A DNA stretch of 64,000 nucleotides from a virus. Its lineage: Duplodnaviria > Heunggongvirae > Uroviricota > Caudoviricetes. Below, piece after piece: positions 1 to 64,000 of the stretch. The notes beneath the pieces were generated by a model. That model was given only the letters and a program-made list of their open reading frames with translations, searched no databases and was not told where the DNA came from. Position 1 is the stretch's first letter; each line of letters starts with the position of its first letter. The position numbers were made by a program, and so were the translations under genes. Location of the stretch: IMG/VR virus record IMGVR_UViG_3300000976_000008, positions 239,223 through 303,222 of that record; one strand, written 5' to 3'.

Positions 1-187
1 ATTGACAGAATCCGCCATTTTCAATCTGTTGGTTCATCTTACCAAGCAGAACAACTTCTCTCATCAACTGAGAATCGCAATTCAGAACCATCTCTTCGAA
101 GTTCCAATTCTGATTTTCAGGTTTTTGCCATTCAGCGTAGGCAACATTTAGGGCCGCTTGCCATGCCTTTTCGAGTCCGGGATTCAT
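1..187 (-). CDS. Partial (runs off window) DUF4375/DMP19-like protein
   Basis: Manual translation MNPGLEKAWQ...LLGKMNQQIENGGFCQ; NGGFxQ motif; GGAGCAGGA RBS; promoter motif at 225-251. Confidence 0.5.
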   Translation of the reverse strand, partial: MNPGLEKAWQAALNVAYAEWQKPENQNWNFEEMVLNCDSQLMREVVLLGKMNQQIENGGFCQ

Positions 188-224
188 GTCCTGCTCCGAG
201 GGGTTGGGGGAATTGTCTACTTAT

Positions 225-251
225 TTGTTGCAAGAGGATATTCCCCGTTAA
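225..251 (-). promoter_or_regulatory. Class I promoter motif TTAAC-N13-TTGCAACAA
   Basis: TTAAC GGGGAATATCCTC TTGCAACAA upstream of ORF starting at 187. Confidence 0.75.
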
Positions 252-274
252 TATCACTACCGCGTGGTCTATTG

Positions 275-511
275 CTACCTAGCACCGGCAACGGTCATTT
301 TACATAATTGTACGAATGCATCATGCTTGCACAATGACGTTACAGGTATATTGGTGAGCAGGTCATATGTAAACTCAACAGCAGTGTCGGCATGCATTGT
401 TTTGATGTTGCCATCAACATTGATGGCAACATGATCTGTTGTAATTTTGTCACCTTTGATAGGACGTTGGATTGAGATGCCTGCGTGTCGTGCGAGTTCG
501 AATGTTTGCAT
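275..511 (-). CDS. Hypothetical protein
   Basis: 78 aa ORF between two promoter copies. Confidence 0.6.
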   Translation of the reverse strand: MQTFELARHAGISIQRPIKGDKITTDHVAINVDGNIKTMHADTAVEFTYDLLTNIPVTSLCKHDAFVQLCKMTVAGAR

Positions 512-545
512 ATTCTTCTTTCAAGTTTGGTGAATAAACACCTAT

Positions 546-572
546 TTGTTGCAAGAGGATATTCCCCGTTAA
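546..572 (-). promoter_or_regulatory. Class I promoter motif
   Basis: Identical to copy at 225-251; upstream of 511. Confidence 0.75.
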
Positions 573-630
573 TACAACGATGGCCCATCCTGAATGATGA
601 GCCATCGTTCCCCGAGTCGCCAAAGACGTC

Positions 631-1296
631 TTACTTGACGTATTGGACGCATCCGCTCCCCATCGCCTCACAGACTTGTGCCATCTTCGTCGTATCATTT
701 CCGCAGATTGCAGCGAGTCGCTGCATGACGCCAGGACGATAAGACCGCTTCTCTTTCGCAGTGAGAAGATCTTCGACCGCTTCGCCGTCCAGAGTTTCAG
801 TCTCAACCATTTCAGCCATCGCGGCTTCGATATGCTTGCCGAGAATGTCCATGACTCCATCGCGAGCCAGAATTCCCCGATCGAATCCGAAGACAGTCTC
901 TTCGTAGACCATGTCGTCAACACCGTCTTCGCCGAGAATCTGGGTCAAAGCTTCAACCGAATCGTCCGAGACACCGTACTGGTTCCGTTCTTGAACAACA
1001 AGAGTTGCTGACGCACCATCGGGATTCACGACCTTCATTGGTGTGTCTGGGAAAACGCTATTCGCAGCGTAAGTCTGGCAGAACTGCGTCTTTGCATGAC
1101 GTAGTACGACTGCTTTGTGAGCCGTGAGCTTGGTTTCAGTCTTCTTTTTCTCTGCGTTGAGAACAGCGATCTGTCCAATGGCCTTGGCAACAGGTCCCGT
1201 GGCTTCATCGGAGCCGACTGACCACGTGGTGCCTTTGCTCTTCTTTGCTTTTGGCTTGTTTGATGTTTTGCTTGCTGCTTTTGCGAAAACTGACAC
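631..1296 (-). CDS. Hypothetical protein, Lys-rich N-terminus
   Basis: 221 aa, AGGAGA RBS, biased codon usage, own promoter. Confidence 0.85.
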   Translation of the reverse strand: MSVFAKAASKTSNKPKAKKSKGTTWSVGSDEATGPVAKAIGQIAVLNAEKKKTETKLTAHKAVVLRHAKTQFCQTYAANSVFPDTPMKVVNPDGASATLVVQERNQYGVSDDSVEALTQILGEDGVDDMVYEETVFGFDRGILARDGVMDILGKHIEAAMAEMVETETLDGEAVEDLLTAKEKRSYRPGVMQRLAAICGNDTTKMAQVCEAMGSGCVQYVK

Positions 1297-1353
1297 TTGA
1301 AATCTCCTGGGTTAACAATGCTGTCGCTGCGGCTGATTTGCCGTGATATCAAT

Positions 1354-1380
1354 ATTTTGCAGTCAGGAAGACCCTGTTAA
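1354..1380 (-). promoter_or_regulatory. Class I promoter motif (variant)
   Basis: TTAAC-N13-CTGCAAAAT. Confidence 0.6.
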
Positions 1381-1670
1381 ATCGGGTCTGAGTAATAGCA
1401 AACGATATCGCTGGCTTCTTCTCCGCGTTCGTTCTTCCTAATACAACAGGATATTACGCCAGGTATTATTCTAGAAGAGGGTTTCAAAAAGATCGTCTCC
1501 GCTAGTTCACCAACTGTCTTGCATTTTGGGTATCCAACAGCAAGTTTGGTTATTATCTCTCGCGGTTCGTAGAAGTCATCGAATACCGCTTCGATGGTTA
1601 ATGTCTCTGGACCACCCTTGACGAATATTTTAGGATGGTAAGAAACGACCTGTTTTCCGAATTCTGGCAT
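1377..1670 (-). CDS. Hypothetical protein
   Basis: 97 aa ORF. Confidence 0.7.
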   Translation of the reverse strand: MPEFGKQVVSYHPKIFVKGGPETLTIEAVFDDFYEPREIITKLAVGYPKCKTVGELAETIFLKPSSRIIPGVISCCIRKNERGEEASDIVCYYSDPI

Positions 1671-1696
1671 TAACAGTCCCTATTCTCTTGCAACAA
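1670..1696 (+). promoter_or_regulatory. Class I promoter motif
   Basis: TTAAC AGTCCCTATTCTC TTGCAACAA on + strand, upstream of + strand ligase-like gene. Confidence 0.75.
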
Positions 1697-1726
1697 AAAC
1701 GCATAATCACGAGTGGAGTAAATGAC

Positions 1727-2458
1727 ATGATGCTAGAAGTTACAGAAGATCAGTACATTTACCCGCCACGACCGAAAACGGCAATGCCCTTCGAAGACGT
1801 CGAGTTCTTCGCAGAAATCGGGTGGGGCTGGCAGTACAAGGTCAACGATTCAAGATGCCTGATCAAGTATCTACCAGATGGTAGCGTTGAATTGTGGAAC
1901 AGGCACGCTGAACGGTTCCGTTCCTACAATCTCCCCGATTGGCTCGAAGACCAATTGGTGGCTACGAAGAAAGCTCTGGGACTTGTTGATGGCGAATTGC
2001 ACATCTTAGATGGTGGCCTTCTCGACCAAAAGCACGCAGCAATCAAGGATACAATTGTAATCTGGGATATTCTTGTCCGAAGTGGGAAGCACCTACTAGG
2101 GACGACATGCCTAGAACGATTCAACTCTATCGCTGTCGGAACGACAGATTTCAAATTCTCACATGAATCCTACGAAGCACCAATTAAGTTTGGTAGGAAT
2201 TATGATGGTAGTCCGAATGTGTTTCACCTAGAGTGGAATCCGGATGGAGATCTTGCTTCCGCATGGCAGACCGTTCAAAACGTCAATAAGCCATATACAA
2301 ATGGAAAGCCTGGATGTAGTGATTATTCGATCAAACCTATCCTAGAAGGGCTTGTCTTAAAAGATGGACAAGGCCCACTTGAAATGGGTATGGTGGAGAG
2401 AAATAATGGATCTTGGATGTGTCGAAGCCGTGTCACAACAGGACGTCACCAATTCTGA
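1727..2458 (+). CDS. ATP-dependent ligase/capping-enzyme superfamily nucleotidyltransferase (adenylation domain only)
   Basis: Motif I-like YKVNDSRC, ELWNRH, ILDGGL, IVIWDIL, EGLVLK; GGAG RBS before ATG 1727. Confidence 0.7.
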   Translation: MMLEVTEDQYIYPPRPKTAMPFEDVEFFAEIGWGWQYKVNDSRCLIKYLPDGSVELWNRHAERFRSYNLPDWLEDQLVATKKALGLVDGELHILDGGLLDQKHAAIKDTIVIWDILVRSGKHLLGTTCLERFNSIAVGTTDFKFSHESYEAPIKFGRNYDGSPNVFHLEWNPDGDLASAWQTVQNVNKPYTNGKPGCSDYSIKPILEGLVLKDGQGPLEMGMVERNNGSWMCRSRVTTGRHQF

Positions 2459-2993
2459 ATGCAGAATTTGTGAGAAATGCCAAAAATTGCGACCAATCAC
2501 GAATTTCGCAGGCAAAGGATCTCATACAAGCAAGGATGGCACGAAGACCAAGTATCGATCCAAGATGTGTCGGAGATGTGAAAAAGCACAGAAAATTGCG
2601 TCTGGGATATGCAAAATGTGTTGCTCTCCGGCAGAGTCAGGCAAACATCACTGTCAGAAACATTTGAATTTGTTAAAAGACAGTAATAAACGCTTAAGAG
2701 AAAAGGACAAATTGGCAGCGTTTGAATATTATGGTTCGCTTTGCCAATTTTGTGGCGAATCAATCGAATTGTTCTTAACAATCGACCACAAAAACAATGA
2801 TGGAGCAGAGCATAGACGAAAACTACGATCAGGAAACAATCGTGGGCATGACATCTATGCTTGGCTTCGAAAGAATCAATATCCTGAGGGGTTCCAAACG
2901 CTTTGTTTCAATTGTAATGCGGCGAAACATATTTATGGCGAAAAGCCGCTTCTAGAAGAATTAACAAAACACTCAAGGTGTGTTGTTCAATAA
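2364..2993 (+). CDS. HNH endonuclease with N-terminal Zn fingers
   Basis: CQFCG...LTIDHKNNDGAEHR...GFQTLCFNCNAAK. Confidence 0.85.
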   Translation: MDKAHLKWVWWREIMDLGCVEAVSQQDVTNSECRICEKCQKLRPITNFAGKGSHTSKDGTKTKYRSKMCRRCEKAQKIASGICKMCCSPAESGKHHCQKHLNLLKDSNKRLREKDKLAAFEYYGSLCQFCGESIELFLTIDHKNNDGAEHRRKLRSGNNRGHDIYAWLRKNQYPEGFQTLCFNCNAAKHIYGEKPLLEELTKHSRCVVQ

Positions 2994-3024
2994 GAACTAT
3001 TTTTATTTCGAGGCAAATCAACAG

Positions 3025-3468
3025 ATGGCAGCAACGAAGCAAGCACAAGCAATGAGACTCTCTTGGGATCGAGCAAACAAGCTCGCCAAGCTAACTGGGA
3101 AAGAACCAAGAGATTGTCGATCTTTCCTTTCAGGAATGAATGGTGAAGCCGCGATCCTTGACAAGCAAGGCGTCGATGGTCGAAACAAAGGAGTCAAGAA
3201 ACTCATCAAAGGGATGAGCACTTGGGTCAGACCACCCAAGAAGAAAGCCACCAAGAAGAGGACCTACACCAAACGAACTCCGGCAACACCGACCGAGAGC
3301 CGAGTTAACATGGGGCAAGCACTGCAAGACGTCCGCAGTGCACAGTTGAAGAACGACATGACATTCGAAGAGACGGTCGAAATGGCCTACGTTCTGTCAG
3401 TTCTATCCGAGAAGCCATTGGATCTGGCGAAGATGGACAAGCAACTGAAGACGAAGTACAAAGAGTAA
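3025..3468 (+). CDS. Hypothetical basic protein
   Basis: GAGG RBS, ATG 3025, Lys/Arg-rich. Confidence 0.75.
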   Translation: MAATKQAQAMRLSWDRANKLAKLTGKEPRDCRSFLSGMNGEAAILDKQGVDGRNKGVKKLIKGMSTWVRPPKKKATKKRTYTKRTPATPTESRVNMGQALQDVRSAQLKNDMTFEETVEMAYVLSVLSEKPLDLAKMDKQLKTKYKE

Positions 3469-3496
3469 GTCTCTCCTTGAGACCGACTGATACTGG

Positions 3497-3522
3497 GGGC
3501 GACTGGTGAGAATCAGTCGCCC
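3497..3522. terminator. Hairpin between convergent genes
   Basis: GGGCGACTG-N8-CAGTCGCCC. Confidence 0.6.
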
Positions 3523-3544
3523 TCATGTATTTCCTGGCAGGAAA

Positions 3545-3763
3545 TCAGGAATTCTCTATAAGGTCAACGACCAATTCTAGCAGCTTTGGGTTTGCCAAAT
3601 CGTATGAATATTCGGTGCCCGGAATAATATCACCATCTACCACCTTGAACTTGCCTGGCTTTTCTATTCGCACCAGGACAAGGTCATCAAATAAGATACG
3701 ATACCTTACTTTACCATCGTAGCTGGTGTAAATCCCCATAATCTCCCAACCACTATGTGTCAT
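3545..3763 (-). CDS. Hypothetical, family A (SDP motif)
   Basis: C-term YSYDLANPKLLELV. Confidence 0.7.
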   Translation of the reverse strand: MTHSGWEIMGIYTSYDGKVRYRILFDDLVLVRIEKPGKFKVVDGDIIPGTEYSYDLANPKLLELVVDLIENS

Positions 3764-3849
3764 AAAGACACTACATTTTTCATGGTCGTCGCGATTAGAG
3801 AGAAGGTCGCCAAAACTAGCTGAGAGTAATCGATTGAGATGTAAGTCGA

Positions 3850-4221
3850 TTATTTCATCCTAGTATCGATATAATATTCGGATGTTAGAACGTGGCCGAA
3901 ATCAAACAGATCGTCGAAATCTGTGATAGAGTCTTCTTCAGTTTTGCGTAGGGCACCGCGATCGATCAATTCAAAGATAGCGAATCCGAAGTCATCGGTA
4001 GTATAGTAACCCCATTGGTTAAAAACTGTTTCAGTTAGAAGACCAAAGAAGCGATGGCCTAAGCCAACAACTCCCCTCATCATCTCCATAGCATTTATGT
4101 GCCGAATCTCACCTTCACATTGATCCTGAGCGTAATTTAAAGCACTCATGATGAACCTGTAAGATTCGGGATGAAATTTGAGAGGCTTCACTTCTTGTTG
4201 AGATTCATTTCGCATCATCAA
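3850..4221 (-). CDS. Minf_1886 / Plancto_Ver-type conserved protein
   Basis: YRFIMSALNYAQ...RHINAMEM...FGLLTETVFNQWG..TTDDFG..IFELID.G.LRKTEEDS..DF matches the family pattern. Confidence 0.8.
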   Translation of the reverse strand: MMMRNESQQEVKPLKFHPESYRFIMSALNYAQDQCEGEIRHINAMEMMRGVVGLGHRFFGLLTETVFNQWGYYTTDDFGFAIFELIDRGALRKTEEDSITDFDDLFDFGHVLTSEYYIDTRMK

Positions 4222-4652
4222 ATACCAATCAAAGTTCTATCGTCTAGCCCATAGTGATAGCAGGCAACATTCAAAGCAACATCTTTCAAATCAGATGAAA
4301 AGCTGTTCTTAGCGAGAATAACACACGATTCGTGTGATACGATCTGCCAATCTATCATTGTAGACCCTCTCTCTTCCCAAAGAATTGGGAGAAGATGAAG
4401 AAATCCAAATTCCCCACCAACTTCAGCAGGGCAAATCGGAAAATCACCTAAGAATCCGATTGGGGGCTGCAATTTGACGAGGTCAGAATTCTCAGTATAT
4501 CCTCTCAGATCTGAAGGATCGACATCCCACCCTGCATGGTCGCAAATCAAATCGCCAGTAGTTCCGAATAATTCTAGAAATACTAACCGAAGCGTCTCAA
4601 AGTCAGTTTGCTTTGGATAATGTGCTGGCATCCCGCATCCAAGAATATACAA
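4218..4652 (-). CDS. Hypothetical protein
   Basis: ORF coupled by ATGA overlap. Confidence 0.7.
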   Translation of the reverse strand: MYILGCGMPAHYPKQTDFETLRLVFLELFGTTGDLICDHAGWDVDPSDLRGYTENSDLVKLQPPIGFLGDFPICPAEVGGEFGFLHLLPILWEERGSTMIDWQIVSHESCVILAKNSFSSDLKDVALNVACYHYGLDDRTLIGI

Positions 4653-4998
4653 TTGTAATGTGGTCTAGTGTTCGTTTGGAACAATCAGCACGCCGTCCAG
4701 AATAGATTATATCCCCATTCACTGTGTATGTCAGAATGGAATCCTCATCATAGAACCCATTCCCCTTTACGTGAATACTGGTATTGCTTGGTTTGTCACA
4801 CAGTACCTCTTCGAGTTCTTCCTTTGCCTCTCCTGAGCCTTCTGTTGGGAAGAAGGTGGAGATAAGGGTAAAGGCTAAAAGGGTCATCGTGAGACCCCAA
4901 AGAGTGCCTTCATTAGTTTTCAACGTAACAATCGCGGAACCGAATGTCGCTAAAGCTAAAAAGACACGGTTAACAACCATCTTCGATAGATTCATCAC
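4603..4998 (-). CDS. Hypothetical membrane protein
   Basis: Two N-terminal hydrophobic segments. Confidence 0.7.
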   Translation of the reverse strand: MMNLSKMVVNRVFLALATFGSAIVTLKTNEGTLWGLTMTLLAFTLISTFFPTEGSGEAKEELEEVLCDKPSNTSIHVKGNGFYDEDSILTYTVNGDIIYSGRRADCSKRTLDHITIVYSWMRDASTLSKAN

Positions 4999-5291
4999 AC
5001 GCTCGCTTCCTTTGCGGCTGCTCTACTCCATTCCACAAACTCAGAGGAACAATTGATAATGTATTTTTTCCACTTGATTCGGAAAAATACTCCCCTAGTC
5101 TGTGAACTATCTGCTTCGCCTTCTCTAAGACCCTCATTGTAACACTTGAGGGCGATATCGAGGCTTTTGAGATCTGACGCAAATACAACCCAAGTGTCTG
5201 TCATTCCAGAAAATTCGAAGTATTTACGCAATTCCTCCAAAAATTCGCTGAATCTGACTCTGTCGTAGATTTTGGGTTTGTATTCGCTCAT
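4995..5291 (-). CDS. Hypothetical protein
   Basis: Coupled ORF. Confidence 0.75.
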   Translation of the reverse strand: MSEYKPKIYDRVRFSEFLEELRKYFEFSGMTDTWVVFASDLKSLDIALKCYNEGLREGEADSSQTRGVFFRIKWKKYIINCSSEFVEWSRAAAKEASV

Positions 5292-5292
5292 G

Positions 5293-5994
5293 TTATCGCA
5301 TCCCTGGCCAATATCCCGGCATCATCATACGATTGGTATTCCTGTCTGACACAGATCCGTTGATGCTGATAGTGACTGGAACACCAAGATGCTGACAGTA
5401 ATCATCCGTCAGTTCTGTAAGCCGTGTCCGAAGATTTTGTGCCTCTGACTTTGAGCCACTCGGTTGTTCTGCCCGAGCTTTAAACGAAGCGACTTTCATG
5501 TTCTCGTGGTAAAATCTCTGTGCCAGCACTAGGATTGGCTCGTAGAAATCGGCATTGAGAACGATCCGCTCCAGATACCTAACCGGATCTTCGATCATCA
5601 CGTCGAGAAACCGTTGAAGTTGACAGTAATCAAGGGCTTGAGAGAGTGCATCTCGTTCTGCCTTTTCGATCAACGATTTGTGATCGTCTGTTAGCCTGAC
5701 TTCTTTCATCTTTGATGGTTTCTCTTTGAGAACCTCGTTCCAAGGAACACGGCAAACACCAACCACCTTGTGGTCTTTGCTTCCGATCTGATGCTTATCA
5801 ATGAAACACTTCGATCGAACGTAAGTAACGGTACAAGAGACTGTGAATTCGACCACGTCTTGTTCTGAATCAGTGCGTTTCGGGAGAAACTTTGCGGACG
5901 GATGCCCCCATCGGACACAATCGCTCTTAGAAAGCTCGTCGATCAATTTGTTACGTTCGCAAGCACCTTCAACTACTGGACTAGCATTCGTCAT
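5293..5994 (-). CDS. Hypothetical protein
   Basis: 233 aa coupled ORF. Confidence 0.8.
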   Translation of the reverse strand: MTNASPVVEGACERNKLIDELSKSDCVRWGHPSAKFLPKRTDSEQDVVEFTVSCTVTYVRSKCFIDKHQIGSKDHKVVGVCRVPWNEVLKEKPSKMKEVRLTDDHKSLIEKAERDALSQALDYCQLQRFLDVMIEDPVRYLERIVLNADFYEPILVLAQRFYHENMKVASFKARAEQPSGSKSEAQNLRTRLTELTDDYCQHLGVPVTISINGSVSDRNTNRMMMPGYWPGMR

Positions 5995-6269
5995 TTCTTC
6001 GCTTTCTTCAGGGCTTCTAGGTATTTTTCGGAAGATCGGATTCGGGCTTCTGTCACTCTGACTTCACTCACCAGCCATTCTTCAGATGGTTGTGCATCTA
6101 AAGAGTAATCGAATCCTCGGTATTTATCTGACCATCGATGTTCGCTGGCTATATCCTCCTTAATATGTTCAGGCAATTTATCGCCTTCAATTTCAGGATC
6201 TTGACCAAGCCATTGAAATTCTGGCTTTGATGGTCCACTAGCCCATTTGTGAGTGATTTTGACGAACAT
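5991..6269 (-). CDS. Hypothetical protein
   Basis: Coupled ORF. Confidence 0.8.
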   Translation of the reverse strand: MFVKITHKWASGPSKPEFQWLGQDPEIEGDKLPEHIKEDIASEHRWSDKYRGFDYSLDAQPSEEWLVSEVRVTEARIRSSEKYLEALKKAKK

Positions 6270-6871
6270 TATTGGCCTTCTATTAATTGTTGCAAAGCGT
6301 CATTGATTGTTAATATTGGGCTAGCATCTGACATATCAAGAACCCCAAATATCTGGCCAGCAGAGTTGCTATAGACACCACCTGCTATGAGGTAGTCCTT
6401 ATCCCAAGGTCCATCGCTAATTCTGATGCGACATAGACCCTTATAACCAATGCAAGAAGCGTTTTTGTATCCTAATTCTTTTAGAATATTTAAGATGGCC
6501 GATTCAACCATACTGGGATCACACTGCCGTAGTCTCAATAATTCAGTGTCCCGAGTGTTACTAGCATTGTCTGTTTGGCGTTTTAGAATCACTGCTAATG
6601 AAACTAACTCATCAATTATCGTCTCAGGATCACTTGCTGGTGACTCAAGAGGACCATACTCGAAATCCAAAAATTCATAGCTAGAAAGGTCCTTATGGGT
6701 ACTGTATTCGACGAACCCAAATTTAATCACGCCAGGAATGATAACTATTCTTGGTCTACCAATCAGGCCCAACTGAATAGAACCATTCATAGCGAACCAT
6801 ATAACACCATGACTGTCTAATTTAGAAGTCAAAACATTGTAAAGCAATCTGACTTCATCACTATTCCTCAT
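6269..6871 (-). CDS. Hypothetical, family A-like
   Basis: SPASDPETIIDEL; LRQCDPSMVESAI. Confidence 0.75.
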   Translation of the reverse strand: MRNSDEVRLLYNVLTSKLDSHGVIWFAMNGSIQLGLIGRPRIVIIPGVIKFGFVEYSTHKDLSSYEFLDFEYGPLESPASDPETIIDELVSLAVILKRQTDNASNTRDTELLRLRQCDPSMVESAILNILKELGYKNASCIGYKGLCRIRISDGPWDKDYLIAGGVYSNSAGQIFGVLDMSDASPILTINDALQQLIEGQ

Positions 6872-7175
6872 AGGATTGAATTTTTTCTCTCAATTTGGTG
6901 ACAAGTTGTGGATCGCTATATGCAAAGTTTAAGGAATCATCATCCTTGCCAGTAATAGTTCCTAATATCATCAGAACGTTAAGATGGTCTTCATGAGTTC
7001 TAATGACGAATGGTTTGCCGAGATATTCACCAGATAATACAAACTGGCGATATCTTTCAGGAGCAGGCTTTCTTGTGTAAGAATGGCGAGCAGTTGATAT
7101 CGTCTCGATTTTGTAGCCTGGTCGCTTCGTTAATTCGGAAGCCACACCATGGATTATAGCTTCTTGAATATTCAT
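6861..7175 (-). CDS. Hypothetical, family A
   Basis: FAYSDPQLVTKL. Confidence 0.8.
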   Translation of the reverse strand: MNIQEAIIHGVASELTKRPGYKIETISTARHSYTRKPAPERYRQFVLSGEYLGKPFVIRTHEDHLNVLMILGTITGKDDDSLNFAYSDPQLVTKLREKIQSYEE

Positions 7176-7570
7176 CTCATGACCGACTTATAATCGATTT
7201 CATCTACGAGAATTACTGAAACATTTTTCGTAGAACGAGTTTCGTATTCATTGATAGCTGTTGTGAGTCTGTCGATTATGTCTTTATGATCGTCTGACTC
7301 CCACACACTTCTCAGCACGTGTAGTTCATTGCCTCTTTTCAAAGAAGCAAACATTGAAGAATAATCTGGCCACATTAGGCAGAAAAATTTTACAAGCCAA
7401 TGTCTATTATCTTCTGGTGGGAAATCTAACATGATTCCATGCCCGCAATAGAAATCACCATTTCCAAGAGCACACCATGCATGATCTTTCAGATGATCAC
7501 AGATACAATCCCATAGATCCAAATTTTTATCTTTCTCATCTTGAACTAGCATCTGGCTCTCGTTTCTCAA
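7172..7570 (-). CDS. Hypothetical protein
   Basis: Coupled ORF. Confidence 0.75.
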   Translation of the reverse strand: MRNESQMLVQDEKDKNLDLWDCICDHLKDHAWCALGNGDFYCGHGIMLDFPPEDNRHWLVKFFCLMWPDYSSMFASLKRGNELHVLRSVWESDDHKDIIDRLTTAINEYETRSTKNVSVILVDEIDYKSVMR

Positions 7571-8355
7571 CTATGATGACTTTCATCAACTGCATCGTAT
7601 TCTTTCCATTCCTCATCGATTATGATTCTGGTATTATTTTCTAATTCGATGGGATCTATGTTCCGAATTGCCGTTACAGTATTTTGCATGTGCAATAACT
7701 CTTCATCACTGCAACGAAAATGCCTCTGGACAGCCGTCTTCCACAACTTAGCTTCATCATCATACATCTTGTCCACATTTATATCGAAGAATTTTCTTAG
7801 GACGAAAGAGATGATTGTTTGTACGAAAGTTTCTTCTTTCTCTGGTGGCATGACTCCTGGTAAATCAGGTATAAAGACTACCTCTTGATCAGTATCTCGA
7901 TACAAGTTTTTCCATTTGCTTGGACGTTTGTTTCTGTCTGCAATATACTTATCTAGGAAAGTGCCTAATATATCGCAAAAATCTGGCCTATTGAAGCCTA
8001 AGAACATATGTTCATAATTGAAATCTTGAGTTGTTTTCTCATGAGCAAGTGCATTGACTTTAGGGTTGAATATGACAGTAGGATGCCATAAAGAGATAAC
8101 AACTGGATTATATCCAGCATATGCGATAGCCTCAATGGCTTGTTTTTCTTCGTCATATCGTATAAAGATAGGACCTTGATACTCAACGCATCGAAGCGAT
8201 TGCTCAGCGTAACAAACAGTGTTTACGAACTTATCATTGCTGCTATGCCGGATACCTCTTTCCCGCATAACAACTCTAACTAATTCTCGAACACCAGTTC
8301 TAACTGAAGTCATAATATAAAGTCTTCCGCTTCCGTTTTTTCTTCGTGAGGCCAA
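7567..8355 (-). CDS. Hypothetical, family A-like
   Basis: FLGFNRPDFCDIL. Confidence 0.75.
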   Translation of the reverse strand: MASRRKNGSGRLYIMTSVRTGVRELVRVVMRERGIRHSSNDKFVNTVCYAEQSLRCVEYQGPIFIRYDEEKQAIEAIAYAGYNPVVISLWHPTVIFNPKVNALAHEKTTQDFNYEHMFLGFNRPDFCDILGTFLDKYIADRNKRPSKWKNLYRDTDQEVVFIPDLPGVMPPEKEETFVQTIISFVLRKFFDINVDKMYDDEAKLWKTAVQRHFRCSDEELLHMQNTVTAIRNIDPIELENNTRIIIDEEWKEYDAVDESHHS

Positions 8356-8672
8356 TCTTTGAACATGAAGGTTTTGAGATCACAGAAGAATTCAGGATCA
8401 GACAATTCAAAAGTGAATACCTCACCTAAATCGTTTTCTAGATCTTGAAGTTTCAACACGCCATCTCCAAAATTGTAAGCCCAAGCTGGTGCTCTTATAT
8501 CTATTTGATTTTCAACACGAACAAGAATAGGAAGTGGACTCATGTAAATCCAATCGAACAACCTATCGTGACCAAGATGGAGGTTCAACTCTTTAGCTAT
8601 CTTAGTTAGCAAGAAGGCATCCTCAGAATTGTCCAGATCAAATCTGACCCTCTTAAACGGCTTCGCCGACAT
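8310..8672 (-). CDS. Hypothetical, family A
   Basis: FELSDPEFFCDL. Confidence 0.8.
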   Translation of the reverse strand: MSAKPFKRVRFDLDNSEDAFLLTKIAKELNLHLGHDRLFDWIYMSPLPILVRVENQIDIRAPAWAYNFGDGVLKLQDLENDLGEVFTFELSDPEFFCDLKTFMFKDWPHEEKTEAEDFIL

Positions 8673-9351
8673 ATTGCAATGCCCCTTCTAGGAGCATCGT
8701 GTCGATTTTGCTCAATTGTACTTGATATTTCAGAAGATAATAATAATCAATACCATCATCCACTTCTTCGCAAAGATCTGAATCTTTCGAACGAGGGATT
8801 ACTTCTTGATACCTCAATTCGCCATCATCGATATCGACGATAAAATCCCGAGCTTGGTACCAAGACAAATCATTAGGTGGATTCCTACTGCACTTTAACA
8901 AGGGATAAGAATCGGGCGATATAGGGCTTGTTTCGAACAGCAAAGAATCTTTGAAGGTTACGAACTTCGAAACCTGGGCAGTATAAATCTGTTGCTGGAG
9001 AGTCACTGATCCTAATCCGCGAAACTTAATAAAGTTATTGGTAGGACTCATCCATTTTGGCTTCTTAATGCGTGATAAGATATATCGCTGTGATCGAGCC
9101 ATCTTAGTGCCTCTACATGCCACGCATGGAGATCCACGTTTCTTTTTCTTCGCTTTGCCTCTTTCTGAAACACCAAGATCTGATTTCTTAATGGCTAAAG
9201 TGTGTTCAGCACCAAACCACTTCCCACACAATGATTTATGTGAAGGATCATCACCCACTGGAGCTTTGGGATGGTCAGCGTCATCTGGGCACCTGTCTGT
9301 AAGATGCCTGGTAATACCAGATTTATGACTTACGATCAGATCGTGTATCAC
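8653..9351 (-). CDS. Hypothetical protein with N-terminal His/Cys cluster
   Basis: SLCGKW...PCVAC. Confidence 0.75.
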   Translation of the reverse strand: MIHDLIVSHKSGITRHLTDRCPDDADHPKAPVGDDPSHKSLCGKWFGAEHTLAIKKSDLGVSERGKAKKKKRGSPCVACRGTKMARSQRYILSRIKKPKWMSPTNNFIKFRGLGSVTLQQQIYTAQVSKFVTFKDSLLFETSPISPDSYPLLKCSRNPPNDLSWYQARDFIVDIDDGELRYQEVIPRSKDSDLCEEVDDGIDYYYLLKYQVQLSKIDTMLLEGALQYVGEAV

Positions 9352-9779
9352 GGTTTTTGACCGTTATAGAACATTGAGACAGCATATTGAATCTGCTCAA
9401 ATAGTTCTGGGTTGACATAATCAACTTCGTACGTCCAACCACTAGCAGAAATGGTAACTTTCTCTTTACCAAATGAAACAGTAGCGGTAGCGGATTTCCT
9501 ACCACGATAAGATTGATCGTCTCGGAAGTTAGAATCCTTATTGATGGCCAAATAATCCCCGTTGCGTCTGATACTCATCGTATTCAGCATCATTTGTGAC
9601 AGGTTTTCATTGAGCCAACCGACTATCGCATCGACGAAGCCAGGAGGGGCTGTGCCAGTAAGAAAAGATCCATAGTCAAAATCTGCATATGACTTCCTAG
9701 CGAATGGTCTAACACTTCTTCCAGATCTCTGGTGCATTCTAGTGTAGTCGAGACGTCTCTTTCCGTGATATTGTGTCAT
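9348..9779 (-). CDS. Hypothetical, family A
   Basis: VDYVNPELFEQI. Confidence 0.8.
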   Translation of the reverse strand: MTQYHGKRRLDYTRMHQRSGRSVRPFARKSYADFDYGSFLTGTAPPGFVDAIVGWLNENLSQMMLNTMSIRRNGDYLAINKDSNFRDDQSYRGRKSATATVSFGKEKVTISASGWTYEVDYVNPELFEQIQYAVSMFYNGQKP

Positions 9780-11893
9780 GCTTCCACCAGTGCGGGGAGT
9801 TCCGCTTGTCCGTCCAAAACCTTCTTTAAAAAGTCCAAAGAAATGATCTGGGTGAAGCCGTTCGCGTCAGCATTTTTGGCTTTCGTAGTCATCTGCAGCG
9901 GATCTTTTTGAATTAGAAAGTGTACTGATTTCTTCGACTTCGGAACACTGCTGGCGAAAACTCCACCACGTTCTTCAACATCCGCCATGAACGCTCTTGT
10001 GCCAGTGATGCAGAAAATAAGCCCACTAAAGGGCTTGTCAGCGTCGTCGCCATCCTCAGAAACTATGGGATATGAGATTGTCACTCCGTTACTCATCAGT
10101 TTGTTGATGAGTAGTGACATTTCCTTCATCCCATTGATCACAGCTTCGCGAATTGCATCCCCGAAGCCTTCCATCTTGATTTCTCCCAGTTTCTTGAAAT
10201 CCAACCAGTCGGCTAGGGTATCAAGTTCACCATTGGCGTTCTCGCGGAGGATAATGACCCTTCGGCGACCGAGAAGATCGATTCCGAGTGACCCCAAGAA
10301 TACTTCGAGAGGGAGATGTTTCTTGCCTTGGATATTAGCCACGATTTTGTTGGCTCGTGACTCACCAATTCTCCCGCCGCCTTCGAGTTCCAAGTCTTTG
10401 AGATCATCTGGTTTCAACGTGTAGAGATCAGCAGCATCGCCAATTACTTCGTTGTCCCACATTGCTTTCAGAATGCCATCACCGATGTTGAGGATGCCAA
10501 CGCCTTTCTTTGACGATCCGATCCACTTGTCGATTTTTCCGAGCTTACAATCTGGGCAATTTTGAGGGTCAGTACAGTAGACTACAGCACCTTCTTTGCC
10601 TCTGTAGATCCGCGTTGTAGGTTTACTACAGCTTGGACACGTTTTCGGTTCTTCAATCGGCGTTCTGTTGGTTCCCTTGTTGACGACTCGGATGATCTTG
10701 GGAATGATATCGCCAGCCAAAATCACTTCGACTTCATCTCCAAGTTGCACACCGAGACGCCCAATTTCATCCCAATTGTTCAGAAGACAATTGGAGACAT
10801 TCACCCCACCAATTCGAACTTCTTGCAACCTAGCTGTTGGGATAATTCCTCCCGTGTGGCCAACTGAAATCGCAACACTTTCAAGGATTGTTGTATTAGA
10901 CTTGTGAGGAAATTTGATCGCCCTGGCGTACTTTGGTCGCAGTTTCGTTTTGACGTCATCAGTGATAAACTCTGATTGCAGTTCGAGATCATCGAGGACC
11001 ACTACTAGTCCATCAATCTCAAAGGGTAGATCATCACGACCCGCAACAGTGCTGTCGTAGAATGATTTCAATTGTTCAACTGTGTCGCACATAATATGCG
11101 GAACAGGAAGGAAGCCCATGCTCTTCAGGAACTTCATCTTCTGCTCTTCAGTGTTTGCGAACGTCGGACCGATGACGTCAACATTGAAGGATATGAATGT
11201 CATCTTTTCTGAGTCGACACCATCATCGCGACTAAAAACGCCGTTTCCAACGTTTCGTGGATTGCTTTGACTTTCTTTGGGGATCTTATCAAAGGGCATG
11301 CCAGCATCGCGAGATCGAACGGCCTTGTACTCTTCGATGTACATGACGGCTTCCCCGCGAACATCCATTGTTAATGGTTCGTTCAATTCGAGGGGGAGAT
11401 TTTTGAAGTTAATTCCGTTGACAGTGATATCTTGACCAACGGCACCGTTGCCGCGAGTAGCGACTCGGACCAATTTCCCCTCTTTGTAGGTCGCACAGAT
11501 GCTCCCGCCGTCAACTTTGAGAGAAGCGAAGACACGAGTTGTGGGAGTGGCTACCTGGCTCAACCATGGAGCGTAGCCTGCGATACCGTCATCCGTGTTG
11601 TCGAGAGAACCCATGGGGATTCTATGTTCGACCTTGTTTCGGAGATCTGCGAGATCAAACGGAATTCCTACACGATCTATACGTTCATCGTTTGGAGCGA
11701 GATTCTTCAGTGCTGGACGAAGAAGGTCATATTCAGCATCTGTCAGAATCGGTTCTGAACCAGATCGATAGTAAGCCATGTCGGCTTTGTCGATTAGTTG
11801 GCGAAGTTCATCGATCTTCAGGCGAATTACTGCGTTACCAAATCCATCGTCGTCTTTTCGGAGGGATCGGATTGTTGTGCTGACGTTTGACAT
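9776..11893 (-). CDS. ligA: NAD-dependent DNA ligase
   Basis: YY..DAEYD, KVDG, ATRGNG, VRGEA, NPRN, EIDGLVV, AGDIIPKI, C4 Zn finger, HhH, BRCT (ITGT). Confidence 0.97.
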   Translation of the reverse strand: MSNVSTTIRSLRKDDDGFGNAVIRLKIDELRQLIDKADMAYYRSGSEPILTDAEYDLLRPALKNLAPNDERIDRVGIPFDLADLRNKVEHRIPMGSLDNTDDGIAGYAPWLSQVATPTTRVFASLKVDGGSICATYKEGKLVRVATRGNGAVGQDITVNGINFKNLPLELNEPLTMDVRGEAVMYIEEYKAVRSRDAGMPFDKIPKESQSNPRNVGNGVFSRDDGVDSEKMTFISFNVDVIGPTFANTEEQKMKFLKSMGFLPVPHIMCDTVEQLKSFYDSTVAGRDDLPFEIDGLVVVLDDLELQSEFITDDVKTKLRPKYARAIKFPHKSNTTILESVAISVGHTGGIIPTARLQEVRIGGVNVSNCLLNNWDEIGRLGVQLGDEVEVILAGDIIPKIIRVVNKGTNRTPIEEPKTCPSCSKPTTRIYRGKEGAVVYCTDPQNCPDCKLGKIDKWIGSSKKGVGILNIGDGILKAMWDNEVIGDAADLYTLKPDDLKDLELEGGGRIGESRANKIVANIQGKKHLPLEVFLGSLGIDLLGRRRVIILRENANGELDTLADWLDFKKLGEIKMEGFGDAIREAVINGMKEMSLLINKLMSNGVTISYPIVSEDGDDADKPFSGLIFCITGTRAFMADVEERGGVFASSVPKSKKSVHFLIQKDPLQMTTKAKNADANGFTQIISLDFLKKVLDGQAELPALVEA

Positions 11894-12414
11894 GATTCGA
11901 CCTTTGAGAGTGCGACGATGTACTTTGTTGTGGGAAAACGATCTGCGTATGCTTCGCCAAACGCTGGGTGTCTCAGGCTATTTCCTCTAGCACGCTTGCC
12001 ATCGAGTGTCAAATGATCCGGAGGAAAAGAAGTGATCATTTGGTAGACAGTGTCTCCAATATCCATAAGTTGCACGAGACCATCGTCGGTCTGTTCTGAG
12101 ACACGAAAGCCAGCGATTTCTGCACCGAAAAGTCCTAGATCCTCATCTGTTACAAGGATGATTCGATCCAATGTATCTATGAAGCAATTCTCTTTATGAT
12201 TGTAGAACCAACGTGGAGAAATTCTCTCAGCTACACGACCTCGTTCTTTTTCGAGTTCGGTCCTTCTCGGAATCTTTTCAGTGTTAGGATTCCAAGCGTC
12301 AGTAGCTTCTCTGTACTGCTCAGAGAGTCTAATTGGTCGCTTAGGAACGTCAAATTCGATGCTGTATAGCACACGAACGATTTGTTCCTCTTCCCATTTC
12401 CTGAAGTTGTCCAT
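11827..12414 (-). CDS. Hypothetical protein (possibly leaderless)
   Basis: ATG 6 nt downstream of promoter motif. Confidence 0.75.
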   Translation of the reverse strand: MDNFRKWEEEQIVRVLYSIEFDVPKRPIRLSEQYREATDAWNPNTEKIPRRTELEKERGRVAERISPRWFYNHKENCFIDTLDRIILVTDEDLGLFGAEIAGFRVSEQTDDGLVQLMDIGDTVYQMITSFPPDHLTLDGKRARGNSLRHPAFGEAYADRFPTTKYIVALSKVESCQTSAQQSDPSEKTTMDLVTQ

Positions 12415-12420
12415 AATATA

Positions 12421-12447
12421 CTGTTGCAAATGGGGTTGATCTGTTAA
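12421..12447 (-). promoter_or_regulatory. Class I promoter motif
   Basis: TTAAC-N13-TTGCAACAG. Confidence 0.7.
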
Positions 12448-12800
12448 ATCTGCTTTGCCTTATCTTCAAGCCTCTTCGCTTCTTCGCGAAGTTCTTTAAC
12501 TCTCTTGGTGAGTGCAGCCTTCTTCGTGTCCTTCACAAATTCTTGAACACTGCTCAAGGTTTCGAAAACGCCCTGAGCTTCCCAGTTGGTTGTCGTAAGA
12601 TCCATGTCGGTCATACGATCCTGGACCATTTGCTTTAGTTCGTTACCGTCAATCGGTTCAGTAACAGTTATTCCTAATGCATTGAGCAACTCAGCAGGTT
12701 TGGGAGTCTTCCCCCAATACACTTGTTTATCATCGAGAAATACGAGTGTCCAACCTTGGACTTCGATGACAGTGACATTTTTGCTTTTGCTTTTGGCCAT
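12444..12800 (-). CDS. Hypothetical protein, C-terminal coiled coil
   Basis: 118 aa ORF. Confidence 0.8.
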   Translation of the reverse strand: MAKSKSKNVTVIEVQGWTLVFLDDKQVYWGKTPKPAELLNALGITVTEPIDGNELKQMVQDRMTDMDLTTTNWEAQGVFETLSSVQEFVKDTKKAALTKRVKELREEAKRLEDKAKQI

Positions 12801-12839
12801 GGAAAGTACACTTTCTCAATACATTCGAATAATGAAAGT

Positions 12840-13304
12840 TTAGTTGTTCACAAACAAACTGAAAAGATTATCTGCTGCTTGTTTATCTTCAGGAGATAAA
12901 CAATTCGGGCAGACATATCCATACTTAGTATGATGGTCATGGTCTTGAAAATTTGTGCCACAATCAAAACAAGGTATACCAGGCAACTGGTTCGGTTTGA
13001 AATTAGGTGTAGTCAGGTGTATCTCTTCAGATGTAATCTTCACTTGAAAAGATTGTATGATTGATAATCGATTTCCGACCTGAGTGTAACCCACAGCGTG
13101 AAGTTGTTTAGATGACACATAAGGTGCACCATTATGGCCTTGTGTCAGAATTCTAGGTCCGTACTTCTCAGCGTTGCTCTTTTTCTTGTAGACAGTCGCC
13201 CCCACCAGATCTGTTGAACCTTCATAAGGTGCCCCATTTTTCCGAAAGAATCTCTTTCGACCATCGGAGAAGCCAATTTCAATCACAAATCCAATTTGTT
13301 TCAT
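12840..13304 (-). CDS. Hypothetical Zn-ribbon protein
   Basis: CFDC...CPNC. Confidence 0.75.
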   Translation of the reverse strand: MKQIGFVIEIGFSDGRKRFFRKNGAPYEGSTDLVGATVYKKKSNAEKYGPRILTQGHNGAPYVSSKQLHAVGYTQVGNRLSIIQSFQVKITSEEIHLTTPNFKPNQLPGIPCFDCGTNFQDHDHHTKYGYVCPNCLSPEDKQAADNLFSLFVNN

Positions 13305-13308
13305 TTTG

Positions 13309-13671
13309 TTACTTGCTGCTTAGATGCCAATCGAGATAAGCGTAGATTTTATCTAAGAAGTCAGGGTCGGTATATTCGAAGTCTTTCTCGTTGTCGTAAT
13401 CAACGAGAAAAATCTTCAATGTTGGTATACTCGGAACGGCTACAACACAAGCAAAATCATAAGTAGATCTCTTCAAGATCCTGCAATGTTCTAATTCATC
13501 TATTCCCAACCATCGTCTAACTACATATGAAGGCGGTGATGATTCTACTCTTCTGCACCAACTGAGACGGTAATCAGGGAGATTCTCAACGATTTCGTCG
13601 CAAATCGTCTCAACCAGAAACGTTTGCATTGGTTGTCCACCAATCGATAGCTGCGAGAACCAATCTCTCAT
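13309..13671 (-). CDS. Hypothetical, family A
   Basis: FEYTDPDFLDKI. Confidence 0.8.
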   Translation of the reverse strand: MRDWFSQLSIGGQPMQTFLVETICDEIVENLPDYRLSWCRRVESSPPSYVVRRWLGIDELEHCRILKRSTYDFACVVAVPSIPTLKIFLVDYDNEKDFEYTDPDFLDKIYAYLDWHLSSK

Positions 13672-14476
13672 CGGACTTCGTCATGGTATCGAAGTCATAT
13701 TTGAACCGTCTTTTATTGAAACCGCGATCAATCCTAGTTGCAGACCCACCACTTCGCAAAAGCGGATACCATACTAATGTGCCGTCTTCAATCGGTTTAA
13801 CCAAGATGGCACACGTTGAACTTGATTCTTTGTTTGCGGCTTCCCCTTCAATGAGGAACCAGATATCAGCCTCAGGATTAGAGATATCCTTCTCAGAAGA
13901 ATCGATGCGATTATCTTTACCGATGACACCAATACCGATAACTTTAGCAGTCAAGAAAAAATCCAACCGCCTAAAGACTCCAGCATAATCAAGGTAAGAT
14001 CTCCTGTGAGGATAATCTTCCATTTTTATGATGGAGTCTTTTTCGAAGATGCGTGGTGGTGGCAATTTCTGTATGTGTGAATAATCGCCAAGGGTATTGC
14101 TAACCCACACTTGGACTTGTTCGAACGATTCTGTTGTGCAATACATCAGATCTTCGTTCGCCATCCCTTTTTGCATTTTGCCATCGATTTTGATCTCGAC
14201 GGAACAATTTATGGAAAAGCCTACTTCTTTTACTTCCACAGCAGATACACCGAGATGTTTTAATCTACCGGGTGGGCGATGGGTCCAGTACATCGTAGAA
14301 ACGGAGATTCTGACTCCCCGAGCTTTATCGGAGGCGAACCATCTGGTATCACTACTTGGCGATTTAGCCACTTTGTAGTGTTCCTTTAGAAGATCTAGCA
14401 CTGGTTGTGCCGCTTTTACCTCTGCTGAGATCGCATCAGGGACGTCTGGACTGAACTCATCGACTTTTTCATTCAT
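13610..14476 (-). CDS. Hypothetical, family B (PxxDxWF)
   Basis: NPEADIWFLIE...WYPLLRSG; ATGA overlap with TraR gene. Confidence 0.8.
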   Translation of the reverse strand: MNEKVDEFSPDVPDAISAEVKAAQPVLDLLKEHYKVAKSPSSDTRWFASDKARGVRISVSTMYWTHRPPGRLKHLGVSAVEVKEVGFSINCSVEIKIDGKMQKGMANEDLMYCTTESFEQVQVWVSNTLGDYSHIQKLPPPRIFEKDSIIKMEDYPHRRSYLDYAGVFRRLDFFLTAKVIGIGVIGKDNRIDSSEKDISNPEADIWFLIEGEAANKESSSTCAILVKPIEDGTLVWYPLLRSGGSATRIDRGFNKRRFKYDFDTMTKSDERLVLAAIDWWTTNANVSG

Positions 14477-14649
14477 GATTTCGGAGACCATCCATTAGCA
14501 CCACTCGGCGATGCTTTTGCACACAATTCGTCTGGATCATGGACGACTTTGGGGGGATTACCAACTGAGCAATCGACGCATAGAGTCGTCGATGGGATGG
14601 CATCAAGTCGTTCCGCTGGGATTTCTCCCTTGCATATTCTACAATTCAT
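14473..14649 (-). CDS. TraR/DksA C4-type zinc finger protein (58 aa, below ORF-track cutoff)
   Basis: MNCRICKGEIPAERLDAIPSTTLCVDC; AGGAG RBS; ATGA overlap downstream. Confidence 0.85.
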   Translation of the reverse strand: MNCRICKGEIPAERLDAIPSTTLCVDCSVGNPPKVVHDPDELCAKASPSGANGWSPKS

Positions 14650-14658
14650 GTCTTGCTC

Positions 14659-14949
14659 CTAGCCAACGCTGATGAAACGATCCCAACGTTTGAGTAATCG
14701 CCTGCCCTCTGCAGTAAGGGCGTGTTCTACATATTTGCGTTCTTCCTGGTAGTAACGCCGCTTAAGAAGCTTGCGAGCAACTAGCCGTGAAGTGTAATTG
14801 CGGAGTGAAGGCATCGGATGTTCGATTCCTTCGGATAGCAATTCCTCTTGCAGATCTGCCATCCCACACCAATCGAATCTGTTAACGACAGATAATACGC
14901 ATACAGCGTTGAAATCAGCTTTACGCAGTGGTTTTGATGTTCTAGGGAT
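14659..14949 (-). CDS. PadR/MarR-type winged-helix regulator, probable ATC start
   Basis: Frame open upstream of Met 14862 to AAGGAG-N6-ATC; SLRNYTSRLVARKLL...ALTAEGRRLL. Confidence 0.65.
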   Translation of the reverse strand: MPRTSKPLRKADFNAVCVLSVVNRFDWCGMADLQEELLSEGIEHPMPSLRNYTSRLVARKLLKRRYYQEERKYVEHALTAEGRRLLKRWDRFISVG

Positions 14950-15298
14950 TTCGGTCTCCTTTGTCTTCTCTATCTCTTTGTTGCAAAAGAGGAATCTTCG
15001 TTAATAGTGCCTCGCAGAAAACGCAGAAATTCTTTGACTGCCCTATATAGTCCTCTGGATCTGCACAATTGAGGCAAAGATCGGCATCATTTACGTAACA
15101 ACCAAATTCAATTTCTGTATCTGTCACAAAATGTGCTTTGATTTCATCATCACTCCAACCTTTTTTGATCAAATCAGCAACAACTTGCTGACAAGAGAAG
15201 ATATCGGAAGCAACATTCTCAGATCGTGCCTTCATGTAATCGTCGTCGCCCAACATCTCAACGGCGAATTTAAGACATTTTAATTCTTCAACACTCAT
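14942..15298 (-). CDS. Hypothetical Cys-rich protein
   Basis: CLNC...CVFC. Confidence 0.75.
   Translation of the reverse strand: MSVEELKCLKFAVEMLGDDDYMKARSENVASDIFSCQQVVADLIKKGWSDDEIKAHFVTDTEIEFGCYVNDADLCLNCADPEDYIGQSKNFCVFCEALLTKIPLLQQRDREDKGDRNP
14978..15004 (-). promoter_or_regulatory. Class I promoter motif
   Basis: TTAAC GAAGATTCCTCTT TTGCAACAA upstream of wHTH gene. Confidence 0.75.
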
Positions 15299-15385
15299 CG
15301 ATTAATGTGGATGAAAAAGTAAATGCAAATACCAACCATGATCACGTTGAATATGACCCTAACAATTAGCAGAAATATCCTTTCA

Positions 15386-16033
15386 TTACGTGTCACTTGG
15401 ACTATACTCCATCATTGTAGGAAGTATCGAAATCTGACTAACTAATTTGGGGGCATTCACACCCACAGCATCTAAGAATAGGCTGATTCTAGATTGCCCA
15501 AAGAAATCAACTAATCTGACTTGGTCGCTTATCTGAGTAAAAACTATGCCTCTAAGGTGGAATTCAGCCAAGTCTGTTGGCCACCGCATACCATATCGCA
15601 ATAGTATATCGATGACATCTTTATCGAATTTGTCTTTCCAAGCATGATCGAAATCTAATGCAAGATCTCGTACTGCCATGTCGAAACAATTTGGCTCAAT
15701 ATACGCATATCGCCTACGATCTATCAATCGAATTTTCGCACCTTCTTTAAGGTGTATCTTTTTCCCATCTTGAAATCTAGTGCTAAAAGCGTGAGGAGAT
15801 ATTAAGAATCCTTCTTCTTCAAAGTCCAAGATCCATAATCGACCATCTGGATCTTGCTGTTCTTGTTTATTCTCATAGAAATCATATTTGTGTTTGAGAA
15901 CCCAAATACTATGATTTCTAGTATTGCCCATAGCCATCTTGAATCGACCAGAATCGAACAATCCAGAAATTAGAGGATTATCTTCTAAAACCGAATTCAA
16001 AGCATCAATTGTGGCAACTTGAAATCTGTTCAT
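15386..16033 (-). CDS. Hypothetical, family A-like
   Basis: YAYIEPNCFDMAV. Confidence 0.75.
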   Translation of the reverse strand: MNRFQVATIDALNSVLEDNPLISGLFDSGRFKMAMGNTRNHSIWVLKHKYDFYENKQEQQDPDGRLWILDFEEEGFLISPHAFSTRFQDGKKIHLKEGAKIRLIDRRRYAYIEPNCFDMAVRDLALDFDHAWKDKFDKDVIDILLRYGMRWPTDLAEFHLRGIVFTQISDQVRLVDFFGQSRISLFLDAVGVNAPKLVSQISILPTMMEYSPSDT

Positions 16034-17613
16034 GGAATAATCATCTTTCCCATGAACAAACGTGATGCAGTTAGACGATAACCCCTATCCATGAAAACAT
16101 CGTCAATAGTCGGATTGAATCGAGCATATCCCCGATGCAAGAGACGGTATTGTAAAAGGTCTCTCTCCATCTTCCAAAGCCAAGTGTCGTCATTTCTTCT
16201 TGAATCAGAAAGATAGGGCTTTACGAGCTTCTCTCCCAAATATTCGATCTGATTATAATCACCAAACCAAACCCCATTTAGCAAGATATGGCAATCAAGA
16301 CTGCTTCTCACATAGGATGGTGAATTATCAGTGTCAACAATACGAATTTCATCATCAACCATTTCTGTATGAAACTCTATTACTTGATCGCCAAATTTCT
16401 CGGACATAATCGGGCTTGATTTTACACCTGGTTTCAAGAAAACAGCGATATCAAGATCAGAATCGGGTTTGGAGTATCCTTTGAGTTTTGACCCAAAAGA
16501 GACAGCAACTGGATAAATGAGATTATGAAGATCTGGATCTGTGACAAGTTCTCGGATCTTTTTGTGATCAGATGCTTCAAAATTCTTGGAGAAATCACCG
16601 CTTAGATCTGGGTATCTTAATCCGAAAGACCCAAGAATCCTCTTGCTGATAAGTCCCAAACTGTGTGCGACAAATAATGCTCGCGATGATTCTTCTCTTG
16701 CTTCTGGAATGGAAGCAAGCCGAAACAAAGGAACTGCTGTCTTTTGAAAAGCTTGCAATACTGAGTAATTGGATTGACGACTAGTAAATTCCAAGTATTG
16801 TCGAATGCCTGAAGCATAGACTCTCGCAGCATTAGTAGTAGTATGCTTTGGTGTATAATCACCACGCAGCGGTTCTACAAGTTTGCTACCTAAAGACTCA
16901 ACTATCTTAGCATCGTTGTCTCGTCTCAACCATTTGAGCCTATTTTGAGACCCTGAATGGCGATGCTCTTTGAAAGCTCGCAAATTGAATTCTAACGCCG
17001 CCCACACATCCAAGTTATCATTTGGATATGAGCGGTTCCGTCTTCTTGGGTTTTTAAATGGTGGTGGATTCTTAGTAGTAATGTGTCTCCTACTATCTGC
17101 GACAACTCCATCATGATCTTGATAATAAGCTAATCGACTAGAGAACCCCTTATTCTTTAGAGTTTCCATCATCATTACCACTTGGCAGATCTTCTCAGGC
17201 ACACACTGTTCAGGAATATCACCATCAATAAAATCTGCTCTAAGGTCTCGATGGTCAAGAAGATTGAAATAAGCTTCGATAACAGCTTCACAAAATGCAA
17301 TCGTTTGGTCGCTACTATCGTGGTACTGTGTAGCATCTGGAATAAGATGCATCGGAAGATATAATAGTAGTCTATTATACCGAATAAGGAATGGTGTCAA
17401 TGCCTCATAAAGTTCATCCATAGCCTTCTTGAATTCCTTGTCTGATGAGAATTCAAGAGGATTTATGTGGAAGTTGACTTTATCAAAACGCCTGAGTAAT
17501 TCACGTCTTTCAGCGAATGTTTCATTATTCTCTTGCGTTTTAAGCATATCCCATATGCCGGTGGAGCCTCTAAAAAGAGACTCCACCGGAGATGCAACAC
17601 TGACGAAGGACAT
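16030..17613 (-). CDS. Pol-beta/MNT-superfamily nucleotidyltransferase domain protein
   Basis: FGSKLKGYSKPDSDLDIAVFL (hGS-x-DhD). Confidence 0.8.
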   Translation of the reverse strand: MSFVSVASPVESLFRGSTGIWDMLKTQENNETFAERRELLRRFDKVNFHINPLEFSSDKEFKKAMDELYEALTPFLIRYNRLLLYLPMHLIPDATQYHDSSDQTIAFCEAVIEAYFNLLDHRDLRADFIDGDIPEQCVPEKICQVVMMMETLKNKGFSSRLAYYQDHDGVVADSRRHITTKNPPPFKNPRRRNRSYPNDNLDVWAALEFNLRAFKEHRHSGSQNRLKWLRRDNDAKIVESLGSKLVEPLRGDYTPKHTTTNAARVYASGIRQYLEFTSRQSNYSVLQAFQKTAVPLFRLASIPEAREESSRALFVAHSLGLISKRILGSFGLRYPDLSGDFSKNFEASDHKKIRELVTDPDLHNLIYPVAVSFGSKLKGYSKPDSDLDIAVFLKPGVKSSPIMSEKFGDQVIEFHTEMVDDEIRIVDTDNSPSYVRSSLDCHILLNGVWFGDYNQIEYLGEKLVKPYLSDSRRNDDTWLWKMERDLLQYRLLHRGYARFNPTIDDVFMDRGYRLTASRLFMGKMIIP

Positions 17614-17616
17614 GGA

Positions 17617-19101
17617 CTAGTCGTCCACTTCTTCGTCGTAGTCTTCGCCGATCCCTTTGAGACGACGTCCGTGAAGTCGAGCGTTGACGTCTTTCTCAAT
17701 ATCTCTCAACTTCTTCGTTCCTTTCGTGCGTCTCACTTTCCCACCGGTAGGAAGATCACCCCATGGGATCTGGCGACCGAGTGCGAAGAGTGTTCCGAAG
17801 TACCGAAGCTCTTCTTCACCCCCTGGAATGTCGTTGGTGCTCATGATGGCCATCAGGAACCTGGTGAGATTCAATTCGAGTCTCTTGTAGGTAGCTGGGA
17901 CATCGAGCTTCAACTTCTTCAGAAGGAGGTCACGAGTTGTGACACCACAGAGCGTCGGAATCCGAGGATTCTGCAGTACCTTCTGGATCGTGTTGGCCTC
18001 GAAAGCGAGAGCCGATGCGACCTGGACTCCTGTCCCACGAAACAGCTTATTGAGCTTATCGTTGACAGATTCAGCCGCATCGCGGAGAATCCCGCAATCT
18101 GGTGGCTGCATCATACCAGGAGGCATCATTCCTCCACCACCAGCACCACCGAGAATCATCGCCATCATTCCGGCAGGATTCCCAGCACCAGCCATCCACG
18201 TCTCCTGCCAACCAGTCAATGCATCGTTGAAGGTCTTGATAGCTGGCCAGAGAGTCTCGCGGATTCGTGAGAGTAGTTCATTGCGACGAGCGTTGGTGAT
18301 GAAAGAACCATCGAGTCCATCAATCGCTTCAAACAAGTCACCGTAGGATCGTCGTTTGAGTTGCTTTCGCAACGCGAAGAATTCTTTGGAAGCGAGTTCT
18401 TCCGTGACCTCAATGTGTGCTTCCATCGCCGCGACAATCGTCTCAGGAACGTCGTACAAACCGACGCTATCAGCTAATGCAGCCTTGACCGCAGTGACAA
18501 CGATTGAATGCCCGATCTGAGGGTTCAGAACTCCACCAGTGCGAAGAGAATCCAACCAAGAACTGTCATCCGGAACATTTGGGAGCAAACTCCCAAAGTC
18601 TAACGCCGCTGTTGCATTGGTCGCCGCTGTCGCTGCAGTTGCCGTAACTGCATCTGCACGTTCAGAAGCACCATTGAGATCTTTGACGATACGTCTCGCT
18701 TTGAGAACCGGAATTTCCATCCCGGTCAGATCAGATTCAGTCAGTGAACTGAGATCTGCAACAGTCTCAGCACCGAGAGCCTTAATCTTCTCAATCTTAT
18801 CCGCACCAAGACCAAGCCCTGTGAGCTTTTCTGTGATCTCGCACACCATAGTAGCCGTACCTCCTGACCCTTCTCCTGTAACGACAGCACCGCTCGCACC
18901 GTCTCCTGTAACGACGGCACCACTCGTGCTGCCAACCAAATCGATGATGTCTTCCCCACCACCGCCAGTTCCGAAGAAGTCTGGCAAGCCATCTTCACCA
19001 GTTGGAATCTTCGCTGCTTCGGTGGATGTGGGTTCTTCTGACTCAGGAGCCGACTCTACAACTTCGGGCTTCTCTTCGTCGTCTTTCTTCTCTTCAGCCA
19101 T
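17617..19101 (-). CDS. Hypothetical protein with acidic N-terminus and HhH/SAM-like subdomain
   Basis: LGADKIEKIKALGAETVADLSSLTESDL; SGAVVTG repeat; GAGGT RBS. Confidence 0.8.
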   Translation of the reverse strand: MAEEKKDDEEKPEVVESAPESEEPTSTEAAKIPTGEDGLPDFFGTGGGGEDIIDLVGSTSGAVVTGDGASGAVVTGEGSGGTATMVCEITEKLTGLGLGADKIEKIKALGAETVADLSSLTESDLTGMEIPVLKARRIVKDLNGASERADAVTATAATAATNATAALDFGSLLPNVPDDSSWLDSLRTGGVLNPQIGHSIVVTAVKAALADSVGLYDVPETIVAAMEAHIEVTEELASKEFFALRKQLKRRSYGDLFEAIDGLDGSFITNARRNELLSRIRETLWPAIKTFNDALTGWQETWMAGAGNPAGMMAMILGGAGGGGMMPPGMMQPPDCGILRDAAESVNDKLNKLFRGTGVQVASALAFEANTIQKVLQNPRIPTLCGVTTRDLLLKKLKLDVPATYKRLELNLTRFLMAIMSTNDIPGGEEELRYFGTLFALGRQIPWGDLPTGGKVRRTKGTKKLRDIEKDVNARLHGRRLKGIGEDYDEEVDD

Positions 19102-19103
19102 GG

Positions 19104-20519
19104 TTACCTCGCAAATTGAGTTTCTTGTTCGGTAGGCCCGAACGAAATTAAGTGGATTGGGATATCTAGACGACTAAGCATTTCCCGATTGCATAATCGC
19201 AACAATTCATCTGTCGAGGTATGTGCCATATCAATTGTTTTAAATTCTGGCACACATTTCTCTAAGAAAGAACCCAATTCTTGTTGGTACTTTCTTCTCC
19301 GAACATTCTCTGCTGGATCAATTGAAAGCAATTTTCCATCAGATATGAAACGGTGTGATTTTTCAAGCTGTGAAGGCTCGTTAAATTTGTATTTTTCGCA
19401 AATTTCCCATTTGCCAGTCTCATGAATATCGTCGCACCAAGTTAGAGCAATCCCATCAATATCAACTCCACAATTCTCTACTGCATAACGGAGTAGCATA
19501 AAATCTAAAGGGCCGACTCTCACCTTACCCTGATAGCGATTCTCATTCTTATGACTGCCAGGTGCTAACTTCTCCGTCATATCTTCACAATGAGTAGGCA
19601 TTGGGCCAGCACCATGACGAACACTATATGCCCTATGTACCCCAATGTTGACAATTTCACCATTATAATCAAATTGGCGAAGATAATCGGTTACAAATGT
19701 AGGCAATGTACGAATAGCACTCACATGGGGATGAAATCCAAGTGCATTATCTGTCAAAATGCCGTGTGAACTCTCAATTACAACATCGCCATCTTGGGCA
19801 AGAATCTGGCGAATATGATCGCCTTCTACCACGTTTAATTTCTCACCAACTTCTCTGAATCGTTCAATGTTGTGCTTCAAAAAACCCGGATCGTAAAGCA
19901 GGTTCAATTCGATTTGAATCAACTCCCGATCTTCATCAGTAATATCAACGACAAGTTCTTGGCCCAATTTAGAGGTTTTGGCAATGTAGTAGTCCCGAAG
20001 TCTACTCAATTTATTGCTGAGATTATGGAACTTCGAACCATCTCTCAAATCAGAGGCTCTAATTGTCAGATCTGGTTGAACATTTCGAATTCTATGAGCA
20101 ACACCAACTCCAGTCCCAACAGTGCCTCTAGGAGTAGTCCTAGTTAATTCTGTAATCCTTGAGAATATGCCATGGTAGGGGGTGGCACATAATGCTGATT
20201 CATCTACAGTCAACAAATCGAAAGCATTAGTGATACCTATATATCTCAAGCAATCAGCTTCTTTTAACATCCCTGTGGGACTAATTATCATCAGGGGTGT
20301 TATGTGTGTTTTGATTCCCTCAAGTGTTCCGCAACCCCATTGGCTGAAGCAGAACTTTGTTCGCTTATTCTGTGCACCGTGTTGACCCTGTGCACCACCG
20401 ATTTTTACAACGGTGTGGGGATGATGGCGGCAACAGAGTGCATGTATAGCACCCCCTTTGCCGCCATCGCCTGGCCCCAAATCGAAAATTGAAAAGACTC
20501 GATCAGTCATCAGATCCAA
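19104..20519 (-). CDS. Divergent adenylosuccinate synthetase-like (PurA family) ligase
   Basis: DLGPGDGGKG, GGAQGQHG, ESSHGILTD, RAYSVRHGAGPMPT, RVGPLD, ISFGPT. Confidence 0.85.
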   Translation of the reverse strand: MDLMTDRVFSIFDLGPGDGGKGGAIHALCCRHHPHTVVKIGGAQGQHGAQNKRTKFCFSQWGCGTLEGIKTHITPLMIISPTGMLKEADCLRYIGITNAFDLLTVDESALCATPYHGIFSRITELTRTTPRGTVGTGVGVAHRIRNVQPDLTIRASDLRDGSKFHNLSNKLSRLRDYYIAKTSKLGQELVVDITDEDRELIQIELNLLYDPGFLKHNIERFREVGEKLNVVEGDHIRQILAQDGDVVIESSHGILTDNALGFHPHVSAIRTLPTFVTDYLRQFDYNGEIVNIGVHRAYSVRHGAGPMPTHCEDMTEKLAPGSHKNENRYQGKVRVGPLDFMLLRYAVENCGVDIDGIALTWCDDIHETGKWEICEKYKFNEPSQLEKSHRFISDGKLLSIDPAENVRRRKYQQELGSFLEKCVPEFKTIDMAHTSTDELLRLCNREMLSRLDIPIHLISFGPTEQETQFAR

Positions 20520-21658
20520 GTATCTCGCTCTTCGTCGTCATCCTCATCTTCGCCATCTTCTTCAGCTTCTTCGACGCTTGAACTTGAGATTGGCCAAATG
20601 TTGGTATCTTCCCAAACATCTGGTTTCTCTGCGAAGAAATCGCCCTTCATCGGTCGCCGATCAAAGTTCGGCAACTGAGCCTGTGCACCAAGAGGAATAT
20701 CGACCAGAGCCTCCATGATGGTTTCGGCTGCTGCTTCGTCAACATTCATCCTTGTCAGGAATGTTACCACTTCTTGCGGTTCGATGACTCCTTCAGTCAG
20801 ACCAATTATTGCGGCCTGAGTCTGAGGAATCCATTTGGCGTGAGGAATCGGCACGACACGTTCTTTGCCGCAGTGTTCATTCCAGAAACGTTTCGCAGAA
20901 CTACTGTTCCTAACGACAATGATGAAAGCATGTGCTTCTTCGAGAAGATCGTTCCAGATCGTCTCAAGTTCCATGCTGCCACCATTGTGCTTGATTTGGT
21001 GGCCGTTTTCACTGACTTTGGTGAAAACTTCATCGCCGAAGGTCCGTTTCAAAGTCTTGTCATCAACTCGCCCACGGCCAGGTGCATCCGTGACTGTGAA
21101 GTCATAACGCTTGAGGCCGATTCGATTAATGTAAGATCTAACCAAGTACGCACCACCGAAGATCCCCACATCAGGATCTTCAGCAGGATCTCCGCCGCCT
21201 CGCTCTGGTACCATCTGTGTGAGTTGGTTGACAATCTTATCAGCAACCATTTCAAATGGTGGTCTGCAAAGAACGAAATCATCGACGACGTCACCGAAGA
21301 TTCCTGTGGAAGCTTGGATATCGTAGTCTTCGAGAACTTCTTTCCAGTATTCGAAGGCATTTGGAAGCACTTCCAAGGCAGTATCGACACTGTCACCCAT
21401 ACTGCTCGTCGAATCGAAGCGTGTTTCGATTGGAATAGGAGTACCAACCAGCAACTTCCAGCCACCATCTTCCTTACCAACTCGTGGAAGTGATAGCCGA
21501 GTTACTCCGAATTCTGCAGGGTCAACGATAGGCTGCAGCTTACCAGTCTTCTTGGCTTGCTGTTCAGCCTTTTTTGTTACCCCTTTCGATCCGCGAGTTA
21601 CACCAACGCTCGCCAAAGCGGCAGTGTATGTCTCTTTTGTTAAAAAACTGTCACCCAT
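20510..21658 (-). CDS. vWA-like (MIDAS) protein
   Basis: FDSTSSMG, GIFGD, GGGDPAEDP, VTDAP. Confidence 0.75.
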   Translation of the reverse strand: MGDSFLTKETYTAALASVGVTRGSKGVTKKAEQQAKKTGKLQPIVDPAEFGVTRLSLPRVGKEDGGWKLLVGTPIPIETRFDSTSSMGDSVDTALEVLPNAFEYWKEVLEDYDIQASTGIFGDVVDDFVLCRPPFEMVADKIVNQLTQMVPERGGGDPAEDPDVGIFGGAYLVRSYINRIGLKRYDFTVTDAPGRGRVDDKTLKRTFGDEVFTKVSENGHQIKHNGGSMELETIWNDLLEEAHAFIIVVRNSSSAKRFWNEHCGKERVVPIPHAKWIPQTQAAIIGLTEGVIEPQEVVTFLTRMNVDEAAAETIMEALVDIPLGAQAQLPNFDRRPMKGDFFAEKPDVWEDTNIWPISSSSVEEAEEDGEDEDDDEERDTWI

Positions 21659-21659
21659 C

Positions 21660-22556
21660 CTAAACCTCATGCGTCTTGAAAGGATAAAAACCTGGCTCCC
21701 AGACAGAGGCTGGGTTTGATTGCAAGGCTCTTACCGTTTGGTAGAAATTAGTATGTGCCCTCTGTGCGTCATCTTCTCTGCCTCTTGCCAAATAGCTTAT
21801 GTATTCAGTATAAGAGTTATCGTGCGGCGTTTCGTGGGCGAATGCCAGATTATGTCCATTATCTGCACCACCAACCACCTTAATAATACATCTGGCGGCT
21901 TTGCTTATATCCCCCTTCTTATTCTTAGAGGATAGATTAGTATGAACCTCGGCTTCGGACCAGTTGAACAACATGACGAAATGTTGATCGCGTTCGATCA
22001 AGACATTGTTGCCGAAAACGTTGTTAACTTGGATATTTTGCATGTGAGCGAAGTGAATCAGTTTCAGCAGCTTCCCAAAAATCCAAGCACTAGTTCTTAA
22101 ATCAACTCTAAGACCAGCTTTTGGGATCTTGATCAAAGGAACCATTGTAGAAACATCATCGACTGCTTTGAAAGCGATGACACTGACTTGTCGTCGATCG
22201 GACAACACAATGGTCTCTACGATTTCTGGGAACATGAAATCGTAATTGTATGGGACGTCGTGGTCACCGCTATCGATCTTATCAGAAAACATATGCATCT
22301 TGCGAAGAATAATTTCTTGCTTCGCAATTTCAGCGTTGTAGCTAGGATCGAGAGCCACTAACAGGAGAAGATTTCTTCCCGAACTATCTGTGCACTTCCG
22401 AATGCGATAGCTCTTTGTTTCAGCTACTACTTTCCCAATATTGTATTCATCAATGCGTCGCGATCGGCGATCCGCTTTGACAGATCCTTTTGATCCTTTT
22501 CGAGATCTTTTTTGCATTTCTTCAATTCTCGCCGTGTTTGGTTGATCTTTAGCCAT
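21660..22556 (-). CDS. Protein-kinase-fold protein, probably pseudokinase
   Basis: WIFGKLLKLIHFAHMQNIQVNNVFGNNVLIE...LFNWS (degenerate HRD/DFG). Confidence 0.65.
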   Translation of the reverse strand: MAKDQPNTARIEEMQKRSRKGSKGSVKADRRSRRIDEYNIGKVVAETKSYRIRKCTDSSGRNLLLLVALDPSYNAEIAKQEIILRKMHMFSDKIDSGDHDVPYNYDFMFPEIVETIVLSDRRQVSVIAFKAVDDVSTMVPLIKIPKAGLRVDLRTSAWIFGKLLKLIHFAHMQNIQVNNVFGNNVLIERDQHFVMLFNWSEAEVHTNLSSKNKKGDISKAARCIIKVVGGADNGHNLAFAHETPHDNSYTEYISYLARGREDDAQRAHTNFYQTVRALQSNPASVWEPGFYPFKTHEV

Positions 22557-22954
22557 GTTCGTCTTTGCCGAATCTTGTTAGCTCTATCGGCGTTGAATGC
22601 TACCTTTTTTGCGAAATCTAGAACATTATTCGGGTAATCGGGATTGCATATATCGAATATGAATTGTTCTTCTGGACTTTTACCACCGAACACCATACTC
22701 TCAACAGTTCTCGCTCCCATTGTTACAGAACTGACATCGACTTTTAATTGACCGAAATAAACCCAAGCTCCACCAGATGCTCTTGCAATGAACATATTTT
22801 TAGTATGTTGAATAGTAGTAGGATTATTATTATTTCCGTATCCCTGAAATGGAGCAATACGCAAATAAAGGTCATCCCAAGAGGCTTCACTTTTTCTGAG
22901 AGCCATCGAATCGATATTCAAACTTCTGGCTATTTCGTCTCTTAAGTCGAGCAT
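22427..22954 (-). CDS. Hypothetical, family A
   Basis: FDICNPDYPNNV. Confidence 0.75.
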   Translation of the reverse strand: MLDLRDEIARSLNIDSMALRKSEASWDDLYLRIAPFQGYGNNNNPTTIQHTKNMFIARASGGAWVYFGQLKVDVSSVTMGARTVESMVFGGKSPEEQFIFDICNPDYPNNVLDFAKKVAFNADRANKIRQRRTWLKINQTRRELKKCKKDLEKDQKDLSKRIADRDALMNTILGK

Positions 22955-23427
22955 TTTGTTTTTGCGAAATTTCTCATTGTTCGTTTGATCTTAAGATCTT
23001 TGACTTTCTTAGCAACTCTCGATGCCTCTCCTATGAAATTCACGACATTTTGCGGAAATTCCGGGTCAGCCGCTGGAAAATCGAAAACGTCATAATAACA
23101 TTGTGATCTAAGAACACTCAGAACTGTTTTGATATCAAGCTTAATACCGTTAGATCGTATGGTAAGGACACCTAAGAATTCCCATGGATATCCTCTGTCG
23201 TATTGCACCATAATATTCAAACGATATTGGTCGCTAAAAACTCCGCCTCTGTTATCCGTCCTAATCGCAAAACCATAATATCTGGTTCGCAACGATCTGA
23301 AGTAGTCGAAGAGGACAGTTTGTAGATCATTCTTCGAAGTAAGCATACTCACCGAGATCCCAAATAACCAAGCACTTTCGCCCTGATTTCCATGGAAACC
23401 ATCCGATTCTACCAACATCGTCGGCAT
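22942..23427 (-). CDS. Hypothetical, family A
   Basis: FPAADPEFPQNV. Confidence 0.75.
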   Translation of the reverse strand: MPTMLVESDGFHGNQGESAWLFGISVSMLTSKNDLQTVLFDYFRSLRTRYYGFAIRTDNRGGVFSDQYRLNIMVQYDRGYPWEFLGVLTIRSNGIKLDIKTVLSVLRSQCYYDVFDFPAADPEFPQNVVNFIGEASRVAKKVKDLKIKRTMRNFAKTKCST

Positions 23428-23668
23428 CGGTGACTACTACTTCATCCCAACCACGTTTTGGTCCAAAACCGGTTGCAACCTTTTCTCGGCCAGTTGGCTC
23501 TATCATCAGGAGAACCGGATCATCAAGATCCTTGTAATCCTTGGTCAACTGGAGACCATTTTGTTTCTTGGCAAGAATCGCCATTTTCGTAGGCTTCATC
23601 TTTTTGCGTGTCGCCATCATTGAATCCCATATTGGTTGAGATTGGTTTATTGCAGAGGTTGCCAACAA
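23327..23668 (-). CDS. Hypothetical protein
   Basis: 113 aa ORF, start uncertain. Confidence 0.7.
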   Translation of the reverse strand: MLATSAINQSQPIWDSMMATRKKMKPTKMAILAKKQNGLQLTKDYKDLDDPVLLMIEPTGREKVATGFGPKRGWDEVVVTDADDVGRIGWFPWKSGRKCLVIWDLGEYAYFEE

Positions 23669-23826
23669 GTGAAATCATTCATTGTGGCGTCGAAGTATCG
23701 AACTGTTAGAGTATGACCCTTATCCAGTAAGGCTTTAGTTGCTTGAAATATCTCACGGATGCTTCCTTTTAAAGAAAGTGTATCACCGTTTTCAATTCTG
23801 ACTTCCAATGTCTCGCTCGCCTTCAT
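23647..23826 (-). CDS. Small hypothetical protein (59 aa, not in ORF track)
   Basis: MKASETLEVRIENGD...; fills gap, GGGGA RBS. Confidence 0.65.
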   Translation of the reverse strand: MKASETLEVRIENGDTLSLKGSIREIFQATKALLDKGHTLTVRYFDATMNDFTCWQPLQ

Positions 23827-23829
23827 GGC

Positions 23830-24156
23830 TTATCCCCGGTTTTTTATTTGTGCCCTCAAAGAGCAGGTGATGCAAGAGACCGAGTGGGCCGGTCCCATGC
23901 AAGAGTTACATTCGCTGCATTTCGCAAGATGGGGTCTGTTGCACTTTCCTTGGCAGATTCCGCATCTTCCTGTGTCTGTTTCATCAAAACCAAGCTTCTC
24001 TAAGAGAACTGCTTTGACGATTTCTGATGTTGTAGTGTGGTCGTAATCTTCGACAGACCCACCACGAACTTGGTGACTGCGGAATCTCACCGCTTCGGCG
24101 AGATCCCGCTTTGCCACTTCGTCAGCAATCTCTTGAATTGCTTCTTCGAGATTCAT
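23830..24156 (-). CDS. Hypothetical Cys-rich protein
   Basis: Three CxxC; TAATG overlap. Confidence 0.75.
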   Translation of the reverse strand: MNLEEAIQEIADEVAKRDLAEAVRFRSHQVRGGSVEDYDHTTTSEIVKAVLLEKLGFDETDTGRCGICQGKCNRPHLAKCSECNSCMGPAHSVSCITCSLRAQIKNRG

Positions 24157-25589
24157 TACTGGTTGACCTTCATCCGCACTGTGTGACCCCAACCAGGACC
24201 ATCGGTCTGACCTTCAGGAGTCGTGATGACAGTAATCAGAGGGAACCCACATGGCTTATGCCATCCAGTGTAACCGTCTGTCAGCATCACCGTACAGTCT
24301 GGGACCTGCTTGTTTTCCATCAACCAGTCGATTGGACCGACCATGTCAGTTCCGCCACGTCCATTGACAGTCAACCGCTTCCAATCGCCGCGACGGTACT
24401 TTTCGAATCCTTGGAAGGCAGCATCCCATTGGAGGATGGTGATCTTGGCCTTACTACTCAAAGACTCAATCTCTGCGAAGAATTGCTCAAGCTCACGCTT
24501 ACCAATTGATCCGGAAGTGTCGATGATGACGCAAACTGTGGCTGCTGCATGATGAGAGACGCCAGCAATTCCAAAGTGACGTCGACGTCGGTTGCGACGG
24601 CTGTAAGTCTTGCGACTATTGCCGACATGCTTGCCAAGGTATTGTCGGATCAACTCACGCCATCGGATGATTGGCTTGCCAAGTTCGGCGATTGCTTCTT
24701 CTAGGTGTGAGGGGACATGGCCTTGACACTTTTCAGTAGCTTGATCGACGATATCCTTGACGAGTTGTCGTGCTTCGTCTTCGGAGACGTCGGACATGTT
24801 CCAAGTCGAATGGTCGTCGATGACCTTTCCGGAGACACCGCCAAATGAATAGGAGTCACCACCAGATTGGCCACATGCTCCACACTGGGATTCGTCACCA
24901 CCGCCGCCACTGCCATCCTGTTCTTCTTCACCTTGACCGCTACCACTGCCGCCACTGCTGCCCTGGCCGTCATCATCCTCTTCTTCCCCTTTGCCCTTTC
25001 CGCCTTTTCCTTTGCCTTTCATGGGTCGTCCGCACTGTCCGCAGCACTTACCACCCTGCGACTTTTCGAGCTTGTCGTAGTACCATTCCGTGGTTTGGTC
25101 GTGTGGCCAATCCTCAGGAATCCAGATGATATTCCCCTTCAGAGGGACTACCATTTCACTGGATTGTGGTTCGTGGTACCCGATTCGTGGGTTTTGCTTG
25201 GTACCGTTGACGCACATATCGGCGGCAATATTCCAAGCTTCTGGGTTTCGGTGACTGTTGCGAATGCAGTGGCAGCGAACAATGTGTTCGATTTCGTGCT
25301 GGATGACCGCGAACAATTCTTTGAGATTCAGTTTGTCAACGAATGGGGGGTAGTAAATACATTGCACGTCGTGTCCGTTGACGATTCGAACGCCCATTGT
25401 TCGCTGTTGTTCTGGCAACCAAGGCATATTGGATGGAACCCAAGTCATACCCATGGCGACGTGCCCGTACCATGGTTCTCGTGTCATCAGACGACACCGG
25501 GCATTCATCAAACGCTCCGATTGTTCGGCTGTGACCTTTGCTCTGGATGATTTGCGTGCAACCATGTTCGTCGTCTTTGTACCTACCAC
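24156..25589 (-). CDS. DUF2201-type metallopeptidase-like + vWA domain protein (MoxR partner)
   Basis: HEIEHIVRCH, WNIAADMCVN, IDDHSTW, IIDTSGSI, GRGGTD, MLTDGY. Confidence 0.9.
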   Translation of the reverse strand: MVGTKTTNMVARKSSRAKVTAEQSERLMNARCRLMTREPWYGHVAMGMTWVPSNMPWLPEQQRTMGVRIVNGHDVQCIYYPPFVDKLNLKELFAVIQHEIEHIVRCHCIRNSHRNPEAWNIAADMCVNGTKQNPRIGYHEPQSSEMVVPLKGNIIWIPEDWPHDQTTEWYYDKLEKSQGGKCCGQCGRPMKGKGKGGKGKGEEEDDDGQGSSGGSGSGQGEEEQDGSGGGGDESQCGACGQSGGDSYSFGGVSGKVIDDHSTWNMSDVSEDEARQLVKDIVDQATEKCQGHVPSHLEEAIAELGKPIIRWRELIRQYLGKHVGNSRKTYSRRNRRRRHFGIAGVSHHAAATVCVIIDTSGSIGKRELEQFFAEIESLSSKAKITILQWDAAFQGFEKYRRGDWKRLTVNGRGGTDMVGPIDWLMENKQVPDCTVMLTDGYTGWHKPCGFPLITVITTPEGQTDGPGWGHTVRMKVNQ

Positions 25590-25634
25590 GGGATTTCTGC
25601 CTTCTTCGAGTAAAATACGTGTTCCGTTAATCTT

Positions 25635-25661
25635 ATGTTACAAGACTATATTGTTCGTTAA
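25635..25661 (-). promoter_or_regulatory. Class I promoter motif (variant)
   Basis: TTAAC-N13-TTGTAACAT. Confidence 0.6.
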
Positions 25662-25663
25662 AT

Positions 25664-26089
25664 CTATCCAATAAATGGATCAGTAATACCACTAGATTTC
25701 ACGAGTTGCTTTGTAGCAACAATGATTCCTTCTTCCATCCTGAAGAATCCATCCGGATCGCCAGTCTCTATAACTATAACAGTCTCATTACCAGGATTGA
25801 TGGATACCGCAATTGGCTGCGAATCAACAGTATGACTAACTGTTTCCATTGTCTGGATTACTGCAGTTAGATAATCATTTTCTAATGTGAAAATTATCCG
25901 AACCCAATATCCAGAATTACATTTAATGCGGTAAGTTCGAGTATCAGGGTTATCACTAGGATAGATCCGATCAACTCTAAATTGATGAGCAAGTTTAGTT
26001 CTTATGAACTTTTCCAAACTATCACAGATAGAAGGGAAAATGTCTTGATCAAATTTCATGCTAATTCCTAGTATACAGGAGTGGCCCAT
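25664..26089 (-). CDS. Hypothetical, family A
   Basis: IETGDPDGFFRM. Confidence 0.7.
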   Translation of the reverse strand: MGHSCILGISMKFDQDIFPSICDSLEKFIRTKLAHQFRVDRIYPSDNPDTRTYRIKCNSGYWVRIIFTLENDYLTAVIQTMETVSHTVDSQPIAVSINPGNETVIVIETGDPDGFFRMEEGIIVATKQLVKSSGITDPFIG

Positions 26090-26130
26090 CTAGGATGGGC
26101 CACTCAATCGCCGAACGGGAGATCAGACGA

Positions 26131-27486
26131 TTATTCGTCGCTTGACGTTCCCCAAGAGACTCGGGAAAGTGCGTCTTGCAGTTCAGGTCGTTCAGTCAGA
26201 CGATCGATGAACGTCTTCTTGGTGTTACCGGACCGCTTGTTGAACTTCGAGATCATCTTGGCGAGTCGAGGATTCGAGATCACCGCTGCTCGTGCCTTCT
26301 CCTGTTGATCTCCAGGGTTATCACCGCTGACCAAGGCTCGGCAGAATGCGACAACCACATCCTTATCGTTGGCGTGGTCCACCATGAAACTGGCGAAGTC
26401 GAGGCAGACTTCTGCTGTCTTATCGTCTTCGGTCTTGTTCTTGGCGAAACTGACCAGACCCCACATGAGACCAGTCAACTGGTTTCGGTTCAGCTTCTTC
26501 AGCTTCCCTTCGAAAGGCTTGACACCACGGTTGATCAACTCACGAGGCTTGACCGGGCAAGAATGTCGTGAGTAAGATCGGGCAAGCTCTCGACCGACCA
26601 GACCACCGATAACCTCTTCTTTCGCCAGGTCTGAAAAACCCTTGTTGGCAGCAGTCGCGGCTTCCACCTTCGTCACGGATTCCCATGATCGCCGGGAAGG
26701 TTGGACCGAGAATCCGAGTTCACCAGCAATGTCGCCATCAAGGTGCTTCACATTCTGTGAGGCGAATTCGATGACTCCTGCAGCGTCTCCACCGTGCTTG
26801 TCGGCCATGAAGTTGACCCACTCTTCGAGAGTCGTTTCGCCACCGGAAAGTGTCAGGTGGACGAATCGGTCGAGGAATGCCGCATCGTTGAAGCCGGAAA
26901 CTTGGTAGCCTTCCATGTAGTTACCGGCAGCAACAACTTGCCAGCCTGGTGGCAAGACGTACTGACCAACTCGTCGGTCGAGAACCAACTGGAAGATCGC
27001 CTGCAGAACATCGTCCTGGGCACGGTTCACTTCGTCGATGAAGAGGATACCGTTCTGGAATCGCGGCTGGATTTTCTGCAGCTTCTCGTAGTACAACCGT
27101 TCGGTTTCGAGATCTGCCTTCTCCAGAGCCTTTGCGATGGCGACTGGTGCATCCTTGACCTTCTTCGCATCGATGTCGAGAAGTTCGCAGAGTTCCGCTG
27201 TCACGTCTTCGGTCGTCATGTCACCAACTGGCATGTCGGCTGGCGGCAAGTAGTGAGTGCGATAATCGTCTTCGATGCCGAGATTGACACCGGTCTCAGG
27301 GAGACCTCGAACATCGGATGCTTCCAACTGAGAACATCGTAGGTCCAAGAAACCCATGCCGTTTTCGGCGGCGAGTTGTTGGACGAGACTTGACTTACCA
27401 AGCCCTCGGTGGCCCCAAATGAACGGTGTGATTCCCGCAAGACCACAAATCTGAACTGCTTCTTTGAGGATCGAAATCTTCGCCAT
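26131..27486 (-). CDS. MoxR-type AAA+ ATPase
   Basis: Walker A GHRGLGKS, Walker B ILFIDEVNRA, AAGN, AFLDRF, PSRRSW. Confidence 0.92.
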   Translation of the reverse strand: MAKISILKEAVQICGLAGITPFIWGHRGLGKSSLVQQLAAENGMGFLDLRCSQLEASDVRGLPETGVNLGIEDDYRTHYLPPADMPVGDMTTEDVTAELCELLDIDAKKVKDAPVAIAKALEKADLETERLYYEKLQKIQPRFQNGILFIDEVNRAQDDVLQAIFQLVLDRRVGQYVLPPGWQVVAAGNYMEGYQVSGFNDAAFLDRFVHLTLSGGETTLEEWVNFMADKHGGDAAGVIEFASQNVKHLDGDIAGELGFSVQPSRRSWESVTKVEAATAANKGFSDLAKEEVIGGLVGRELARSYSRHSCPVKPRELINRGVKPFEGKLKKLNRNQLTGLMWGLVSFAKNKTEDDKTAEVCLDFASFMVDHANDKDVVVAFCRALVSGDNPGDQQEKARAAVISNPRLAKMISKFNKRSGNTKKTFIDRLTERPELQDALSRVSWGTSSDE

Positions 27487-27547
27487 TTTCCGTGTACTCC
27501 CGTTTCGGATTGTTGAAAAGGTGGGGTGGCAACCCCGTCATATCATA

Positions 27548-27574
27548 TTGTTGCGAGCCAGAAAGGGTGGTTAA
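27548..27574 (-). promoter_or_regulatory. Class I promoter motif
   Basis: TTAAC-N13-TCGCAACAA upstream of MoxR. Confidence 0.75.
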
Positions 27575-27576
27575 TT

Positions 27577-28056
27577 TCAATCATCCCACCGCCAAGCACC
27601 AGTCCCAGAAAGAATATCCAATATATCTGGGATCGTATCAACTTGAACCCTATACAATACATCTAGCTTCTTATAGGGATCTCCATATCCGAAAGCTTCA
27701 GCCATATCCGTTCTATCCGGCTTACAAGAAATGATGGGTACCCAGCATTCTCCACGCCAAAGGATCATCGGTATGCGGAGCATTGATTCATACTTCCCCA
27801 CGCCAACTTGTGGAGGGAAACAGAGCAACGGGTCAGAATCTGGATTCAAGAAACCATCAAATCTGGTCTTATTAGTAACAACCCCAATGAATTCAGGGTC
27901 TTCAGCACCAGGTGGTTTGTTCAGAACTTTGTACTCTTCACATGTCACATCAAAAGCTTCCTCGACGAGATAGAATTCGACGAGATTTGATGGAAAACTG
28001 ACAGCCTTAGAGAAGAATTTATAATGAATTCCTTTGAATCCAAAAGTGCGTGTCAT
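27577..28056 (-). CDS. Hypothetical protein
   Basis: Coupled ORF. Confidence 0.75.
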   Translation of the reverse strand: MTRTFGFKGIHYKFFSKAVSFPSNLVEFYLVEEAFDVTCEEYKVLNKPPGAEDPEFIGVVTNKTRFDGFLNPDSDPLLCFPPQVGVGKYESMLRIPMILWRGECWVPIISCKPDRTDMAEAFGYGDPYKKLDVLYRVQVDTIPDILDILSGTGAWRWDD

Positions 28057-28466
28057 TTGAAAACTAAATCTAGGCTAGCGATGATTTCTGGATTAGCAAG
28101 CTCAACTTCGTAAAGAAGATATCGCTTCTTGTTGTAATAAGGCAATCCGTCAGAATTGAGTGCCTTAACCCAGAATTTATCATCATAGAGGTAAATCTCA
28201 ACTCCACTTGAGTTGTAACCGACAAATAGTATTAGGTCGGTACTAGGAGCAGCAAGATCCGGGAGACGTTTGTTGATATGGCAGCAAAGCATTTCGCCAT
28301 CTGGAGTCTCGACAGGACCTAAAGAGACGAAAGAATAGATGACGAATCGCTCAGTTGGGTTAGGAGTGCAAACGGTTTCATCGTTAGAAGCACGTTTTCG
28401 CTTTCTCGCAACAAGTTTCTTCTTCATCTTAATCTCCCACTCCATATTACAACAAGGGATACTCAA
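28053..28466 (-). CDS. Hypothetical, family A
   Basis: VELANPEIIASL. Confidence 0.7.
   Translation of the reverse strand: MSIPCCNMEWEIKMKKKLVARKRKRASNDETVCTPNPTERFVIYSFVSLGPVETPDGEMLCCHINKRLPDLAAPSTDLILFVGYNSSGVEIYLYDDKFWVKALNSDGLPYYNKKRYLLYEVELANPEIIASLDLVFK
28429..28455 (+). promoter_or_regulatory. Class I promoter motif (degenerate)
   Basis: TTAAT-N13-TTACAACAA upstream of + strand methyltransferase. Confidence 0.45.
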
Positions 28467-28509
28467 ATTAAATCTAGAGTATATCCCACATGGTATAGGA
28501 GATTGCAGA

Positions 28510-29064
28510 ATGGAAGGTCAATTATGGCCAATCGAACGGCAGACATTAAAAGATCTCGTTCTAAAAAATAAACCAAAGGTCACCTTAGAAATAGGAACCT
28601 GGAAGGGCGGAGGATCAACTTACCAAATCGCCACAGCCCTACATGAACTAGGAGAAGGTCATCTTTACACTTGCGAACCAGACACTTCTCTATTCACAAT
28701 AGCGAATGCACTCTACTCTGAAGAACAACAACACCTTCCGGTGACCTGTTTAAATTCTTACAGCAATGAAGTGATTTCTGCGATGCTCCAAAGAAAAGAA
28801 ATACCAGATTTCGTTCTAATGGATGGACCAGAAGATCCAGATGTCTGTCTTGATGATTTAATACAGTTGGAACCCAATATGAAAACAGGCTCTATAGTGG
28901 CCTTCCACGATTGGGAAATAGGAGTTAGACTAGACGGCTTAGTGTCAACAAAGAGCCATAAAGTCAGGCCCTATATCGAACAATCTAAGCTTTGGCAAGA
29001 AGTATTAGTATTATCTCAAGACAGTTACAGGACTGTCGGATTTGCAGCATACAAGAGAAATTAA
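28510..29064 (+). CDS. Class I SAM-dependent methyltransferase (Methyltransf_24-like)
   Basis: LEIGTWKGGGST, DFVLMDG, GSIVAFHDW; AGGAG RBS. Confidence 0.85.
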   Translation: MEGQLWPIERQTLKDLVLKNKPKVTLEIGTWKGGGSTYQIATALHELGEGHLYTCEPDTSLFTIANALYSEEQQHLPVTCLNSYSNEVISAMLQRKEIPDFVLMDGPEDPDVCLDDLIQLEPNMKTGSIVAFHDWEIGVRLDGLVSTKSHKVRPYIEQSKLWQEVLVLSQDSYRTVGFAAYKRN

Positions 29065-29474
29065 TCAACCTCATAAACAGCACTAATATTGACATTAGTT
29101 TTCAAAGTCAGATTGTAATAGTTTGGATAACAACTTGCGACCTGGCGTATTCTGGCAAAATGAGTAACTTGTTTCGTGGTTGAAGATTTTAATATCAATT
29201 CAACACTACGATTGAAAATATATTTCCGATCAAGATCATATTCGCTCCAAACTCTATCTCTCCACAGATACCTTTTAATACCCGCGTAATGGTAGACGCA
29301 TAATGGATCGGATTGTGGAGCTTCTAATTCCAAATGCAAATAGGAAAGTAAGATTATCCTATTCTTAAACGGACGACCAGGGATACGGTCATAATCAGTC
29401 GTATTTATGACATTGTGTTCAATTACCGAATAATAATTTGGGTCTCCCCACATATCCGGAACATCAGGTGCCAT
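29061..29474 (-). CDS. Hypothetical protein
   Basis: Coupled ORF. Confidence 0.7.
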   Translation of the reverse strand: MAPDVPDMWGDPNYYSVIEHNVINTTDYDRIPGRPFKNRIILLSYLHLELEAPQSDPLCVYHYAGIKRYLWRDRVWSEYDLDRKYIFNRSVELILKSSTTKQVTHFARIRQVASCYPNYYNLTLKTNVNISAVYEVD

Positions 29475-29670
29475 GCGGATTCCCCTTTAGGAAATCCGCA
29501 TCACTAACCAAATCATTGGCCTCGACTCGAATCATTGTTTTCTTTTCAATGCTTCGTCTCAATGTGGTCCAATTTTTTGAGATATCTCTACCCCAAGTCA
29601 CCGTTCTCATGATGACGCATATTTGTTTCCAATCGTCCTCGTCAAGCTCTATAAGCAATTTAGCCATCAA
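29464..29670 (-). CDS. Hypothetical protein
   Basis: Coupled ORF. Confidence 0.7.
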   Translation of the reverse strand: MMAKLLIELDEDDWKQICVIMRTVTWGRDISKNWTTLRRSIEKKTMIRVEANDLVSDADFLKGNPHGT

Positions 29671-30533
29671 CTTTTAGCTTCTAGAGATCTTTGGGCTATT
29701 AGGTCGCCAATTGATTGTTGGGCTACTTCTAAGCTGCTTGGCAAGCTGAGATCGACGGAAAACCATTCTTTATGTTCGCCATAATGCATTTCGTCGATGA
29801 CTAATTTATTGTCCAGTATCGACATCATCATGACTGTTTGTGGGGCGGCAAGAATCGGAACAGAAATCACTACTTTTTCTGATTCAACAGTGGTAGTTGT
29901 TGTTCCTACTCCACCATTAAATTTGTTCAACAATTCTTTGCAGATGAATGTGTCTTTTGAGCCGGTATATTTAGCGAATTTCTCTACGCTAAATTTCGCG
30001 ATAGTCTCAATTGTGCTGCTTCTGCTGAGATATAGGCCAATGTAGCCGAAAATGTTGGCTAAAAAGAGAATGATTCCCCAAACCACCATCCCACTCATAA
30101 TGACCATGATGATCGCGGCGAATTCGAACAATGGAACTGAAATCCAATGTATGATTCGCATGATTTTATGGATGGTGGATTGTGGCTGTACGATCATAGA
30201 TCGCCAGGTTTTTACGATCTGATATCGTTTTTCTTCCAACTCATCCTTATTAGCGTCACTCGGAGTGAAATTAAGAGTAAGTTTATAGCTCCACACAGTT
30301 ATGTTGACGATGAGCATCCAGATACCGAATAGAACAGTGCTAGATAGCACTAGATTCGATGCCCAATTACCTAATGGCTCTCCAAACATTTCTTGGTACA
30401 GGACATAGATACAAGCTGCCGACACAGATACTATTACTGTGGGTGCGGTCAATCGACGATACCAGGGTATTTCAGATCGTACTGAATTTACCCAACGCCA
30501 TTGAGCATCTGTAAGTTCTTTTTTAACTTCCAC
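29667..30533 (-). CDS. Membrane protein (about 4 TM) fused to family A domain
   Basis: Hydrophobic segments; C-term VDLSLPSSLEVA. Confidence 0.75.
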   Translation of the reverse strand: MEVKKELTDAQWRWVNSVRSEIPWYRRLTAPTVIVSVSAACIYVLYQEMFGEPLGNWASNLVLSSTVLFGIWMLIVNITVWSYKLTLNFTPSDANKDELEEKRYQIVKTWRSMIVQPQSTIHKIMRIIHWISVPLFEFAAIIMVIMSGMVVWGIILFLANIFGYIGLYLSRSSTIETIAKFSVEKFAKYTGSKDTFICKELLNKFNGGVGTTTTTVESEKVVISVPILAAPQTVMMMSILDNKLVIDEMHYGEHKEWFSVDLSLPSSLEVAQQSIGDLIAQRSLEAKS

Positions 30534-31101
30534 TGAGCAGATCTCCTATCCCTTTTACCACTTCTCTTTGATTCAAGAAAGTGACTCTTTTTTCTTTACC
30601 AATTTTGACAATGAATTCATCGGTCTCGGAGTCGTATCTTGCTAGCCGAGTATAGTTATTTCCATTTAGGAAAAACCTCAATTTTACACGCAACTGTACG
30701 TTACTGTCAGGACTCTCTATCTCATTGACAGTTGCTGCAATTGGTGTCGCCGAGACACAGATTGCAGGTCGGAAGGTTACTGTGCCATAATTGATTGTCG
30801 ATTTCCGTTTTATTGCTACTCGTCTATCAATTTCAGCTTTTAATAGCTTTCCGACCTTTGTGCATTTCTTACCATTTCGAGATTGTAAAAATTGCTCCCA
30901 ATAGACCTGTACCGGTGAATCATAATAAGTTCCAAGATCTCGAATTCTCACTGCTATACATTGAGGCATTTTGCCTTTGACAGCTTTTGCTACAACAGCA
31001 TTGACTGCAGCGATACTAACCGTCACAGTGTGAAGTTTCCCAAGTGTCATAGCTTGAGTGATTAAAGGGAATTTGATTGTGTCTGTATCATTCTGGGGCA
31101 T
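30523..31101 (-). CDS. Hypothetical protein
   Basis: Coupled ORF. Confidence 0.75.
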   Translation of the reverse strand: MPQNDTDTIKFPLITQAMTLGKLHTVTVSIAAVNAVVAKAVKGKMPQCIAVRIRDLGTYYDSPVQVYWEQFLQSRNGKKCTKVGKLLKAEIDRRVAIKRKSTINYGTVTFRPAICVSATPIAATVNEIESPDSNVQLRVKLRFFLNGNNYTRLARYDSETDEFIVKIGKEKRVTFLNQREVVKGIGDLLSGS

Positions 31102-31528
31102 TTTTACCTGATTCCTGCATCAATTTGTTTAAATGCATCGAACGGATACCATTCTGCAAAGATGCTCTAAGGTTCTTGAAAAAATCAGGATCAGCAATTT
31201 TCAAGTGTGAATCTGGATTATCCAGCATAAGACTAGCCCAATCGGTTATGACTAGTTCATCTTCTTCAACCCTCAATTCAATTGTCAGTTTCTGAGGGGA
31301 TTGTAAGAAGATTCGAAAACCTGTAGCAGCTTCTTCCGTTAGAATAGCTGTAGTGATAGATGAGTGTAAACTCTTCTGCCTCTTGAACCAGACAATCACG
31401 CTTTTCAATATTGAGTGGTCAAAAGCATCTGACTCATCAGTTTCATCCCGAACGATGAGAGGCATGAAAGTCTTTCGATAGTAAGAAGAATATGTCTGGG
31501 TCTGAAATATGATACTCAGCCCCCTCAT
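31088..31528 (-). CDS. Hypothetical, family A
   Basis: LKIADPDFFKNL; start may be downstream Met. Confidence 0.75.
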   Translation of the reverse strand: MRGLSIIFQTQTYSSYYRKTFMPLIVRDETDESDAFDHSILKSVIVWFKRQKSLHSSITTAILTEEAATGFRIFLQSPQKLTIELRVEEDELVITDWASLMLDNPDSHLKIADPDFFKNLRASLQNGIRSMHLNKLMQESGKNAPE

Positions 31529-31940
31529 GTTTCAACACATCCTTAACCATTGTAAACTTCGCGTATCCTTCTACGGAACCATCAAAGGTCCAATATATCT
31601 GCCACCAGGTGCTAGTAAAGATTTTGCAGTTAAAATGGCCACCTACCCTTTGCCAGAGCAATGATAAGATCGACAGGTAAAGCGGATTCTCTGATGGGCC
31701 AATAACATCTTCGAAGCTTCCAATAATTGGACCACGAATGGTTAAGTCTTCCCACTTGCCATTATCCTCGAAAGGCGACTGAGTAACGGCACTGGTCGAT
31801 ACGAGATTGCAATCTGAAAGAAGATACGATTGCAACTTAAACAGCGGAGTGCGATTGGGATCACCAAGACGGCCCATACGACTCCGCATGTTGGCTATCG
31901 TATCTTCCATCTTTTGAGATATGATTGCATACTTAATCAC
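31443..31940 (-). CDS. Hypothetical, family A
   Basis: YHISDPDIFFLL. Confidence 0.75.
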   Translation of the reverse strand: MIKYAIISQKMEDTIANMRSRMGRLGDPNRTPLFKLQSYLLSDCNLVSTSAVTQSPFEDNGKWEDLTIRGPIIGSFEDVIGPSENPLYLSILSLLWQRVGGHFNCKIFTSTWWQIYWTFDGSVEGYAKFTMVKDVLKHEGAEYHISDPDIFFLLSKDFHASHRSG

Positions 31941-32476
31941 TTCAACAGATCCTCAATCGTTGGGAATTCCAGGCTGTCGAGCCATGCGACCACTTTTGCC
32001 TTTTTGAGGCGATCGGGAGACATTTGGAATCTGAAGATCTTCGAGAAATTATCGTCGATGAATCTTGAGTGAACTGGGCTTGCTCGGCACGTTTCAACAA
32101 ACTCCTGAATCCCAGCTTCAGGGTTTTCATCGGCGATGACTTTTGCGTGTTCAACAATATCGTTGAAACCAGGATTCCTGTTAAAGACTCTGGCAACTCC
32201 GTACAGAATCGAGTTTGGGAATTGGGGATGGCAATATTCGTGAATCTCCCCATTCACTAGAACGTGATCATTCAGAAGTTGAAGGCTGATTAAGAGCCTT
32301 TGATGCTTCTCGCCATCATGATCAGGCACTTCTCTAGAGACATTGACAAATGTATGACAATCATCGTCATCATGCGTGTCTTGCTCGACAATCTCGATTA
32401 TGCACCAAGTCGCAAGGAATTCTCCGAGGCCAACTCTCAGAACCTCAGCAAGATTTGCTATGAATTCTTTATCCAT
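31937..32476 (-). CDS. Hypothetical, family A
   Basis: HEYCHPQFPNSI. Confidence 0.75.
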   Translation of the reverse strand: MDKEFIANLAEVLRVGLGEFLATWCIIEIVEQDTHDDDDCHTFVNVSREVPDHDGEKHQRLLISLQLLNDHVLVNGEIHEYCHPQFPNSILYGVARVFNRNPGFNDIVEHAKVIADENPEAGIQEFVETCRASPVHSRFIDDNFSKIFRFQMSPDRLKKAKVVAWLDSLEFPTIEDLLK

Positions 32477-32850
32477 CTATCCAGCCCCAATTTCGATAAT
32501 TCGCGTATGCATGTTGCGAACAAGTTGGGGTCTGATAATTCATGCTTTTTAGAAGTTTTCTCTTCAGCATCCATTATGGATATATTACCATTTTGGATGA
32601 TGGCAAAAGCTAACGGCATGACTTGAGAGGCTATTACCAACAATACCCTACGGTGTGTATTAGAGGCATTCCTAGTAATACCATCTGGCACATAAATTTG
32701 GATTTGTGCCTTATTATCAGTGACTTCTAAAATTTCTTTGCCCAGCTCTACAGCAATTTGGGCATTCATGAAGTCATAAGGTGCGTTTATATCACCTAGC
32801 TCTAGTCCGTTGGCAAACCACCTATATTGAACATTTGAGAATCGTGACAC
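32458..32850 (-). CDS. Hypothetical, family A
   Basis: HELSDPNLFATC. Confidence 0.8.
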   Translation of the reverse strand: MSRFSNVQYRWFANGLELGDINAPYDFMNAQIAVELGKEILEVTDNKAQIQIYVPDGITRNASNTHRRVLLVIASQVMPLAFAIIQNGNISIMDAEEKTSKKHELSDPNLFATCIRELSKLGLDRWIKNS

Positions 32851-32852
32851 TG

Positions 32853-33668
32853 TTACATCAACTTTGCTAAATACCTCTCGATGGCTATTTTTATCGCCTC
32901 CCTGTCAATCATCGAGCAATCATTAAAATCGATCTTCCCACCACGTGGTCGCAAATTTGGGGTAATATAAAATTTATCTTTGCGTTTATTCAAGGCGTAG
33001 TATTCTGTCATTTCAAAATTGACTAGAATATTTACATTCTCACCATTAAGAGTCCTGCCGCCAATATTGAACCAGCAATCACTACCAGGTTCTTGAACAC
33101 CATCAACAACGACATCAAGTCGATCTGTGATGATTGCCAGAGATTCACACCAGCAAGTCTTTAGAAATTGCTGAATGACCACTCTCTCGGTGTCTGTTTC
33201 GTAATACAGTGACGACGAGAAAATAAGTGGCCTCAAATCATCTTTTGTTTTGAGTCTCTTAGAGCCTGCTTGTCCTTTCAGATCTCTGATCCATTGTGCC
33301 ACTTCATCGCTTGGGATGCTTTGCCATTTTGTTGGTTCTTTTCTATCGGTTTCTTCAAGCCAACCTTCCACATACATATAGCGAAAACCAGCATTCATGC
33401 TACAACCGAATCTCGCACCAAGCTTATATGTGCCTATGTCAGTGCGAAGAGTAGCTTTAACAGAATAACCAGAATCTGAATATCGACCCTGGGAGATCTT
33501 CAAGCGAACACCGCGTTTAGGATTACTCGCTGACCAATCATGGCCTCTACTTCTCTTAAAAAGGCACGCATCGGATGCTGTTATTTTGTATCCTTCTTCT
33601 TTCAAAATCTGCAAAAGATCGTTAGATCTTTCGTTTATCTTGATTAATTCAGGATCAGTTCTTGCCAT
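32853..33668 (-). CDS. Hypothetical, family B
   Basis: EPGSDCWFNIG...KIDFND. Confidence 0.8.
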   Translation of the reverse strand: MARTDPELIKINERSNDLLQILKEEGYKITASDACLFKRSRGHDWSASNPKRGVRLKISQGRYSDSGYSVKATLRTDIGTYKLGARFGCSMNAGFRYMYVEGWLEETDRKEPTKWQSIPSDEVAQWIRDLKGQAGSKRLKTKDDLRPLIFSSSLYYETDTERVVIQQFLKTCWCESLAIITDRLDVVVDGVQEPGSDCWFNIGGRTLNGENVNILVNFEMTEYYALNKRKDKFYITPNLRPRGGKIDFNDCSMIDREAIKIAIERYLAKLM

Positions 33669-34269
33669 TGCGGAAGCTCTCTAACATTTTTTTGGAATCT
33701 TTATTGCCTGATATGTTTAACCAGTTGTAATAAGATCCCCATTCATCTTCTGATCTAAAACGTCCTGGATATTCTGTTCCGTCAATTAACAAAACCCAAT
33801 GGGTCCATGGTGCCCATTGGTCAGGCACATGTGGAGCAAAATACTCAAGATACAAGTCAGCAGTCGCTCGATCTGCTTCATCTTCTAATTGTTTGACAAG
33901 TGCAGCAACAATGTCTTGCCCATGCTTGGTTATCGCTTCTGCCTTAGACATATTCATTCTGCCGCATTGAACAAGTGCTTGCATTCTGCGGCGATGGATA
34001 TAATTATGACAAGAGTGGCAAAGTGCGACAATTTCGACTAATTCGGCTCTTCCTGCAGCCCAATCGATTTTATATGATTCGTGGGCTTCTAACAGTTGGC
34101 GAAATTTTGCTCTATTTTGATGGATTCCGCAGCAGTGGCATTTTTTATCTTCTTTTGCATATGCCTCTCTTCTTTTCTCATCCCACCATTTTCTTCCCAT
34201 CACTGTCCGGGGGGCTAGGCCATGCAAAGGTGGAGGGATCATGGGGTGGAGAAGCAGTTCTGGTCTCAT
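33655..34269 (-). CDS. HNH-like endonuclease
   Basis: PPPLHGLAPR...CHCCG...LEAHESY...ALCHSCHNYIH. Confidence 0.8.
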   Translation of the reverse strand: MRPELLLHPMIPPPLHGLAPRTVMGRKWWDEKRREAYAKEDKKCHCCGIHQNRAKFRQLLEAHESYKIDWAAGRAELVEIVALCHSCHNYIHRRRMQALVQCGRMNMSKAEAITKHGQDIVAALVKQLEDEADRATADLYLEYFAPHVPDQWAPWTHWVLLIDGTEYPGRFRSEDEWGSYYNWLNISGNKDSKKMLESFRNGKN

Positions 34270-34353
34270 GATAACACCCGCAATGGACTGTGCTTAATTC
34301 GCTTTCACAAATGTCACAATCGCCAGAATGAATATATAGGTCAAATTCGTCAA

Positions 34354-34740
34354 TCAGTCTGCCACAACCGTTGGGGCACCTGAATTTCTTTGTTTTTGTG
34401 CTGATCTCAGATGCTCCAAAATGTTTTCTACGAATTTTGGGTCTTTGATTTCGAAGATTGCTTCATTATCTTTTGTTGAAGTGTGCTTCGAAAAATAATC
34501 AGTAATCGTCGCAGTTTCACCAAGAACTTTGATCTTGTGTAGAACACAGTGATCTTTCCGCTTTTCTTCAAGTTCTTTGACGATTACGATAGATTGTTCT
34601 TCTTCGGCAGATCCAGGTGCGAAAACCTCAAGATTATAATCAAAAGCTTCATCCAAACTATGGAAAAGGCCAATTGCGATAGCAACATTGAGATTATTTG
34701 GATCAACTTGTTTTTTATCGGCCATCGAGGTATTCTCCAA
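34354..34740 (-). CDS. Hypothetical, family A
   Basis: FEIKDPKFVENI. Confidence 0.8.
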   Translation of the reverse strand: MENTSMADKKQVDPNNLNVAIAIGLFHSLDEAFDYNLEVFAPGSAEEEQSIVIVKELEEKRKDHCVLHKIKVLGETATITDYFSKHTSTKDNEAIFEIKDPKFVENILEHLRSAQKQRNSGAPTVVAD

Positions 34741-35368
34741 CTATTTTCTCAACCATCTCCAAGAAACTTGGGTTATCATAAGGAACAACCACCGATTTTC
34801 TCCTAGGAGCCATGAACTCTATTGATATTTCAGAACCACCAGCAAAAACAGCAACATCCCGATCTTCATCACCATATCGACTACTGCAGATTATACTCAC
34901 ACAGAATGAATCGGTCGGGAGATCATGATTTGCAACTAATCCTATCAAATAAGGAGGATCGAACTTTCTCAAATACTCTGCAACTCCAAAACCGATTGCA
35001 CGTACTTCATTGGGAATTCTAGAGAAAGGAATCTTGGTTTTGCTAGCATCAGCTTGATGTTTGAGAATATCAGCGAGTTCAGAAAGACCCTTATTACGAA
35101 TCGAATCGCTGGAAAGATTCAAATCATATACAAAAACCTCATGGATAGTAACACCTGGGTCGTTGACAGGACTCTCTACGTCTTTAAATGCGAAGTACCT
35201 CGCAAAAACACGAGAACTATTTTGGACTTTGGAAGGCGTTTCAGTAACACCGATTGCCTCCGCACTGCTAATTCGAATCACTAATTCAACTTGCCCATCG
35301 ATCTCAGACATCCAATAAGGATGATGAGACCTTATACGCCTACCTAATGATTCGAGGATATAGCTCAT
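34715..35368 (-). CDS. Hypothetical, family A
   Basis: VPYDNPSFLEMV. Confidence 0.8.
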   Translation of the reverse strand: MSYILESLGRRIRSHHPYWMSEIDGQVELVIRISSAEAIGVTETPSKVQNSSRVFARYFAFKDVESPVNDPGVTIHEVFVYDLNLSSDSIRNKGLSELADILKHQADASKTKIPFSRIPNEVRAIGFGVAEYLRKFDPPYLIGLVANHDLPTDSFCVSIICSSRYGDEDRDVAVFAGGSEISIEFMAPRRKSVVVPYDNPSFLEMVEKIVGEYLDGR

Positions 35369-35646
35369 ACTCGGCGAAGAATCCCAGTATCACACAAATC
35401 ACTCAGCATCTGTCGTTGCTGGATTTCAGCAGCCCTTTGGGGGTGTTTCTTCAAAATATGATCCGTGGCAGCTTTCAGATCATTGAGATCAATGAGATCG
35501 GAGCATTGCGGGCAAGCTTTTACGAAGGGACTTGGACTAGAGCCAACTAGAACACGACCTTCTTCCACAAGTTTGGCAACCTGTTCGTTTGAAAAATCTG
35601 GTGTCACACCATTTGGAATCATGTGTTCTCCATTAATCTTTTGCAA
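35365..35646 (-). CDS. Hypothetical C2H2-like Zn-finger protein
   Basis: CPQC...HILKKH. Confidence 0.7.
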   Translation of the reverse strand: MQKINGEHMIPNGVTPDFSNEQVAKLVEEGRVLVGSSPSPFVKACPQCSDLIDLNDLKAATDHILKKHPQRAAEIQQRQMLSDLCDTGILRRV

Positions 35647-36145
35647 GTTCTATATCTGGTGTTAAGTATGTCGTAATAGCAGCTTTTACTACCTCTAAAT
35701 CTAGAGTCGAAAAGCCTGACCAATCGTATGTTTCTTGAACCTTTGTGCCATTACCATGCACCCAAGCGATCAGTTCAGAGTACCCATCAGGATGCCTTAG
35801 ATAGAAATTTGATGGATTATTTCTATTGCTCTGCTCAGCACTAGCGACAGGCAAGTACAGATAATCTGAATTCACGATCAAAAAACGTGGTATTGAATGG
35901 TACTCACCGAATATGAGGAACCAAGGTTCATTGTCTGGACTATCTAAATTTCCCTCATCCAGATACCAATCATCCAATACACAAACTGGCCCAATAACTC
36001 TTGCCCAATCTAAATGATAATTGATCCTAGCCAACGGAGAATCATCGTCGACAAGAAGAGTGAACGTCGTACTTGCTCTGAATTCAATTGGTGGTGGGAA
36101 GGGCACTTTACAAATTCTTAAGGAAACGAGAAATAGCTCTTCCAA
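35633..36145 (-). CDS. Hypothetical, family B (C-terminal domain only)
   Basis: SPDNEPWFLIFG. Confidence 0.7.
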   Translation of the reverse strand: MEELFLVSLRICKVPFPPPIEFRASTTFTLLVDDDSPLARINYHLDWARVIGPVCVLDDWYLDEGNLDSPDNEPWFLIFGEYHSIPRFLIVNSDYLYLPVASAEQSNRNNPSNFYLRHPDGYSELIAWVHGNGTKVQETYDWSGFSTLDLEVVKAAITTYLTPDIELAKD

Positions 36146-36998
36146 ACAATTTGCCGTCTAGCTCAGTAGCGTCATTGTAATCAATTTTCGAGCTTCTTGG
36201 CTTAGCATCATCAATTTTATACCTCTTGCCGGATCTTTTGACGGGATAAAATTGTAATCGATTATCTGGACCTTCTTTCACAATAACCCGTGGATTCCCA
36301 TTGGCGGTTTTGACATCTATGTAAAACCAAGTATCACCATCCGGTTTGTAAATTTCTTCCTGGTTTATTGTAAGGTCATCATCGATTGTTGCAAAGCCTA
36401 GGACTTTTGCATTCCAAAACATGTTAATCATGGAGATGCTGCCATCTTCTTGCTCGAAGATGAATCCTGGTCCGATTTCTATTGGCGGGTAAAGATTTTC
36501 TCTAGATTTTTTAAGTCTATCTTTTGCTCCAACGTAATCACGCAGTTGTCTTATAACAGAAGCGATGTCCCTCTCATTCGGTTCTAACCAAGATGAGAAT
36601 TTGAACTTTTTATGTAATTTAATTTCTTTTTCGGTTATTTCACTAACGTCTACAACATGCGGAACTGCCCACCCAAGATACAATTGTTTTGGTTGTTTTC
36701 TGGGTGGGATGATCCAGGTATCACTACTGCTCTTAACAACAATTTTCATTGTTAAAGAGAATTCGCCGATCCGATGATCGTTTTGTATCTTCCCCCTGGC
36801 AAATGGTTTGTATGGGGGGCTGTAGCATTCTTCGATCGAAACCTTAACGCCTAAATCTTCATTTGTGAAAGTGACGTAGTTTTTTCTGTTTCGATTGATC
36901 CTTTGTTTGTATCCAAGGCTGCATAATTCTTGACAAATCTTCTCGGTTGTTGCTTGGATCTCAAACTCTGGATGAAAATTCGGATGTACCATTATCAC
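36108..36998 (-). CDS. Hypothetical, family B
   Basis: KPDGDTWFYID...FYPVKRSG...KIDYND. Confidence 0.8.
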   Translation of the reverse strand: MIMVHPNFHPEFEIQATTEKICQELCSLGYKQRINRNRKNYVTFTNEDLGVKVSIEECYSPPYKPFARGKIQNDHRIGEFSLTMKIVVKSSSDTWIIPPRKQPKQLYLGWAVPHVVDVSEITEKEIKLHKKFKFSSWLEPNERDIASVIRQLRDYVGAKDRLKKSRENLYPPIEIGPGFIFEQEDGSISMINMFWNAKVLGFATIDDDLTINQEEIYKPDGDTWFYIDVKTANGNPRVIVKEGPDNRLQFYPVKRSGKRYKIDDAKPRSSKIDYNDATELDGKLFGRAISRFLKNL

Positions 36999-37800
36999 TC
37001 ACATTTGAGGCATAATCCTCAATAATCTTCACAAACATCTCTTGATCTGAAGTACCAAGTAGATTCAAATCAACTGACTTCTTTGGCTGCATCTTGCCCG
37101 ATATTCTCATACTTCTACGACTCAAAGGATGAAAACACTCGCCATCAGTAATAATGTCGAACGAAGCTCCCATTGGGGATAAACAGTCGAAATGGAACCA
37201 AACTTCTTGGTCTGGTCGTTGAGCGAGACCCGGTATCGCTTTGTGATTATCTGATAAACCAACAGCACCAACTAGAATACATGATCGCACTTGGGACACT
37301 CTAGTCCATCTGTCCGCATCATCACGCATGTAATCATTTGTGTTGAAGAAAAAAGGCTGTGGGAGATCACTATCCACTGTTAAAATCTTATGCTTAGGGC
37401 AACCTCTAGCATTCCGTACAATTGAAAGGCAAGAAGGAGTAAAAAGAGGTTGCTTGTTTGCGAGACCACCAGACTGGGTTTTGATACGAACCTCCAGATG
37501 GATATGTGGGACATCAGCACAATGTCCACAATTCCTAGAGAAATAAGCATACTGCTGCTTTTTCTGATCTCTAGTCCTAGTGCATTTGAACCAACGAAGG
37601 AACACACCTTTCTCGTCATTCACGGCTGACTTCAAGTCGATGTCTTCACGCTTACGAGTTGCATTGGTACTACCAAGATCTTTATAGTAGATGTAGCTGA
37701 AAGGCTTTCTCGATTTGCCTATAACCCAACCATCATCTTCTTCAAGATATGCAACCAAGTCTTCATGTGTCAGAACATTCTTCATGTCTATATGTTTCAA
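36961..37800 (-). CDS. Hypothetical, family B
   Basis: RPDQEVWFHFD...FHPLSR. Confidence 0.8.
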   Translation of the reverse strand: MKHIDMKNVLTHEDLVAYLEEDDGWVIGKSRKPFSYIYYKDLGSTNATRKREDIDLKSAVNDEKGVFLRWFKCTRTRDQKKQQYAYFSRNCGHCADVPHIHLEVRIKTQSGGLANKQPLFTPSCLSIVRNARGCPKHKILTVDSDLPQPFFFNTNDYMRDDADRWTRVSQVRSCILVGAVGLSDNHKAIPGLAQRPDQEVWFHFDCLSPMGASFDIITDGECFHPLSRRSMRISGKMQPKKSVDLNLLGTSDQEMFVKIIEDYASNVSDNGTSEFSSRV

Positions 37801-37815
37801 GATTGACGTGATTTG

Positions 37816-38142
37816 TTAATCAGAAGTCTCAGCCTCAGCCTTAGTTTCTACCTTTTGAAAGACAGCGATCACATCAGCGACAGGAAGAATATACAATTGA
37901 TTATCTGAATCAAAATCGACGGGAATCATCCGAGATGGATTGATGAGAACTTTGTCATAGGCACGAATAGGAAGTTCTTCGTTGTTCTCGATATCTGGAG
38001 AAATCATAACGATTCTCCCGGTTAGATTCGGTTTCTTAGAACCCTCTGGAAGTGCAATCCCGCCAGCTGTTTTGGACTCGGCTTCGTCTTTCCTGAACAG
38101 AATTCTCCCCTGAAGAGGAATGATTTTATATTCTGAAACCAA
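37816..38142 (-). CDS. groES: Co-chaperonin GroES
   Basis: IIPLQGRILFRK...ESKTAGGIALPEGSK...DKVL...DVIAV. Confidence 0.9.
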   Translation of the reverse strand: MVSEYKIIPLQGRILFRKDEAESKTAGGIALPEGSKKPNLTGRIVMISPDIENNEELPIRAYDKVLINPSRMIPVDFDSDNQLYILPVADVIAVFQKVETKAEAETSD

Positions 38143-38160
38143 TTTTCTAACTCCTAGTCT

Positions 38161-38775
38161 CTAAGGCACAAAGTCTTTACCATCCAATACAATCGCTGAT
38201 CTAGTGCCATAATCCCTAGAGCGATCTTTAGAACGATTTTTATTGAAAGATGCCTCAATAATCTTACATATTATTGGTGCTAGCTTTTTTCCGCTCTCAG
38301 GAGAGCCTATCTCCACGGCATCTATGTGGAGCTTCGGAGCCTTTCCAGGACTTTTCTTGCCCCTGTTCTTGCGTCCCCGTGTTATGCGAACAATAGAAGT
38401 GATCTCGTAAACCACTTCAGAAGCATAATCATGGTCTAATTCGGTACCATACTTAAAATTAGGTGTATTCTGCCTGAAACCATTAGCAGCCCAATATCTC
38501 AACTTCAGTTTATCGCCAACAAGTAAGCATGAAATTATCCTAGGAGTTTCACCCTTTACATTGATTCTTATAGCAGCGTGCTGGAGATCATAATGGTGAT
38601 TATCAACAAAGAATGTGGTGAAAGATGTATGATTATCTAATGGATGTAAACCAATCATTAGTCCACCACTAAATGGCTTATCTCCTTTGAAGATAAATGG
38701 TTCAATCCTCCAACCTTTAGAATGATCTTTCAGATCCTGCACGAGATTTAAAACTGATGCAGCAAGCAGACTCAT
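38161..38775 (-). CDS. Hypothetical protein
   Basis: Coupled ORF. Confidence 0.75.
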   Translation of the reverse strand: MSLLAASVLNLVQDLKDHSKGWRIEPFIFKGDKPFSGGLMIGLHPLDNHTSFTTFFVDNHHYDLQHAAIRINVKGETPRIISCLLVGDKLKLRYWAANGFRQNTPNFKYGTELDHDYASEVVYEITSIVRITRGRKNRGKKSPGKAPKLHIDAVEIGSPESGKKLAPIICKIIEASFNKNRSKDRSRDYGTRSAIVLDGKDFVP

Positions 38776-39254
38776 GATTCAGATTCGTCAAAAGTGCTTA
38801 ATATGACGGTGAGAAAGCCTTCTAACTTCTCAAAGAAGTTAGGTTCTGACAATTCATAGATGAACTTCATTACGTGATCGGGGAATATATTGTCTTCCAC
38901 ATTCTTGTAGAATATGACATCTAATGAACATGTCAGGTCCAAAACAGTCATCTTGGAAATAGAGAAAGAGCATTTCTTTCCGCGAACAGCCAAGACAGGC
39001 AGATACAGGCCACTGTCTGAAATCTTCTTGACTATCTTGTATCGGCATCTATCTTTCACATATTTAAGAATGTGATGTTTGACGCCGTTATAAACTTCAA
39101 GTAAACCCACAGGCACTGGATATGGCTTCAGTTTATTCTCTCTCCGTTTTCGATTCTTTTTCATTATCCTGGATAATCGAACAATTCTTCTCTGCTTCTT
39201 TTGGCTATTCGTTAGCCTCCTACCACTTCGATTACCCATAGCCATTTCCATCAT
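38772..39254 (-). CDS. Hypothetical, family A
   Basis: YELSEPNFFEKL. Confidence 0.8.
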   Translation of the reverse strand: MMEMAMGNRSGRRLTNSQKKQRRIVRLSRIMKKNRKRRENKLKPYPVPVGLLEVYNGVKHHILKYVKDRCRYKIVKKISDSGLYLPVLAVRGKKCSFSISKMTVLDLTCSLDVIFYKNVEDNIFPDHVMKFIYELSEPNFFEKLEGFLTVILSTFDESES

Positions 39255-40298
39255 TCATTCAGCACAACCAAGTACATAATCGCAGAATTGATTGGCCATT
39301 ATCTTCAGTGCACGACTCTTATCTATTTTGCCACCCCAGGATACTTTGATAATTCTTTCCAACAATTCATCTGAAAAATATTCAGGAACTTGCTCAGAAG
39401 TTATCTTCTTCTTAATAAGTTGAAGACCGGCCTTTTGAAACCACCCAGTATACGCAGCCATTGGTTTAGTAAGTCTCAAATTATGATCTAATTTGAGAGA
39501 TCTTTGAGCCATTTCATCAGGCGTCAGAGCAAGATGGATATACGCTCTATTGCATTGTTCATATAGATGACTACCATGCTTCGCAGTCCAAGGATGGCAT
39601 CTGCAGAATATTTTTCCACCTGGGGAAAGTAGTTTCCGCAAGTTCTTGAGGACTTCGGACGGATCTTCTGTTTCTAAATGATCAAGAACATCATATAGTA
39701 TTATGTAATCATATGGACCATTTGAGATCAGTTCATTCGGATCGGTGGTCAATTTCAGATTGTCTAATCTTGGGTCGACCCAAGATTTGTGAATATCGAA
39801 ACCGACAACTTTGGCCGCTTTAGTAGCCATTTCTGCAGATACATGACCTTCATAACATCCATAATCAAGAACATTGGAACCATTCAAATTGAATCCAAAT
39901 GTTTGTTCGATAATGCCTACTACATGTATTGCTCTGAATTGTTTCTCAGAATCGTCTGCATCTGCTGGAGTGATAAGATGCGGCTCAATTGCTAGAGGCC
40001 AATTTGCATCATCAACATTAGGAGTGTCACCTAGTTCAGATGCCGGTAGGCTAACTGCTGAAAGACCCCGGTTCTTTTGCGGAGCAGAAGGAGAAGCTGC
40101 CGTCGTCGAGGATGCTTTCGTAGGTTGGGATGTGCTTGACGATATGTTCGATGTTCGAGAGGTATTGCTTTTCCTCGAAGATGTAGTCGTCTTTCCACTG
40201 GACATGTCTTGGATCAAGGATCTGAGGGTCCCGCAGGTTCCTTCGATCCTGTCGATAGCTTCTAGGACCAGTGCTGTCTTTTCTTCGTTGGTTAGCAT
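39255..40298 (-). CDS. Class I SAM-dependent methyltransferase with low-complexity N-terminal linker
   Basis: VLDYGCYEG, VVGFDI, YDYIILYDVLDH, LLSPGGKIF; start uncertain. Confidence 0.85.
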   Translation of the reverse strand: MLTNEEKTALVLEAIDRIEGTCGTLRSLIQDMSSGKTTTSSRKSNTSRTSNISSSTSQPTKASSTTAASPSAPQKNRGLSAVSLPASELGDTPNVDDANWPLAIEPHLITPADADDSEKQFRAIHVVGIIEQTFGFNLNGSNVLDYGCYEGHVSAEMATKAAKVVGFDIHKSWVDPRLDNLKLTTDPNELISNGPYDYIILYDVLDHLETEDPSEVLKNLRKLLSPGGKIFCRCHPWTAKHGSHLYEQCNRAYIHLALTPDEMAQRSLKLDHNLRLTKPMAAYTGWFQKAGLQLIKKKITSEQVPEYFSDELLERIIKVSWGGKIDKSRALKIMANQFCDYVLGCAE

Positions 40299-40675
40299 CT
40301 TCTTGTATACCTTCTGCTGACATACATGATCAATACCACGACTATCAAAGTGTTCAGCACACCGTTGAATATCTGTTGGATCAGTGATCAGTTTAGGGAG
40401 TGGGTGCGACTCTACGATCATGCCAGCGAGCAATTGTGCAAAAATTGAAAGCAAAACCAACTCTGAAATGTGCTACAGGCACGCCATCATCAGTAAGATT
40501 GACATCTACAATACAATCGGCAAGATCCATTTCAAATACTGGTGGAACTTCGAATCTTCAAGAGAATACTTTTTCTTGAAACAGTTGATATCAATGATTG
40601 AGTGATTCTCAGTCTGTATCTCTTGCAAGATCGATGAGAGTGTAGGTCGGTCGTGATTACCTGGAAGATGAGTCA

Positions 40676-41179
40676 TTAGTGTGTTCCTATTTTACCTTTA
40701 CATTCGGTAAATTCGTTTATAGTGTTTTTGACTTTTTCAGCTAAAACTTTGGTGCAATTATTGATATCTAGTGCACAATAGACGCCTTCGCAAATTACTC
40801 TAGCATTGTAGGGTTTCCATATATGGCGAGAATCAGCCCCATAAGAGACTTGACATTTGATATGCGGGATGCCGTCGTATTTTTGAGCAAACTCGAAGCT
40901 ACAATCATTTGTTTCACTTCGTATACAAAGACTAACTTCTAGCTTTATATATTTTTTAGGTTTTTGTGCTTTATACCGCTTTAATCCTAACAGAGCATCC
41001 AAACTACCATTAGTATTGGCCATGAAGATTGTGACCAAGCCGTTTGACGGAGTAATACCACCTTTGGTCACTTTGAATCTGTCAGGTCCAGTTGCAAAAA
41101 TCGCTTCCAAATCCTCAACAAGTAAATCAGTTACGGCCCTTGAGAGTTCAGGATCATTTATTCGGTATGGCGGAGTCAT
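40676..41179 (-). CDS. Hypothetical protein
   Basis: 167 aa ORF. Confidence 0.75.
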   Translation of the reverse strand: MTPPYRINDPELSRAVTDLLVEDLEAIFATGPDRFKVTKGGITPSNGLVTIFMANTNGSLDALLGLKRYKAQKPKKYIKLEVSLCIRSETNDCSFEFAQKYDGIPHIKCQVSYGADSRHIWKPYNARVICEGVYCALDINNCTKVLAEKVKNTINEFTECKGKIGTH

Positions 41180-41510
41180 TTATGAATTCTGCTGTTTTAA
41201 CCAAATCTTCTTTCAATACACCTGTCATGGTGCATATTACAAGCAAGGCATCATCAGTTAACAGAGTCCAAACTTTATCTTCCCAAATCACGTAGGTTTT
41301 GTAATTTTCTTTGGCCAGTACACTGATGCTGATGAATTCTGAATCTGGTTCCTGAATTTCACCATCGACGAATTCAACTATTGCGTATTTTGAACCGCCA
41401 GAATTTATTCTTCTACTTCGAACAACTTTGTAGAGTTTAGTATTTGTGAAAGTTTCTAGATCGAAATCCAGAGAATTTACAGGTTTTTCTTCGCATATAC
41501 CGATGATCAT
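41154..41510 (-). CDS. Hypothetical protein
   Basis: 118 aa ORF. Confidence 0.7.
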   Translation of the reverse strand: MIIGICEEKPVNSLDFDLETFTNTKLYKVVRSRRINSGGSKYAIVEFVDGEIQEPDSEFISISVLAKENYKTYVIWEDKVWTLLTDDALLVICTMTGVLKEDLVKTAEFINDSAIPNK

Positions 41511-41702
41511 TGAGAATTACTCATTTCTATATGTAAAATACACTGAGTATTATCTGTCTGGACAGACCACCTCCTGTTCTTGGAATGTGGTTGAAACAAT
41601 CGAAGGATTGTTCCGCGACCGGAAGAACGGTCGTCTTGCACGAGCAACAAGCTCTACACTATTTTAACAATCAGACGAGGGTTCTAGGAATACTAGCCCA
41701 CA

Positions 41703-41729
41703 TTAACAACGACGTTCTTCTAGCAACAA
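41703..41729 (+). promoter_or_regulatory. Class I promoter motif
   Basis: TTAAC-N13-TAGCAACAA, 6 nt before ATG 41736. Confidence 0.7.
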
Positions 41730-41735
41730 AAGAGC

Positions 41736-42545
41736 ATGGCAAGTAATCTACCATTATGGGATGATGAATGGCATGACAGGGTTAATCCTGTCATGCGAAC
41801 CGTTTGCGGTGCATATAATCTCAGACCGAGAAATTTGCGAACTTTTCAGAGATCTTATAGCATTTTCTTTCACGGTCATCAAATTATTGTTGACGGAAAT
41901 GGTCTGAAAGATGCAAACCCATATATGGAAGTATCTTACTTAGGATTCACAAATCCAAGGGGTGGTAGTGGGATTGGTGGAATAAGACATAATGAAGTAG
42001 ATTTCCAGAATTTCAAAGTAAATGACAAGTACAAATTCGAAGTCAGTGATCCAAATGGGATCATAGGACTCGACGATTTTTTCGCAAAGTGGCATATACC
42101 AATTCTGTATTATACAGAATATGAGGGTCGAAAAGACCATCCAAATCATGTAGAATTGCAAGACCTTCACAAATCAAGAGAATATGCTGCAAGTCTCGCC
42201 ATCCATTACAAAGACGTCTTCGTCCGACCAGCCTCTTATACAGAGATAAGAAAAGTAGCGATGGGTTGCTTAGCTATTTGGGCAGATGCTCAAATAGAAC
42301 AATACGGCTGCTGGCGACGATGCCACTTAATAGGTGGATTGGGTTCGAGAATCCAGCAGAACATCTCCAGCGATATCTGGAATGGCGGATTTAAGACTGT
42401 AATCCAATTTATGCGAGCGTTCTTATCCGACGACAATAAGACGGGATACAAGGACTCACGACCCGCTGATTACAAAGAATTGGGTTATAGAAAACCCAAA
42501 TTCGAAAACATCCCTGATCAATATATCGAACTCTTCCAGGACTAA
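41736..42545 (+). CDS. Hypothetical with family A domain (possibly leaderless)
   Basis: FEVSDPNGIIGL. Confidence 0.8.
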   Translation: MASNLPLWDDEWHDRVNPVMRTVCGAYNLRPRNLRTFQRSYSIFFHGHQIIVDGNGLKDANPYMEVSYLGFTNPRGGSGIGGIRHNEVDFQNFKVNDKYKFEVSDPNGIIGLDDFFAKWHIPILYYTEYEGRKDHPNHVELQDLHKSREYAASLAIHYKDVFVRPASYTEIRKVAMGCLAIWADAQIEQYGCWRRCHLIGGLGSRIQQNISSDIWNGGFKTVIQFMRAFLSDDNKTGYKDSRPADYKELGYRKPKFENIPDQYIELFQD

Positions 42546-42847
42546 ATATCTTCCTTGTCAACTAATTGATCATTGTGAAGATAATAACGCTTGCGACAAT
42601 ATTTGCAGATATCGGTATTCTTACCTTTAATCTTCTGCTTGTTCCAGTTGCCGTTGCCATCTCTTCTGACATGCCCCATATTGGTGCAAATATCGTCAAT
42701 AGTTTCCCACTTTACGGGCTTGGGTGGAAGTCCCGACCAAACATGATTTTTGACTGGAATTTCTGAGATCGCTTTCTCGATAACAGTGACGATCCCATCT
42801 ATACATTCGTCATCATCAATATCGAATATTAGCGTTACCTGTCGCAT
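42542..42847 (-). CDS. Hypothetical protein
   Basis: 101 aa ORF. Confidence 0.7.
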   Translation of the reverse strand: MRQVTLIFDIDDDECIDGIVTVIEKAISEIPVKNHVWSGLPPKPVKWETIDDICTNMGHVRRDGNGNWNKQKIKGKNTDICKYCRKRYYLHNDQLVDKEDI

Positions 42848-43248
42848 TGATGTAAACCGTTCTCATGGAAGTATTTGTTTCTCTTGCGAAACAAAATTTT
42901 GCCACCTTTGGATCTTTTAGCCCAAAAGCCCCATTTTCTGCGTTCAGGACCTGTGATCATCAGAGTCCAGCAGCCACCTTCATTTACCTTTACGGTATGT
43001 TTGTGTTCTGCTTTAAAGCTCTTAATTGATCCTCTTTTTAATACGGTGTCACCTTCTGGGCTTTGATCAGTATATCCGCCTTTGAGGACGATTGTTGTAT
43101 AATCCCAGGGATGATCGTGCGGTGCCCTATCGTCATCGCTGGCTAACCAGTGATGTAGGCGTAGTGAGAATCATCCGAATTCTAGACACCATCGACGAAG
43201 GTAAACACCGTCGACGCATTTAAGTTCTTGACCCCAGATTATCTTCAT
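42835..43248 (-). CDS. Phage cupin-like protein with one in-frame UGA (codon 26, 43171-43173): readthrough gene or recent pseudogene
   Basis: MKIIWG...YLRRWCLEFG*FSLRLHHWLASDDDRAPHDHPW...LKGGY...HKHTV...WTLMITGPERRKWGFW; ATGA-coupled start. Confidence 0.8.
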
Positions 43249-43412
43249 CTCTTCCTCTTCTTGTTCCGTTTGTTCTTACGTTTCTTTTGTTTGAGTTCTA
43301 CTGGTTCCAATCCCTCACATAAAGGACATTCTTCGTAAGAACTACCATAATCTCCATAAATCGTTGGCGAGTGTATGACTCCTCTTCCCTCGCATTTCGC
43401 ACATTTTGGCAT
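43245..43412 (-). CDS. Small Zn-finger protein with basic tail (55 aa)
   Basis: MPKCAKCEGRG...CPLCEGL...KKRKNKRNKKRKR. Confidence 0.7.
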   Translation of the reverse strand: MPKCAKCEGRGVIHSPTIYGDYGSSYEECPLCEGLEPVELKQKKRKNKRNKKRKR

Positions 43413-43539
43413 TGTTTGTCTTTATCATGATCAGTCCCTCACAAGGACAAGTGAGAATTACGCTACCATACGTGGCAGGTGGTGGATCTCTCTTTACAAG
43501 CTCACCTCTACCATCGCATATCGTGCATTCAAGAGCCAT
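43342..43539 (-). CDS. Small Zn-finger protein
   Basis: MALECTICDGRG...CPCEGL; TAATG overlap. Confidence 0.65.
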   Translation of the reverse strand: MALECTICDGRGELVKRDPPPATYGSVILTCPCEGLIMIKTNNAKMCEMRGKRSHTLANDLWRLW

Positions 43540-43709
43540 TATCCACATTTCCCGTTGCAAGCGGTAGAGCAGAGAGTGCAAGATTCTACTTGTAATCTTC
43601 TACGATGATCATAGTAACAAGATTTCGAACAGTAGTCAGTTGCATCTTCTCTGTTCTTCTTCCAATCGCACTTAGGATTCTTACAATTATTCGGGCCAGT
43701 TTTGTGCAT
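43539..43709 (-). CDS. Small Cys-rich protein (56 aa)
   Basis: CKNPKC...YCSKSC...CTLCSTACNGKC. Confidence 0.65.
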   Translation of the reverse strand: MHKTGPNNCKNPKCDWKKNREDATDYCSKSCYYDHRRRLQVESCTLCSTACNGKCG

Positions 43710-43717
43710 ATGTTGTC

Positions 43718-43942
43718 CTAATCGCGGCGTACTAGAAAAACACGGTCCTCTTCACGTTTCGCAATTCGCCAATTCCCTGGCGGTATGGGAATTCTGATGT
43801 CTTCCCAGTTTGCAGAATCGTTAGTGTCTCCGATTAGCACATTAGATTTGTTGCTAACTGAGAGATTCCCATATTTTGCAGGAACGTATGGTGAATATGA
43901 AGTAACTTTCTCTGATGGTGTGCTCATAACGTTCCAAAACAT
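43718..43942 (-). CDS. Hypothetical protein
   Basis: Short ORF, start uncertain. Confidence 0.6.
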   Translation of the reverse strand: MFWNVMSTPSEKVTSYSPYVPAKYGNLSVSNKSNVLIGDTNDSANWEDIRIPIPPGNWRIAKREEDRVFLVRRD

Positions 43943-44056
43943 TTCGAATAATTAGGTGCACGTTTTCAGCAAATTGACCGTATTGTTCTTTTTGACAGGC
44001 AACCGACAGTGAAACCGGTGCCGCTTTTAACAGTCTTTTTGACAGAGGAACGACGA

Positions 44057-44410
44057 ATGAGTGTTGCAGAATTGGCTTATGTTGCTGAAACAACCCGCAA
44101 AGACCGAGCACACAATATTGCTATTGCGATATTGAAGCTGAAGGATGGGGAGAATCATGGTGCTAGGACTCGCATGATCAGGAGAGTTATCCGAGAAGAG
44201 TTGGGACTGCCAATTCTTGAGGGTGAAGCGATGAATGGTGACCTCAGAGCACATGGAGATGCTCTCGGAAAGCACGAATTGTTCCTCGATGTTCTGAGAA
44301 AGACGGTTCAAGGAAAAACTGAGCGAGTAGTGATGTTCACTGAAGAGAACGTCAAAAAGTGCGAAGAATACCTTGAGAAGAACGGCGAAGATCAAGAGAA
44401 GATTCTCTAG
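44057..44410 (+). CDS. Hypothetical protein
   Basis: GAGG RBS, ATG 44057. Confidence 0.75.
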   Translation: MSVAELAYVAETTRKDRAHNIAIAILKLKDGENHGARTRMIRRVIREELGLPILEGEAMNGDLRAHGDALGKHELFLDVLRKTVQGKTERVVMFTEENVKKCEEYLEKNGEDQEKIL

Positions 44411-44435
44411 TTCTAAGACGGCACGGATGCCGGTG

Positions 44436-44485
44436 GGGGAGGTTCATAGGCTCATCATATGAACCTCCCCTTTCCTTTCTTTTAT
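44436..44485 (+). terminator. Intrinsic terminator
   Basis: GGGGAGGTTCATA-N9-TATGAACCTCCCC followed by T-rich tract. Confidence 0.7.
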
Positions 44486-44490
44486 TTAAA

Positions 44491-44658
44491 TCCGCGACCT
44501 GGGACTCGAACCGCAGGATCTCCCCCATGTTATCACTCCTAGCTCTGACGTTGCAATCATCAGAATTCGGTGTGGCAAATTGGATCGTAAAGCCTAACGT
44601 ACGCTGCTTCACGTTCCTCTCCGCTGGGCGGTGCTTTAACCAACTAAGCTAGTCGCGG
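44491..44658 (-). ncRNA. tRNA-like RNA with about 97-nt insertion in the anticodon arm
   Basis: Acceptor CCGCGAC/GTCGCGG-A, D arm TAGCTTAGTTGGTTAAAGC, T loop GGTTCGAGTCC. Confidence 0.75.
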
Positions 44659-44898
44659 GTGGCGAGCTGCCTACAGAGCAGACAACTCTAAGTTTCGAAT
44701 TAAGTCTCCCTACACCTACTTGGGACTATGGTCTGTGGGACCGTGTGCCTTAGGGGTTTCGGTCAAAATGGTTGGCTTCACACCTTTTGGGTCGATCCAC
44801 CAACCATCATCTACCTTAAATTTCCCATCATGGGCAGAGGTAATCCACTTTCTCGCGAAAGCGGTCACGATTATGCCATCCGTTGCACTATCCCGTTC

Positions 44899-45324
44899 TT
44901 AATTCGAGTAAAACTCCTCCAATTCCAGGATGATCGCATTGAGATTATCCGGGATATCGACTTCTTGCACATTCTGGATGCAATCTGCTGGCCGACGACA
45001 GATCTGGTATTGTTTAAGAACGTGCAAGTAAAGATTCTTGTAACGAGATTCTTTACAATTGATTCTCCGGAATCCGAGACCATAGAACTCCTTCTTGTCT
45101 AGCTTATGCATGCCAGATTCGATGAAGTTCTTCGGTGCCTTGGGTTCATTACCAGAGCGGTTCTGAGGCTGCTTGCGAACCCACCGCAAGTACGCCTTAC
45201 ATTCGACATAGGCTCGGAGAAGAAGCTTGTGAGCCTTCTTCAACTTGAGATATGTCTCATAATCGCATGGGTGGTATCCAAAACGGCCTTCAGTGATAGT
45301 ATTAGTAGTTGTTGCAGTCTTCAT
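44899..45324 (-). CDS. Hypothetical protein downstream of Pth2-like gene and leader ORF
   Basis: GGAG RBS; FGYHPCDYETYLKLK. Confidence 0.85.
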   Translation of the reverse strand: MKTATTTNTITEGRFGYHPCDYETYLKLKKAHKLLLRAYVECKAYLRWVRKQPQNRSGNEPKAPKNFIESGMHKLDKKEFYGLGFRRINCKESRYKNLYLHVLKQYQICRRPADCIQNVQEVDIPDNLNAIILELEEFYSN

Positions 45325-45395
45325 TAGTATCTCCAGGATTGATTTTTACAGCGATTTTAATTAAAGTTGAATCAATGAATCTCAAACTAGAGAAA

Positions 45396-45425
45396 CTAAG
45401 GCGGGTCTCTACAAGGTCATAGCAT
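45396..45425 (-). other. Putative leader mini-ORF ML*PCRDPP* (UGA at codon 3)
   Basis: AGGA-N8-ATG CTA TGA CCT TGT AGA GAC CCG CCT TAG. Confidence 0.45.
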
Positions 45426-45429
45426 AATA

Positions 45430-45792
45430 CTATCCTTTCACCAATTGGAGCCTACGGAATAGGCGTCGATCGTCGCCTTTAATGGGTGCGGTTGCGAGTG
45501 CTGTCAATTCATTATCGCGGTCTGGTTCGTAGAATTTCTCGAACCGAATACCGGATGATTGCAGTTTCTCAGCCTGGGCATGAAGTGCGTCTTCATGCTT
45601 GACATGGCACAACACCAAATGAGGGTGTGGCGTGTCTGGAGCGATTCCGCCGCGTCTAGAAATCTCGATTGCGGCGTGGATTCCCTGCACAGCTTGTTGT
45701 GCGGGAGTTAGATCTTTTCGGGTGATCACGTATACGTGTCCACCGTACTCTTCATCAACTGGAAGTCACAGGTCTTTAGTTTGTGTCAGCAT
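45430..45792 (-). CDS. Pth2-like peptidyl-tRNA hydrolase with in-frame UGA at codon 9 (45766-45768)
   Basis: MLTQTKDL*LPVDEEYGGHVYVITRKDLTPAQQAVQGIHAA...FYEPDRDNELTALA; AAGGA RBS before ATG 45792. Confidence 0.8.
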
Positions 45793-45807
45793 GTCTTTTT
45801 CCTTCTC

Positions 45808-45843
45808 TACCTTAAATACGTTTGGATTGTTTCGAAGAAACAT
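45808..45843 (-). promoter_or_regulatory. Class II promoter-like motif ATGTTTCTTC-N10-AAACGTATTTAAGGTA
   Basis: Both blocks identical to 60768-60803; variant at 46001-46028. Confidence 0.65.
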
Positions 45844-45994
45844 TGTCAAGAAATTCGCTCAAGGGCATTACTTTGGAGCCTTGATCCACCAATTGTTGAA
45901 ATGTCAACCGTTCCTTTCGGGCCTCGCTACGAATCTTTTCTATTCGAGCTTGTTCCTTTTCTGAACGTTTGAAATCTCGGTGTATTCTTGCCAT
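45812..45994 (-). CDS. Small basic hypothetical protein
   Basis: MARIHRDFKR... after class II motif. Confidence 0.6.
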   Translation of the reverse strand: MARIHRDFKRSEKEQARIEKIRSEARKERLTFQQLVDQGSKVMPLSEFLDNVSSKQSKRI

Positions 45995-46011
45995 CTGTAT
46001 CTTAAATACAT

Positions 46012-46391
46012 TTAGATTTGGCGGAAGATTACTCATAATATTTATATGAGATTGGCATGACTCCAACTAAATTCATAACCAATTTATCATCTCTATCAAC
46101 AGATAATCCTAGGCCATTACCAGGATCACCCATTGTGGCAGAATCGTTATTTTCAGGCCATTTAGTTGGAGGCCCTTGAAGTTCATATTCACAAATTTCA
46201 GGATCAGAAATTTCAGGATCTTCAATAGTTATCGTTAAAAAATGTCTACCTTGAATCTGTTCGTATTCAAGATATTCATGAGTAACTCCAAAACTGGTTT
46301 CATAATCACCAGTAGCACTGAAACTTTCAGAAATCAAATTCAATTTCATATGTCACCTAACCTGTGTTAGATTAGATTTGGCGGAAGATTA
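46012..46391. repeat. 20-bp direct repeat flanking ORF 46029..46349
   Basis: ttagatttggcggaagatta at 46012-46031 and 46372-46391. Confidence 0.85.
46029..46349 (-). CDS. Acidic hypothetical protein, N-term MKLNLISES
   Basis: AGGTG RBS. Confidence 0.75.
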   Translation of the reverse strand: MKLNLISESFSATGDYETSFGVTHEYLEYEQIQGRHFLTITIEDPEISDPEICEYELQGPPTKWPENNDSATMGDPGNGLGLSVDRDDKLVMNLVGVMPISYKYYE

Positions 46392-46417
46392 TCCTTCTAA
46401 TTGTGTCGATTGTTAAT

Positions 46418-46702
46418 TTAGATGTGAGAAATATAAAAACTTTCATGTCCATCCTGTTCGATTTCAAACTGATCAGAAAGGTCTGTCAGAAATTCGATAA
46501 CTTCATCTCCGTCCCATTCACGTTCCCCAAAAACACTATGTCCTGCTGAACCAGCATAAAGATGTGCAGCAGAAGCTTCTCCATTCGTATCTTGTATTAC
46601 TTGCTTTATTGCAGCATTTGCCCATGCTATGAATCGTCTTTTCTCTGCTTGTGGATCTGGCTTGTTTAGGGCATGAGTTAATCTATTTTCGAATACATTC
46701 AT
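46418..46702 (-). CDS. Hypothetical protein
   Basis: 94 aa, own promoter. Confidence 0.75.
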   Translation of the reverse strand: MNVFENRLTHALNKPDPQAEKRRFIAWANAAIKQVIQDTNGEASAAHLYAGSAGHSVFGEREWDGDEVIEFLTDLSDQFEIEQDGHESFYISHI

Positions 46703-46746
46703 GACAATATCTCTCGGCGAAAGAAGAGGAGGAATTCATCTACATT

Positions 46747-46773
46747 CTGTTGTGAAAAGCAGATTCCTGTTAA
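46747..46773 (-). promoter_or_regulatory. Class I promoter motif (variant)
   Basis: TTAAC-N13-TCACAACAG. Confidence 0.6.
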
Positions 46774-46779
46774 ATCAGA

Positions 46780-47292
46780 TCATTTTGGCCAACTATCCAT
46801 AAATTCGTCAGCCTTACACCATCCCTGTATAGGGTAGGATTTGATTCCGTCCTTTGTATCTTCAATTCGGATCATCTTTTGACCCACACCGAATTCGATT
46901 ATTGATCCTCGACGCCTCATCCCATGGATCATTGTGCAAGCACTACCGAAAGCAGTCATAATCGGTGTCTCAAATGGTAATTTGTTTACGACACCTATAG
47001 GGATGGTTCTTTCTAATTCGGAGAAACTTTCGAAATCATGCATTATCTGGCTGATTTCTAGTTTATCCTCTACTCGAATCATAGTCGCTCTGGCTTGCTC
47101 GTAATCTTGACGGAGTGGGTTACACTTCCACCCATTCCACCCCCAAGCCATCATGCTGCCAGTGCAACCATCTGTTTTACATTTTCGTTGGTCTTCGTAT
47201 GGCTCATCAGTATGAAGTGCCTCAAAACCACAACCCCAGCATTTCAAGACGTCTTTCTTAAAATGCTCGACTTCTCTTGAATCAAATGCCAT
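46780..47292 (-). CDS. Hypothetical Zn-ribbon protein
   Basis: CWGC...CKTDGC; TAATG overlap. Confidence 0.75.
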   Translation of the reverse strand: MAFDSREVEHFKKDVLKCWGCGFEALHTDEPYEDQRKCKTDGCTGSMMAWGWNGWKCNPLRQDYEQARATMIRVEDKLEISQIMHDFESFSELERTIPIGVVNKLPFETPIMTAFGSACTMIHGMRRRGSIIEFGVGQKMIRIEDTKDGIKSYPIQGWCKADEFMDSWPK

Positions 47293-47711
47293 TAGTTCTC
47301 GCGTGTGATTGCTGCTGGGTCGACTTGGAGCTTGTCTATGTAGGTTTGGAATTGTGCTGCGGATACTGATCGCAGTTGTTGAAGTTCCCAAGTCTTGGAA
47401 TCTGGATTGGTTGGTTTGAATTGCCCACTCCACATAGTGCAGGAGACTGTTGCCTTCTTACCAATCTCCATGTTGATTTCAACGGCTTTGACAGTTGAGA
47501 TCCATTCGCCTTTTTCGTTGAGGACGAGAAGTTGCCCTGGTTTTGCGTCGCACACGATCATGAAGACTGATTTGCCTGTTGATATGGTGGACTTCTGAGT
47601 TGATGTTGGAGTCTTTGTCGCTGTCTTCTCTTGTGCGGCTACAGTGGTGAATTGTGAAAGAAGAACTGATGCGAGAATGACTGCGGAACAAACGACTGCT
47701 AGCTTCTTCAT
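47292..47711 (-). CDS. Secreted hypothetical protein
   Basis: Signal peptide MKKLAVVCSAVILASVLLSQFTTVAAQ; AGGAG RBS. Confidence 0.8.
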   Translation of the reverse strand: MKKLAVVCSAVILASVLLSQFTTVAAQEKTATKTPTSTQKSTISTGKSVFMIVCDAKPGQLLVLNEKGEWISTVKAVEINMEIGKKATVSCTMWSGQFKPTNPDSKTWELQQLRSVSAAQFQTYIDKLQVDPAAITREN

Positions 47712-48217
47712 GAGAGGCTCCTGGGATAGAATTGGTTCAGAGATCAAATACGTGAAAGGCTCGCAGCAAATTATCACTGCGAGCCTTTCTAGCATTATTG
47801 GGCGGGGATCATGGAGCCTTCATGTTGATTATCTTTGGCTCTTACCCCTATAACATTCTCTTTTATTTTCTTTTTATTTGAAACTTTTCTTTTCTTGGTC
47901 TCTTTGACTTGCTCTTGGTCTCTTTGACTTCTCTCAGCGTCTCTGTCTCTCTAAGATACTTTCCCAAACTTCTTTCTGCGAGATGTCGGCCATCCAGAAG
48001 TTTGAGAGGCGGGGTCATAGGGCACTCTGGCCATTCAGCCGCTTAGTGTGCCCTCACCCTTTTATACCTTCACGGGTGGGTGGTGCTCTCGTTCTCATTT
48101 AGTAAGCCTCGCAATTCATTAATGCCTAAGTTCTAATGAGTCATCAGCCCGGCGATCACAGTATCACCCCGAACCTCGTCGCCGCCGTAGCGGACTTCCA
48201 CACTTCGAATACATGAG

Positions 48218-48292
48218 AGGGGCCAGGGGGATTCGAACCCCCGACGAACGCTGGTTTGAAATCAGCCGCTCTGACCACTGAGCTATGGCCCC
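48218..48292 (-). tRNA. tRNA with UCA anticodon (opal suppressor), copy 1
   Basis: GGGGCCA TA GCTC AGTGGTCA GAGC G GCTGA TT-TCA-AA CCAGC GTTCGTC GGGGG TTCGAAT CCCCC TGGCCCC T. Confidence 0.9.
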
Positions 48293-48303
48293 TTGATACC
48301 AAT

Positions 48304-48330
48304 TTGTTGCGAAAAGAGAAACCCCGTTAA
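48304..48330 (-). promoter_or_regulatory. Class I promoter motif driving tRNA(UCA) copy 1
   Basis: TTAAC-N13-TCGCAACAA, 11 nt before tRNA 5' end. Confidence 0.75.
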
Positions 48331-48351
48331 TTTATATTTTACTACATTAAG

Positions 48352-48428
48352 CAGGGCCAGGGGGATTCGAACCCCCGCAAGACAGGAATTTGAAATTCCC
48401 CGCTCTAGCCAGACTGAGCTATGGCCCC
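48352..48428 (-). tRNA. tRNA with UCA anticodon (opal suppressor, Trp-like G73), copy 2
   Basis: GGGGCCA TA GCTC AGTCTGGCTA GAGC G GGGAA TT-TCA-AA TTCCT GTCTTGC GGGGG TTCGAAT CCCCC TGGCCCT G. Confidence 0.9.
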
Positions 48429-48473
48429 ATATAAACTTCAAATCAAAAATAGTGTTGAAGTCCGCAATTCTCA

Positions 48474-48950
48474 TTGGATGAAAATGTGAAAACCTGTTCC
48501 GCTTGCAATGAAGACAAACCAGAAACAGAATTTAATTGGAAGAAAAAAGATGTCAAACGTCATGCTAGGTGTAAAGAATGTACCAAGAAAGATAAGAAAC
48601 GCCATTATGTTAATAACCGCGATTCATATATTACCAAGCAGAGAAAAATAAACATCCAGAAAAAACTGGAAATTAAGAGTTTGGTTTTCGAACATTTAAC
48701 TAAGCATCCGTGTGTAGATTGTGGCGAAGATGATATCAGAGTCTTAGACTTCGATCATCTAAATCCAAATGATAAAAGATTTAATATTTCTGATGCACAC
48801 AGACATTACCAATACAGCATTAAGAAGGTAAACGAAGAAATTGCGAAATGTGACGTGCGGTGTGCAAATTGTCATCGAATACGCCATTGGGAATTAAATG
48901 TATCTGACAATTCAAGAAGATTATACGAATCTCACACTAATAGATCGTGA
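48474..48950 (+). CDS. HNH endonuclease
   Basis: PCVDCG...VLDFDH...EIAKCDVRCANCHRIRH. Confidence 0.9.
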   Translation: MDENVKTCSACNEDKPETEFNWKKKDVKRHARCKECTKKDKKRHYVNNRDSYITKQRKINIQKKLEIKSLVFEHLTKHPCVDCGEDDIRVLDFDHLNPNDKRFNISDAHRHYQYSIKKVNEEIAKCDVRCANCHRIRHWELNVSDNSRRLYESHTNRS

Positions 48951-49153
48951 GAATTGGAATCATGATTGATACGACTGTAATCAAGTTTGCCTTTGATAAT
49001 TACTCTATCATCACCAGAATTGACTAAGCGTTCAATTGTTTCTTTTTTGTTCTTGCCCATACCTATACCTAGAGCTTCAGCCCATTTTTCCAAATCTCTC
49101 TCTTTGAAGGCTTGGAGGACTAGGGTCATCGCTTCTTTACCGATATGTGACAT
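48932..49153 (-). CDS. Hypothetical protein
   Basis: 73 aa. Confidence 0.6.
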   Translation of the reverse strand: MSHIGKEAMTLVLQAFKERDLEKWAEALGIGMGKNKKETIERLVNSGDDRVIIKGKLDYSRINHDSNSHDLLV

Positions 49154-49180
49154 AGATCAAATCTACTCAGGAGAATTATT

Positions 49181-49495
49181 ATGAAATTGAGACTAATTTC
49201 TGAATCAGCAGATCCTATTGCTCATATCTGCCATGAATGGGGTTCGGAAAATATCGAAGAAGTCATGGCAGCAATCATGGTTAATTCAGCAATGGATGCA
49301 GATTATAAACAGGATGGTCTTGAAGGAACTATTGAAGATAAACTCAGATACTGCAAGAATGGATTTGAAACTGCTGCCGAGGCTGCCGCTGGGTATGCTG
49401 AAACCGATTTTGATCTCTACAGCCATATCCTAGATCATGCGAATCTAGAGAAGTATCTCGAAGAGTGTACTCGAATTTTGTGGGCATTCCACTAA
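49181..49495 (+). CDS. Acidic hypothetical protein, N-term MKLRLISES
   Basis: AGGAG RBS. Confidence 0.8.
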   Translation: MKLRLISESADPIAHICHEWGSENIEEVMAAIMVNSAMDADYKQDGLEGTIEDKLRYCKNGFETAAEAAAGYAETDFDLYSHILDHANLEKYLEECTRILWAFH

Positions 49496-49818
49496 TTCGG
49501 GATTGGCAACGAATCCGTTTCAACTGTGGTCCCATAGAAAGATATTATTCTATATCTCTCATCGGCGAAAAGGAGATAACTTTGAGAATGCTCAAACATT
49601 CTTTCTGAGCAAACTCTATTTCTGATCTTTTCAAGGAGTGTCTCATCGGCAACTATTCCAACAATACATTTTCCAGCAGAATCTAGATCCGAACTATGTA
49701 CGGACCAATTGATTCGATGCTCAAGAATTCCAGAATTCCCATTGCTGGATACTTCCTTCATAAAGCCTATACGCCTAGTAAGCCTATAATTAACCATTTC
49801 CATTTGGTAAGTCAACAA
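49492..49818 (-). CDS. Hypothetical protein
   Basis: 108 aa. Confidence 0.65.
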   Translation of the reverse strand: MLTYQMEMVNYRLTRRIGFMKEVSSNGNSGILEHRINWSVHSSDLDSAGKCIVGIVADETLLEKIRNRVCSERMFEHSQSYLLFADERYRIISFYGTTVETDSLPIPN

Positions 49819-50335
49819 TCCTAGATAAGTGGTTGTTCTTATATTTGGTATATTTCTGACAATCTATCCCCTCGACCTGAGAAGCCATTTTCCTTAGCTT
49901 CTTTTCTAAGGACGGGTTTTCTGCTGCCAGAGTGCCCAAGGCTTGCAGGAAGATATCTTCTTCTTCCTTGGAGATATTAACACGATGGTTAACACTCATC
50001 ATATGGTTGTCTACAAAAGATCCGCTATCAACAAGAACACGTGATTCAGATTTTGATTTCACATGTGTAATCTTAGCTCCTTTAGAATTACCAAATCTTA
50101 AAAAAGATGATGGTTCACCTAGAGAATCCAAGCATTCGATGAAGGTACTAATAGTAGTGTCAGCAACTGTTTGAACTGATTGAGTCTCGAATACCTCTTG
50201 TTGATCATGAATCCTCTTGTTCGGTTCCCATGTAGTATTACAACTGGGACACCGCATCTCATTTTCAAAGTAGACCCCTTGCCGCCACTTACCTCGTTTT
50301 CCACAATTTTCGCAACTATAGGGGTCAACTGACAT
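49790..50335 (-). CDS. Hypothetical Zn-ribbon protein
   Basis: CENC...CPSC. Confidence 0.75.
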   Translation of the reverse strand: MSVDPYSCENCGKRGKWRQGVYFENEMRCPSCNTTWEPNKRIHDQQEVFETQSVQTVADTTISTFIECLDSLGEPSSFLRFGNSKGAKITHVKSKSESRVLVDSGSFVDNHMMSVNHRVNISKEEEDIFLQALGTLAAENPSLEKKLRKMASQVEGIDCQKYTKYKNNHLSRIVDLPNGNG

Positions 50336-50612
50336 GAGGTTTCCAAGCCGAAAAAGACTTCCAATAAGCAGCCCAAGCAGCTTCTATTGCATCAGTGTCT
50401 GTAACGACTTCCAATTCAGCAACATGAACCGGTTCAAAATTCCATCCTTGGGTAAAACAGAGATGACCTTCTTCTACCGCTTCGAATACTTTAGACATTC
50501 CTACATTCAAACCACGAGCAACTGTCCTTATATCAGGCCAAGATTGCATACCGGACTTGAGAAAGAATCTCTCAGCGTAGTTCTGAATTCTTTGTTCTAA
50601 AAGTAGAGTCAT
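50325..50612 (-). CDS. Hypothetical, possible HTH
   Basis: WPDIRTVARGLNVGMSKVFEAV. Confidence 0.65.
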   Translation of the reverse strand: MTLLLEQRIQNYAERFFLKSGMQSWPDIRTVARGLNVGMSKVFEAVEEGHLCFTQGWNFEPVHVAELEVVTDTDAIEAAWAAYWKSFSAWKPHVS

Positions 50613-50662
50613 TGCTCTCTATCAGAGTGAATTTGTTTAAAATAATCTGCAGATCAAGACAA

Positions 50663-50711
50663 GCGGGATTACAAAAAGGCCAAAAAGATTTAGGGTTTTT
50701 TGTAATCCCGC
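50663..50711. other. 15-bp inverted repeat hairpin
   Basis: GCGGGATTACAAAAA...TTTTTGTAATCCCGC. Confidence 0.7.
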
Positions 50712-50722
50712 AATGTTCACAT

Positions 50723-51106
50723 TTAATTTGATCTGATTTCATCCACAGTGCCGATTAACCAAGCATTCGCCAATTGGTTAATTTCTATTTCTATGTCTTC
50801 TATCTCGTCCATCAATTTGATACCTTCATCAGGTTTATCGATTTTTCCGAGATCACATCTTGTTTTCCACAACTCCATCTTGATTTGAGCGTGAGTGTAA
50901 ACCTTCGATTGGGGATGCTCTTTAAACATCCGATGCCAATCTTTCCTGCAATTAAAGCAGATCCAGCAAACAACTCCAAATGCTAGATGTACTTCCGCGA
51001 GCATTGGTTCTGGCCTCTCCATATTATCGCCATCACCACACCGTTCACAACACCTAATAGGTCTTTGTTTGAAATTATTACCATCATCGTACTCATCGTC
51101 GAACAT
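50723..51106 (-). CDS. Hypothetical Zn-finger protein
   Basis: CERC...CFNC; GGAG RBS. Confidence 0.8.
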   Translation of the reverse strand: MFDDEYDDGNNFKQRPIRCCERCGDGDNMERPEPMLAEVHLAFGVVCWICFNCRKDWHRMFKEHPQSKVYTHAQIKMELWKTRCDLGKIDKPDEGIKLMDEIEDIEIEINQLANAWLIGTVDEIRSN

Positions 51107-51145
51107 CGTATCTCCGCATCAGAAGTGTCTTTTCTCTAAATACGA

Positions 51146-51180
51146 AGCGAGCCAGGCTTGATATTATTACCTGGCTCGCT
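51146..51180 (-). terminator. Hairpin, probable terminator
   Basis: AGCGAGCCAGG-N13-CCTGGCTCGCT. Confidence 0.55.
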
Positions 51181-51190
51181 GAATAGCATC

Positions 51191-51340
51191 GTCCCCCGTC
51201 ATCACTACTCCCTTGGGTCCTCTTATAGTGAGGATGGAGGGGAGTAATTCAAGGGGACAATAAGATTACCCCCGTCATCACCCTGCGACTCATGTTGTTT
51301 CTCTTTCGCAATGGAGGCATGGACGCAGGATTCAGGGGGT
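51191..51340 (-). ncRNA. Two tandem homologous hairpins with conserved UGAA/UGAUGAC internal loop
   Basis: Units 51191-51258 and 51268-51340; conserved flanks, different but paired upper stems. Confidence 0.6.
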
Positions 51341-51343
51341 GTT

Positions 51344-52033
51344 TCAATTCGTATTTAGTATCCTCACTGGTACAGGGATTTTGAATTCAGTAATACCGTT
51401 ATTAATCGTTACATCACTTTTCCAAGGGATGAAAAACGGCATATATGAAAAAGGATTAGTATTTGAAATCTTAACTGGCAGGTGGAGCGAATAAGGATCG
51501 TCCAAGTTATGCTGCCAATGTCCGAACTTACCAAGATCAACACTTGTCACGTAAAAGCCGCCAGTTTCATCTTCCCAATTATCAGGGATAACAAAACGCT
51601 CATAGGCGAACTGCATGTTTACTACAGGGCCTTCTAAAGCCTCGCGTGTCTCGCGGAAAAAGAGACTGAATTCGATTTTTTGCAGCTTGGCTGATTTGTA
51701 TTCTAAGCAACCTTGAAATTCAATCCGAATTGGCTTTTCTTCATCCCTATCAGCAACGTTTGATTTTCCACGCAATCGCCGCTGCTTCTTCCGCAATGTA
51801 ATCTGTTTGTACGTGATCCTTTGGTGGTCTTCGGCACCGAAAACTCTTGTCGTCTGTTCAATGCCACCATCGAGAAGTGATATAACCTTAATATCTGGAT
51901 GTAGACGATTAGGATCTACTTCGTCATCTTTAACGATCGAGAAGATTGGTTCGCCAGGAGGGAACTTCTCGTCGTAATCGTCACCACCGCGTAGATCGAT
52001 GCTCGTTTCTCGACGATCTGATGAATCAGCCAT
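51344..52033 (-). CDS. Hypothetical protein
   Basis: 229 aa coupled ORF. Confidence 0.8.
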   Translation of the reverse strand: MADSSDRRETSIDLRGGDDYDEKFPPGEPIFSIVKDDEVDPNRLHPDIKVISLLDGGIEQTTRVFGAEDHQRITYKQITLRKKQRRLRGKSNVADRDEEKPIRIEFQGCLEYKSAKLQKIEFSLFFRETREALEGPVVNMQFAYERFVIPDNWEDETGGFYVTSVDLGKFGHWQHNLDDPYSLHLPVKISNTNPFSYMPFFIPWKSDVTINNGITEFKIPVPVRILNTN

Positions 52034-52439
52034 TTGTATCGAGTTCCGGATGTTTATTAAGAAGCTTGACTATAAGTCTCTGGGCTTCTGGTGAGGGATC
52101 TTCAACATTCATCAGGCCATTTATCATAGCTTCCGCCCCTGAATCAAATACAGGAACGTCACTCTTAGACATATCCAAAACAGATGGGTCTAAATGGCCT
52201 CGTGAGAAAGCCAACCGTAAAGCTAGCAAATTGTCGCGGTCGTGGGTGTCAAACCATCCTCTACAGATGGTATTCTCTCGATCATCGTCGTGGCAAAGGA
52301 AAACGCCCATCGGCTGGGCGAACGTTTCAGCATCGTACCTTTCGAGTTTGAAGTATTCTGATTCATGCCAGACTCCTGAGGGACAATCTTTGCGGTAGGG
52401 GCATCCTCCACAAGGCCGATTTTTGACCGTATTAGGCAT
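52026..52439 (-). CDS. DUF6283-like Cys-rich protein
   Basis: RPCGGCPYRKDCPSGVW...FLCH...CRGW...LLALRL. Confidence 0.75.
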   Translation of the reverse strand: MPNTVKNRPCGGCPYRKDCPSGVWHESEYFKLERYDAETFAQPMGVFLCHDDDRENTICRGWFDTHDRDNLLALRLAFSRGHLDPSVLDMSKSDVPVFDSGAEAMINGLMNVEDPSPEAQRLIVKLLNKHPELDTNG

Positions 52440-52443
52440 TTGC

Positions 52444-52941
52444 TCAGTCTACCGCCAGGCTTGGATATCGCAATTCTGCGAAGACCAAAACACGAAATAG
52501 AACCGTCGAAAAAATGAGACTGCTTACGAAAGTGTTCTTAAAGAACGGAATCGCCAGCACATAACAACTCACTAGACCGTCGAAAGAACGTTCGTAGAAC
52601 ATTAACCAACAGACGAAATTCGTGAATAAGAAGAAGACGACTGAACTGACGGTTGAAGCCAGAATCAAGTTTCCAAACGTGGCTTTTTTCTGCAACTGCC
52701 AACCCAAGTAAACTGTGACCATGAAACACAGATAAACCGCTGGCATCATAATATGAGTGCCAATGATTAGATCGCTAATCCCCATAATCAAAAGTGGAAT
52801 GTAGACTGATTCCTTTTTACCGAGAGCAAATCCCCCGAATAATGCGATAGCACAAACAGGAGTAAAATTCGGCGGATGCGGCAGCAGTCTCAAAAGAACT
52901 GCCACCGCGATCAAGGAAGAAACAAACAACAAGCGATTCAT
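52444..52941 (-). CDS. DUF6580-like membrane protein (putative ECF S-component-like transporter)
   Basis: RLLPHPPNFTPVCAIALFGG...SD...FFLFTNF..W...CYVLAIPFF. Confidence 0.8.
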   Translation of the reverse strand: MNRLLFVSSLIAVAVLLRLLPHPPNFTPVCAIALFGGFALGKKESVYIPLLIMGISDLIIGTHIMMPAVYLCFMVTVYLGWQLQKKATFGNLILASTVSSVVFFLFTNFVCWLMFYERSFDGLVSCYVLAIPFFKNTFVSSLIFSTVLFRVLVFAELRYPSLAVD

Positions 52942-52997
52942 GGGGATTCTGCCATCAGGAGTCGAACAAGGGGTCGAACAAGGTATTTTCGACTGAA

Positions 52998-53381
52998 CTA
53001 CGCCGTAAACTTGGCGATCAATCCGACCACCATGAGGATGAATGACCCGATTCCAAACAGGTAACAAATCACAGGAATGATCATCCGTTTCAGGAAGCCA
53101 CCGCCTGTGTTCGCAACACCCTTGCCGAATTGGTCAAACATCGCTTCTGTGTCCAAGGTCGGCGAACCAGAATCGTCAGATGTGGTTGCAGATCCTACAA
53201 AGTTCTGCATACTTGCGAAAGCTGCCGACCCGCTCTTCTTCATGTTCAGGATTTGGAGAACGATTGCGATTGCAAAGAATACTCCTGAGGCGACGAGGCA
53301 CCAAATCCAATTTGCGGCGAGGAATGTCATGTCTGCTGTGTCCTGTTCTTTTCTTGGTTGAGAATTTCTGGCTTTTGCCAA
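52998..53381 (-). CDS. Two-TM membrane protein
   Basis: Two hydrophobic segments. Confidence 0.75.
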   Translation of the reverse strand: MAKARNSQPRKEQDTADMTFLAANWIWCLVASGVFFAIAIVLQILNMKKSGSAAFASMQNFVGSATTSDDSGSPTLDTEAMFDQFGKGVANTGGGFLKRMIIPVICYLFGIGSFILMVVGLIAKFTA

Positions 53382-53391
53382 TTACCCTTAT

Positions 53392-53418
53392 TTGTTGCGA
53401 ACAGAAATGACCCGTTAA
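53392..53418 (-). promoter_or_regulatory. Class I promoter motif
   Basis: TTAAC-N13-TCGCAACAA. Confidence 0.75.
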
Positions 53419-53424
53419 TTTCGA

Positions 53425-53751
53425 CTAAGGTAATTGACCATCGTACAGTATGAATTTCTCACCTGAATCTGTCACTATTGATACAATCAACGATGCTTGG
53501 ACATCATTCCTATTGTTTTCTTTTTTGAACTTTTTCTTGGCTTCTCTAAGACTCTTCTTGAAATCTTTGTCGCCCATGTGCAAAACGTTCTGTTCACCAT
53601 GATCAGACCAGAGAGATTGAAGGAAAATACCAAAGACATAGTTTCCTAAATCGAATTCTCTCTTGAGTTCCTTCAATGCATCCAAAGAAGTTTGGGCGAA
53701 TGCAACGCCTTTATCGATCGATGAACTGATATCATTACTAGAGAAGTCCAT
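53425..53751 (-). CDS. Hypothetical protein
   Basis: Coupled ORF. Confidence 0.75.
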   Translation of the reverse strand: MDFSSNDISSSIDKGVAFAQTSLDALKELKREFDLGNYVFGIFLQSLWSDHGEQNVLHMGDKDFKKSLREAKKKFKKENNRNDVQASLIVSIVTDSGEKFILYDGQLP

Positions 53752-54064
53752 TGACGAATACCTCTATTTTGTCGAAGAATTCTGGATCTGAATAATCCAC
53801 GTGAGTGTTTTTTATAATTCTTGTAGCAAGAATTTTTATGTTATCACCCCTACATATGATATTCGCCAAGACGCTTCTATCTTCCATCAGAACGAGGATC
53901 ATTTTAGAATGAGGATCTATCCTACAGTAGAAGGTTTCTGAAGCCCAACCCGCAATTGCCTCAAATGTTTTTGCATCTAGACTTGCTGGGTGAGTATTAA
54001 ACAAATCATTGAGCAATTTAGGGTATGCCCTCTTCATTTTTGGGATTGTAAATCGGTCAAACAT
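53738..54064 (-). CDS. Hypothetical, family A
   Basis: VDYSDPEFFDKI. Confidence 0.8.
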   Translation of the reverse strand: MFDRFTIPKMKRAYPKLLNDLFNTHPASLDAKTFEAIAGWASETFYCRIDPHSKMILVLMEDRSVLANIICRGDNIKILATRIIKNTHVDYSDPEFFDKIEVFVNGLL

Positions 54065-54410
54065 TCATTTTTCTGATGCACATATTATCAGGAAGATCAA
54101 TATCTGAATCGAAGTGTGGTGATTTTGTTTCTCTCACCAGCACCATAGATCTCGGATTTCCATCTCCGATCTCATAGATGCCTCCTAGTATGAGTGACAC
54201 CATAGGTGCAGTATCGCCATCCTCATTTACTTCAACACATACGTCTCTGGCATTAAATTCATCTAGCACTTCACCACAAATAAGACATCGTTGGACTACA
54301 TAGCTTCCAATTATGACTCTACTTCCAGCCAAATGTGATGTTGCCATTAGTTCAGTTGTCCTGCCTTCATATGTTGAGCTTTTGGTATCTCTTCTTTGCA
54401 GGATTCGCAA
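54057..54410 (-). CDS. Hypothetical protein
   Basis: QRCLICG; true start probably MATSH. Confidence 0.7.
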   Translation of the reverse strand: MRILQRRDTKSSTYEGRTTELMATSHLAGSRVIIGSYVVQRCLICGEVLDEFNARDVCVEVNEDGDTAPMVSLILGGIYEIGDGNPRSMVLVRETKSPHFDSDIDLPDNMCIRKMNV

Positions 54411-54532
54411 GCATGTGCGACTCTACCGCCTGTTTTCAACCATACCCAGTTTTTAGGTAGACCGCGTTGAACTTCTTCAATACGTTCGCATGAGTCACAT
54501 TTAAATCGCTCTACTTTGCCTAGGTAGCTCAT
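54347..54532 (-). CDS. Small Zn-finger protein
   Basis: CDSC...LPKNW...HACESC. Confidence 0.7.
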   Translation of the reverse strand: MSYLGKVERFKCDSCERIEEVQRGLPKNWVWLKTGGRVAHACESCKEEIPKAQHMKAGQLN

Positions 54533-54589
54533 ATTTTCCCATTAGGAAAGGTCAATCAAAAATAGGGTTCATTTACAGAGAGAACCCGC

Positions 54590-55015
54590 ATGCAAAAAGC
54601 AATATGTAAAAAACATGGAATTTGCGATCATAAATCTCAAGCTAATGGATTTGATCCTAAAGGAAAACGAAGAAAGAATCGTTTACGTTGTGTTCAATGC
54701 TTGCGAGAGAGGCAAAAGAAAGTTTATAGAAAAAAGAAGGAATTTCTTGTAGAGAAACTTGGCGGGAAATGTGCATTATGTGGTTATTTGAAGTGTAATG
54801 GATCATTAGATTTCCATCACATAGATAGAACTACTAAATTTAAAAACATATCACAAATGCTATTAAGAGACAGCTATGAAAAATGTTTGTTAGAAGCAAA
54901 CAAATGCGTCTTATTATGTAGAAATTGTCATGGTGAATTCGAATCTGGACATAACGAAACAGTTAATCAACTAAACGAATTTTTAATCAAGTCCGGGGAG
55001 AATCGAACTCCCTAA
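54590..55015 (+). CDS. HNH endonuclease
   Basis: LGGKCALCGY...LDFHH...EANKCVLLCRNCHGE. Confidence 0.9.
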   Translation: MQKAICKKHGICDHKSQANGFDPKGKRRKNRLRCVQCLRERQKKVYRKKKEFLVEKLGGKCALCGYLKCNGSLDFHHIDRTTKFKNISQMLLRDSYEKCLLEANKCVLLCRNCHGEFESGHNETVNQLNEFLIKSGENRTP

Positions 55016-55061
55016 GCACTAACTTTGGAGGTTAGCCGTCGTACCCACCGACTGCGGACGT
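54988..55061 (-). tRNA. tRNA-Trp(CCA), non-canonical, copy 1
   Basis: CTAAC CT-CCA-AA GTTAG; T arm GGGAG TTCGATT CTCCC; A1-U72, G73. Confidence 0.8.
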
Positions 55062-55070
55062 ATGAAAAAT

Positions 55071-55144
55071 CAAGTCCGGAGAGAATCGAACTCTCTAAGC
55101 ACTAACTTTGGAGATTAGCCGTCGTACCCACCGACTGCGGACGT
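55071..55144 (-). tRNA. tRNA-Trp(CCA), non-canonical, copy 2
   Basis: Tandem duplicate with compensatory T-stem change GAGAG/CTCTC. Confidence 0.8.
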
Positions 55145-55306
55145 ATGGAACATGGAAGTACCGGTCCACGGAGAATGAGGGTTATGACCTAAGAATCAAC
55201 ACACCATGGACCTGCACAATTAGCGGCAAGGCCAATAATAAAAAGTGTGTTGTGAAATAGAAGTGGTCATTGTAAGGTATGTTTGAACGAAAAGGCTATT
55301 TTTCAT

Positions 55307-55336
55307 TGTTGCGGCACCAAAATCGGTGCCGCAACA
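55307..55336. terminator. Hairpin/terminator
   Basis: TGTTGCGGCACC-N6-GGTGCCGCAACA. Confidence 0.65.
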
Positions 55337-55351
55337 CTAATCGTAAGTTAC

Positions 55352-55918
55352 TTACTCGCCCCAATCGCCCCAAATTGGGTACGCTGGAGGCTGCGGGAAC
55401 TCAAGGTCGAATCCGAAGATTTGTAGTTGCATGTAGTAACCTTCGAACGCACTGACAATGCTGCCCCATGTATCACCACAATCTGCTTCCCCCTCGTAGA
55501 ACAGGTCATAGTCGTTGGTAGCGAGAGCCACTTGCATCTTTGAGAGACCACCTACATAACCATTAACTCCGGTTCCGTTGGGCCAGTCACCATCCATCCC
55601 ATTGGAAGCGTGCCAGTGAATCCAGAACAGGTCCTTGATGCGGAATGCTTCGTTCACGATAAATTGACTGACCTGCGACGGGAGCCATTCAAGGTACTCA
55701 GTCGCAACGTCTTCAGTGATACCTTCGAACCAATCACTGGCTGGACCAGAGATATCCTCATCTTGATAGAAGTTCTCCAACTGGTTGAGTCGTGCCATGA
55801 ACTCGAAGCCCATTGGTGGTGGGCCATCTCCACCACCCTCTGGTGGGTAATCTCCATCACCTTGTGCCAGCACAGGCACAGTCAGCAACATCAATAGAAC
55901 CGTAGTCAACGTTCTCAT
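55352..55918 (-). CDS. Secreted acidic hypothetical protein
   Basis: Signal peptide ending VLA-QG; GAGGT RBS. Confidence 0.8.
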   Translation of the reverse strand: MRTLTTVLLMLLTVPVLAQGDGDYPPEGGGDGPPPMGFEFMARLNQLENFYQDEDISGPASDWFEGITEDVATEYLEWLPSQVSQFIVNEAFRIKDLFWIHWHASNGMDGDWPNGTGVNGYVGGLSKMQVALATNDYDLFYEGEADCGDTWGSIVSAFEGYYMQLQIFGFDLEFPQPPAYPIWGDWGE

Positions 55919-55961
55919 CTCAACCTCTTCGATAAAGTGCTCGCCAAAATTGGCAAAAGTA

Positions 55962-55988
55962 AAGCCCGGTTGACAACCAACCGGGCTT
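55962..55988 (-). terminator. Intrinsic terminator
   Basis: AAGCCCGGTT-N7-AACCGGGCTT then TACTTTT. Confidence 0.7.
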
Positions 55989-56016
55989 ATTGTATCATCT
56001 GTTCTCTTAAGGGTGA

Positions 56017-56601
56017 CTACTCACCCGGTGGTGGCGGCGGCACCGGATTGTCGGGAAGACCAGGCACCTTTAATGTGAAGTCTGGATATTGAGGCGGAGC
56101 AGCCCCAATTCCCATCAAGTCATGAAATTGTTTGCCAGTGCCGTTGGCCGGAATCGCTAAGAATCCACCCTCCCAACGGTCTTCAGCATTCTGAGAGTAA
56201 ATGGCATAGCCGTCAGCCGCTCTCATATATCGTTTTACATCTTTGTCCTTAATCGCCGCGATCATTTCGACGATGCAAAACTTTCGGCCTCGATTTACTT
56301 GATCATGAAAATCTTGCCAGAGCTTCTGGAGTTTGTTCCATTCTCGAAGACGGTTGACAGCGGCGACTTCTTCAGGAGAGCCAGTGCCGTAGTCAGACAT
56401 GATCTTCACTTGGCTCAAATACCAAGCTTTACCAGGTATTCCCAACTCCGTGTAATTCGGAACGTAAGTGTCTCTTAGCCAACGAGTACATTCATCGTAA
56501 TGATCAGTGCAAGCGTTTTGATAATCTCTTGCCTTATCCCAATCATATCCTTGAGCAAGGGTAGGTGCTGACATAAGCACCAACAGAATCAACGATCTCA
56601 T
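56017..56601 (-). CDS. Secreted hypothetical protein, Pro-rich C-terminus
   Basis: Signal peptide ending TLA-QG; GAGGT RBS. Confidence 0.8.
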   Translation of the reverse strand: MRSLILLVLMSAPTLAQGYDWDKARDYQNACTDHYDECTRWLRDTYVPNYTELGIPGKAWYLSQVKIMSDYGTGSPEEVAAVNRLREWNKLQKLWQDFHDQVNRGRKFCIVEMIAAIKDKDVKRYMRAADGYAIYSQNAEDRWEGGFLAIPANGTGKQFHDLMGIGAAPPQYPDFTLKVPGLPDNPVPPPPPGE

Positions 56602-56695
56602 AACAACCTCAATGTACACGGCCACGTTTATCAACCTTAATAGCTTGCCGCCAGAAACTACCAAAGTGTTTCACTCTATTCATAGAGTGTCGGTT

Positions 56696-56920
56696 TTATG
56701 GGTAATAGTCCCATTCGTGTCGTTCATCAACAAGACGATCTGGTTCATTTTTACCAGTTGTCTTATCTAAGGCATATGAATAGCAAGCCATCTGGCCGTA
56801 CTCACCTTTGTAAGATGAAGCGTCTTTACTGTCTTCACAATAGACAAGAACAGAAGCATCATCAGTTCCTTGACCGTTGCAGGCTCTACCATCGTAGAGG
56901 ATGAATTGGCGATCCGACAT
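56696..56920 (-). CDS. Hypothetical protein
   Basis: MSDRQFILYDGRA; TAATG overlap. Confidence 0.7.
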   Translation of the reverse strand: MSDRQFILYDGRACNGQGTDDASVLVYCEDSKDASSYKGEYGQMACYSYALDKTTGKNEPDRLVDERHEWDYYP

Positions 56921-57096
56921 TAAACACCTGAAGCCATAGAGCAAGTTGATCGCATTGTGAAAAATCGTTGCTTCTCACCACAATGTGGACATTGCCAAAT
57001 ATGGACACCTGCTGGAAGAACAATCATTGAAGGCGGATTATGCTCTGGGTGCTGGCATCTTACAATCTTTTGTTTTTCATTGTCAATAAATGGCAT
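56920..57096 (-). CDS. Small Zn-binding protein (58 aa)
   Basis: CQHPEHNPPSMIVL...WQCPHCG. Confidence 0.7.
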   Translation of the reverse strand: MPFIDNEKQKIVRCQHPEHNPPSMIVLPAGVHIWQCPHCGEKQRFFTMRSTCSMASGV

Positions 57097-57103
57097 GAGT
57101 TAC

Positions 57104-57271
57104 CTAGGTGAAGGGACCTAAAACTATCGCCCAGAGGAAGTTCCCATATTCCATGTAAACTTCGTATTTTCTGGACGTTTTCGTCTTCTTATATTCAGAA
57201 TACTTCCAGAGTAGCTTGATGATTCCAATAACAGACCACGCTATTAGACCAACCCACCAGTAATCCGCCAT
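57104..57271 (-). CDS. Small membrane protein (55 aa)
   Basis: MADYWWVGLIAWSVIGIIKLLW; GGAGG RBS. Confidence 0.65.
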   Translation of the reverse strand: MADYWWVGLIAWSVIGIIKLLWKYSEYKKTKTSRKYEVYMEYGNFLWAIVLGPFT

Positions 57272-57297
57272 TGCACCCCTCCATAAAGAATCACCAT

Positions 57298-57549
57298 TAG
57301 GACTTTCAGACTATAACTATCTTTAGGTACAAGGTCTGTTCTAGTCCCTCATGCCCTCCAGTTCCCCTAGCTTAACGCATCAATGGGCTAAAGTCTACCT
57401 AAGTGGGATTCCTTATGGTTGAGGTCATCATTCCACTAACTACTCTCTGCATCTTCGAGAGTCATTTACAATGACTCGCTTAACAGGGGCTACAGAAGCT
57501 TGAGCTATTCTGCAGTTTGCCAAGATAGGGAACGACGGGGTGCCCTCAA
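57298..57549 (-). ncRNA. Candidate structured ncRNA downstream of tRNA-Ser
   Basis: Multiple helices, no plausible ORF. Confidence 0.4.
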
Positions 57550-57550
57550 G

Positions 57551-57637
57551 CGGAAATCATGGGAATCGAACCCACACCGGTTTTATCCGGAACACTTTAG
57601 CAAAGTGTCGCAACAAGCCAATATTTGCCTAATTTCC
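57551..57637 (-). tRNA. tRNA-Ser(GCT)
   Basis: ACACT TT-GCT-AA AGTGT, long variable arm, G73. Confidence 0.9.
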
Positions 57638-57725
57638 ATAGTCCGGGGTAGTCACAAGTTCATCGTCTTCTTGCCTAACGAATCATCACTGATAACTATT
57701 TAAGGGATAATCCACACCCGGATAT

Positions 57726-57998
57726 TCACCTAATTCTTCTCATATAGTACCTGTATGCCCTGCCGATTACTTCTCTGCTGGAATCGATATCATTGTATTT
57801 TTCTTGAAGTCTTCGAAGGATTTCAGGATATTCCAATTTGCTGGAGTTCTCGAATTCTTTGAAAATTTCATCATCTTTGAGGGATCTGTAGCAATCAAGA
57901 TCATCAAGATGCTCACTTGCTAGGAATCTGATCATATCTCTTTTTCTACGAGATACGATCCTAGTTGTTCCTTGTTGTGGCCTCTTAAATTCTTTCAT
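57726..57998 (-). CDS. Hypothetical protein
   Basis: ATGA-coupled. Confidence 0.7.
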   Translation of the reverse strand: MKEFKRPQQGTTRIVSRRKRDMIRFLASEHLDDLDCYRSLKDDEIFKEFENSSKLEYPEILRRLQEKYNDIDSSREVIGRAYRYYMRRIR

Positions 57999-58339
57999 TT
58001 GACGCGGATCGGTGTCGTCCGAAATCCCTCACAAATTTGGTTTCTTGCTTCTTTGAGTGCTTCGATGTAGCTCCAGTAGAAGTGAATTCTGCGACCACCT
58101 TCTGGCCAGAATTCATCTTTCACTTCTCCTGAAAATGTCATTCCGAGACCATCTTCGTGTATGGTAGCTATCTGGAGCAATCGATGATCTGGGCTAACCT
58201 CTGCGAGACTTTTGTGGTGTCGAAGAACATTCTCCAATTCAGCAGTTGTATCTTCTGCAGCACTCGCCATTGATCTTGATCTTCCAAATGACTCGTAAAA
58301 AAGGAATCTCGTGCTTTTATGTTTCGGGCACATTGACAT
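57995..58339 (-). CDS. Hypothetical protein
   Basis: Start uncertain. Confidence 0.7.
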   Translation of the reverse strand: MSMCPKHKSTRFLFYESFGRSRSMASAAEDTTAELENVLRHHKSLAEVSPDHRLLQIATIHEDGLGMTFSGEVKDEFWPEGGRRIHFYWSYIEALKEARNQICEGFRTTPIRVK

Positions 58340-58694
58340 CGCTAGCGTACCGTCTGCTTTTCTTGAGCAGATTTCAGAAATCTTAAGCTCAACAACTTAA
58401 AACCCGTCTTCAATCCGGTCAACCCTCTCACACGAACTTTTCGTGAAGCACGAAATTTACCTTTCCAGAAATCCTCCACTTCGACGACCTCGCCACTGTC
58501 GCACCACAAGGCTCACAACCAAGTCTTCTTTACGGCATTAAAATACGAAGTTTCTTCGGAATCTCCTATTGCGGAACAAAGGCCAATACCTTAACCACAA
58601 CTAACCTAAAAATACATCTCTGAGTAGTGTGAGATTTCAGGTTACACTATTCACCAGGATTAGAAGTCCTGAGTGGCCATCTTCAACCTCACAG

Positions 58695-58782
58695 CGGAAA
58701 GGAGGGGAGTCGAACCCCTAAGGCACTGTTAATGCTCGCCGGTTTTCAAAACCGATGCCATCGCCAATTGGCTTGCCCTTCC
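58695..58782 (-). tRNA. tRNA-Ser(TGA)
   Basis: TCGGT TT-TGA-AA ACCGG, long variable arm, G73. Confidence 0.92.
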
Positions 58783-58783
58783 G

Positions 58784-59197
58784 TTAATCTAAAGTTTCTA
58801 CCTCATCAACTATGTGCATGATTCCATATCGCCAGTCACACATCCCGGTAAGGTCTTCTACTGTGTCTTCTTTGAACTCTCCTTTACTGTTCTCGATGCT
58901 TAAGGCAACGAATGCCTCACATTTTTTCTTGTCTCGATAGAACTTCTCAGTCCAGGTCTTCCCAATTTTGCCACCATCAATACTGATTGTACGAAATCGC
59001 CATAACCTACCCAGATTATGCGTGTCTGCTTCAGCAATCGCTTCCTTGACAAGATTTGAAACATCACATGCACGATTCAGAAGAATTGTGTACTTGAATA
59101 CCTCATCTCCCGTTTGATGAAGCCATTTGTTGATTTTCATCCCAGAGAGATGAATGATCATTTCGTCTCGGCTAGGGATTGGTGGTGATTCATTCAT
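58784..59197 (-). CDS. Hypothetical protein
   Basis: 137 aa between tRNAs. Confidence 0.75.
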   Translation of the reverse strand: MNESPPIPSRDEMIIHLSGMKINKWLHQTGDEVFKYTILLNRACDVSNLVKEAIAEADTHNLGRLWRFRTISIDGGKIGKTWTEKFYRDKKKCEAFVALSIENSKGEFKEDTVEDLTGMCDWRYGIMHIVDEVETLD

Positions 59198-59203
59198 TGT
59201 GAA

Positions 59204-59277
59204 TGCCCTCTCTCGGATTCGAACCGAGGACCTACCGTTTAAAAGACGGTGGCTCTAACCAACTGAGCTAAGAGGGC
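59204..59277 (-). tRNA. tRNA-Lys(TTT)
   Basis: ACCGT CT-TTT-AA ACGGT; canonical cloverleaf. Confidence 0.95.
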
Positions 59278-59390
59278 CTTAGTTTGCCCTCGTATATGCT
59301 ACAAAGGCAAACTAACTACTGGAGGATAGCCAGTGTTTACCTGAGCGTTTCGAATATAGTTGGTTGTGCATCATTATTGAAATCCTAAGA

Positions 59391-59475
59391 AGCAGACAAC
59401 CGACTACAGAAAGGAGGCACTATGACCCTGCCGGAGCGAATGGGGTAGTAGTTTTTGCCTAATCGGTTGTCTGCT
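59391..59475 (-). ncRNA. Candidate hairpin sRNA exposing anti-Shine-Dalgarno sequence
   Basis: 13-16 bp stem; loop contains CAT-AGTG-CCTCCTTTCT. Confidence 0.5.
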
Positions 59476-59797
59476 CAAATTTCTCAACTTAAGCCTTCAT
59501 AGCTGATTGCCCGAATGCAGAGCAACTAATCTTCAAGCTTAACGTCGGATGTGGGTCACAATTCTTTATGATACCGTTATTAGTGGCATCAATCATCAGA
59601 ATTATGACGATGCGATCTCGTGGGCACAGAATAAAGTGCTTCACTTAATCGCGATGAGTCTTCAACAAAAAGGTTTCATCACTACCAATTTGTTTGCTGT
59701 TTAGATCTCGTATTGCAATAATAAATGCAATAGTCTTCGACCTATTGGCACCCATCACGAGGGATGGTAATTGTAAAACCAACAGCATGAAAACTAG

Positions 59798-59871
59798 TGG
59801 CGGAGACAAGATTCGAACTTGCGACCTCAAGGTTATGAGCCTTGCGAGCTACCGGACTGCTCCACTCCGCT
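59798..59871 (-). tRNA. tRNA-Met(CAT), initiator-like
   Basis: CAAGG CT-CAT-AA CCTTG; A1:C72 mismatch. Confidence 0.92.
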
Positions 59872-60092
59872 ACACTTTTGACACAAACAATGAACTCAAG
59901 GTTCGTGTCAAAATAAAAGATTTGAGCAAGCATCTAACATTTCAATTATTTATTTATAGATGTCTTGCTCAGGACCGTCTTGACCCTCCGTTCGGGCACA
60001 TGATTTCATTTTCAATTTGCCATACTAATATATATTATATTAATATAGCACCGTCATCACGGAATCGTTAAGACACGCAGTCCAATCTTTAA

Positions 60093-60116
60093 CACTTCAG
60101 CACTTCAGCACTTCAG
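60093..60116. repeat. Tandem 8-mer repeat (CACTTCAG)x3
   Basis: Seen directly. Confidence 0.9.
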
Positions 60117-60174
60117 AAAACTTGCAGTTCATCGATCTCGGACAATTTATCTTTACCCGAAACCTCCCTACCGA

Positions 60175-60372
60175 CTAGGCACTAGCAACGTTTTGTGCCC
60201 TGGGACCTTTATCACCATGTTCAACGTCGAACCTGACAGATTGGCCTTCTTCCAAGACTTCAAATTGACCGTCACAAGCATTAGCATGGAAGAAGATATC
60301 CTTGTCCGATTCAGAGCTAGTAATGAAACCAAACCCCTTCTCATCAATCTTCTTCTTAATCGTTCCTACCAT
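60175..60372 (-). CDS. cspA: Cold-shock domain protein
   Basis: KGFGFI (RNP1), DIFFHA (RNP2), LEEGQSVRF, KGPRAQNV. Confidence 0.95.
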   Translation of the reverse strand: MVGTIKKKIDEKGFGFITSSESDKDIFFHANACDGQFEVLEEGQSVRFDVEHGDKGPRAQNVASA

Positions 60373-60400
60373 CGAATCAAAACACCCTCAAAATGAAAAA

Positions 60401-60551
60401 TGACCAGAGTTGGACTCGCACCAACACCGCTGCCTGTTAGGACAGCCTTCTCTCCCGATCCTCAATCGATCGACTCAATAGACACGCCGAACAAAGTTCG
60501 ACACTTCCGTGAGTCCGTAGATCCAAAACGAGATCCTTAAAGTATCTGGTC
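60401..60551 (-). ncRNA. tRNA-like RNA with expanded D-arm region
   Basis: Acceptor GACCAGA/TCTGGTC-A, T arm GTTGG TGCGAGT CCAAC. Confidence 0.6.
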
Positions 60552-60637
60552 GTAAAGTGAGTGACTCTTCAATCTGGAATTCTGCATCCCAATCCAGCTT
60601 CAAGATGAGTCGTCTGGAGGCAAACTGTTACTCACAG

Positions 60638-60752
60638 TCACCCGTAGTGGAATCGAACCACTTTCTGTCAGGTCATAGCATAGGTCTTGGTATCGGGCCG
60701 AAAACCAATCCGCCAGCGTTCCCTTCTTGACTTACCATTAGTCGAACAGGTG
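60638..60752 (-). ncRNA. tRNA-like RNA with about 65-nt segment replacing anticodon arm
   Basis: Acceptor CACCTGT/ACGGGTG-A, D arm GACT AATGGTA AGTC, T arm AGTGG TTCGATT CCACT. Confidence 0.75.
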
Positions 60753-60767
60753 AAATTTTCGTCTCTG

Positions 60768-60803
60768 TACCTTAAATACGTTTGAATCATGAAGAAGAAA
60801 CAT
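60768..60803 (-). promoter_or_regulatory. Class II promoter-like motif
   Basis: ATGTTTCTTC-N10-AAACGTATTTAAGGTA, 15 nt before tRNA-like RNA. Confidence 0.65.
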
Positions 60804-61332
60804 CAACTGGTCCAACATGTTCAAGGTCCGATCTTTGATACTGTCTTCCAGAGATTGAGATATCGTCCTCCCAACCGAAATCTACTATTCCTAATTCCTC
60901 CATCTTATGGAGATACCTAAGGTCAAATAGAATTACTGCTAGGTCAATCCTATCAAGAATTGTCTGAATTGTTTCCGTGTAACGTTGAGAAGTTAACTCA
61001 TTTTGTTTAATAAGCACACCCCTCTGTAGAAGCAATCTGAAAGTTACTGTTTCATGAATCTTTGCGAACACCCTTTCTATTATACCAGGTTCAGTAATAT
61101 CGTACGACATGTGTGGATGACTAAGAGAAATTCTATCATCCCAGAAATGTACACTAGCTAATGTCTGAGGCATTTTCTCAGGTAAGACGCCTCGTATGGC
61201 GATCGCAAAATCACTCTCCAACTCACGATCAGCATCGTCGGGATCAAGGTCAGAGTTGTCTATAAAGCTTGCGATCGGTGAATAAATCCCTTCGACCACT
61301 TCGAAAATACCAGTCGCGATCTTCTGTATCAA
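60787..61332 (-). CDS. Hypothetical, family A
   Basis: YDITEPGIIERV. Confidence 0.75.
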   Translation of the reverse strand: MIQKIATGIFEVVEGIYSPIASFIDNSDLDPDDADRELESDFAIAIRGVLPEKMPQTLASVHFWDDRISLSHPHMSYDITEPGIIERVFAKIHETVTFRLLLQRGVLIKQNELTSQRYTETIQTILDRIDLAVILFDLRYLHKMEELGIVDFGWEDDISISGRQYQRSDLEHVGPVDVSSS

Positions 61333-61723
61333 ATTCTACCTCTCGATAGCAATCCCAATAACACATCCACGTAGTTAGGTAATGCGATATCTGACGATAA
61401 GCGTTCTTGGGAAATTCTGGGTCAGAGTACAGGAATTTATCAGCTTCCGGTTGAAGCCCACCCGGTTGCAAACGATCCGGATGTAAGAATCTGACTCTTA
61501 CAAATTCTCGATGGTAAGTGTTTATCTCTATGCAACGAGAAACATGATCATCATGCTGATGGTCTGTTGGTCCAGCAATGAAAAACAGACCATACTTTAT
61601 GTTCCTAGAGCCGATGAAATTCAACCTGAAGCCGTTTGAAAGATGTAAATCCTCATATGTGTCGAATCCTTCGAGAAGTATAGCAGTCGCTAATTCTCTG
61701 ATTTCATAATCATTGGTCTTCAA
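61250..61723 (-). CDS. Hypothetical, family A
   Basis: FLYSDPEFPKNA. Confidence 0.75.
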   Translation of the reverse strand: MKTNDYEIRELATAILLEGFDTYEDLHLSNGFRLNFIGSRNIKYGLFFIAGPTDHQHDDHVSRCIEINTYHREFVRVRFLHPDRLQPGGLQPEADKFLYSDPEFPKNAYRQISHYLTTWMCYWDCYREVEFDTEDRDWYFRSGRRDLFTDRKLYRQL

Positions 61724-61732
61724 GATTCACAC

Positions 61733-62338
61733 TCATGAAAGTTTCCGACCGATCGCCTCTTCGACCTTCTTCGTCAATCCACTGAGTGGGTGAGACGAGC
61801 CGACGATCATTTCTGAACTGAGTCGTTTCGAGTCTCGCACGTCGTAAGTTCGATCGAACGTGAATACAAACTTGAATCGATCTCGATTGTCGTGTTCTTT
61901 TCGGGTCTCGAATTCGACGACAATACCAGGGTTACACTCTGGTGAGAGAAGGCGATCTTCAGTCACGCTTTTGATCTCGAAGATTTCCCCGTCGCCATCA
62001 AGTTCAATCCACTCGAAACTGTGGCACTTGTTCTGACTTCCAACGATGGCTGCTTCGATGCACATTTGCTCGAAGATAGATTGGGTAATCTTCCTACCCT
62101 TATCGTCGTTTTCAGAATATCCCTTCCGTCGCTTCTCGCGGAATTTCGTGTCAATGAAGCGAGAAGCGGAATAGACGTCAGAGTGCGAATGTTCTTTCGA
62201 CTGTCCCTTAGTCCCAAGTCTGCCCCACCGGACGACGACTTTCTTTTTCTTTTCATCCCACCAAGCGGCCCAAAATTTGTTGTGGGTGCCCGATTGTTGG
62301 ACAACGATTTTTTCTTCTTTGTATCGATCTTGCCACAT
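61733..62338 (-). CDS. WGR-domain protein
   Basis: HNKFW...VVVRWGRLGTKGQ...EKRRKGY. Confidence 0.85.
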   Translation of the reverse strand: MWQDRYKEEKIVVQQSGTHNKFWAAWWDEKKKKVVVRWGRLGTKGQSKEHSHSDVYSASRFIDTKFREKRRKGYSENDDKGRKITQSIFEQMCIEAAIVGSQNKCHSFEWIELDGDGEIFEIKSVTEDRLLSPECNPGIVVEFETRKEHDNRDRFKFVFTFDRTYDVRDSKRLSSEMIVGSSHPLSGLTKKVEEAIGRKLS

Positions 62339-62367
62339 GGCGTTCTCCAGGATTGAAATCTACTATA

Positions 62368-62394
62368 TTATTGCAACAGGAGGATTGTCGTTAA
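62368..62394 (-). promoter_or_regulatory. Class I promoter motif
   Basis: TTAAC-N13-TTGCAATAA. Confidence 0.7.
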
Positions 62395-62396
62395 TA

Positions 62397-63032
62397 TCAG
62401 ACTTTGAAATTCGGATCTGCAGCAACATCAGGTATTTTGTTATTTTTCAAAGCTTCATGAAGCATGAATCTATTAGATATTACTTCATCCTCATGGATGG
62501 CTTTAAATTCTTTATACCATTGTAGAACTCTGGGATCTTTTACTTCATTCTCAATCGTAAAAGAAGGACATGAATTCTTATGGCGAATAGCACGAAGAAG
62601 AAACATTTTTCGATTTTTGACGAGATCTGTATAACGTGTATCATTGCCAGGCATTGCCTGCATTTTGCTATATAAATCCCTAAAGAGACCTACTTTTTCA
62701 CAGATAAACCAGTAACGACCTGGACTCGATTCGACACCAATCCATTTGATACCATCTGCTCTTAATGCAGAAGCTGTGGCAATCATTTCATTCTGACCAT
62801 CGCAATCCAGAACGAGTATGTGTTGTCTCTTCTCGAAAAATCTCGTGAACCACCATCTGCCTGTTTTAGGCAATCGAGTAGAAACAAGTGCTGCAAATTT
62901 CTTATTGAAGATATCACCATCTTTGATGGCGACACTGATGCGATTTCTAAACTTCTCCAGAGTTTTCTTCTTCATTTCAACCGTATTGCCATATGGTCCG
63001 CTGTATTCCATCACAGTGTAATATTCAATCAT
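62397..63032 (-). CDS. Hypothetical protein (weak prim-pol-like LVLDCD...ESSPGRY motif)
   Basis: Motif resemblance only. Confidence 0.6.
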   Translation of the reverse strand: MIEYYTVMEYSGPYGNTVEMKKKTLEKFRNRISVAIKDGDIFNKKFAALVSTRLPKTGRWWFTRFFEKRQHILVLDCDGQNEMIATASALRADGIKWIGVESSPGRYWFICEKVGLFRDLYSKMQAMPGNDTRYTDLVKNRKMFLLRAIRHKNSCPSFTIENEVKDPRVLQWYKEFKAIHEDEVISNRFMLHEALKNNKIPDVAADPNFKV

Positions 63033-63508
63033 AATGTTTCAAGCAACCATCTTTTAGCTAAAGTGTCAACCCATCCCATCAATACATCGAAAGAATTTGG
63101 ATTAGATAGTTCATAGTTCATTGTTGCTTTGGGCCATTGTTCACATTTGAAAGCTTGTGAGCGAGTTCTCCAATCGATCATCAAGTTCTCAACATTCCTG
63201 CCTGCATGGATCTCCGCAAAATCTGGAATTTTGGCCACTCCAAATCCTGCTTTGAATTCCAGTTCATTGATCTCTCGATCTAAACGAAGCGGATCAACAG
63301 AAAATGTGATAACACGGCGATTTATCTGCGTCTCTATGATTTTCGAGTAATTCTCATATTCTCTAATTGCGAAGACCATATCACAATCAGAGAATGGGAG
63401 TGACACCCTACGAGACGTAGCAGCGATCTCAGGAACAAGATTTAACTGTTCCGCTATTTCAACATAAATCGCCAAAGCTATGTCAGTGGAAGCAACGCTA
63501 TGCTTCAT
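63029..63508 (-). CDS. Hypothetical, family A
   Basis: YELSNPNSFDVL. Confidence 0.8.
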   Translation of the reverse strand: MKHSVASTDIALAIYVEIAEQLNLVPEIAATSRRVSLPFSDCDMVFAIREYENYSKIIETQINRRVITFSVDPLRLDREINELEFKAGFGVAKIPDFAEIHAGRNVENLMIDWRTRSQAFKCEQWPKATMNYELSNPNSFDVLMGWVDTLAKRWLLETL

Positions 63509-63992
63509 CGAAAATTGCCATTGCTTCAGTTAGGATCTCGTCACTGACTGGATCAACGTAGACCGCAATCGGATTTTCACGATTGGCATCGAATCGCATA
63601 GTCATGACTTCCCGATCTCCGACCTTTTCGATCTGCCATGATTCAGGCAGTGGCGCACGAGACTCTTCATCTTCGCTGTCAAAGTCCGTGATCGAAATCT
63701 CGCAATCCGGGTCAGAAGAGAACTCGAAATCACCAACTAGTGCTTCCAAACCTGAACCTTCAGACACCAAAGCCATTCTGTCGAAGAAATCCTGAGCAAG
63801 TGGTTTGCTAGTTTCATATTCCGAGTCTTCTTGCTTTTCTGCGAAAACAGACACACTGTGATCAACGTCGTCAGTGTTTCGTTCGTTAGCTTCGGCTTCC
63901 TTCACTCGATTCACGACGTCGTTGATAAGTGAGCCAAGAACATTGCGGTGAACGATCTCCGGTGGCTCGTCTTCGAAGTTATTCGAGATCAA
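63498..63992 (-). CDS. Acidic hypothetical protein (may extend beyond window)
   Basis: 164+ aa ORF. Confidence 0.7.
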   Translation of the reverse strand: MISNNFEDEPPEIVHRNVLGSLINDVVNRVKEAEANERNTDDVDHSVSVFAEKQEDSEYETSKPLAQDFFDRMALVSEGSGLEALVGDFEFSSDPDCEISITDFDSEDEESRAPLPESWQIEKVGDREVMTMRFDANRENPIAVYVDPVSDEILTEAMAIFDEA

Positions 63993-64000
63993 TTTGGTAA

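What the first reader, a model, noticed from the sequence alone, without database searches (positions are those of the whole stretch)
16030..22556. Pseudokinase - vWA - re-specified PurA - HhH protein - nucleotidyltransferase operon
Five tightly coupled genes. The PurA homolog keeps catalytic Asp and His equivalents (GDGGKG, GQHG), but relative to E. coli PurA the IMP loop (GTT to GTV), Q224 (to H), the aspartate-binding loop (GATTGRRRR to ENRYQGKVR) and the GTP-specificity TKLD (to TWCD) are changed, so it is probably neither PurA nor PurZ. Inference: a nucleotide-amine ligase making a modified nucleotide/signal or a protein conjugate, with vWA and pseudokinase as regulators and a Pol-beta NTase as partner; a possible conflict or anti-defence module.
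Basis: partly seen in the sequence, partly recalled or inferred. Interest (0 to 1): 0.75.

Follow-up and report, generated by a model that had tools for sequence, protein, structure and literature searches.

The report
Phage copy of vWA-coupled PurA-like cassette
A 408-kb phage carries an intact five-gene set built around a relative of the purine enzyme PurA that has lost its aspartate pocket. The same set recurs in ultrasmall bacteria and, in a shorter three-gene form, in many large phages, and I found no paper that says what it does.

Summary
Five tightly coupled minus-strand genes at 16030-22556 encode a kinase-like protein without catalytic residues, a vWA/MIDAS protein, a PurA-like enzyme, a SAM/(HhH)2-plus-helical protein and a Pol-beta nucleotidyltransferase.

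The PurA-like enzyme keeps the catalytic Asp, Lys and His and the guanine-specificity Asp. It has lost every aspartate-binding residue and two IMP 5'-phosphate contacts. These changes are family traits, not peculiar to this phage.

The same five genes occur together in most of about 150 Patescibacteria and metagenome loci. The core of pseudokinase, vWA and PurA-like genes also occurs in Bxz1-type mycobacteriophages and in about 57 of 62 IMG/VR loci. It is neither housekeeping PurA nor PurZ: canonical PurA coexists with it, PurB is usually missing, and it has Asp where PurZ has Ser.

The cassette is accessory (2 of 301 sampled Patescibacteria). It is repeatedly flanked by NAD-salvage, Nudix or NrtR and ADP-ribosylglycohydrolase genes. 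Pairwise fusions of g1-g2, g2-g3 and g3-g4 suggest a complex.

The function is unknown. My best guess is a GTP-driven purine-C6 ligase that uses a non-aspartate amine and is linked to NAD/ADP-ribose stress or phage-host conflict. This scan has already found the cassette on other DNA (notes from at least 107 genomes). I found no paper describing it.

The parts
21660..22556 (-). g1: kinase-fold protein (298 aa) lacking the conserved catalytic Lys, HRD Asp and DFG Asp, so a pseudokinase. It has no J-domain.
   Evidence: phrog_3043 'kinase' 6.5e-7. Family profile vs CK2 kinases 2.9e-5. hhalign 98.9% to the Pleione gp265 kinase. Alignment A2 shows no conserved catalytic residues.
20510..21658 (-). 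g2: vWA/MIDAS protein. The true start is probably the Met-Gly at 21658. It has a conserved N-terminal motif G-x-x-[ST]-[FWY], an acidic tail and a terminal W-I.
   Evidence: AF2 pLDDT 85.5, pTM 0.89. Foldseek hits to integrin beta-I, SpaC and NorD vWA, E 1e-5. DxTxS at D86/T88/S90 is invariant. SD-like GAGG lies before the second ATG.
19104..20510 (-). g3: PurA-like P-loop ligase (468-471 aa) with catalytic residues kept and the aspartate pocket lost.
   Evidence: PF00709 1.4e-33. All NCBIfam PurA equivalog models score far below cut-off, 80 vs 445 bits. Residue map against E. coli PurA. Tree.
17617..19101 (-). g4: low-complexity N-terminus, a SAM/(HhH)2-like domain (about residues 83-154) and an all-helical domain with a Gly/Met-rich loop and no recognisable fold.
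   Evidence: SAM_TNK in 14 of 21 homologues and HHH_5 in 7 of 21. AF2 pLDDT 71.8. VIA Z 8.4 to the NusA acidic-repeat domain and 7-7.7 to SAM domains. Foldseek found nothing for the helical part.
16030..17613 (-). g5: Pol-beta-superfamily nucleotidyltransferase (527 aa) with an unassigned helical N-terminal region. It is co-directional here but convergent in most bacterial loci.
   Evidence: Polbeta PF18765 in 23 of 24 family members and NTP_transf_2 in 22 of 24. G374, S375, D386 and D388 are invariant. Nearest solved sequences are the HI0073/MntA-type minimal NTase and GLD-2.
15386..16033 (-). Sixth ORF (215 aa), translationally coupled to g5 by an ATGA overlap. It is an orphan and not part of the conserved cassette.
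   Evidence: ORF list. No Pfam or PHROG hit. Only itself among 5.8 billion proteins. Absent from all related loci.

Best explanation
The five genes are a phage-borne copy of a conserved, horizontally mobile accessory cassette. Its core is a heteromeric enzyme formed by the PurA-like protein g3 and the vWA/MIDAS protein g2, joined by the pseudokinase g1 and, in this five-gene type, by the SAM/(HhH)2-helical protein g4.

Proposed reaction. g3 most likely still performs the first half of the PurA reaction: GTP-dependent phosphorylation of the 6-oxo group of a hypoxanthine or guanine nucleotide. It then lets an amine other than aspartate displace the phosphate, giving an N6-substituted adenine-type nucleotide or conjugate.

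Reasoning from the pocket. The aspartate pocket has changed from cationic to aromatic and hydrophobic, so the nucleophile is probably neutral or peptide-like. Two 5'-phosphate contacts are gone, so the purine substrate may carry more than a simple 5'-phosphate.

Other parts. The Pol-beta nucleotidyltransferase g5 is an add-on of the five-gene type. It may nucleotidylate the product or a partner.

Biological role. Gene context ties the cassette to NAD breakdown and ADP-ribose sensing. In the phage it would act during infection, when NAD is consumed, for example under NAD-depleting host immunity.

Shown: gene set, folds, residue pattern, conservation, fusions, context. Inferred: complex formation, retained GTP/6-oxopurine chemistry, the nature of the nucleophile, the NAD-related role.
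For: - Catalytic D13, K16 and H41 and GTP-base contacts D333, S414 and G416 are invariant across 77 five-gene-type and about 30 phage-type sequences. T301, R303 and R305 (Asp site) and T129 and R143 (IMP 5'-phosphate) are replaced in all of them. T300 becomes Y/W/F and R305 becomes V/I/L.
- The five genes occur together in most loci, and the flanks are not conserved.
- A g2-like gene lies directly upstream of the PurA-like gene in about 57 of 62 IMG/VR loci. In Mycobacterium phage Pleione, gp265, gp266 and gp268 are the g1, g2 and g3 homologues.
- In-frame fusions exist for g1-g2 (P0161), g2-g3 (L133) and g3-g4 (P0122).
- It is not housekeeping: canonical PurA coexists in 2 of 5 genomes, purB was found in 1 of 5, and the cassette is in only 2 of 301 sampled Patescibacteria.
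- NAD context: PncA, PncB, NadD, NadE and ADP-ribosylglycohydrolase flank the cassette in 9 of 82 genome loci. NAMPT is near the trio in 4 phage loci. A true NrtR (NUDIX + NrtR_WHD, 4.7e-13) lies directly upstream in jumbo-phage contig L023, and Nudix proteins lie near 7 more loci.
- All family-invariant residues are intact in the phage copies.
Against: - There is no biochemical datum for any member. Substrate, nucleophile and product are all inferred.
- This phage genome itself has no NAMPT/NAPRT, NMNAT or ADP-ribosylglycohydrolase and only a distant Nudix. The NAD link is therefore seen only in relatives. It covers about 11% of bacterial loci, some of them related to each other.
- I could not reproduce an NrtR operator upstream of g1. 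The enriched TTGACA is simply a -35 box.
- Loss of the 5'-phosphate contacts rests on an alignment at 25-30% identity. The R143 column is the least certain.
- Complex formation is inferred from fusions and synteny, not shown.
Confidence: 0.5

Rival explanations
1. Protein purinylation. The nucleophile is the free alpha-amine of the vWA partner's own N-terminus (Gly after Met removal). g3 would then covalently join a purine nucleotide through C6 to g2, making a nucleotide-tagged protein rather than a free metabolite.
For: - In PurA the nucleophile is an alpha-amine.
- The g2 family N-terminus is conserved even between clades that share about 20% identity: M-G in 57% and M-A or M-S in 22% of 91 full-length 50%-cluster representatives, followed by x-x-[ST]-[FWY].
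- The g3 pocket became aromatic and hydrophobic.
- g2 is the one obligate partner.
Against: - In a g1-g2 fusion (P0161) the g2 N-terminal motif is absent and not free.
- The first residue is not always Gly.
- The C-terminus ([W/R/K]-[L/F/I]) is just as conserved, so conserved termini may only be docking elements.
- An earlier check in this scan priced this reading at 14/100.
Confidence: 0.15
2. Split-site adenylosuccinate synthetase. g3 still uses aspartate or another acidic amino acid, but the carboxylates are now held by the metal of the vWA MIDAS site instead of R303/T301. The pair would then be a regulated AMP-salvage enzyme.
For: - MIDAS sites bind Asp or Glu carboxylates (established for integrins).
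- R143, which comes from the second subunit of the PurA dimer, is lost, so a partner could complete the site.
- The MIDAS DxTxS is invariant.
Against: - purB was found in only 1 of 5 carrier genomes.
- Canonical PurA coexists in 2 of 5.
- The pocket became hydrophobic rather than merely losing arginines.
- The cassette is rare and accessory.
Confidence: 0.1
3. DNA or nucleotide-pool modification in the manner of PurZ. The enzyme would make a non-canonical purine deoxynucleotide that ends up in virion DNA and protects it from restriction.
For: - The PurA superfamily already contains PurZ.
- The cassette sits in large lytic phages.
- g4 has an (HhH)2-like domain that could bind DNA.
- An intein interrupts the PurA-like gene of L037.
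Against: - g3 has Asp where PurZ has Ser14 (10.1101/2025.10.22.683976).
- The guanine-specificity Asp for the phosphate donor is kept.
- None of the flanking genes scanned matched an HD or MazG domain, i.e. no DatZ or MazZ.
- The same cassette lives in the chromosomes of Patescibacteria among NAD genes.
Confidence: 0.08
4. No ligase chemistry. The PurA-like protein has become a GTP-binding switch or scaffold in a vWA and pseudokinase signalling complex.
For: - The PurA fold belongs to the P-loop NTPases.
- The partners, a vWA protein and a pseudokinase, are typical signalling or scaffold proteins.
- The substrate pockets are heavily remodelled.
Against: - The residues needed only for chemistry on the purine (D13, H41) are invariant across very divergent clades.
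- New invariant residues line the old pocket (V273->H, G298->N, T301->Q). This argues for a conserved new substrate rather than decay.
Confidence: 0.1

Closest known systems
Adenylosuccinate synthetase PurA (EC 6.3.4.4; E. coli, PDB 1ADE/1KJX/1CG1)
   Same: Same fold and family (PF00709). P-loop GDxGKG with the catalytic Asp, catalytic His41, guanine-specificity Asp333 and the S414/G416 contacts.
   Different: T301, R303 and R305 (aspartate) and T129 and R143 (IMP 5'-phosphate) are replaced. It scores 80 bits against equivalog cut-offs of 368-700. It coexists with a canonical PurA, occurs without PurB, and always travels with a vWA protein.
PurZ of diaminopurine (dZ) phages (PhiVC8, S-2L)
   Same: A phage-borne, re-specified member of the PurA superfamily.
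   Different: PurZ has Ser at the PurA D13 position, still uses aspartate, and sits with DatZ, MazZ and DpoZ. g3 has Asp at that position, has no aspartate site, has no Z-cluster neighbours, and forms a separate clade together with other vWA-linked proteins.
Bixzunavirus (Bxz1-type) mycobacteriophage genes annotated 'kinase', 'hypothetical protein' and 'PurA-like adenylosuccinate synthetase' (Pleione gp265, gp266, gp268)
   Same: Homologous trio in the same order (hhalign 98.9% and 98.7%; tblastn 30% identity for the PurA-like protein).
   Different: There is no g4 or g5, and a small extra ORF lies between the vWA and PurA-like genes. Q224 is kept as Gln in the phage-type clade. The function is equally unknown.
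TerY-P triad (vWA + Ser/Thr kinase + PP2C phosphatase)
   Same: Pairing of a MIDAS vWA protein with a kinase-fold protein in an accessory module.
   Different: No PP2C phosphatase. The kinase-fold protein lacks catalytic residues. The central enzyme is a PurA-like ligase, which the triad does not have.
Phage NAD+ reconstitution pathways (NARP1: Adps + Namat; NARP2: NAMPT + NMNAT)
   Same: Phage-borne and found next to NAMPT or NrtR in some relatives. Activating an oxygen and displacing it with a nitrogen nucleophile is chemistry of the same general logic.
   Different: No homology to any NARP enzyme. This phage has no NAMPT or NMNAT. No evidence that NAD is the product.

Membership tests
PurA (adenylosuccinate synthetase, EC 6.3.4.4) | P-loop GDxGKG with catalytic Asp13 and Lys16, and catalytic His41 | tested here: met
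   D18, K21 and H47 in g3. They are invariant in 77 five-gene-type rows and in all aligned phage-type rows.
PurA (adenylosuccinate synthetase, EC 6.3.4.4) | Aspartate-binding loop (T300, T301, R303, R305) | tested here: not met
   The equivalents are Y329, Q330, a deletion and V333. The same pattern holds across the whole vWA-linked clade.
PurA (adenylosuccinate synthetase, EC 6.3.4.4) | IMP 5'-phosphate contacts T129 and R143 (from the second subunit) | tested here: not met
   T129 -> V134 (I/V/C in the family). The R143 column is acidic. The alignment is less certain at R143.
PurA (adenylosuccinate synthetase, EC 6.3.4.4) | Guanine specificity (K331, D333, S414, G416) | tested here: inconclusive
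   D363, S459 and G461 are kept, and K331 -> W361. Nucleotide preference was not measured.
PurA (adenylosuccinate synthetase, EC 6.3.4.4) | Scores above the curated equivalog cut-offs | tested here: not met
   The best score is 80.1 bits against a cut-off of 445 (NF010355). TIGR00184 gives 65.5 against 395.6.
PurA (adenylosuccinate synthetase, EC 6.3.4.4) | Acts as the genome's AMP-branch enzyme together with PurB | tested here: not met
   A canonical PurA (378-408 bits) coexists in 2 of 5 carrier genomes. purB was found in 1 of 5. The genomes may be incomplete.
PurZ (2-aminoadenylosuccinate synthase of dZ phages) | [quoted passage not shown] | tested here: not met
   g3 has Asp18. The PurZ feature is taken from 10.1101/2025.10.22.683976.
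PurZ (2-aminoadenylosuccinate synthase of dZ phages) | Z-cluster neighbours (DatZ HD phosphohydrolase, MazZ, DpoZ) | tested here: not met
   Pfam found no HD or MazG domain in the 18 flanking and cassette proteins scanned. The whole genome was not scanned for them.
vWA domain with MIDAS (g2) | vWA alpha/beta fold | tested here: met
   AF2 pLDDT 85.5. Foldseek PDB: 97 hits at E <= 1e-3, led by integrin beta-I, SpaC and NorD vWA. No Pfam vWA model hits any of the 20 members.
vWA domain with MIDAS (g2) | MIDAS DxSxS-type motif | tested here: met
   D86-x-T88-x-S90 is invariant in A3 and recurs as DVTGS in the phage-type relatives. Metal binding was not tested.
Active protein kinase (g1) | Kinase fold | tested here: inconclusive
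   The profile matches only the catalytic-loop region of CK2 (2.9e-5, 44 residues). phrog_3043 hits at 6.5e-7. No structure was predicted.
Active protein kinase (g1) | Conserved beta3 Lys, HRD Asp and DFG Asp | tested here: not met
   None of the invariant or near-invariant columns of A2 is one of these. The catalytic-loop Asp position is V/I, and the 'FDW' Asp is variable.
Pol-beta superfamily nucleotidyltransferase (g5) | hG[GS] ... DxD catalytic motif | tested here: met
   G374, S375, D386 and D388 are invariant in 24 sequences. PF18765 hits 23 of 24 members.
TerY-P triad | PP2C phosphatase partner and an active kinase | tested here: not met
   No PP2C in the cassette or its flanks. The kinase-like protein lacks catalytic residues.
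NARP1/NARP2 NAD+ reconstitution | Adps+Namat or NAMPT+NMNAT encoded by the phage | tested here: not met
   No PF04095 or PF01467 match in the 408-kb genome. Adps and Namat were not searched for directly.

The most novel reading that the evidence does not exclude
The vWA and PurA-like pair is a new kind of enzyme system. It would use PurA chemistry (GTP-activated C6 of a purine) either to attach a nucleotide to a protein amine, namely the partner's conserved N-terminus, or to rebuild or disarm an NAD/ADP-ribose-derived nucleotide when NAD is being destroyed. That would give large phages and ultrasmall bacteria a previously unknown arm of the NAD-centred conflict.
Probability: 0.25. Interest if true: 0.9.

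Novelty: new variant of a known kind. Interest (0 to 1): 0.68.

Why it matters
PurZ showed that one changed pocket in the PurA fold can rewrite a phage's DNA alphabet. Here a second and much larger branch of the same fold has swapped its amino-acid pocket and gained an obligate vWA partner. The partner family alone has 790 clusters at 50% identity.

This branch occurs in hundreds of large phages, including the easily handled Bxz1-type mycobacteriophages, and in Patescibacteria. No function has been described for it. Its repeated placement among NAD-salvage, NrtR/Nudix and ADP-ribosylglycohydrolase genes makes it a concrete candidate for a missing step in NAD-centred phage-host conflict, or for a new nucleotide-protein modification.

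The phage copy reported here shows that the full five-gene bacterial type, not only the three-gene phage type, moves between cells and megaphages.

Tried and rejected
- blastn of the region against phage records gave no match.
- A single-sequence scan of IMG/VR found nothing. The alignment-based scan did.
- PADLOC gave only weak NTase-motif hits and no known defence system.
- Pfam found no vWA model for any g2 member. The fold had to be shown by structure.
- Profile searches of g2 and g4 against PDB sequences gave nothing useful. Foldseek and the Atlas gave nothing for the g4 helical domain. ClyA/YaxB-like rows at Z 5.8 are within the noise for helical proteins.
- NrtR operator: the enriched 8-mers upstream of g1 are the sigma-70 -35 box TTGACA. 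My palindrome pattern was no commoner upstream of g1 than elsewhere in the loci, so I make no operator claim.
- The promoter and terminator scan of the phage region was at shuffle level.
- The weak OTT_1508 deaminase hit of ORF 14942-15298 was rejected. The protein has CxxC...CxxC and no HxE motif.
- The longer-protein search gave one fusion only.
- Sequencing runs: the only holder is the probable source sample (algae metagenome), and no RNA holder is listed.
- Five literature searches found no description.
- Host assignment from the cassette was rejected. In the tree the phage g3 sits at the unresolved base of the five-gene clade on a long branch.

Full report
**What is in the window**

The window is part of a 408,349-bp IMG/VR phage record. 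It has 8 tRNA genes, including two with a UCA anticodon. Five ORFs run head to tail on the minus strand between 16030 and 22556:
- g1: 21660-22556
- g2: 20510-21670
- g3: 19104-20519
- g4: 17617-19101
- g5: 16030-17613

The junctions are overlaps or gaps of 1-3 nt. Reading the DNA and the homologues moves the g2 start to the ATG at 21658 (Met-Gly...), which has a GAGG about 8 nt upstream. g3 probably starts at the ATG at 20510. A sixth ORF (15386-16033) overlaps the g5 stop by ATGA. It has no relative among 5.8 billion proteins and is absent from all related loci.

**The enzyme g3**

g3 matches Pfam Adenylsucc_synt (1.4e-33) and phrog_1211. It scores 80 bits or less against NCBIfam PurA equivalog models whose cut-offs are 368-700.

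I aligned 111 family members with E. coli PurA, taken from NC_000913.3.
- Kept in every vWA-linked sequence: D13, K16, H41, D333, S414 and G416.
- Changed in every vWA-linked sequence: N38 -> Q, T129 -> I/V/C, V273 -> H, G298 -> N, T300 -> Y/W/F, T301 -> Q, R303 deleted, R305 -> V/I/L. The R143 column is acidic.
- Changed only in the five-gene clade: Q224 -> H and K331 -> W.

The changes are fixed traits of a large family, and the guanine-specificity Asp of TKLD is kept. The residues needed for chemistry on a 6-oxopurine and for GTP binding survive. The cationic aspartate pocket has become aromatic and hydrophobic.

PurZ has Ser where PurA has D13 (10.1101/2025.10.22.683976). g3 has Asp, so it is not PurZ.

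**The neighbours**

- g2 has no Pfam hit in any of 20 homologues. Its AF2 model (pLDDT 85.5, pTM 0.89) matches integrin beta-I, SpaC and NorD vWA domains (Foldseek E 1e-5, 97 hits at 1e-3 or better). D86-x-T88-x-S90 is an invariant MIDAS motif.
- g1 is kinase-like (phrog_3043; family profile vs CK2 2.9e-5). None of its conserved columns is the beta3 Lys, the HRD Asp or the DFG Asp. It is therefore a pseudokinase.
- g4 has a SAM/(HhH)2-like domain: SAM_TNK in 14 of 21 homologues and HHH_5 in 7 of 21, VIA Z 8.4 to the NusA acidic repeat and 7-7.7 to SAM domains. This is followed by an all-helical domain with a Gly/Met-rich loop and no recognisable fold.
- g5 carries the Pol-beta NTase motif (G374, S375, D386 and D388 invariant; PF18765 in 23 of 24 members). 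Its nearest solved sequences are minimal MntA/HI0073-type NTases and GLD-2.

**Conservation**

g3 has more than 1000 homologues at 45-53% identity, mostly from Patescibacteria MAGs.

In 80 genome loci and 2 IMG/VR loci the commonest layout is g1 g2 g3 g4 followed by a convergent g5. This was the layout in 26 loci, and most of the rest were truncated versions at contig ends or my crude ORF calls. No flanking gene is conserved. A metagenome scan gave the same picture in 71 more loci.

Four of those metagenome loci (L148, L150, L151, L162) have g5 co-directional. L148, L150 and L151 also have a short g5, as in this phage, and L150 and L151 overlap in sequence. L148, L150 and L151 are also its closest relatives for g2 (60%) and g4 (56%). 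L148 and L151 are flanked by HNH endonuclease, polynucleotide kinase, NTase and tRNA-methyltransferase-like genes typical of large phages.

The core is far wider:
- In Mycobacterium phage Pleione (Bixzunavirus), gp265 'kinase', gp266 and gp268 'PurA-like' are homologues of g1, g2 and g3 (hhalign 98.9% and 98.7%).
- In about 57 of 62 IMG/VR loci with a PurA-like gene, a g2-like gene lies just upstream. About 20 also have a recognisable kinase-like gene.
- A profile of g2 finds 790 clusters at 50% identity in 1.84 billion proteins.

A tree rooted on two canonical Patescibacteria PurA proteins puts all vWA-linked proteins in one clade (SH-aLRT 100). The five-gene type forms a sub-clade (100). The phage protein sits at its unresolved base on a long branch.

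**Not housekeeping**

Of five carrier genomes, two also have a canonical PurA (378-408 bits against 92-119 for the cassette protein). Only one has a purB match. The g2 profile was found in only 2 of 301 sampled genomes of the phylum, one of which was the query genome. The cassette is therefore accessory and sporadic.

**Signs of a complex**

In-frame fusions exist for three adjacent pairs:
- g1-g2: P0161, 679 aa
- g2-g3: L133:8460-10706, 748 aa
- g3-g4: P0122, 859 aa

Both ends of g2 are conserved across clades that share only about 20% identity. The N-terminus is M-G (57%) or M-A/M-S (22%), followed by x-x-[ST]-[FWY]. The C-terminus is [W/R/K]-[L/F/I].

**Context**

Among recurrent non-cassette neighbours in the genome loci, five of ten are NAD genes: PncA, PncB, NadD-like, NadE and ADP-ribosylglycohydrolase. 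They flank the cassette on one or both sides in 9 of 82 loci.

In phage loci I found:
- NAMPT (4 loci), Ro60/TROVE-vWA (6 loci) and an intein inside one PurA-like gene
- a true NrtR (NUDIX + NrtR_WHD) directly upstream of the trio in a 398-kb phage contig, and Nudix proteins near 7 further loci

This reproduces in part a lead from earlier notes of this scan. I could not reproduce an NrtR operator. This phage itself has no NAMPT/NAPRT, NMNAT or ARH. Its nearest NAD-related gene is an NAD-dependent DNA ligase 4 kb downstream.

**Reading**

The evidence supports a heteromeric, GTP-dependent ligase that still activates C6 of a 6-oxopurine nucleotide but couples it to something other than aspartate. 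It appears to work in an accessory module tied to NAD/ADP-ribose turnover.

What the nucleophile is remains unknown. It could be a small neutral amine, the partner's N-terminus, or an acid held on the MIDAS metal. The rivals are scored in the Rival explanations section.

I found no paper on the cassette. The scan has noted it before in at least 107 genomes.

Noticed in passing
window 24156-25589 and 26131-27486 (minus strand): Just upstream of the cassette lies a second vWA-containing pair: a DUF2201 metallopeptidase with a VWA-like domain (4.9e-26 and 9.8e-21) and an AAA+ ATPase (AAA_5/AAA_16). This looks like a MoxR-vWA type module.
   Followed up: no
window 9776-11893 (minus strand): An NAD-dependent DNA ligase (adenylation domain 6e-38, OB domain 2.6e-21) lies 4 kb downstream. 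It is the only NAD-using gene seen near the cassette in this phage.
   Followed up: no
L037:3403-5925 (IMG/VR contig): The PurA-like gene of this phage contig is interrupted by an intein with a LAGLIDADG homing endonuclease. NAMPT lies 3 kb upstream.
   Followed up: no
L023:6965-7747 (398-kb IMG/VR contig): A bona fide NrtR (NUDIX plus the NrtR winged-helix domain) is encoded directly upstream of the phage-type trio.
   Followed up: partly
L009:13067-14602 and five other IMG/VR loci: A Ro60/TROVE-vWA protein lies about 3 kb downstream of the PurA-like gene in six phage loci.
   Followed up: no
window 48217-48428: Two tRNAs with a UCA anticodon (readers of UGA) are present in a phage that otherwise reads in the standard code. 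Earlier notes of the scan already treat this.
   Followed up: no
window 17617-19101, g4 residues about 60-100: The phage g4 has an N-terminal low-complexity extension with a repeated GAVVTGDGASGAVVTG stretch that bacterial homologues lack.
   Followed up: no
L162 (metagenome contig WBZN01001419.1): Five ORFs appear to be inserted between g2 and g3 of an otherwise co-directional cassette. This may be a real insertion or an artefact of my ORF calling.
   Followed up: no

What the first reader, a model, noticed from the sequence alone, without database searches (positions are those of the whole stretch)
42835..48428. Candidate opal (UGA)-gated translation switch: phage suppressor tRNAs plus UGA-interrupted rescue/effector genes
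Seen, within about 5.6 kb on one strand: two tRNAs with UCA anticodons (48218-48292, 48352-48428); a Pth2-like peptidyl-tRNA hydrolase whose RBS-preceded ATG is followed by UGA at codon 9; a leader ML*PCRDPP*; an otherwise intact, translationally coupled cupin gene with UGA at codon 26; an RAPP-containing ORF interrupted only by UGAs; and a tRNA-like RNA. Elsewhere UGA is a normal stop (many ATGA overlaps, e.g. ligA, TraR), so this is not whole-genome recoding. Inference: selected genes are made only when the phage's suppressor tRNAs out-compete RF2, or RF2 is limiting, which would give a temporal switch or a termination-stress feedback loop (Pth is a logical output). This is analogous to prfB autoregulation at a UGA, but uses readthrough.
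Basis: partly seen in the sequence, partly recalled or inferred. Interest (0 to 1): 0.92.

Follow-up and report, generated by a model that had tools for sequence, protein, structure and literature searches.

The report
Stop-reading tRNAs gate two phage genes
A 408-kb phage that normally uses UGA as a stop carries two UGA-reading tRNAs and exactly two genes (a peptidyl-tRNA-hydrolase-like gene and a small cupin) that are broken only by an early UGA; dozens of other phages keep the same tRNA-and-gene pairing with stop and anticodon matched, so these proteins are probably made only when the tRNA overrides the stop.

Summary
The core observation holds. Both tRNA(UCA) genes are real. A PTH2-fold gene has an SD-preceded ATG followed by UGA at codon 9, and a cupin gene has UGA at codon 26. 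TGA otherwise ends about 37% of the long ORFs, and a scan of the whole genome found only these two interrupted coding frames. The ML*PCRDPP* leader and the RAPP frame have no support.

Comparative data back the interpretation. Among 80 IMG/VR relatives of the PTH2-like gene, 58 begin ATG, 1-8 codons, in-frame TAG; 48 of those have a tRNA(CUA) within 10 kb and none has UCA. The TGA-type loci carry tRNA(UCA). The base after the stop is a purine in 53 of 54 leaders. Cultured phages (GAP32, CBB, fHe-Yen9-04, ME3, Arash, XacN1) show the same design. Cupin homologues in amber-type phages carry an early TAG.

The most likely reading is tRNA-dependent readthrough that gates a very small regulon. Nothing is experimental, and the inserted residue and the purpose are unknown.

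This scan has already found the same module on other DNA (145 notes, mostly the amber form, some opal). This window is an opal instance with two tRNA copies and a second gated gene. I found no published description.

The parts
48351..48428 (-). tRNA with UCA anticodon, copy 2 (opal suppressor candidate; G1.U72 closing pair, G at the discriminator position)
   Evidence: ARAGORN; Rfam tRNA 58.2 bits; sequence read
48217..48292 (-). tRNA with UCA anticodon, copy 1 (opal suppressor candidate; U at the discriminator position)
   Evidence: ARAGORN; Rfam tRNA 63.4 bits; cloverleaf as minimum-energy fold
48529..48556 (-). Promoter-like site (TTGACA, 16 nt, TAAATT) about 100 nt upstream of the tRNA pair
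   Evidence: Consensus scan. Weak: fewer sites were found than in shuffles.
45769..45792 (-). Leader of the PTH2-like gene: ATG plus 7 sense codons (MLTQTKDL), preceded by a GAAGGA SD
   Evidence: Sequence; same design as the leaders in 54 non-redundant relatives
45766..45768 (-). In-frame TGA, codon 9 of the PTH2-like gene, followed by C
45430..45765 (-). PTH2-fold hydrolase-like domain (111 codons plus stop)
   Evidence: A profile of the family hits solved PTH2 enzymes at 1e-6. The AF2 model has pLDDT 92.5. The 13 best fold matches are PTH2-family chains, TM 0.61-0.72. 8 of 10 relatives hit PF01981.
42835..43248 (-). Small metal-binding cupin gene (137 codons) with TGA at codon 26; its ATG overlaps the stop of the upstream Zn-ribbon ORF
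   Evidence: phrog_4786 at 7e-36. Homologues align from residue 1-3 across the stop. In the model, residues 1-25 form two confident strands of the barrel. The fold is TM1459-like cupin.
43171..43173 (-). In-frame TGA of the cupin gene. The aligned position is F, L, W, P, G or A in homologues, and is W in an almost identical local context in L120.

Best explanation
This is the opal (UGA/UCA) form of a widespread phage module: a phage-encoded nonsense-suppressor tRNA plus a very small set of genes that carry the cognate stop codon a few codons after an SD-preceded ATG.

Proposed mechanism. Ribosomes start at the ATG and reach UGA while the nascent chain is still short. Either RF2 terminates and releases a tiny peptide, or the phage tRNA(UCA) inserts an amino acid and translation runs on into the PTH2-fold hydrolase-like protein (codon 9) or the cupin (codon 26). 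Full-length protein therefore depends on the level of active phage suppressor tRNA relative to RF2. The other roughly 140 TGA-terminated genes of the phage would gain only short tails, because the median distance to the next in-frame stop is 7 codons.

Shown: the anatomy, the conservation of the design, the stop/anticodon covariation, and the folds.

Inferred: that the tRNAs are made, charged and decode UGA; which residue they insert (Trp would fit the cupin site); and the purpose of the gate. My ranking of purposes is (a) dose or time gating of a potentially harmful tRNA-ester hydrolase to cells where the phage tRNA has accumulated; (b) a feedback loop in which the hydrolase limits the suppressor or clears the by-products of readthrough.
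For: 1. The tRNAs are canonical class-I tRNAs with a UCA anticodon.
2. In the 408-kb genome only two coding frames are interrupted by a lone TGA with no usable start behind it. Both lie within 5.3 kb downstream of the tRNAs. The scan that covered all three stops found none for TAA or TAG.
3. Homologues of the PTH2-like gene in GAP32, CBB, fHe-Yen9-04, ME3, Arash and LR756511 all start ATG, 1-3 codons, in-frame stop, then the domain; the stop was read as TAG in CBB, GAP32, fHe-Yen9-04, ME3 and Arash. XacN1, RAS14 and Xoo-sp13 have the same leader in front of a longer fusion. The five genomes checked each encode a tRNA(CUA) 0.4-4 kb away.
4. Among the 80 IMG/VR loci, 58 are TAG-interrupted. Of those, 48 have tRNA(CUA) within 10 kb, none has UCA and 10 have no suppressor. 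The two clear TGA-interrupted loci and L099 have tRNA(UCA) and no CUA.
5. In 23 of 24 loci with a single tRNA in 20 kb, that tRNA is the suppressor. 64 of 67 suppressors lie on the gene's strand, and the 48 that lie upstream sit at a median of 642 nt.
6. The TGA type needs at least two independent changes on the protein tree.
7. Leaders have an SD and are mostly ATG plus one codon. The base after the stop is a purine in 53 of 54. From my own knowledge, a purine there favours suppression in E. coli.
8. Cupin homologues in amber-type phages carry an early in-frame TAG: L042, L106, L107/L108 and L119. Three of these have tRNA(CUA) nearby.
9. Residues before the TGA in the cupin are conserved and fold into the barrel.
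10. The flanks show no general TAG recoding, and the full genomes of Arash and CBB have only 1 and 2 TAG-gated frames.
Against: - Nothing is experimental. Expression, processing and aminoacylation of the tRNAs and actual readthrough are all unknown.
- A strong opal suppressor would also extend about 37% of the phage's own proteins and many host proteins, so efficiency must be limited or context-dependent.
- In this window the context is not the typical one. The leaders are 8 and 25 codons, against mostly 1-3 in relatives. The base after the stop is C (PTH2-like) or T (cupin), not a purine.
- The PTH2-like frame has a GTG at 45729 with a GGTGGA 9 nt upstream that could serve as a start.
- The cupin TGA sits where a close homologue has TGG, so a recent nonsense mutation cannot be excluded for that gene.
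- Ten TAG-type loci show no suppressor within 10 kb.
- Loci with an apparently normal start also have tRNA(CUA) nearby. The link between tRNA and gene may therefore be more than translational gating.
- The window's own PTH2-like sequence does not reach Pfam's PTH2 threshold alone.
Confidence: 0.65

Rival explanations
1. The cupin TGA is a recent nonsense mutation (TGG to TGA). On this reading the gene is a pseudogene, or is only tolerated because the suppressor rescues a little of it. The stop was not selected as a gate. Only the PTH2-like gene is truly gated.
For: The stop is at codon 26, not codons 2-9 as in the conserved leaders. The next base is T, and UGA-U is a strong terminator in E. 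coli (my own knowledge). L120 has W in an almost identical local motif. Most cupin homologues have normal starts. The nearest relative phage, L099, has no cupin at all.
Against: The frame is otherwise intact, with a positive coding score on both sides of the stop. It is one of only two such frames in 408 kb and lies near the tRNAs. At least four independent amber-type cupin homologues carry an early in-frame TAG behind an ATG; the SD was read only in L042.
Confidence: 0.2
2. The PTH2-like protein starts at GTG 45729. The upstream ATG...TGA is a separate 8-codon leader ORF, regulatory or incidental, and no readthrough is needed.
For: The GTG has a GGTGGA 9 nt upstream. Annotators chose an equivalent GTG in ME3. 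Many database proteins of the family start at profile positions 6-11.
Against: The GTG start removes part of the first strand, E10-16 in the model. No start codon is conserved at that place: CBB, Yen9-04 and Arash have none. The leader ATG is in frame with the domain in all lineages, and the stop type follows the tRNA anticodon. Neither fact is expected for an independent leader ORF.
Confidence: 0.12
3. Readthrough happens, but through host near-cognate decoding or limiting RF2 (UGA-C is leaky). The phage tRNAs serve another purpose, and the gate senses the host's termination capacity.
For: The PTH2-like stop is UGA-C, the leakiest context in E. coli (my own knowledge).
Against: This does not explain why amber-type relatives use TAG exactly where a tRNA(CUA) is encoded and opal-type relatives use TGA with tRNA(UCA). 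It also does not explain why the tRNA usually sits directly upstream on the same strand.
Confidence: 0.08
4. The phage reads TGA as a sense codon throughout (genetic code 4, or late-gene recoding as in crAss-like and Lak phages).
For: Phages of that kind also carry suppressor tRNAs (bioRxiv 10.1101/2021.08.26.457843, abstract seen).
Against: TGA ends 129 of 345 long ORFs. Only two frames are interrupted. The table-11 ORF map of the window is dense.
Confidence: 0.01

Closest known systems
Stop-codon recoding in phages with phage-encoded suppressor tRNAs (TAG read as Gln, TGA read as Trp; crAss-like, Lak and other gut phages; bioRxiv 10.1101/2021.08.26.457843)
   Same: A phage infecting a standard-code host brings its own suppressor tRNA. 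Genes holding the cognate in-frame stop can be completed only when that tRNA acts. A regulatory or timing role has been proposed.
   Different: In those phages tens to hundreds of in-frame stops are spread through late genes, and the stop is largely abandoned as a terminator. Here TGA stays a normal stop, only two genes carry one stop each, the stop is placed just after the start, and the main target is one conserved enzyme family.
Orphan suppressor tRNAs of cultured jumbo phages: XacN1 (two CUA; PMC5852040), Atu_ph07 (UCA; PMC6102473), RsoM2USA (CUA; PMC8504454)
   Same: Standard-code jumbo phages that carry one or two suppressor tRNAs among many tRNAs.
   Different: Those papers report no target. 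The XacN1 authors read through only terminal amber stops and found nothing. In XacN1 I find the leader ATG-AAG-TAG in frame with ORF364, whose C-terminal domain is the PTH2-like domain.
Archaeal/eukaryotic peptidyl-tRNA hydrolase Pth2 (PF01981; PDB 2zv3, 3erj, 1xty, 1wn2, human Bit1 1q7s)
   Same: Same fold (TM 0.62-0.72). The R-x-D-L, VQ..HA and acidic-loop motifs align.
   Different: The phage family lacks the two residues holding the conserved GK of canonical Pth2 in the profile alignment. It has E-P-D where Pth2 has D-A-G. Its substrate is unknown. It is sometimes fused to an N-terminal domain of unknown function (phrog_14850).
prfB (RF2) autoregulation at an early in-frame UGA
   Same: An early UGA whose fate depends on competition with RF2 sets the yield of a translation-related protein.
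   Different: prfB uses a +1 frameshift and its product is the factor that reads the stop. Here the frame is unchanged and the competitor is a dedicated tRNA encoded nearby.
Lambda bar minigenes (two-codon ORFs toxic when Pth is limiting; my own knowledge)
   Same: An SD, an ATG, one or two codons and a stop, in a phage, with a functional connection to peptidyl-tRNA hydrolase.
   Different: The bar minigenes are not followed in frame by a gene, and no suppressor tRNA is involved. The resemblance is a lead and I did not test it.

Membership tests
Suppressor-tRNA-gated PTH2-like module (found repeatedly by this scan; no publication found) | SD-preceded ATG, a few sense codons, then an in-frame stop, with the PTH2-like domain continuing in the same frame | tested here: met
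   ATG at 45792 and TGA at codon 9, with 111 codons open after it. Same design in 54 non-redundant relatives.
Suppressor-tRNA-gated PTH2-like module (found repeatedly by this scan; no publication found) | A tRNA whose anticodon is cognate to that stop, encoded nearby | tested here: met
   Two tRNA(UCA) lie 2.4 kb upstream on the same strand. Stop and anticodon matched in every interrupted locus that had a suppressor.
Suppressor-tRNA-gated PTH2-like module (found repeatedly by this scan; no publication found) | The stop is otherwise an ordinary terminator in the genome | tested here: met
   129 of 345 long ORFs end in TGA.
Peptidyl-tRNA hydrolase 2 (PF01981) | Sequence match to the family model | tested here: inconclusive
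   The window's copy alone gave no PTH2 hit at E up to 1. 8 of 10 relatives hit (best 9e-8), and XacN1 scores 26.3 bits against a cut-off of 23. The family profile hits PDB Pth2 chains at 1e-6.
Peptidyl-tRNA hydrolase 2 (PF01981) | Pth2 alpha/beta fold | tested here: met
   The model has pLDDT 92.5. The 13 best matches are PTH2-family chains.
Peptidyl-tRNA hydrolase 2 (PF01981) | Hydrolysis of the peptidyl-tRNA ester bond; catalytic residues in place | not testable with these tools
   R16, D18, Q27, H30, E80 and T88 are invariant in 60 sequences. Their equivalence to the Pth2 catalytic residues was not established.
Selenocysteine tRNA (ARAGORN's label for the UCA tRNAs) | Long variable arm, extended acceptor/T helix, about 90-100 nt, with SECIS and SelB | tested here: not met
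   The tRNAs are 75-78 nt. They align end to end with the general tRNA model, with a 7-bp acceptor and a short variable loop. ARAGORN's label reflects the anticodon only.
Genome-wide TGA reassignment (code 4 or late-gene recoding) | TGA rare as a terminator and frequent inside conserved genes | tested here: not met
prfB-type programmed frameshift | Downstream coding sequence in the +1 frame, with an internal SD before the UGA | tested here: not met
   The domain continues in the same frame as the ATG.
Cupin superfamily (phrog_4786, annotated 'cysteine dioxygenase') | Beta-barrel fold with conserved His metal ligands | tested here: met
   phrog_4786 at 7e-36. H44, H46 and H84 are invariant. The fold matches TM1459-type cupins at E 5e-7. 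Cysteine dioxygenase activity was not tested and is not implied.

The most novel reading that the evidence does not exclude
The suppressor tRNA and the PTH2-like hydrolase form a self-contained feedback circuit. The early cognate stop acts as a sensor of active suppressor tRNA. The hydrolase it unlocks acts back on that tRNA's acylated or peptidyl form, or on the peptidyl-tRNA produced by readthrough and drop-off at minigene-like leaders. Stop-codon override in the infected cell is thereby held at a set level. The tight linkage of tRNA and gene, even where the gene has a normal start, would follow from this.
Probability: 0.15. Interest if true: 0.9.

Novelty: new variant of a known kind. Interest (0 to 1): 0.75.

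Why it matters
It would give a concrete job to the 'orphan' suppressor tRNAs that standard-code jumbo phages carry. Their targets were explicitly reported as not found for XacN1. It would also show that stop-codon override can be used surgically, on one to three genes, rather than as a change of genetic code.

The target family is large: 2,515 cluster representatives at E up to 1e-10. It is mostly mis-annotated or missing in phage records, because the early stop breaks gene calling. Examples are phrog_34073, a 77-residue stub, and the absent or truncated CDS in GAP32, CBB, BF and Yen9-04.

Several carriers grow on laboratory hosts, so the idea can be tested directly. A natural, compact 'tRNA plus leader' gate may also be useful as a tool.

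Tried and rejected
- A megablast of the 6-kb region against 50,697 phage records gave no match.
- Pfam on the single window proteins gave nothing useful.
- I tried to assign the amino-acid identity of the suppressor tRNAs by similarity to 238 typed phage tRNAs. It was uninformative: the nearest types were scattered over Met, Arg, Leu and others. Several anticodon arms do resemble the tRNA-Trp arm (my own reading).
- Genome-wide code 4 is rejected.
- Selenocysteine is rejected.
- The RAPP frame is rejected as coding.
- The L109 'tca' tRNA next to a cupin has an atypical anticodon loop (A at position 33), so I did not count it as evidence.
- The careful tree search did not finish. Only the quick IQ-TREE result is used.
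- The coding-density control for TAG recoding is crude (ORFs of at least 100 aa only). Three or four loci may be partly recoded.

Full report
**What is in the window**

The window is bases 239223-303222 of a single 408,349-bp virus record with 43% G+C and 23 tRNAs. Genes in the region run on the minus strand.

ARAGORN and Rfam both find two tRNAs with anticodon UCA, at 48217/8-48292 and 48351/2-48428. They are ordinary 75-78-nt class-I tRNAs. ARAGORN's 'SeC' label reflects the anticodon only. The two copies share acceptor, D and T arms but differ in the anticodon stem.

**The four proposed interrupted frames**

- PTH2-like gene. The sequence reads GAAGGA, 7 nt, ATG (45792), seven codons, TGA (45768-45766), then 111 open codons to 45430.
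- Cupin gene. The ATG at 43248 overlaps the TGA of the upstream Zn-ribbon ORF. TGA is codon 26 (43173-43171), and the frame is then open to 42835.
- RAPP frame (48098-47874). It scores as non-coding in every frame.
- ML*PCRDPP* string. It has nothing to recommend it beyond being there.

TGA is a normal terminator in this genome. It ends 129 of 345 ORFs of at least 150 aa and 143 of 398 coding-scored ORFs, with an unremarkable context and a median of 7 codons to the next in-frame stop. Two genome-wide scans single out only the PTH2-like and cupin frames. One looked for open coding sequence directly behind a stop with no start codon. The other looked for an SD, an ATG, up to 30 codons, a stop and a long coding frame. 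The second found nothing comparable behind TAA or TAG.

**What the two genes are**

Neither protein hits Pfam on its own.

For the first gene, 8 of 10 relatives hit PF01981 (PTH2), and the XacN1 homologue passes the curated cut-off. A 60-sequence profile finds solved Pth2 enzymes at 1e-6. The AlphaFold model (pLDDT 92.5) matches PTH2-family chains in its 13 best fold hits. The family is big, with 2,515 cluster representatives at E up to 1e-10. PHROGs knows it only as a 77-residue stub of unknown function.

The second gene belongs to phrog_4786 ('cysteine dioxygenase'). It keeps H44, H46 and H84 and folds as a small TM1459-like metal cupin. Its 25 residues before the TGA are conserved among homologues and form two confident strands of the barrel.

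**The comparative result**

tblastn against GenBank phages showed that the PTH2-like gene is unannotated or truncated in many jumbo phages. Reading the DNA explains why. The gene begins as follows:

| Phage | Start of the gene |
|---|---|
| CBB, GAP32 | ATG-GCA-CAA-TAG |
| fHe-Yen9-04 | ATG-TCT-CAC-TAG |
| ME3 | ATG-ACT-TAG |
| Salmonella phage Arash | ATG-CTG-TAG |
| 595-kb metagenomic phage | M-T-H-stop |

In every case the stop is in frame with the domain. XacN1, RAS14 and Xoo-sp13 have the leaders MK-TAG or MKK-TAG in front of a longer protein whose C-terminus is this domain. All five cultured genomes I checked encode a tRNA(CUA) 0.4-4 kb from the gene. XacN1 is reported to have two.

I then surveyed 80 IMG/VR loci with 10-kb flanks.

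- 58 loci have ATG, 1-8 codons, in-frame TAG and no ATG before the domain.
- Of those 58, 48 have tRNA(CUA) in the flank, none has UCA and 10 have no suppressor.
- The two clear TGA-type loci (L049, L104) and the ambiguous L099 have tRNA(UCA) and no CUA.
- In 23 of 24 loci with one tRNA in 20 kb, that tRNA is the suppressor.
- 64 of 67 suppressors lie on the gene's strand, and the 48 that lie upstream sit at a median of 642 nt.
- In 54 non-redundant leaders, ATG plus one codon is the commonest form (31 of 54). SD-like purine tracts precede nearly all of them. The base after the stop is a purine in 53.
- On a quick maximum-likelihood tree the TGA type needs at least two changes. L104 sits in a well-supported clade apart from the window, L049 and L099.

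Two controls argue against general recoding. In these flanks, reading TAG through adds less ORF cover than reading TGA or TAA through. In the full genomes of Arash and CBB, only one and two TAG-gated frames appear.

**The cupin is a second target, not only here**

- L042 is an amber-type phage with the PTH2-like gene (ML-TAG) and a tRNA(CUA). Its cupin homologue, 53% identical to the window's, starts GAGGA-ATG-TCG-TAG.
- L106 (MKAWFT-TAG, two tRNA(CUA), and a TAG-gated PTH2-like gene), L107/L108 (MKFT-TAG) and L119 (MTH-TAG, tRNA(CUA) 400 nt upstream) show the same design.
- Most other cupin homologues have normal starts.
- The window's stop is unusually deep, at codon 26. It sits where one close homologue has Trp in an almost identical motif.

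For the cupin, a tolerated nonsense mutation therefore remains a live rival.

Other gated frames seen in relatives:
- the separate N-terminal-domain gene in L056 (MK-TAG; phrog_14850);
- a conserved ML-TAG leader on phrog_22448 in CBB, GAP32 and Yen9-04.

**Mechanism**

The simplest account is that translation starts at the ATG and the early stop is decoded by the phage's cognate suppressor tRNA in competition with the release factor. This account fits three facts: the ATG is always in frame, the stop type tracks the anticodon, and the following base is biased to purine. Placing the stop after a very short nascent chain may favour the tRNA over the release factor. That last point is inference from what is known of minigene termination.

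What the gate is for remains open. The tRNA stays next to the PTH2-like gene even in loci with an apparently normal start (7 of 7). That hints at a functional tie beyond gating, such as control of the suppressor or clearance of its by-products. The existence of unrelated gated genes argues rather for a general dose or time gate.

**Caveats for this window**

- The leaders are longer than usual, and the post-stop bases are C and T.
- A GTG at 45729 could start a slightly truncated PTH2-like protein.
- I could not check reads.
- Nothing is experimental.

**Prior knowledge**

Full-text searches found no paper that links suppressor tRNAs to this gene family. The XacN1, Atu_ph07 and RsoM2USA papers report the tRNAs without targets.

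This scan has found the module many times on other DNA: 145 notes in at least 101 genomes, mostly amber and several opal. One sibling finding was later priced at 85/100 for the observation and 20/100 for the bold switch reading. My tests were run independently before I read those notes, and they agree with them.

Noticed in passing
window 44491-44658 (-): ARAGORN in intron mode calls a tRNA-Val(AAC) with a 93-nt insert in the anticodon loop. The plain run and Rfam miss it. A GC-rich hairpin follows at about 44480-44440. No link to the UGA genes was found.
   Followed up: partly
window 46372-46390 and 46012-46030 (-): An exact 19-nt repeat (AATCTTCCGCCAAATCTAA) occurs twice, 360 nt apart. One copy lies just before the small ORF 46349-46029 and the other at the start of ORF 46036-45812. 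None is expected by chance.
   Followed up: partly
window 54987-55062 and 55070-55145 (-): ARAGORN calls two tandem tRNA-Trp(CCA), but Rfam does not report them at the gathering score. Their folds are no better than shuffles (z of -0.5 and 0.1). They may be degenerate or unusual tRNAs.
   Followed up: partly
window 43545-43248 (-): Two tandem small CxxCxGxG zinc-ribbon ORFs (weak DnaJ-central-domain and Anti-TRAP hits) lie directly upstream of the cupin. The second ends in the ATGA overlap.
   Followed up: no
L159:9797-10207 (CBB 308297-308707); the same in GAP32 and fHe-Yen9-04: A second TAG-gated frame in the GAP32/CBB group. ATG-CTA-TAG is followed by a conserved 26-residue extension in front of the annotated start of a phrog_22448 protein. 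This may be a short and long form pair.
   Followed up: partly
L056:8489-9067: The N-terminal domain of the XacN1-type fusion (phrog_14850, no Pfam hit, contains a W-H-D-I-G-K motif in relatives) occurs as a separate gene with its own MK-TAG leader, 1.5 kb upstream of the PTH2-like gene.
   Followed up: partly
L122, about 11359: A tRNA with anticodon UUA (ochre type) lies 1 kb from a cupin homologue that has a normal start.
   Followed up: no
L099:9982 onward: In the nearest relative (354-kb contig, opal type) the PTH2-like frame runs on for 268 codons. It also matches the window's next gene (45324-44899), so the two are fused there.
   Followed up: no

What the first reader, a model, noticed from the sequence alone, without database searches (positions are those of the whole stretch)
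45430..45792. Pth2-like hydrolase requires readthrough of a UGA at codon 9
The ORF track starts at GTG 45729, which lacks an obvious RBS and cuts into the family's first beta-strand (HVYVITRKDL). In frame upstream: AAGGA-N6-ATG CTG ACA CAA ACT AAA GAC CTG TGA CTT..., with a class II promoter 15 nt before the ATG. UGA-C is a weak termination context in E. coli (established). A ribosome-rescue enzyme gated by failed termination would be a sensor-effector loop.
Basis: partly seen in the sequence, partly recalled or inferred. Interest (0 to 1): 0.8.

Follow-up and report, generated by a model that had tools for sequence, protein, structure and literature searches.

The report
Phage Pth2 gene locked by UGA
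A giant phage that otherwise uses the normal genetic code keeps a UGA stop as the ninth codon of a small tRNA-hydrolase-like gene and carries two UGA-reading tRNAs nearby; the same stop-and-tRNA pairing recurs in about a hundred other phage loci, giving these puzzling phage tRNAs a concrete target.

Summary
On the minus strand an SD-preceded ATG (45792) opens MLTQTKDL, then an in-frame TGA-C (45768-45766), then 111 codons of a divergent PTH2-fold protein. The called GTG start (45729) cuts predicted strand β1.

The residues between TGA and GTG (YGGHVYV) are kept in relatives through synonymous changes. All 8 members of the closest clade have their own short leader plus TGA.

In two independent collections about 90 non-redundant relatives carry a stop 2-10 codons after an ATG: TAG in most, TGA in some. 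Wherever a suppressor tRNA is found in the locus its anticodon matches (7 TGA/tca, 25 TAG/cta, 0 mismatches in the viral set). The window has two tRNA(UCA) genes 2.4-2.6 kb upstream.

The 408-kb genome is standard-coded, and TGA is its commonest terminator.

Best reading (~0.78): the full-length protein is made only when the phage's own opal suppressor tRNAs decode that UGA. Spontaneous leakiness in E. coli fits less well, and the host is unknown. Enzyme activity and purpose are inferred.

A UGA-gated RDPP mini-ORF and a UGA-containing cupin-like gene lie beside it.

I found no published description. This scan has reported TAG and TAA versions on other genomes. Nothing here is experimental.

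The parts
45430..45792 (-). Full reading frame of the Pth2-like gene: 120 codons if TGA at codon 9 is decoded, terminal stop TAG 45432-45430
   Evidence: The profile of its family hits solved Pth2 structures (2zv3 at 1.5e-8). 39 of 56 relatives hit PF01981. The AF2 model has pLDDT 93 and the top 13 Foldseek hits are all Pth2.
45800..45804 (-). Shine-Dalgarno AAGGA, 7 nt before ATG 45792
   Evidence: An SD-like motif also precedes the leader ATG in most relatives (DNA printed).
45769..45792 (-). Leader of 8 sense codons, M-L-T-Q-T-K-D-L
   Evidence: Leaders of 2-10 sense codons occur in 39 viral relatives. The sequence is not conserved and the model is of low confidence here (pLDDT 63).
45766..45768 (-). 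Gating stop codon TGA (codon 9), followed by C
   Evidence: It is conserved as TGA in L001, L002/L005, L085, L086, L087, L088 and L089 despite unrelated leaders. It is replaced by TAG where the neighbouring tRNA has anticodon CUA.
45727..45765 (-). 13 codons between TGA and the called GTG start (L-P-V-D-E-E-Y-G-G-H-V-Y-V): coding sequence under purifying selection
   Evidence: The codon alignment shows Y-G-G-H-V-Y-V kept through third-position changes. The window's GTG is GTT, GTC or ATC in relatives, so it is not a conserved start.
48217..48292 (-). Opal suppressor tRNA, anticodon UCA, 76 nt, discriminator U
   Evidence: ARAGORN. Rfam tRNA 63.4 bits against a gathering score of 29. It has a normal 7/5 cloverleaf and short variable region, so it is not a selenocysteine tRNA.
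48351..48428 (-). Second opal suppressor tRNA, anticodon UCA, 78 nt, G1-U72, discriminator G; a paralog of the first with a different anticodon stem
   Evidence: (58.2 bits).
45396..45425 (-). Second gated element: mini-ORF M-L-TGA-P-C-R-D-P-P-TAG directly after the Pth2-like gene
   Evidence: Mini-ORFs of the type M-x-stop-...-R/K-x-P-P-stop occur 17-22 times on the gene strand of related loci against 1-3 on the opposite strand. The region around its terminal stop pairs with the SD of the next gene in the MFE fold (z = -1.06, not significant alone).
44899..45324 (-). 141-aa gene of unknown family downstream of the mini-ORF, conserved partner of the module
   Evidence: tblastn finds it downstream of the Pth2-like gene in 15 loci, two of them near-duplicates of L002. 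No Pfam, PHROG or Atlas assignment.
42835..43248 (-). Cupin-like gene (phrog_4786, annotated 'cysteine dioxygenase') with in-frame TGA at codon 26 (43173-43171)
   Evidence: The PHROG match at 7e-36 spans the TGA. Invariant Y16 and R19 lie upstream of the TGA, and homologs have W (commonest), F, L or I at that column.

Best explanation
The gene at 45430-45792 encodes a 120-residue, divergent PTH2-fold protein whose synthesis is locked by a UGA at codon 9. The lock is opened by the phage's own opal suppressor tRNAs.

How it would work:
- Ribosomes start at the SD-preceded AUG 45792 and translate eight codons to reach UGA-C.
- If release factor 2 wins, an octapeptide is released and the domain is not made. 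At most a little beta1-truncated protein could arise from GUG 45729.
- If one of the two phage tRNA(UCA) species (48217-48292, 48351-48428, same strand, 2.4-2.6 kb upstream) decodes the UGA, the full protein with an intact first strand is made. The inserted residue is probably Trp or another hydrophobic residue.
- The amount of protein therefore reports the activity of the suppressor tRNA relative to termination.

Shown here: the anatomy, the fold, protein-level conservation across the stop, conservation of the stop itself, and stop/anticodon co-variation across about a hundred phage loci.

Inferred: that the tRNAs are expressed and charged, and that read-through happens.

Also inferred, with less confidence (about 0.4), is what the protein does. 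It would hydrolyse the ester bond of peptidyl- or aminoacyl-tRNA. That would either clear the by-products of stop-codon read-through in proportion to it, or act on the suppressor tRNA itself as negative feedback.
For: 1. Coding across the stop. Relatives keep Y-G-G-H-V-Y-V upstream of the window's GTG through synonymous codon changes. The GTG itself is GTT, GTC or ATC in relatives. The model places beta1 at residues 19-25.

2. The stop is conserved although the leaders are not. All eight members of the closest clade have one: window MLTQTKDL-TGA, L001 MKNLNDL-TGA, L002 MPTSDDRALC-TGA, L085 MTY-TGA, L086 MNMHLM-TGA, L087 MTH-TGA, L088 MNNT-TGA and L089 MTY-TGA. These come from independent samples.

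3. Family-wide pattern. 38 of 70 non-redundant IMG/VR loci have ATG, 1-9 further sense codons, then a stop, 9-17 codons (one of 35) before the conserved Arg; 3 of these have a GTG or TTG after the stop. 54 of 67 metagenome loci do too. Five more loci carry internal stops instead.

4. Lock and key.
- In the viral set every gated locus with a detectable suppressor tRNA has the matching anticodon: 7 TGA/tca and 25 TAG/cta, 0 mismatches, Fisher p = 3e-7.
- The metagenome set adds 26 matches and 0 mismatches.
- The tRNA often directly abuts the gene, 12-90 nt away.

5. This is not general recoding. The 408-kb genome has 93% coverage under the standard code, and TGA is its commonest terminator: 268 of 652 greedy ORFs of 50 aa or more, 217 of 533 of 80 aa or more. 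The flanks of most homolog loci are also well covered under the standard code.

6. Context. The base after gating stops is never T and is a purine in 35 of 39 (p = 1.5e-5). The genome's real TGA terminators are most often followed by T (82 of 217).

7. Independent signs that UGA is decoded in this phage.
- A cupin-like gene 2.2 kb downstream needs its TGA at codon 26 read.
- A TGA-gated RDPP mini-ORF follows the Pth2-like gene.

8. The tRNAs are sound. Rfam scores are 63 and 58 bits, and both keep U33 and A37.
Against: - Nothing is experimental. Expression, processing, charging and decoding by the tRNAs are all unknown, as is the host.
- About a third to two fifths of the phage's own genes end in TGA. 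There is no excess of back-up stops behind them (median 17 against 20-23 codons, p = 0.15). An efficient suppressor should therefore be costly, which suggests suppression is weak, timed or context-dependent.
- In the window the tRNAs are 2.4 kb away, not adjacent as in many relatives.
- The cupin-like gene's TGA is followed by T, a strong termination context.
- In L085 and L087 a GTG follows the TGA directly, so termination-reinitiation could work there.
- The window protein alone does not reach any Pfam threshold.
- The family lacks the Lys of the Pth2 'GK' loop: it aligns to Gln32. Hydrolase activity is therefore not assured.
- Loci are phylogenetically related, so the co-variation p-values overstate independence.
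Confidence: 0.78

Rival explanations
1. The UGA-C is read through spontaneously by host near-cognate tRNA (for example tRNA-Trp) whenever RF2-dependent termination is failing. The gene would then sense termination failure as such, and no phage tRNA would be needed.
For: UGA-C is a weak termination context (established knowledge for E. coli). It is seen in the window, L001, L086 and L088. The early position of the stop resembles minigene-like ORFs, where termination is inefficient (my recollection of the minigene literature, not checked here).
Against: Most relatives use UAG, which is not naturally leaky. The stop type tracks the anticodon of a neighbouring suppressor tRNA with no mismatch. Other TGA members have G at +4. 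The phage carries two dedicated tRNA(UCA) genes on the same strand. The host is unknown.
Confidence: 0.08
2. There is no read-through. The ATG-to-TGA stretch is a separate 8-codon upstream ORF. The protein starts at GTG 45729, either directly or by reinitiation after termination at the TGA, giving the 99-residue product that ORF callers predict.
For: GTG 45729 is the first canonical start after the TGA, with a weak SD-like GGTGGA 9 nt upstream. Public gene calls chose it (P0002). In L085 and L087 a GTG directly follows the TGA, which would allow coupling.
Against: The 13 codons before the GTG are conserved as protein through synonymous changes, and the GTG is not conserved. L002 and most TAG-type relatives have no canonical start between the stop and the domain. 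A 99-residue product lacks half of strand beta1. Reinitiation needs neither the same reading frame nor a stop type that matches a tRNA anticodon, yet both hold throughout the family.
Confidence: 0.08
3. The TGA is a recent nonsense mutation or an assembly error, and the gene is a pseudogene.
For: A single in-frame stop near the 5' end is what a fresh nonsense mutation looks like. The record is a metagenome assembly.
Against: Eight independently sampled relatives at 50-72% identity carry the TGA behind different leaders. The rest of the frame is intact and conserved.
Confidence: 0.02
4. The phage, or this part of it, uses an alternative code in general (code 4 or 25), or the UGA encodes selenocysteine.
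For: ARAGORN labels the tRNAs 'SeC'. At least three frames within 5.6 kb contain in-frame TGA.
Against: The standard code gives 93% coverage in every 10-kb bin, with no gain from reading TGA as sense, and TGA ends a third or more of genes. The tRNAs are 76-78 nt with a 7/5 stem layout and a short variable arm, unlike tRNA-Sec. No release-factor gene (PF00472) and no class-Ib synthetase gene (PF00579, the Trp/Tyr enzymes) is present. The leader position is not a conserved residue.
Confidence: 0.02

Closest known systems
Peptidyl-tRNA hydrolase 2 (Pth2, Pfam PF01981; PDB 2zv3, 1q7s, 3erj/1rzw, 1wn2, 1xty), already noted in jumbo phages (Iyer et al. 2021, PMC7824862)
   Same: Same alpha/beta fold (Foldseek TM 0.63-0.72). 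The family profile hits solved Pth2 sequences. The motifs R-x-D-L, Q-x-x-H-A and T-A are shared. The size is about 115-120 residues.
   Different: The window protein does not reach Pfam's threshold on its own. The Gly-Lys loop is shortened and its Lys aligns to Gln. The Asp of the D-A-G motif is an invariant Glu within an E-P-D motif. The jumbo-phage review mentions neither suppressor tRNAs nor stop codons (0 occurrences).
Stop-codon recoding in phages by phage-encoded suppressor tRNAs (TAG to Gln 'code 15', TGA to Trp 'code 4'; Borges et al., bioRxiv 10.1101/2021.08.26.457843)
   Same: A phage-encoded suppressor tRNA is needed to translate phage genes with in-frame stops, and this is proposed as a way to control which genes are translated. 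That paper also notes TGA suppressor tRNAs in standard-code relatives of recoded phages.
   Different: Here the genome is standard-coded and TGA is its commonest terminator. The in-frame stop sits at one conserved place, a short leader, in one conserved gene physically linked to the tRNA, not spread over late genes. The word 'hydrolase' does not occur in that paper.
prfB (release factor 2) autoregulation through an early in-frame UGA
   Same: An early in-frame UGA in a gene for a translation-termination-related factor makes its synthesis depend on how well that stop is recognised.
   Different: prfB uses a +1 frameshift with an internal SD. Here the downstream frame is the same frame, and a dedicated tRNA is the proposed decoder. 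Feedback of the product on the signal is proven for RF2 and only conjectured here.
Arrest-peptide leaders ending in R-A-P-P / R-G-P-P / R-A-G-P (ApdA, ApdP, SecM), for the neighbouring mini-ORF; recalled from memory and from earlier notes of this scan
   Same: A short ORF ends R-D-P-P-stop just upstream of a gene whose SD can pair with the leader's end.
   Different: Ribosomes reach the motif only if the TGA at codon 3 is read through. Arrest was not tested, and the motif is R-D-P-P, not a proven arrest sequence.

Membership tests
Pth2 / PF01981 | Pth2 alpha/beta fold | tested here: met
   The AF2 model has pLDDT 93 and pTM 0.83. The top 13 Foldseek PDB hits are all Pth2 or Pth2-like entries, with E from 2e-6 to 4e-4 and TM 0.60-0.72.
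Pth2 / PF01981 | Significant sequence match to the family model | tested here: inconclusive
   The window protein alone has no Pfam hit at E <= 1 except chance ones. A profile of 56 relatives hits PDB Pth2 chains (2zv3 at 1.5e-8, 24bt at 1.9e-7, 1rzw at 4e-5), and 39 of 56 relatives hit PF01981 (best 3e-11). Membership therefore holds at family level, as a divergent branch.
Pth2 / PF01981 | Catalytic residues (Lys of the G-K loop, Asp of D-A-G, Thr four residues on), as I recall from mutagenesis of the Sulfolobus enzyme; that paper is not held in the library | tested here: not met
   In the HMM alignment to 2zv3 the Lys aligns to Gln32, the Asp to the invariant Glu89, and the Thr to a variable position. 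His39, Asp91 and Thr97-Ala98 are invariant in the phage family.
Pth2 / PF01981 | Hydrolysis of peptidyl-tRNA | not testable with these tools
   Needs an enzyme assay.
Stop-codon-recoded phage (code 4 type) | Phage-encoded suppressor tRNA for the recoded stop | tested here: met
   Two tRNA(UCA) genes.
Stop-codon-recoded phage (code 4 type) | Many genes interrupted by the recoded stop; coding density rises when it is read as sense | tested here: not met
   Coverage is 0.931 under the standard code against 0.921 with TGA as sense, and no 10-kb bin shows a marked gain.
Stop-codon-recoded phage (code 4 type) | The recoded stop is rare or absent as a terminator | tested here: not met
   TGA ends 268 of 652 ORFs of 50 aa or more and 217 of 533 of 80 aa or more. 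It is the commonest stop.
prfB-type autoregulation | Early in-frame stop whose bypass is required for the full product | tested here: met
   TGA at codon 9, with a conserved domain downstream in frame.
prfB-type autoregulation | +1 frameshift at the stop, promoted by an internal SD | tested here: not met
   The domain continues in the zero frame. The other frames close within a few codons (read by eye).
Selenocysteine insertion | tRNA-Sec architecture (long variable arm, 8/5 or 9/4 acceptor/T stems, about 90-100 nt) | tested here: not met
   Both tRNAs are 76-78 nt with 7-bp acceptor and 5-bp T stems and a 5-6 nt variable region.
Suppressor-tRNA-gated Pth2 module (kind seen repeatedly in this scan, unpublished as far as searched) | SD-ATG leader of a few codons, in-frame stop, Pth2-like domain in the same frame, no canonical start in between | tested here: met
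   The window's leader, 8 sense codons, is at the long end of the 2-10 range.
Suppressor-tRNA-gated Pth2 module (kind seen repeatedly in this scan, unpublished as far as searched) | Suppressor tRNA with an anticodon matching the gating stop on the same strand nearby | tested here: met
   tRNA(UCA) x2, 2488 and 2622 nt upstream. There are 0 mismatches in 32 viral and 26 metagenome loci with both parts.
Suppressor-tRNA-gated Pth2 module (kind seen repeatedly in this scan, unpublished as far as searched) | Companion gated mini-ORF ending R/K-x-P-P | tested here: met
   M-L-TGA-P-C-R-D-P-P-TAG at 45396-45425. The strand bias is 17:1 to 22:3 in related loci.

The most novel reading that the evidence does not exclude
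The suppressor tRNAs, the UGA-locked Pth2-like gene and the UGA-locked R-D-P-P mini-ORF may form a self-contained homeostat.
- The leader stop measures the ratio of charged suppressor tRNA to release factor.
- The Pth2-like enzyme then acts back on that signal by hydrolysing the aminoacyl or peptidyl form of the suppressor tRNA.
- A standard-code phage could in this way hold UGA read-through at a set low level.

This would be a tRNA-level counterpart of RF2 autoregulation. It could also be the first step on the road to full stop-codon reassignment.
Probability: 0.2. Interest if true: 0.9.

Novelty: new variant of a known kind. Interest (0 to 1): 0.8.

Why it matters
Many phages that use the standard code carry suppressor tRNAs, and nobody has known what these tRNAs are for. 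A conserved gene that can be translated only with such a tRNA, is physically linked to it and changes its stop codon together with the anticodon would be their first concrete target. It points to a natural translational lock-and-key switch.

- **Annotation.** Gene callers start this family at a wrong internal codon or at the codon after the stop. The public calls P0002, P0003, P0004 and P0006 show this.
- **Evolution of recoding.** It bears on how stop-codon reassignment begins in phages.
- **Engineering.** It offers compact natural parts, a tRNA plus a 3-10 codon leader, for orthogonal control of gene expression.

That the locked gene is a relative of a tRNA-recycling enzyme suggests that read-through and its clean-up or control are coupled.

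Tried and rejected
- **General TGA recoding:** rejected by whole-genome ORF coverage under three codes and by stop usage.
- **Selenocysteine:** rejected on tRNA architecture.
- **Sequencing error or pseudogene:** rejected by 8 of 8 conservation in the closest clade.
- **Sigma-70 promoter just before the ATG:** none found. The only good match lies upstream of the tRNA pair at 48556-48529, and hit numbers are below the shuffle expectation.
- **Near-identical DNA in GenBank phages:** none. The DNA ligase of the window is under 32% identical to any cultured phage, so no host can be named.
- **Pfam on the single protein:** nothing. PHROGs give only unknown-function families and a weak 'hydrolase'.
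- **Phage-encoded release factor (PF00472) or Trp/Tyr-type synthetase (PF00579):** absent.
- **Back-up stops behind TGA-terminated genes, as a sign of adaptation to suppression:** not significant (p = 0.15).
- **Other N-terminally TGA-gated genes genome-wide:** 17 candidates for TGA against 6 for TAG and 9 for TAA. Most lie in frames opposite real genes. Not resolved.
- **Amino-acid identity of the suppressors:** the two tRNAs are nearest to each other and then to CUA suppressors of other loci (L070, L074), not to any of the phage's 21 other tRNAs, so no assignment was possible.
- **Function of the 141-aa neighbour:** no Pfam, PHROG or Atlas lead.
- **The tRNA-like RNA at 44491-44658:** no Rfam match at E <= 1.
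- **The M-M-S-L-TGA frame at 44458:** lies in a 13-bp hairpin followed by a T-rich run on the plus strand. I read it as the terminator of the plus-strand gene 44009-44410, not as a gated gene.
- **Metagenome scan with the wide alignment A1:** It was repeated with the closer set A4.
- **Pth2 mutagenesis paper:** could not be read.
Full report
**1. What is in the sequence**

On the minus strand AAGGA (45804-45800) lies 7 nt before ATG 45792. The frame reads M-L-T-Q-T-K-D-L, then TGA (45768-45766, followed by C). It continues L-P-V-D-E-E-Y-G-G-H-V-Y-V-I-T-R-K-D-L to TAG at 45432-45430.

The mechanical ORF list starts the gene at GTG 45729, giving 99 aa. No ATG, GTG or TTG lies between the TGA and that GTG. 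The promoter claim is not supported: I found no promoter-like site before the ATG.

**2. What the protein is**

Alone it matches no Pfam family. Database relatives exist.
- A profile of 56 of them hits solved Pth2 enzymes (2zv3 at 1.5e-8, 24bt, 1rzw, 1q7s, 1wn2).
- 39 of the 56 match PF01981 individually.
- An AlphaFold2 model (pLDDT 93) has the Pth2 fold. All 13 best PDB matches are Pth2 or Pth2-like structures, with TM 0.60-0.72.
- Strand beta1 spans residues 19-25, so a GTG start at residue 22 would remove half of it.

It is a divergent branch. The Lys of the Pth2 Gly-Lys loop aligns to Gln32, and the Asp of D-A-G is an invariant Glu within E-P-D. Fold membership is clear. Catalytic equivalence is not.

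**3. The stretch between TGA and GTG is coding, and the TGA is conserved**

Relatives called with 'normal' starts begin M-x-x-N-Y-G-G-H-V-Y-V. I looked at their DNA.
- In L085 and L087 the called start is the GTG immediately after ATG-ACG-TAC/CAC-TGA.
- In L086 it is a TTG five codons after ATG-AAT-ATG-CAT-TTG-ATG-TGA.
- L001 (72% identical) reads ATG-AAA-AAT-TTG-AAC-GAT-CTG-TGA.
- L002/L005 read M-P-T-S-D-D-R-A-L-C-TGA.
- The metagenome scan added L088 (M-N-N-T-TGA) and L089 (M-T-Y-TGA).

All eight members of the Y-G-G-H-V-Y-V clade thus have an SD, an ATG, an unrelated short leader and a TGA. In a codon alignment Y-G-G-H-V-Y-V is held through third-position changes. The window's GTG is GTT, GTC or ATC elsewhere. 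This rules out a fresh mutation or an assembly error, and it shows that GTG 45729 is not a conserved start.

**4. The wider family and the tRNA**

ARAGORN finds two tRNAs with anticodon UCA at 48217-48292 and 48351-48428 on the same strand. They score 63 and 58 bits against Rfam tRNA. They have ordinary cloverleaves of 76-78 nt, not tRNA-Sec. They are paralogs with different anticodon stems and discriminator bases.

In 80 IMG/VR loci encoding relatives, in-frame translation upstream of the domain shows the same device again and again: ATG, 1-9 further sense codons, a stop, then 9-17 codons (one of 35) to the conserved Arg.
- Of 70 non-redundant loci, 38 have a leader stop, 3 of them with a GTG or TTG after the stop.
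- 6 are ambiguous because an ATG follows the stop.
- 5 have an internal stop instead.
- 21 have none.

The stop is TAG in most and TGA in some. Scanning the 8-kb loci for tRNAs shows that the stop type follows the anticodon of a suppressor tRNA close by.
- TGA goes with tca in the window, L002/L005, L013, L042, L075 and L087, and in the ambiguous L019.
- TAG goes with cta in 25 loci.
- There are no mismatches (Fisher p = 3e-7; relatedness of the loci makes this optimistic).
- The tRNA is often 12-90 nt from the gene.
- Even relatives without any in-frame stop mostly sit beside a suppressor tRNA, and L021 sits beside an ochre one.

An independent collection gave the same result. Of 67 non-redundant metagenome relatives, 54 have a leader stop (51 TAG, 2 TGA, 1 TAA). 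26 have a matching tRNA in the often short contig, and none is mismatched.

**5. This is not a by-product of general recoding**

The window belongs to a 408,349-bp virus record. Greedy ORF coverage is 0.931 under the standard code and 0.921 with TGA as sense. No 10-kb bin shows a marked gain. TGA is the commonest terminator, ending 268 of 652 ORFs of 50 aa or more and 217 of 533 of 80 aa or more. The flanks of most homolog loci are likewise well covered under the standard code. No release factor and no Trp/Tyr-type synthetase is encoded.

**6. Context of the stop**

The base after 39 gating stops is never T and is a purine in 35 (p = 1.5e-5 against first-position background). The window, L001, L086 and L088 have TGA-C. 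The genome's real TGA terminators are followed by T most often (82 of 217). By established knowledge of context effects on termination and suppression, this is the pattern expected if gating stops are selected to be read and real stops to terminate.

**7. Other UGA-dependent frames beside it**

- Directly after the gene lies a mini-ORF, M-L-TGA-P-C-R-D-P-P-TAG (45396-45425).
  - Mini-ORFs of the type M-x-stop-...-R/K-x-P-P-stop occur 17-22 times on the gene strand of related loci against 1-3 on the other strand, always with the locus's own stop type.
  - In the MFE fold the region around its terminal stop pairs with the SD of the next gene. The energy alone is not significant.
- That next gene (44899-45324, 141 aa, no family) follows the Pth2-like gene in 15 loci, two of them near-duplicates of L002.
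- 2.2 kb further on, a cupin-like gene (42835-43248) matches phrog_4786 at 7e-36 across a TGA at codon 26.
  - Invariant residues Y16 and R19 lie upstream of the TGA.
  - Homologs have W most often at that column, otherwise F, L or I.
  - This is independent evidence that UGA is decoded in this phage, perhaps as Trp. Its +4 base is T, however.

**8. Mechanism**

The best-supported account is that full-length Pth2-like protein is made only when the phage's opal suppressor tRNAs decode codon 9. Its level then reports suppressor activity against RF2.

What the protein then does is inferred from the fold. It would hydrolyse the ester bond at a tRNA 3' end, either clearing by-products of read-through in proportion to it or damping the suppressor itself. 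The missing Lys leaves room for a changed substrate or a non-catalytic role.

The main difficulty is cost. A third or more of the phage's own genes end in TGA, with no excess of back-up stops. Suppression must therefore be weak, timed or context-bound.

**9. Rivals**

- Spontaneous leakiness does not explain the UAG majority or the anticodon match.
- Initiation or reinitiation at GTG 45729 does not explain protein-level conservation upstream of it, the shared frame, or the match of stop type to anticodon.
- Pseudogene, general recoding and selenocysteine are rejected by sections 3, 5 and 4.

**10. Known or new**

- Pth2 genes in jumbo phages are known (PMC7824862). That review mentions neither suppressor tRNAs nor stop codons.
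- Stop-codon recoding by phage suppressor tRNAs as a way to control late genes is known, as are suppressor tRNAs in standard-code relatives (10.1101/2021.08.26.457843). That paper does not mention a hydrolase.
- The theta-ribozyme paper on suppressor tRNAs (PMC10879173) does not mention one either.
- Four further searches found nothing on a stop-locked Pth2 gene.

Within this scan the same module has been reported on other genomes with TAG and TAA. First-stage notes on this genome list the neighbouring UGA frames. I reached the lock-and-key result before reading these notes, and took from them the leads tested in section 7.

I class it as a new variant of a known kind: suppressor-tRNA-dependent translation in phages, here reduced to a conserved single-gene cassette in a standard-code genome. 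This window is an opal example.

Noticed in passing
window 44491-44658 (minus strand); L001 1906-2072: A tRNA-like RNA of about 168 nt. It has an acceptor stem, a D-arm and a T-arm-like hairpin, with about 95 nt inserted where the anticodon arm should be. It lies 240 nt after the 141-aa gene. ARAGORN and Rfam (E <= 1) do not call it. The same element follows the homologous gene in L001 (nhmmer 3.5e-7), so it may belong to the module.
   Followed up: partly
window 45396-45425 and 45325-45395 (minus strand): The mini-ORF M-L-TGA-P-C-R-D-P-P-TAG. The region around its terminal stop pairs at 12 of 13 positions with the SD and start of the next gene in the MFE fold. It looks like a read-through-dependent arrest or attenuation leader. 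Related loci have M-x-stop-...-R-x-P-P-stop mini-ORFs with strong strand bias.
   Followed up: partly
window 42835-43248 (minus strand), TGA at 43173-43171: A cupin-like gene (phrog_4786, annotated 'cysteine dioxygenase') that is intact except for an in-frame TGA at codon 26. Homologs most often have Trp there. It is missed by standard ORF calling.
   Followed up: yes
window 54987-55145 (minus strand): Two tandem tRNA-Trp(CCA) genes lie 6.5 kb upstream of the opal suppressors. They are unrelated in sequence to the suppressors. Whether the phage boosts Trp decoding together with UGA read-through is open.
   Followed up: no
window 44436-44470: A perfect 13-bp hairpin (GGGGAGGTTCATA / TATGAACCTCCCC) followed by a T-rich run on the plus strand. 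It is a likely terminator of the plus-strand gene 44009-44410. On the minus strand it happens to contain an SD-ATG-ATG-AGC-CTA-TGA frame that mimics a gated leader.
   Followed up: partly
loci L064, L071, L081, L083 (high-GC relatives): Here the Pth2-like gene has no in-frame stop and directly follows tRNAs with unusual A34 anticodons (Ile-AAU, Phe-AAA) instead of a suppressor. The gene's link may be to unusual phage tRNAs more generally.
   Followed up: no
loci L006, L007, L008, L011 (and L107, L128, L135): A sub-clade carries a second in-frame TAG at a fixed internal position, just before the conserved H-P-H motif, in addition to the leader TAG.
   Followed up: no
genome G000: 183922-184395, 65510-65953, 187296-187799, 382227-382802: Further frames with SD-ATG, a short leader, a TGA and then a long open frame with no start within at least 8 codons. 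They are possible additional UGA-gated genes elsewhere in the phage. The control counts for TAG and TAA were lower (17 against 6 and 9), but most candidates were not inspected.
   Followed up: no
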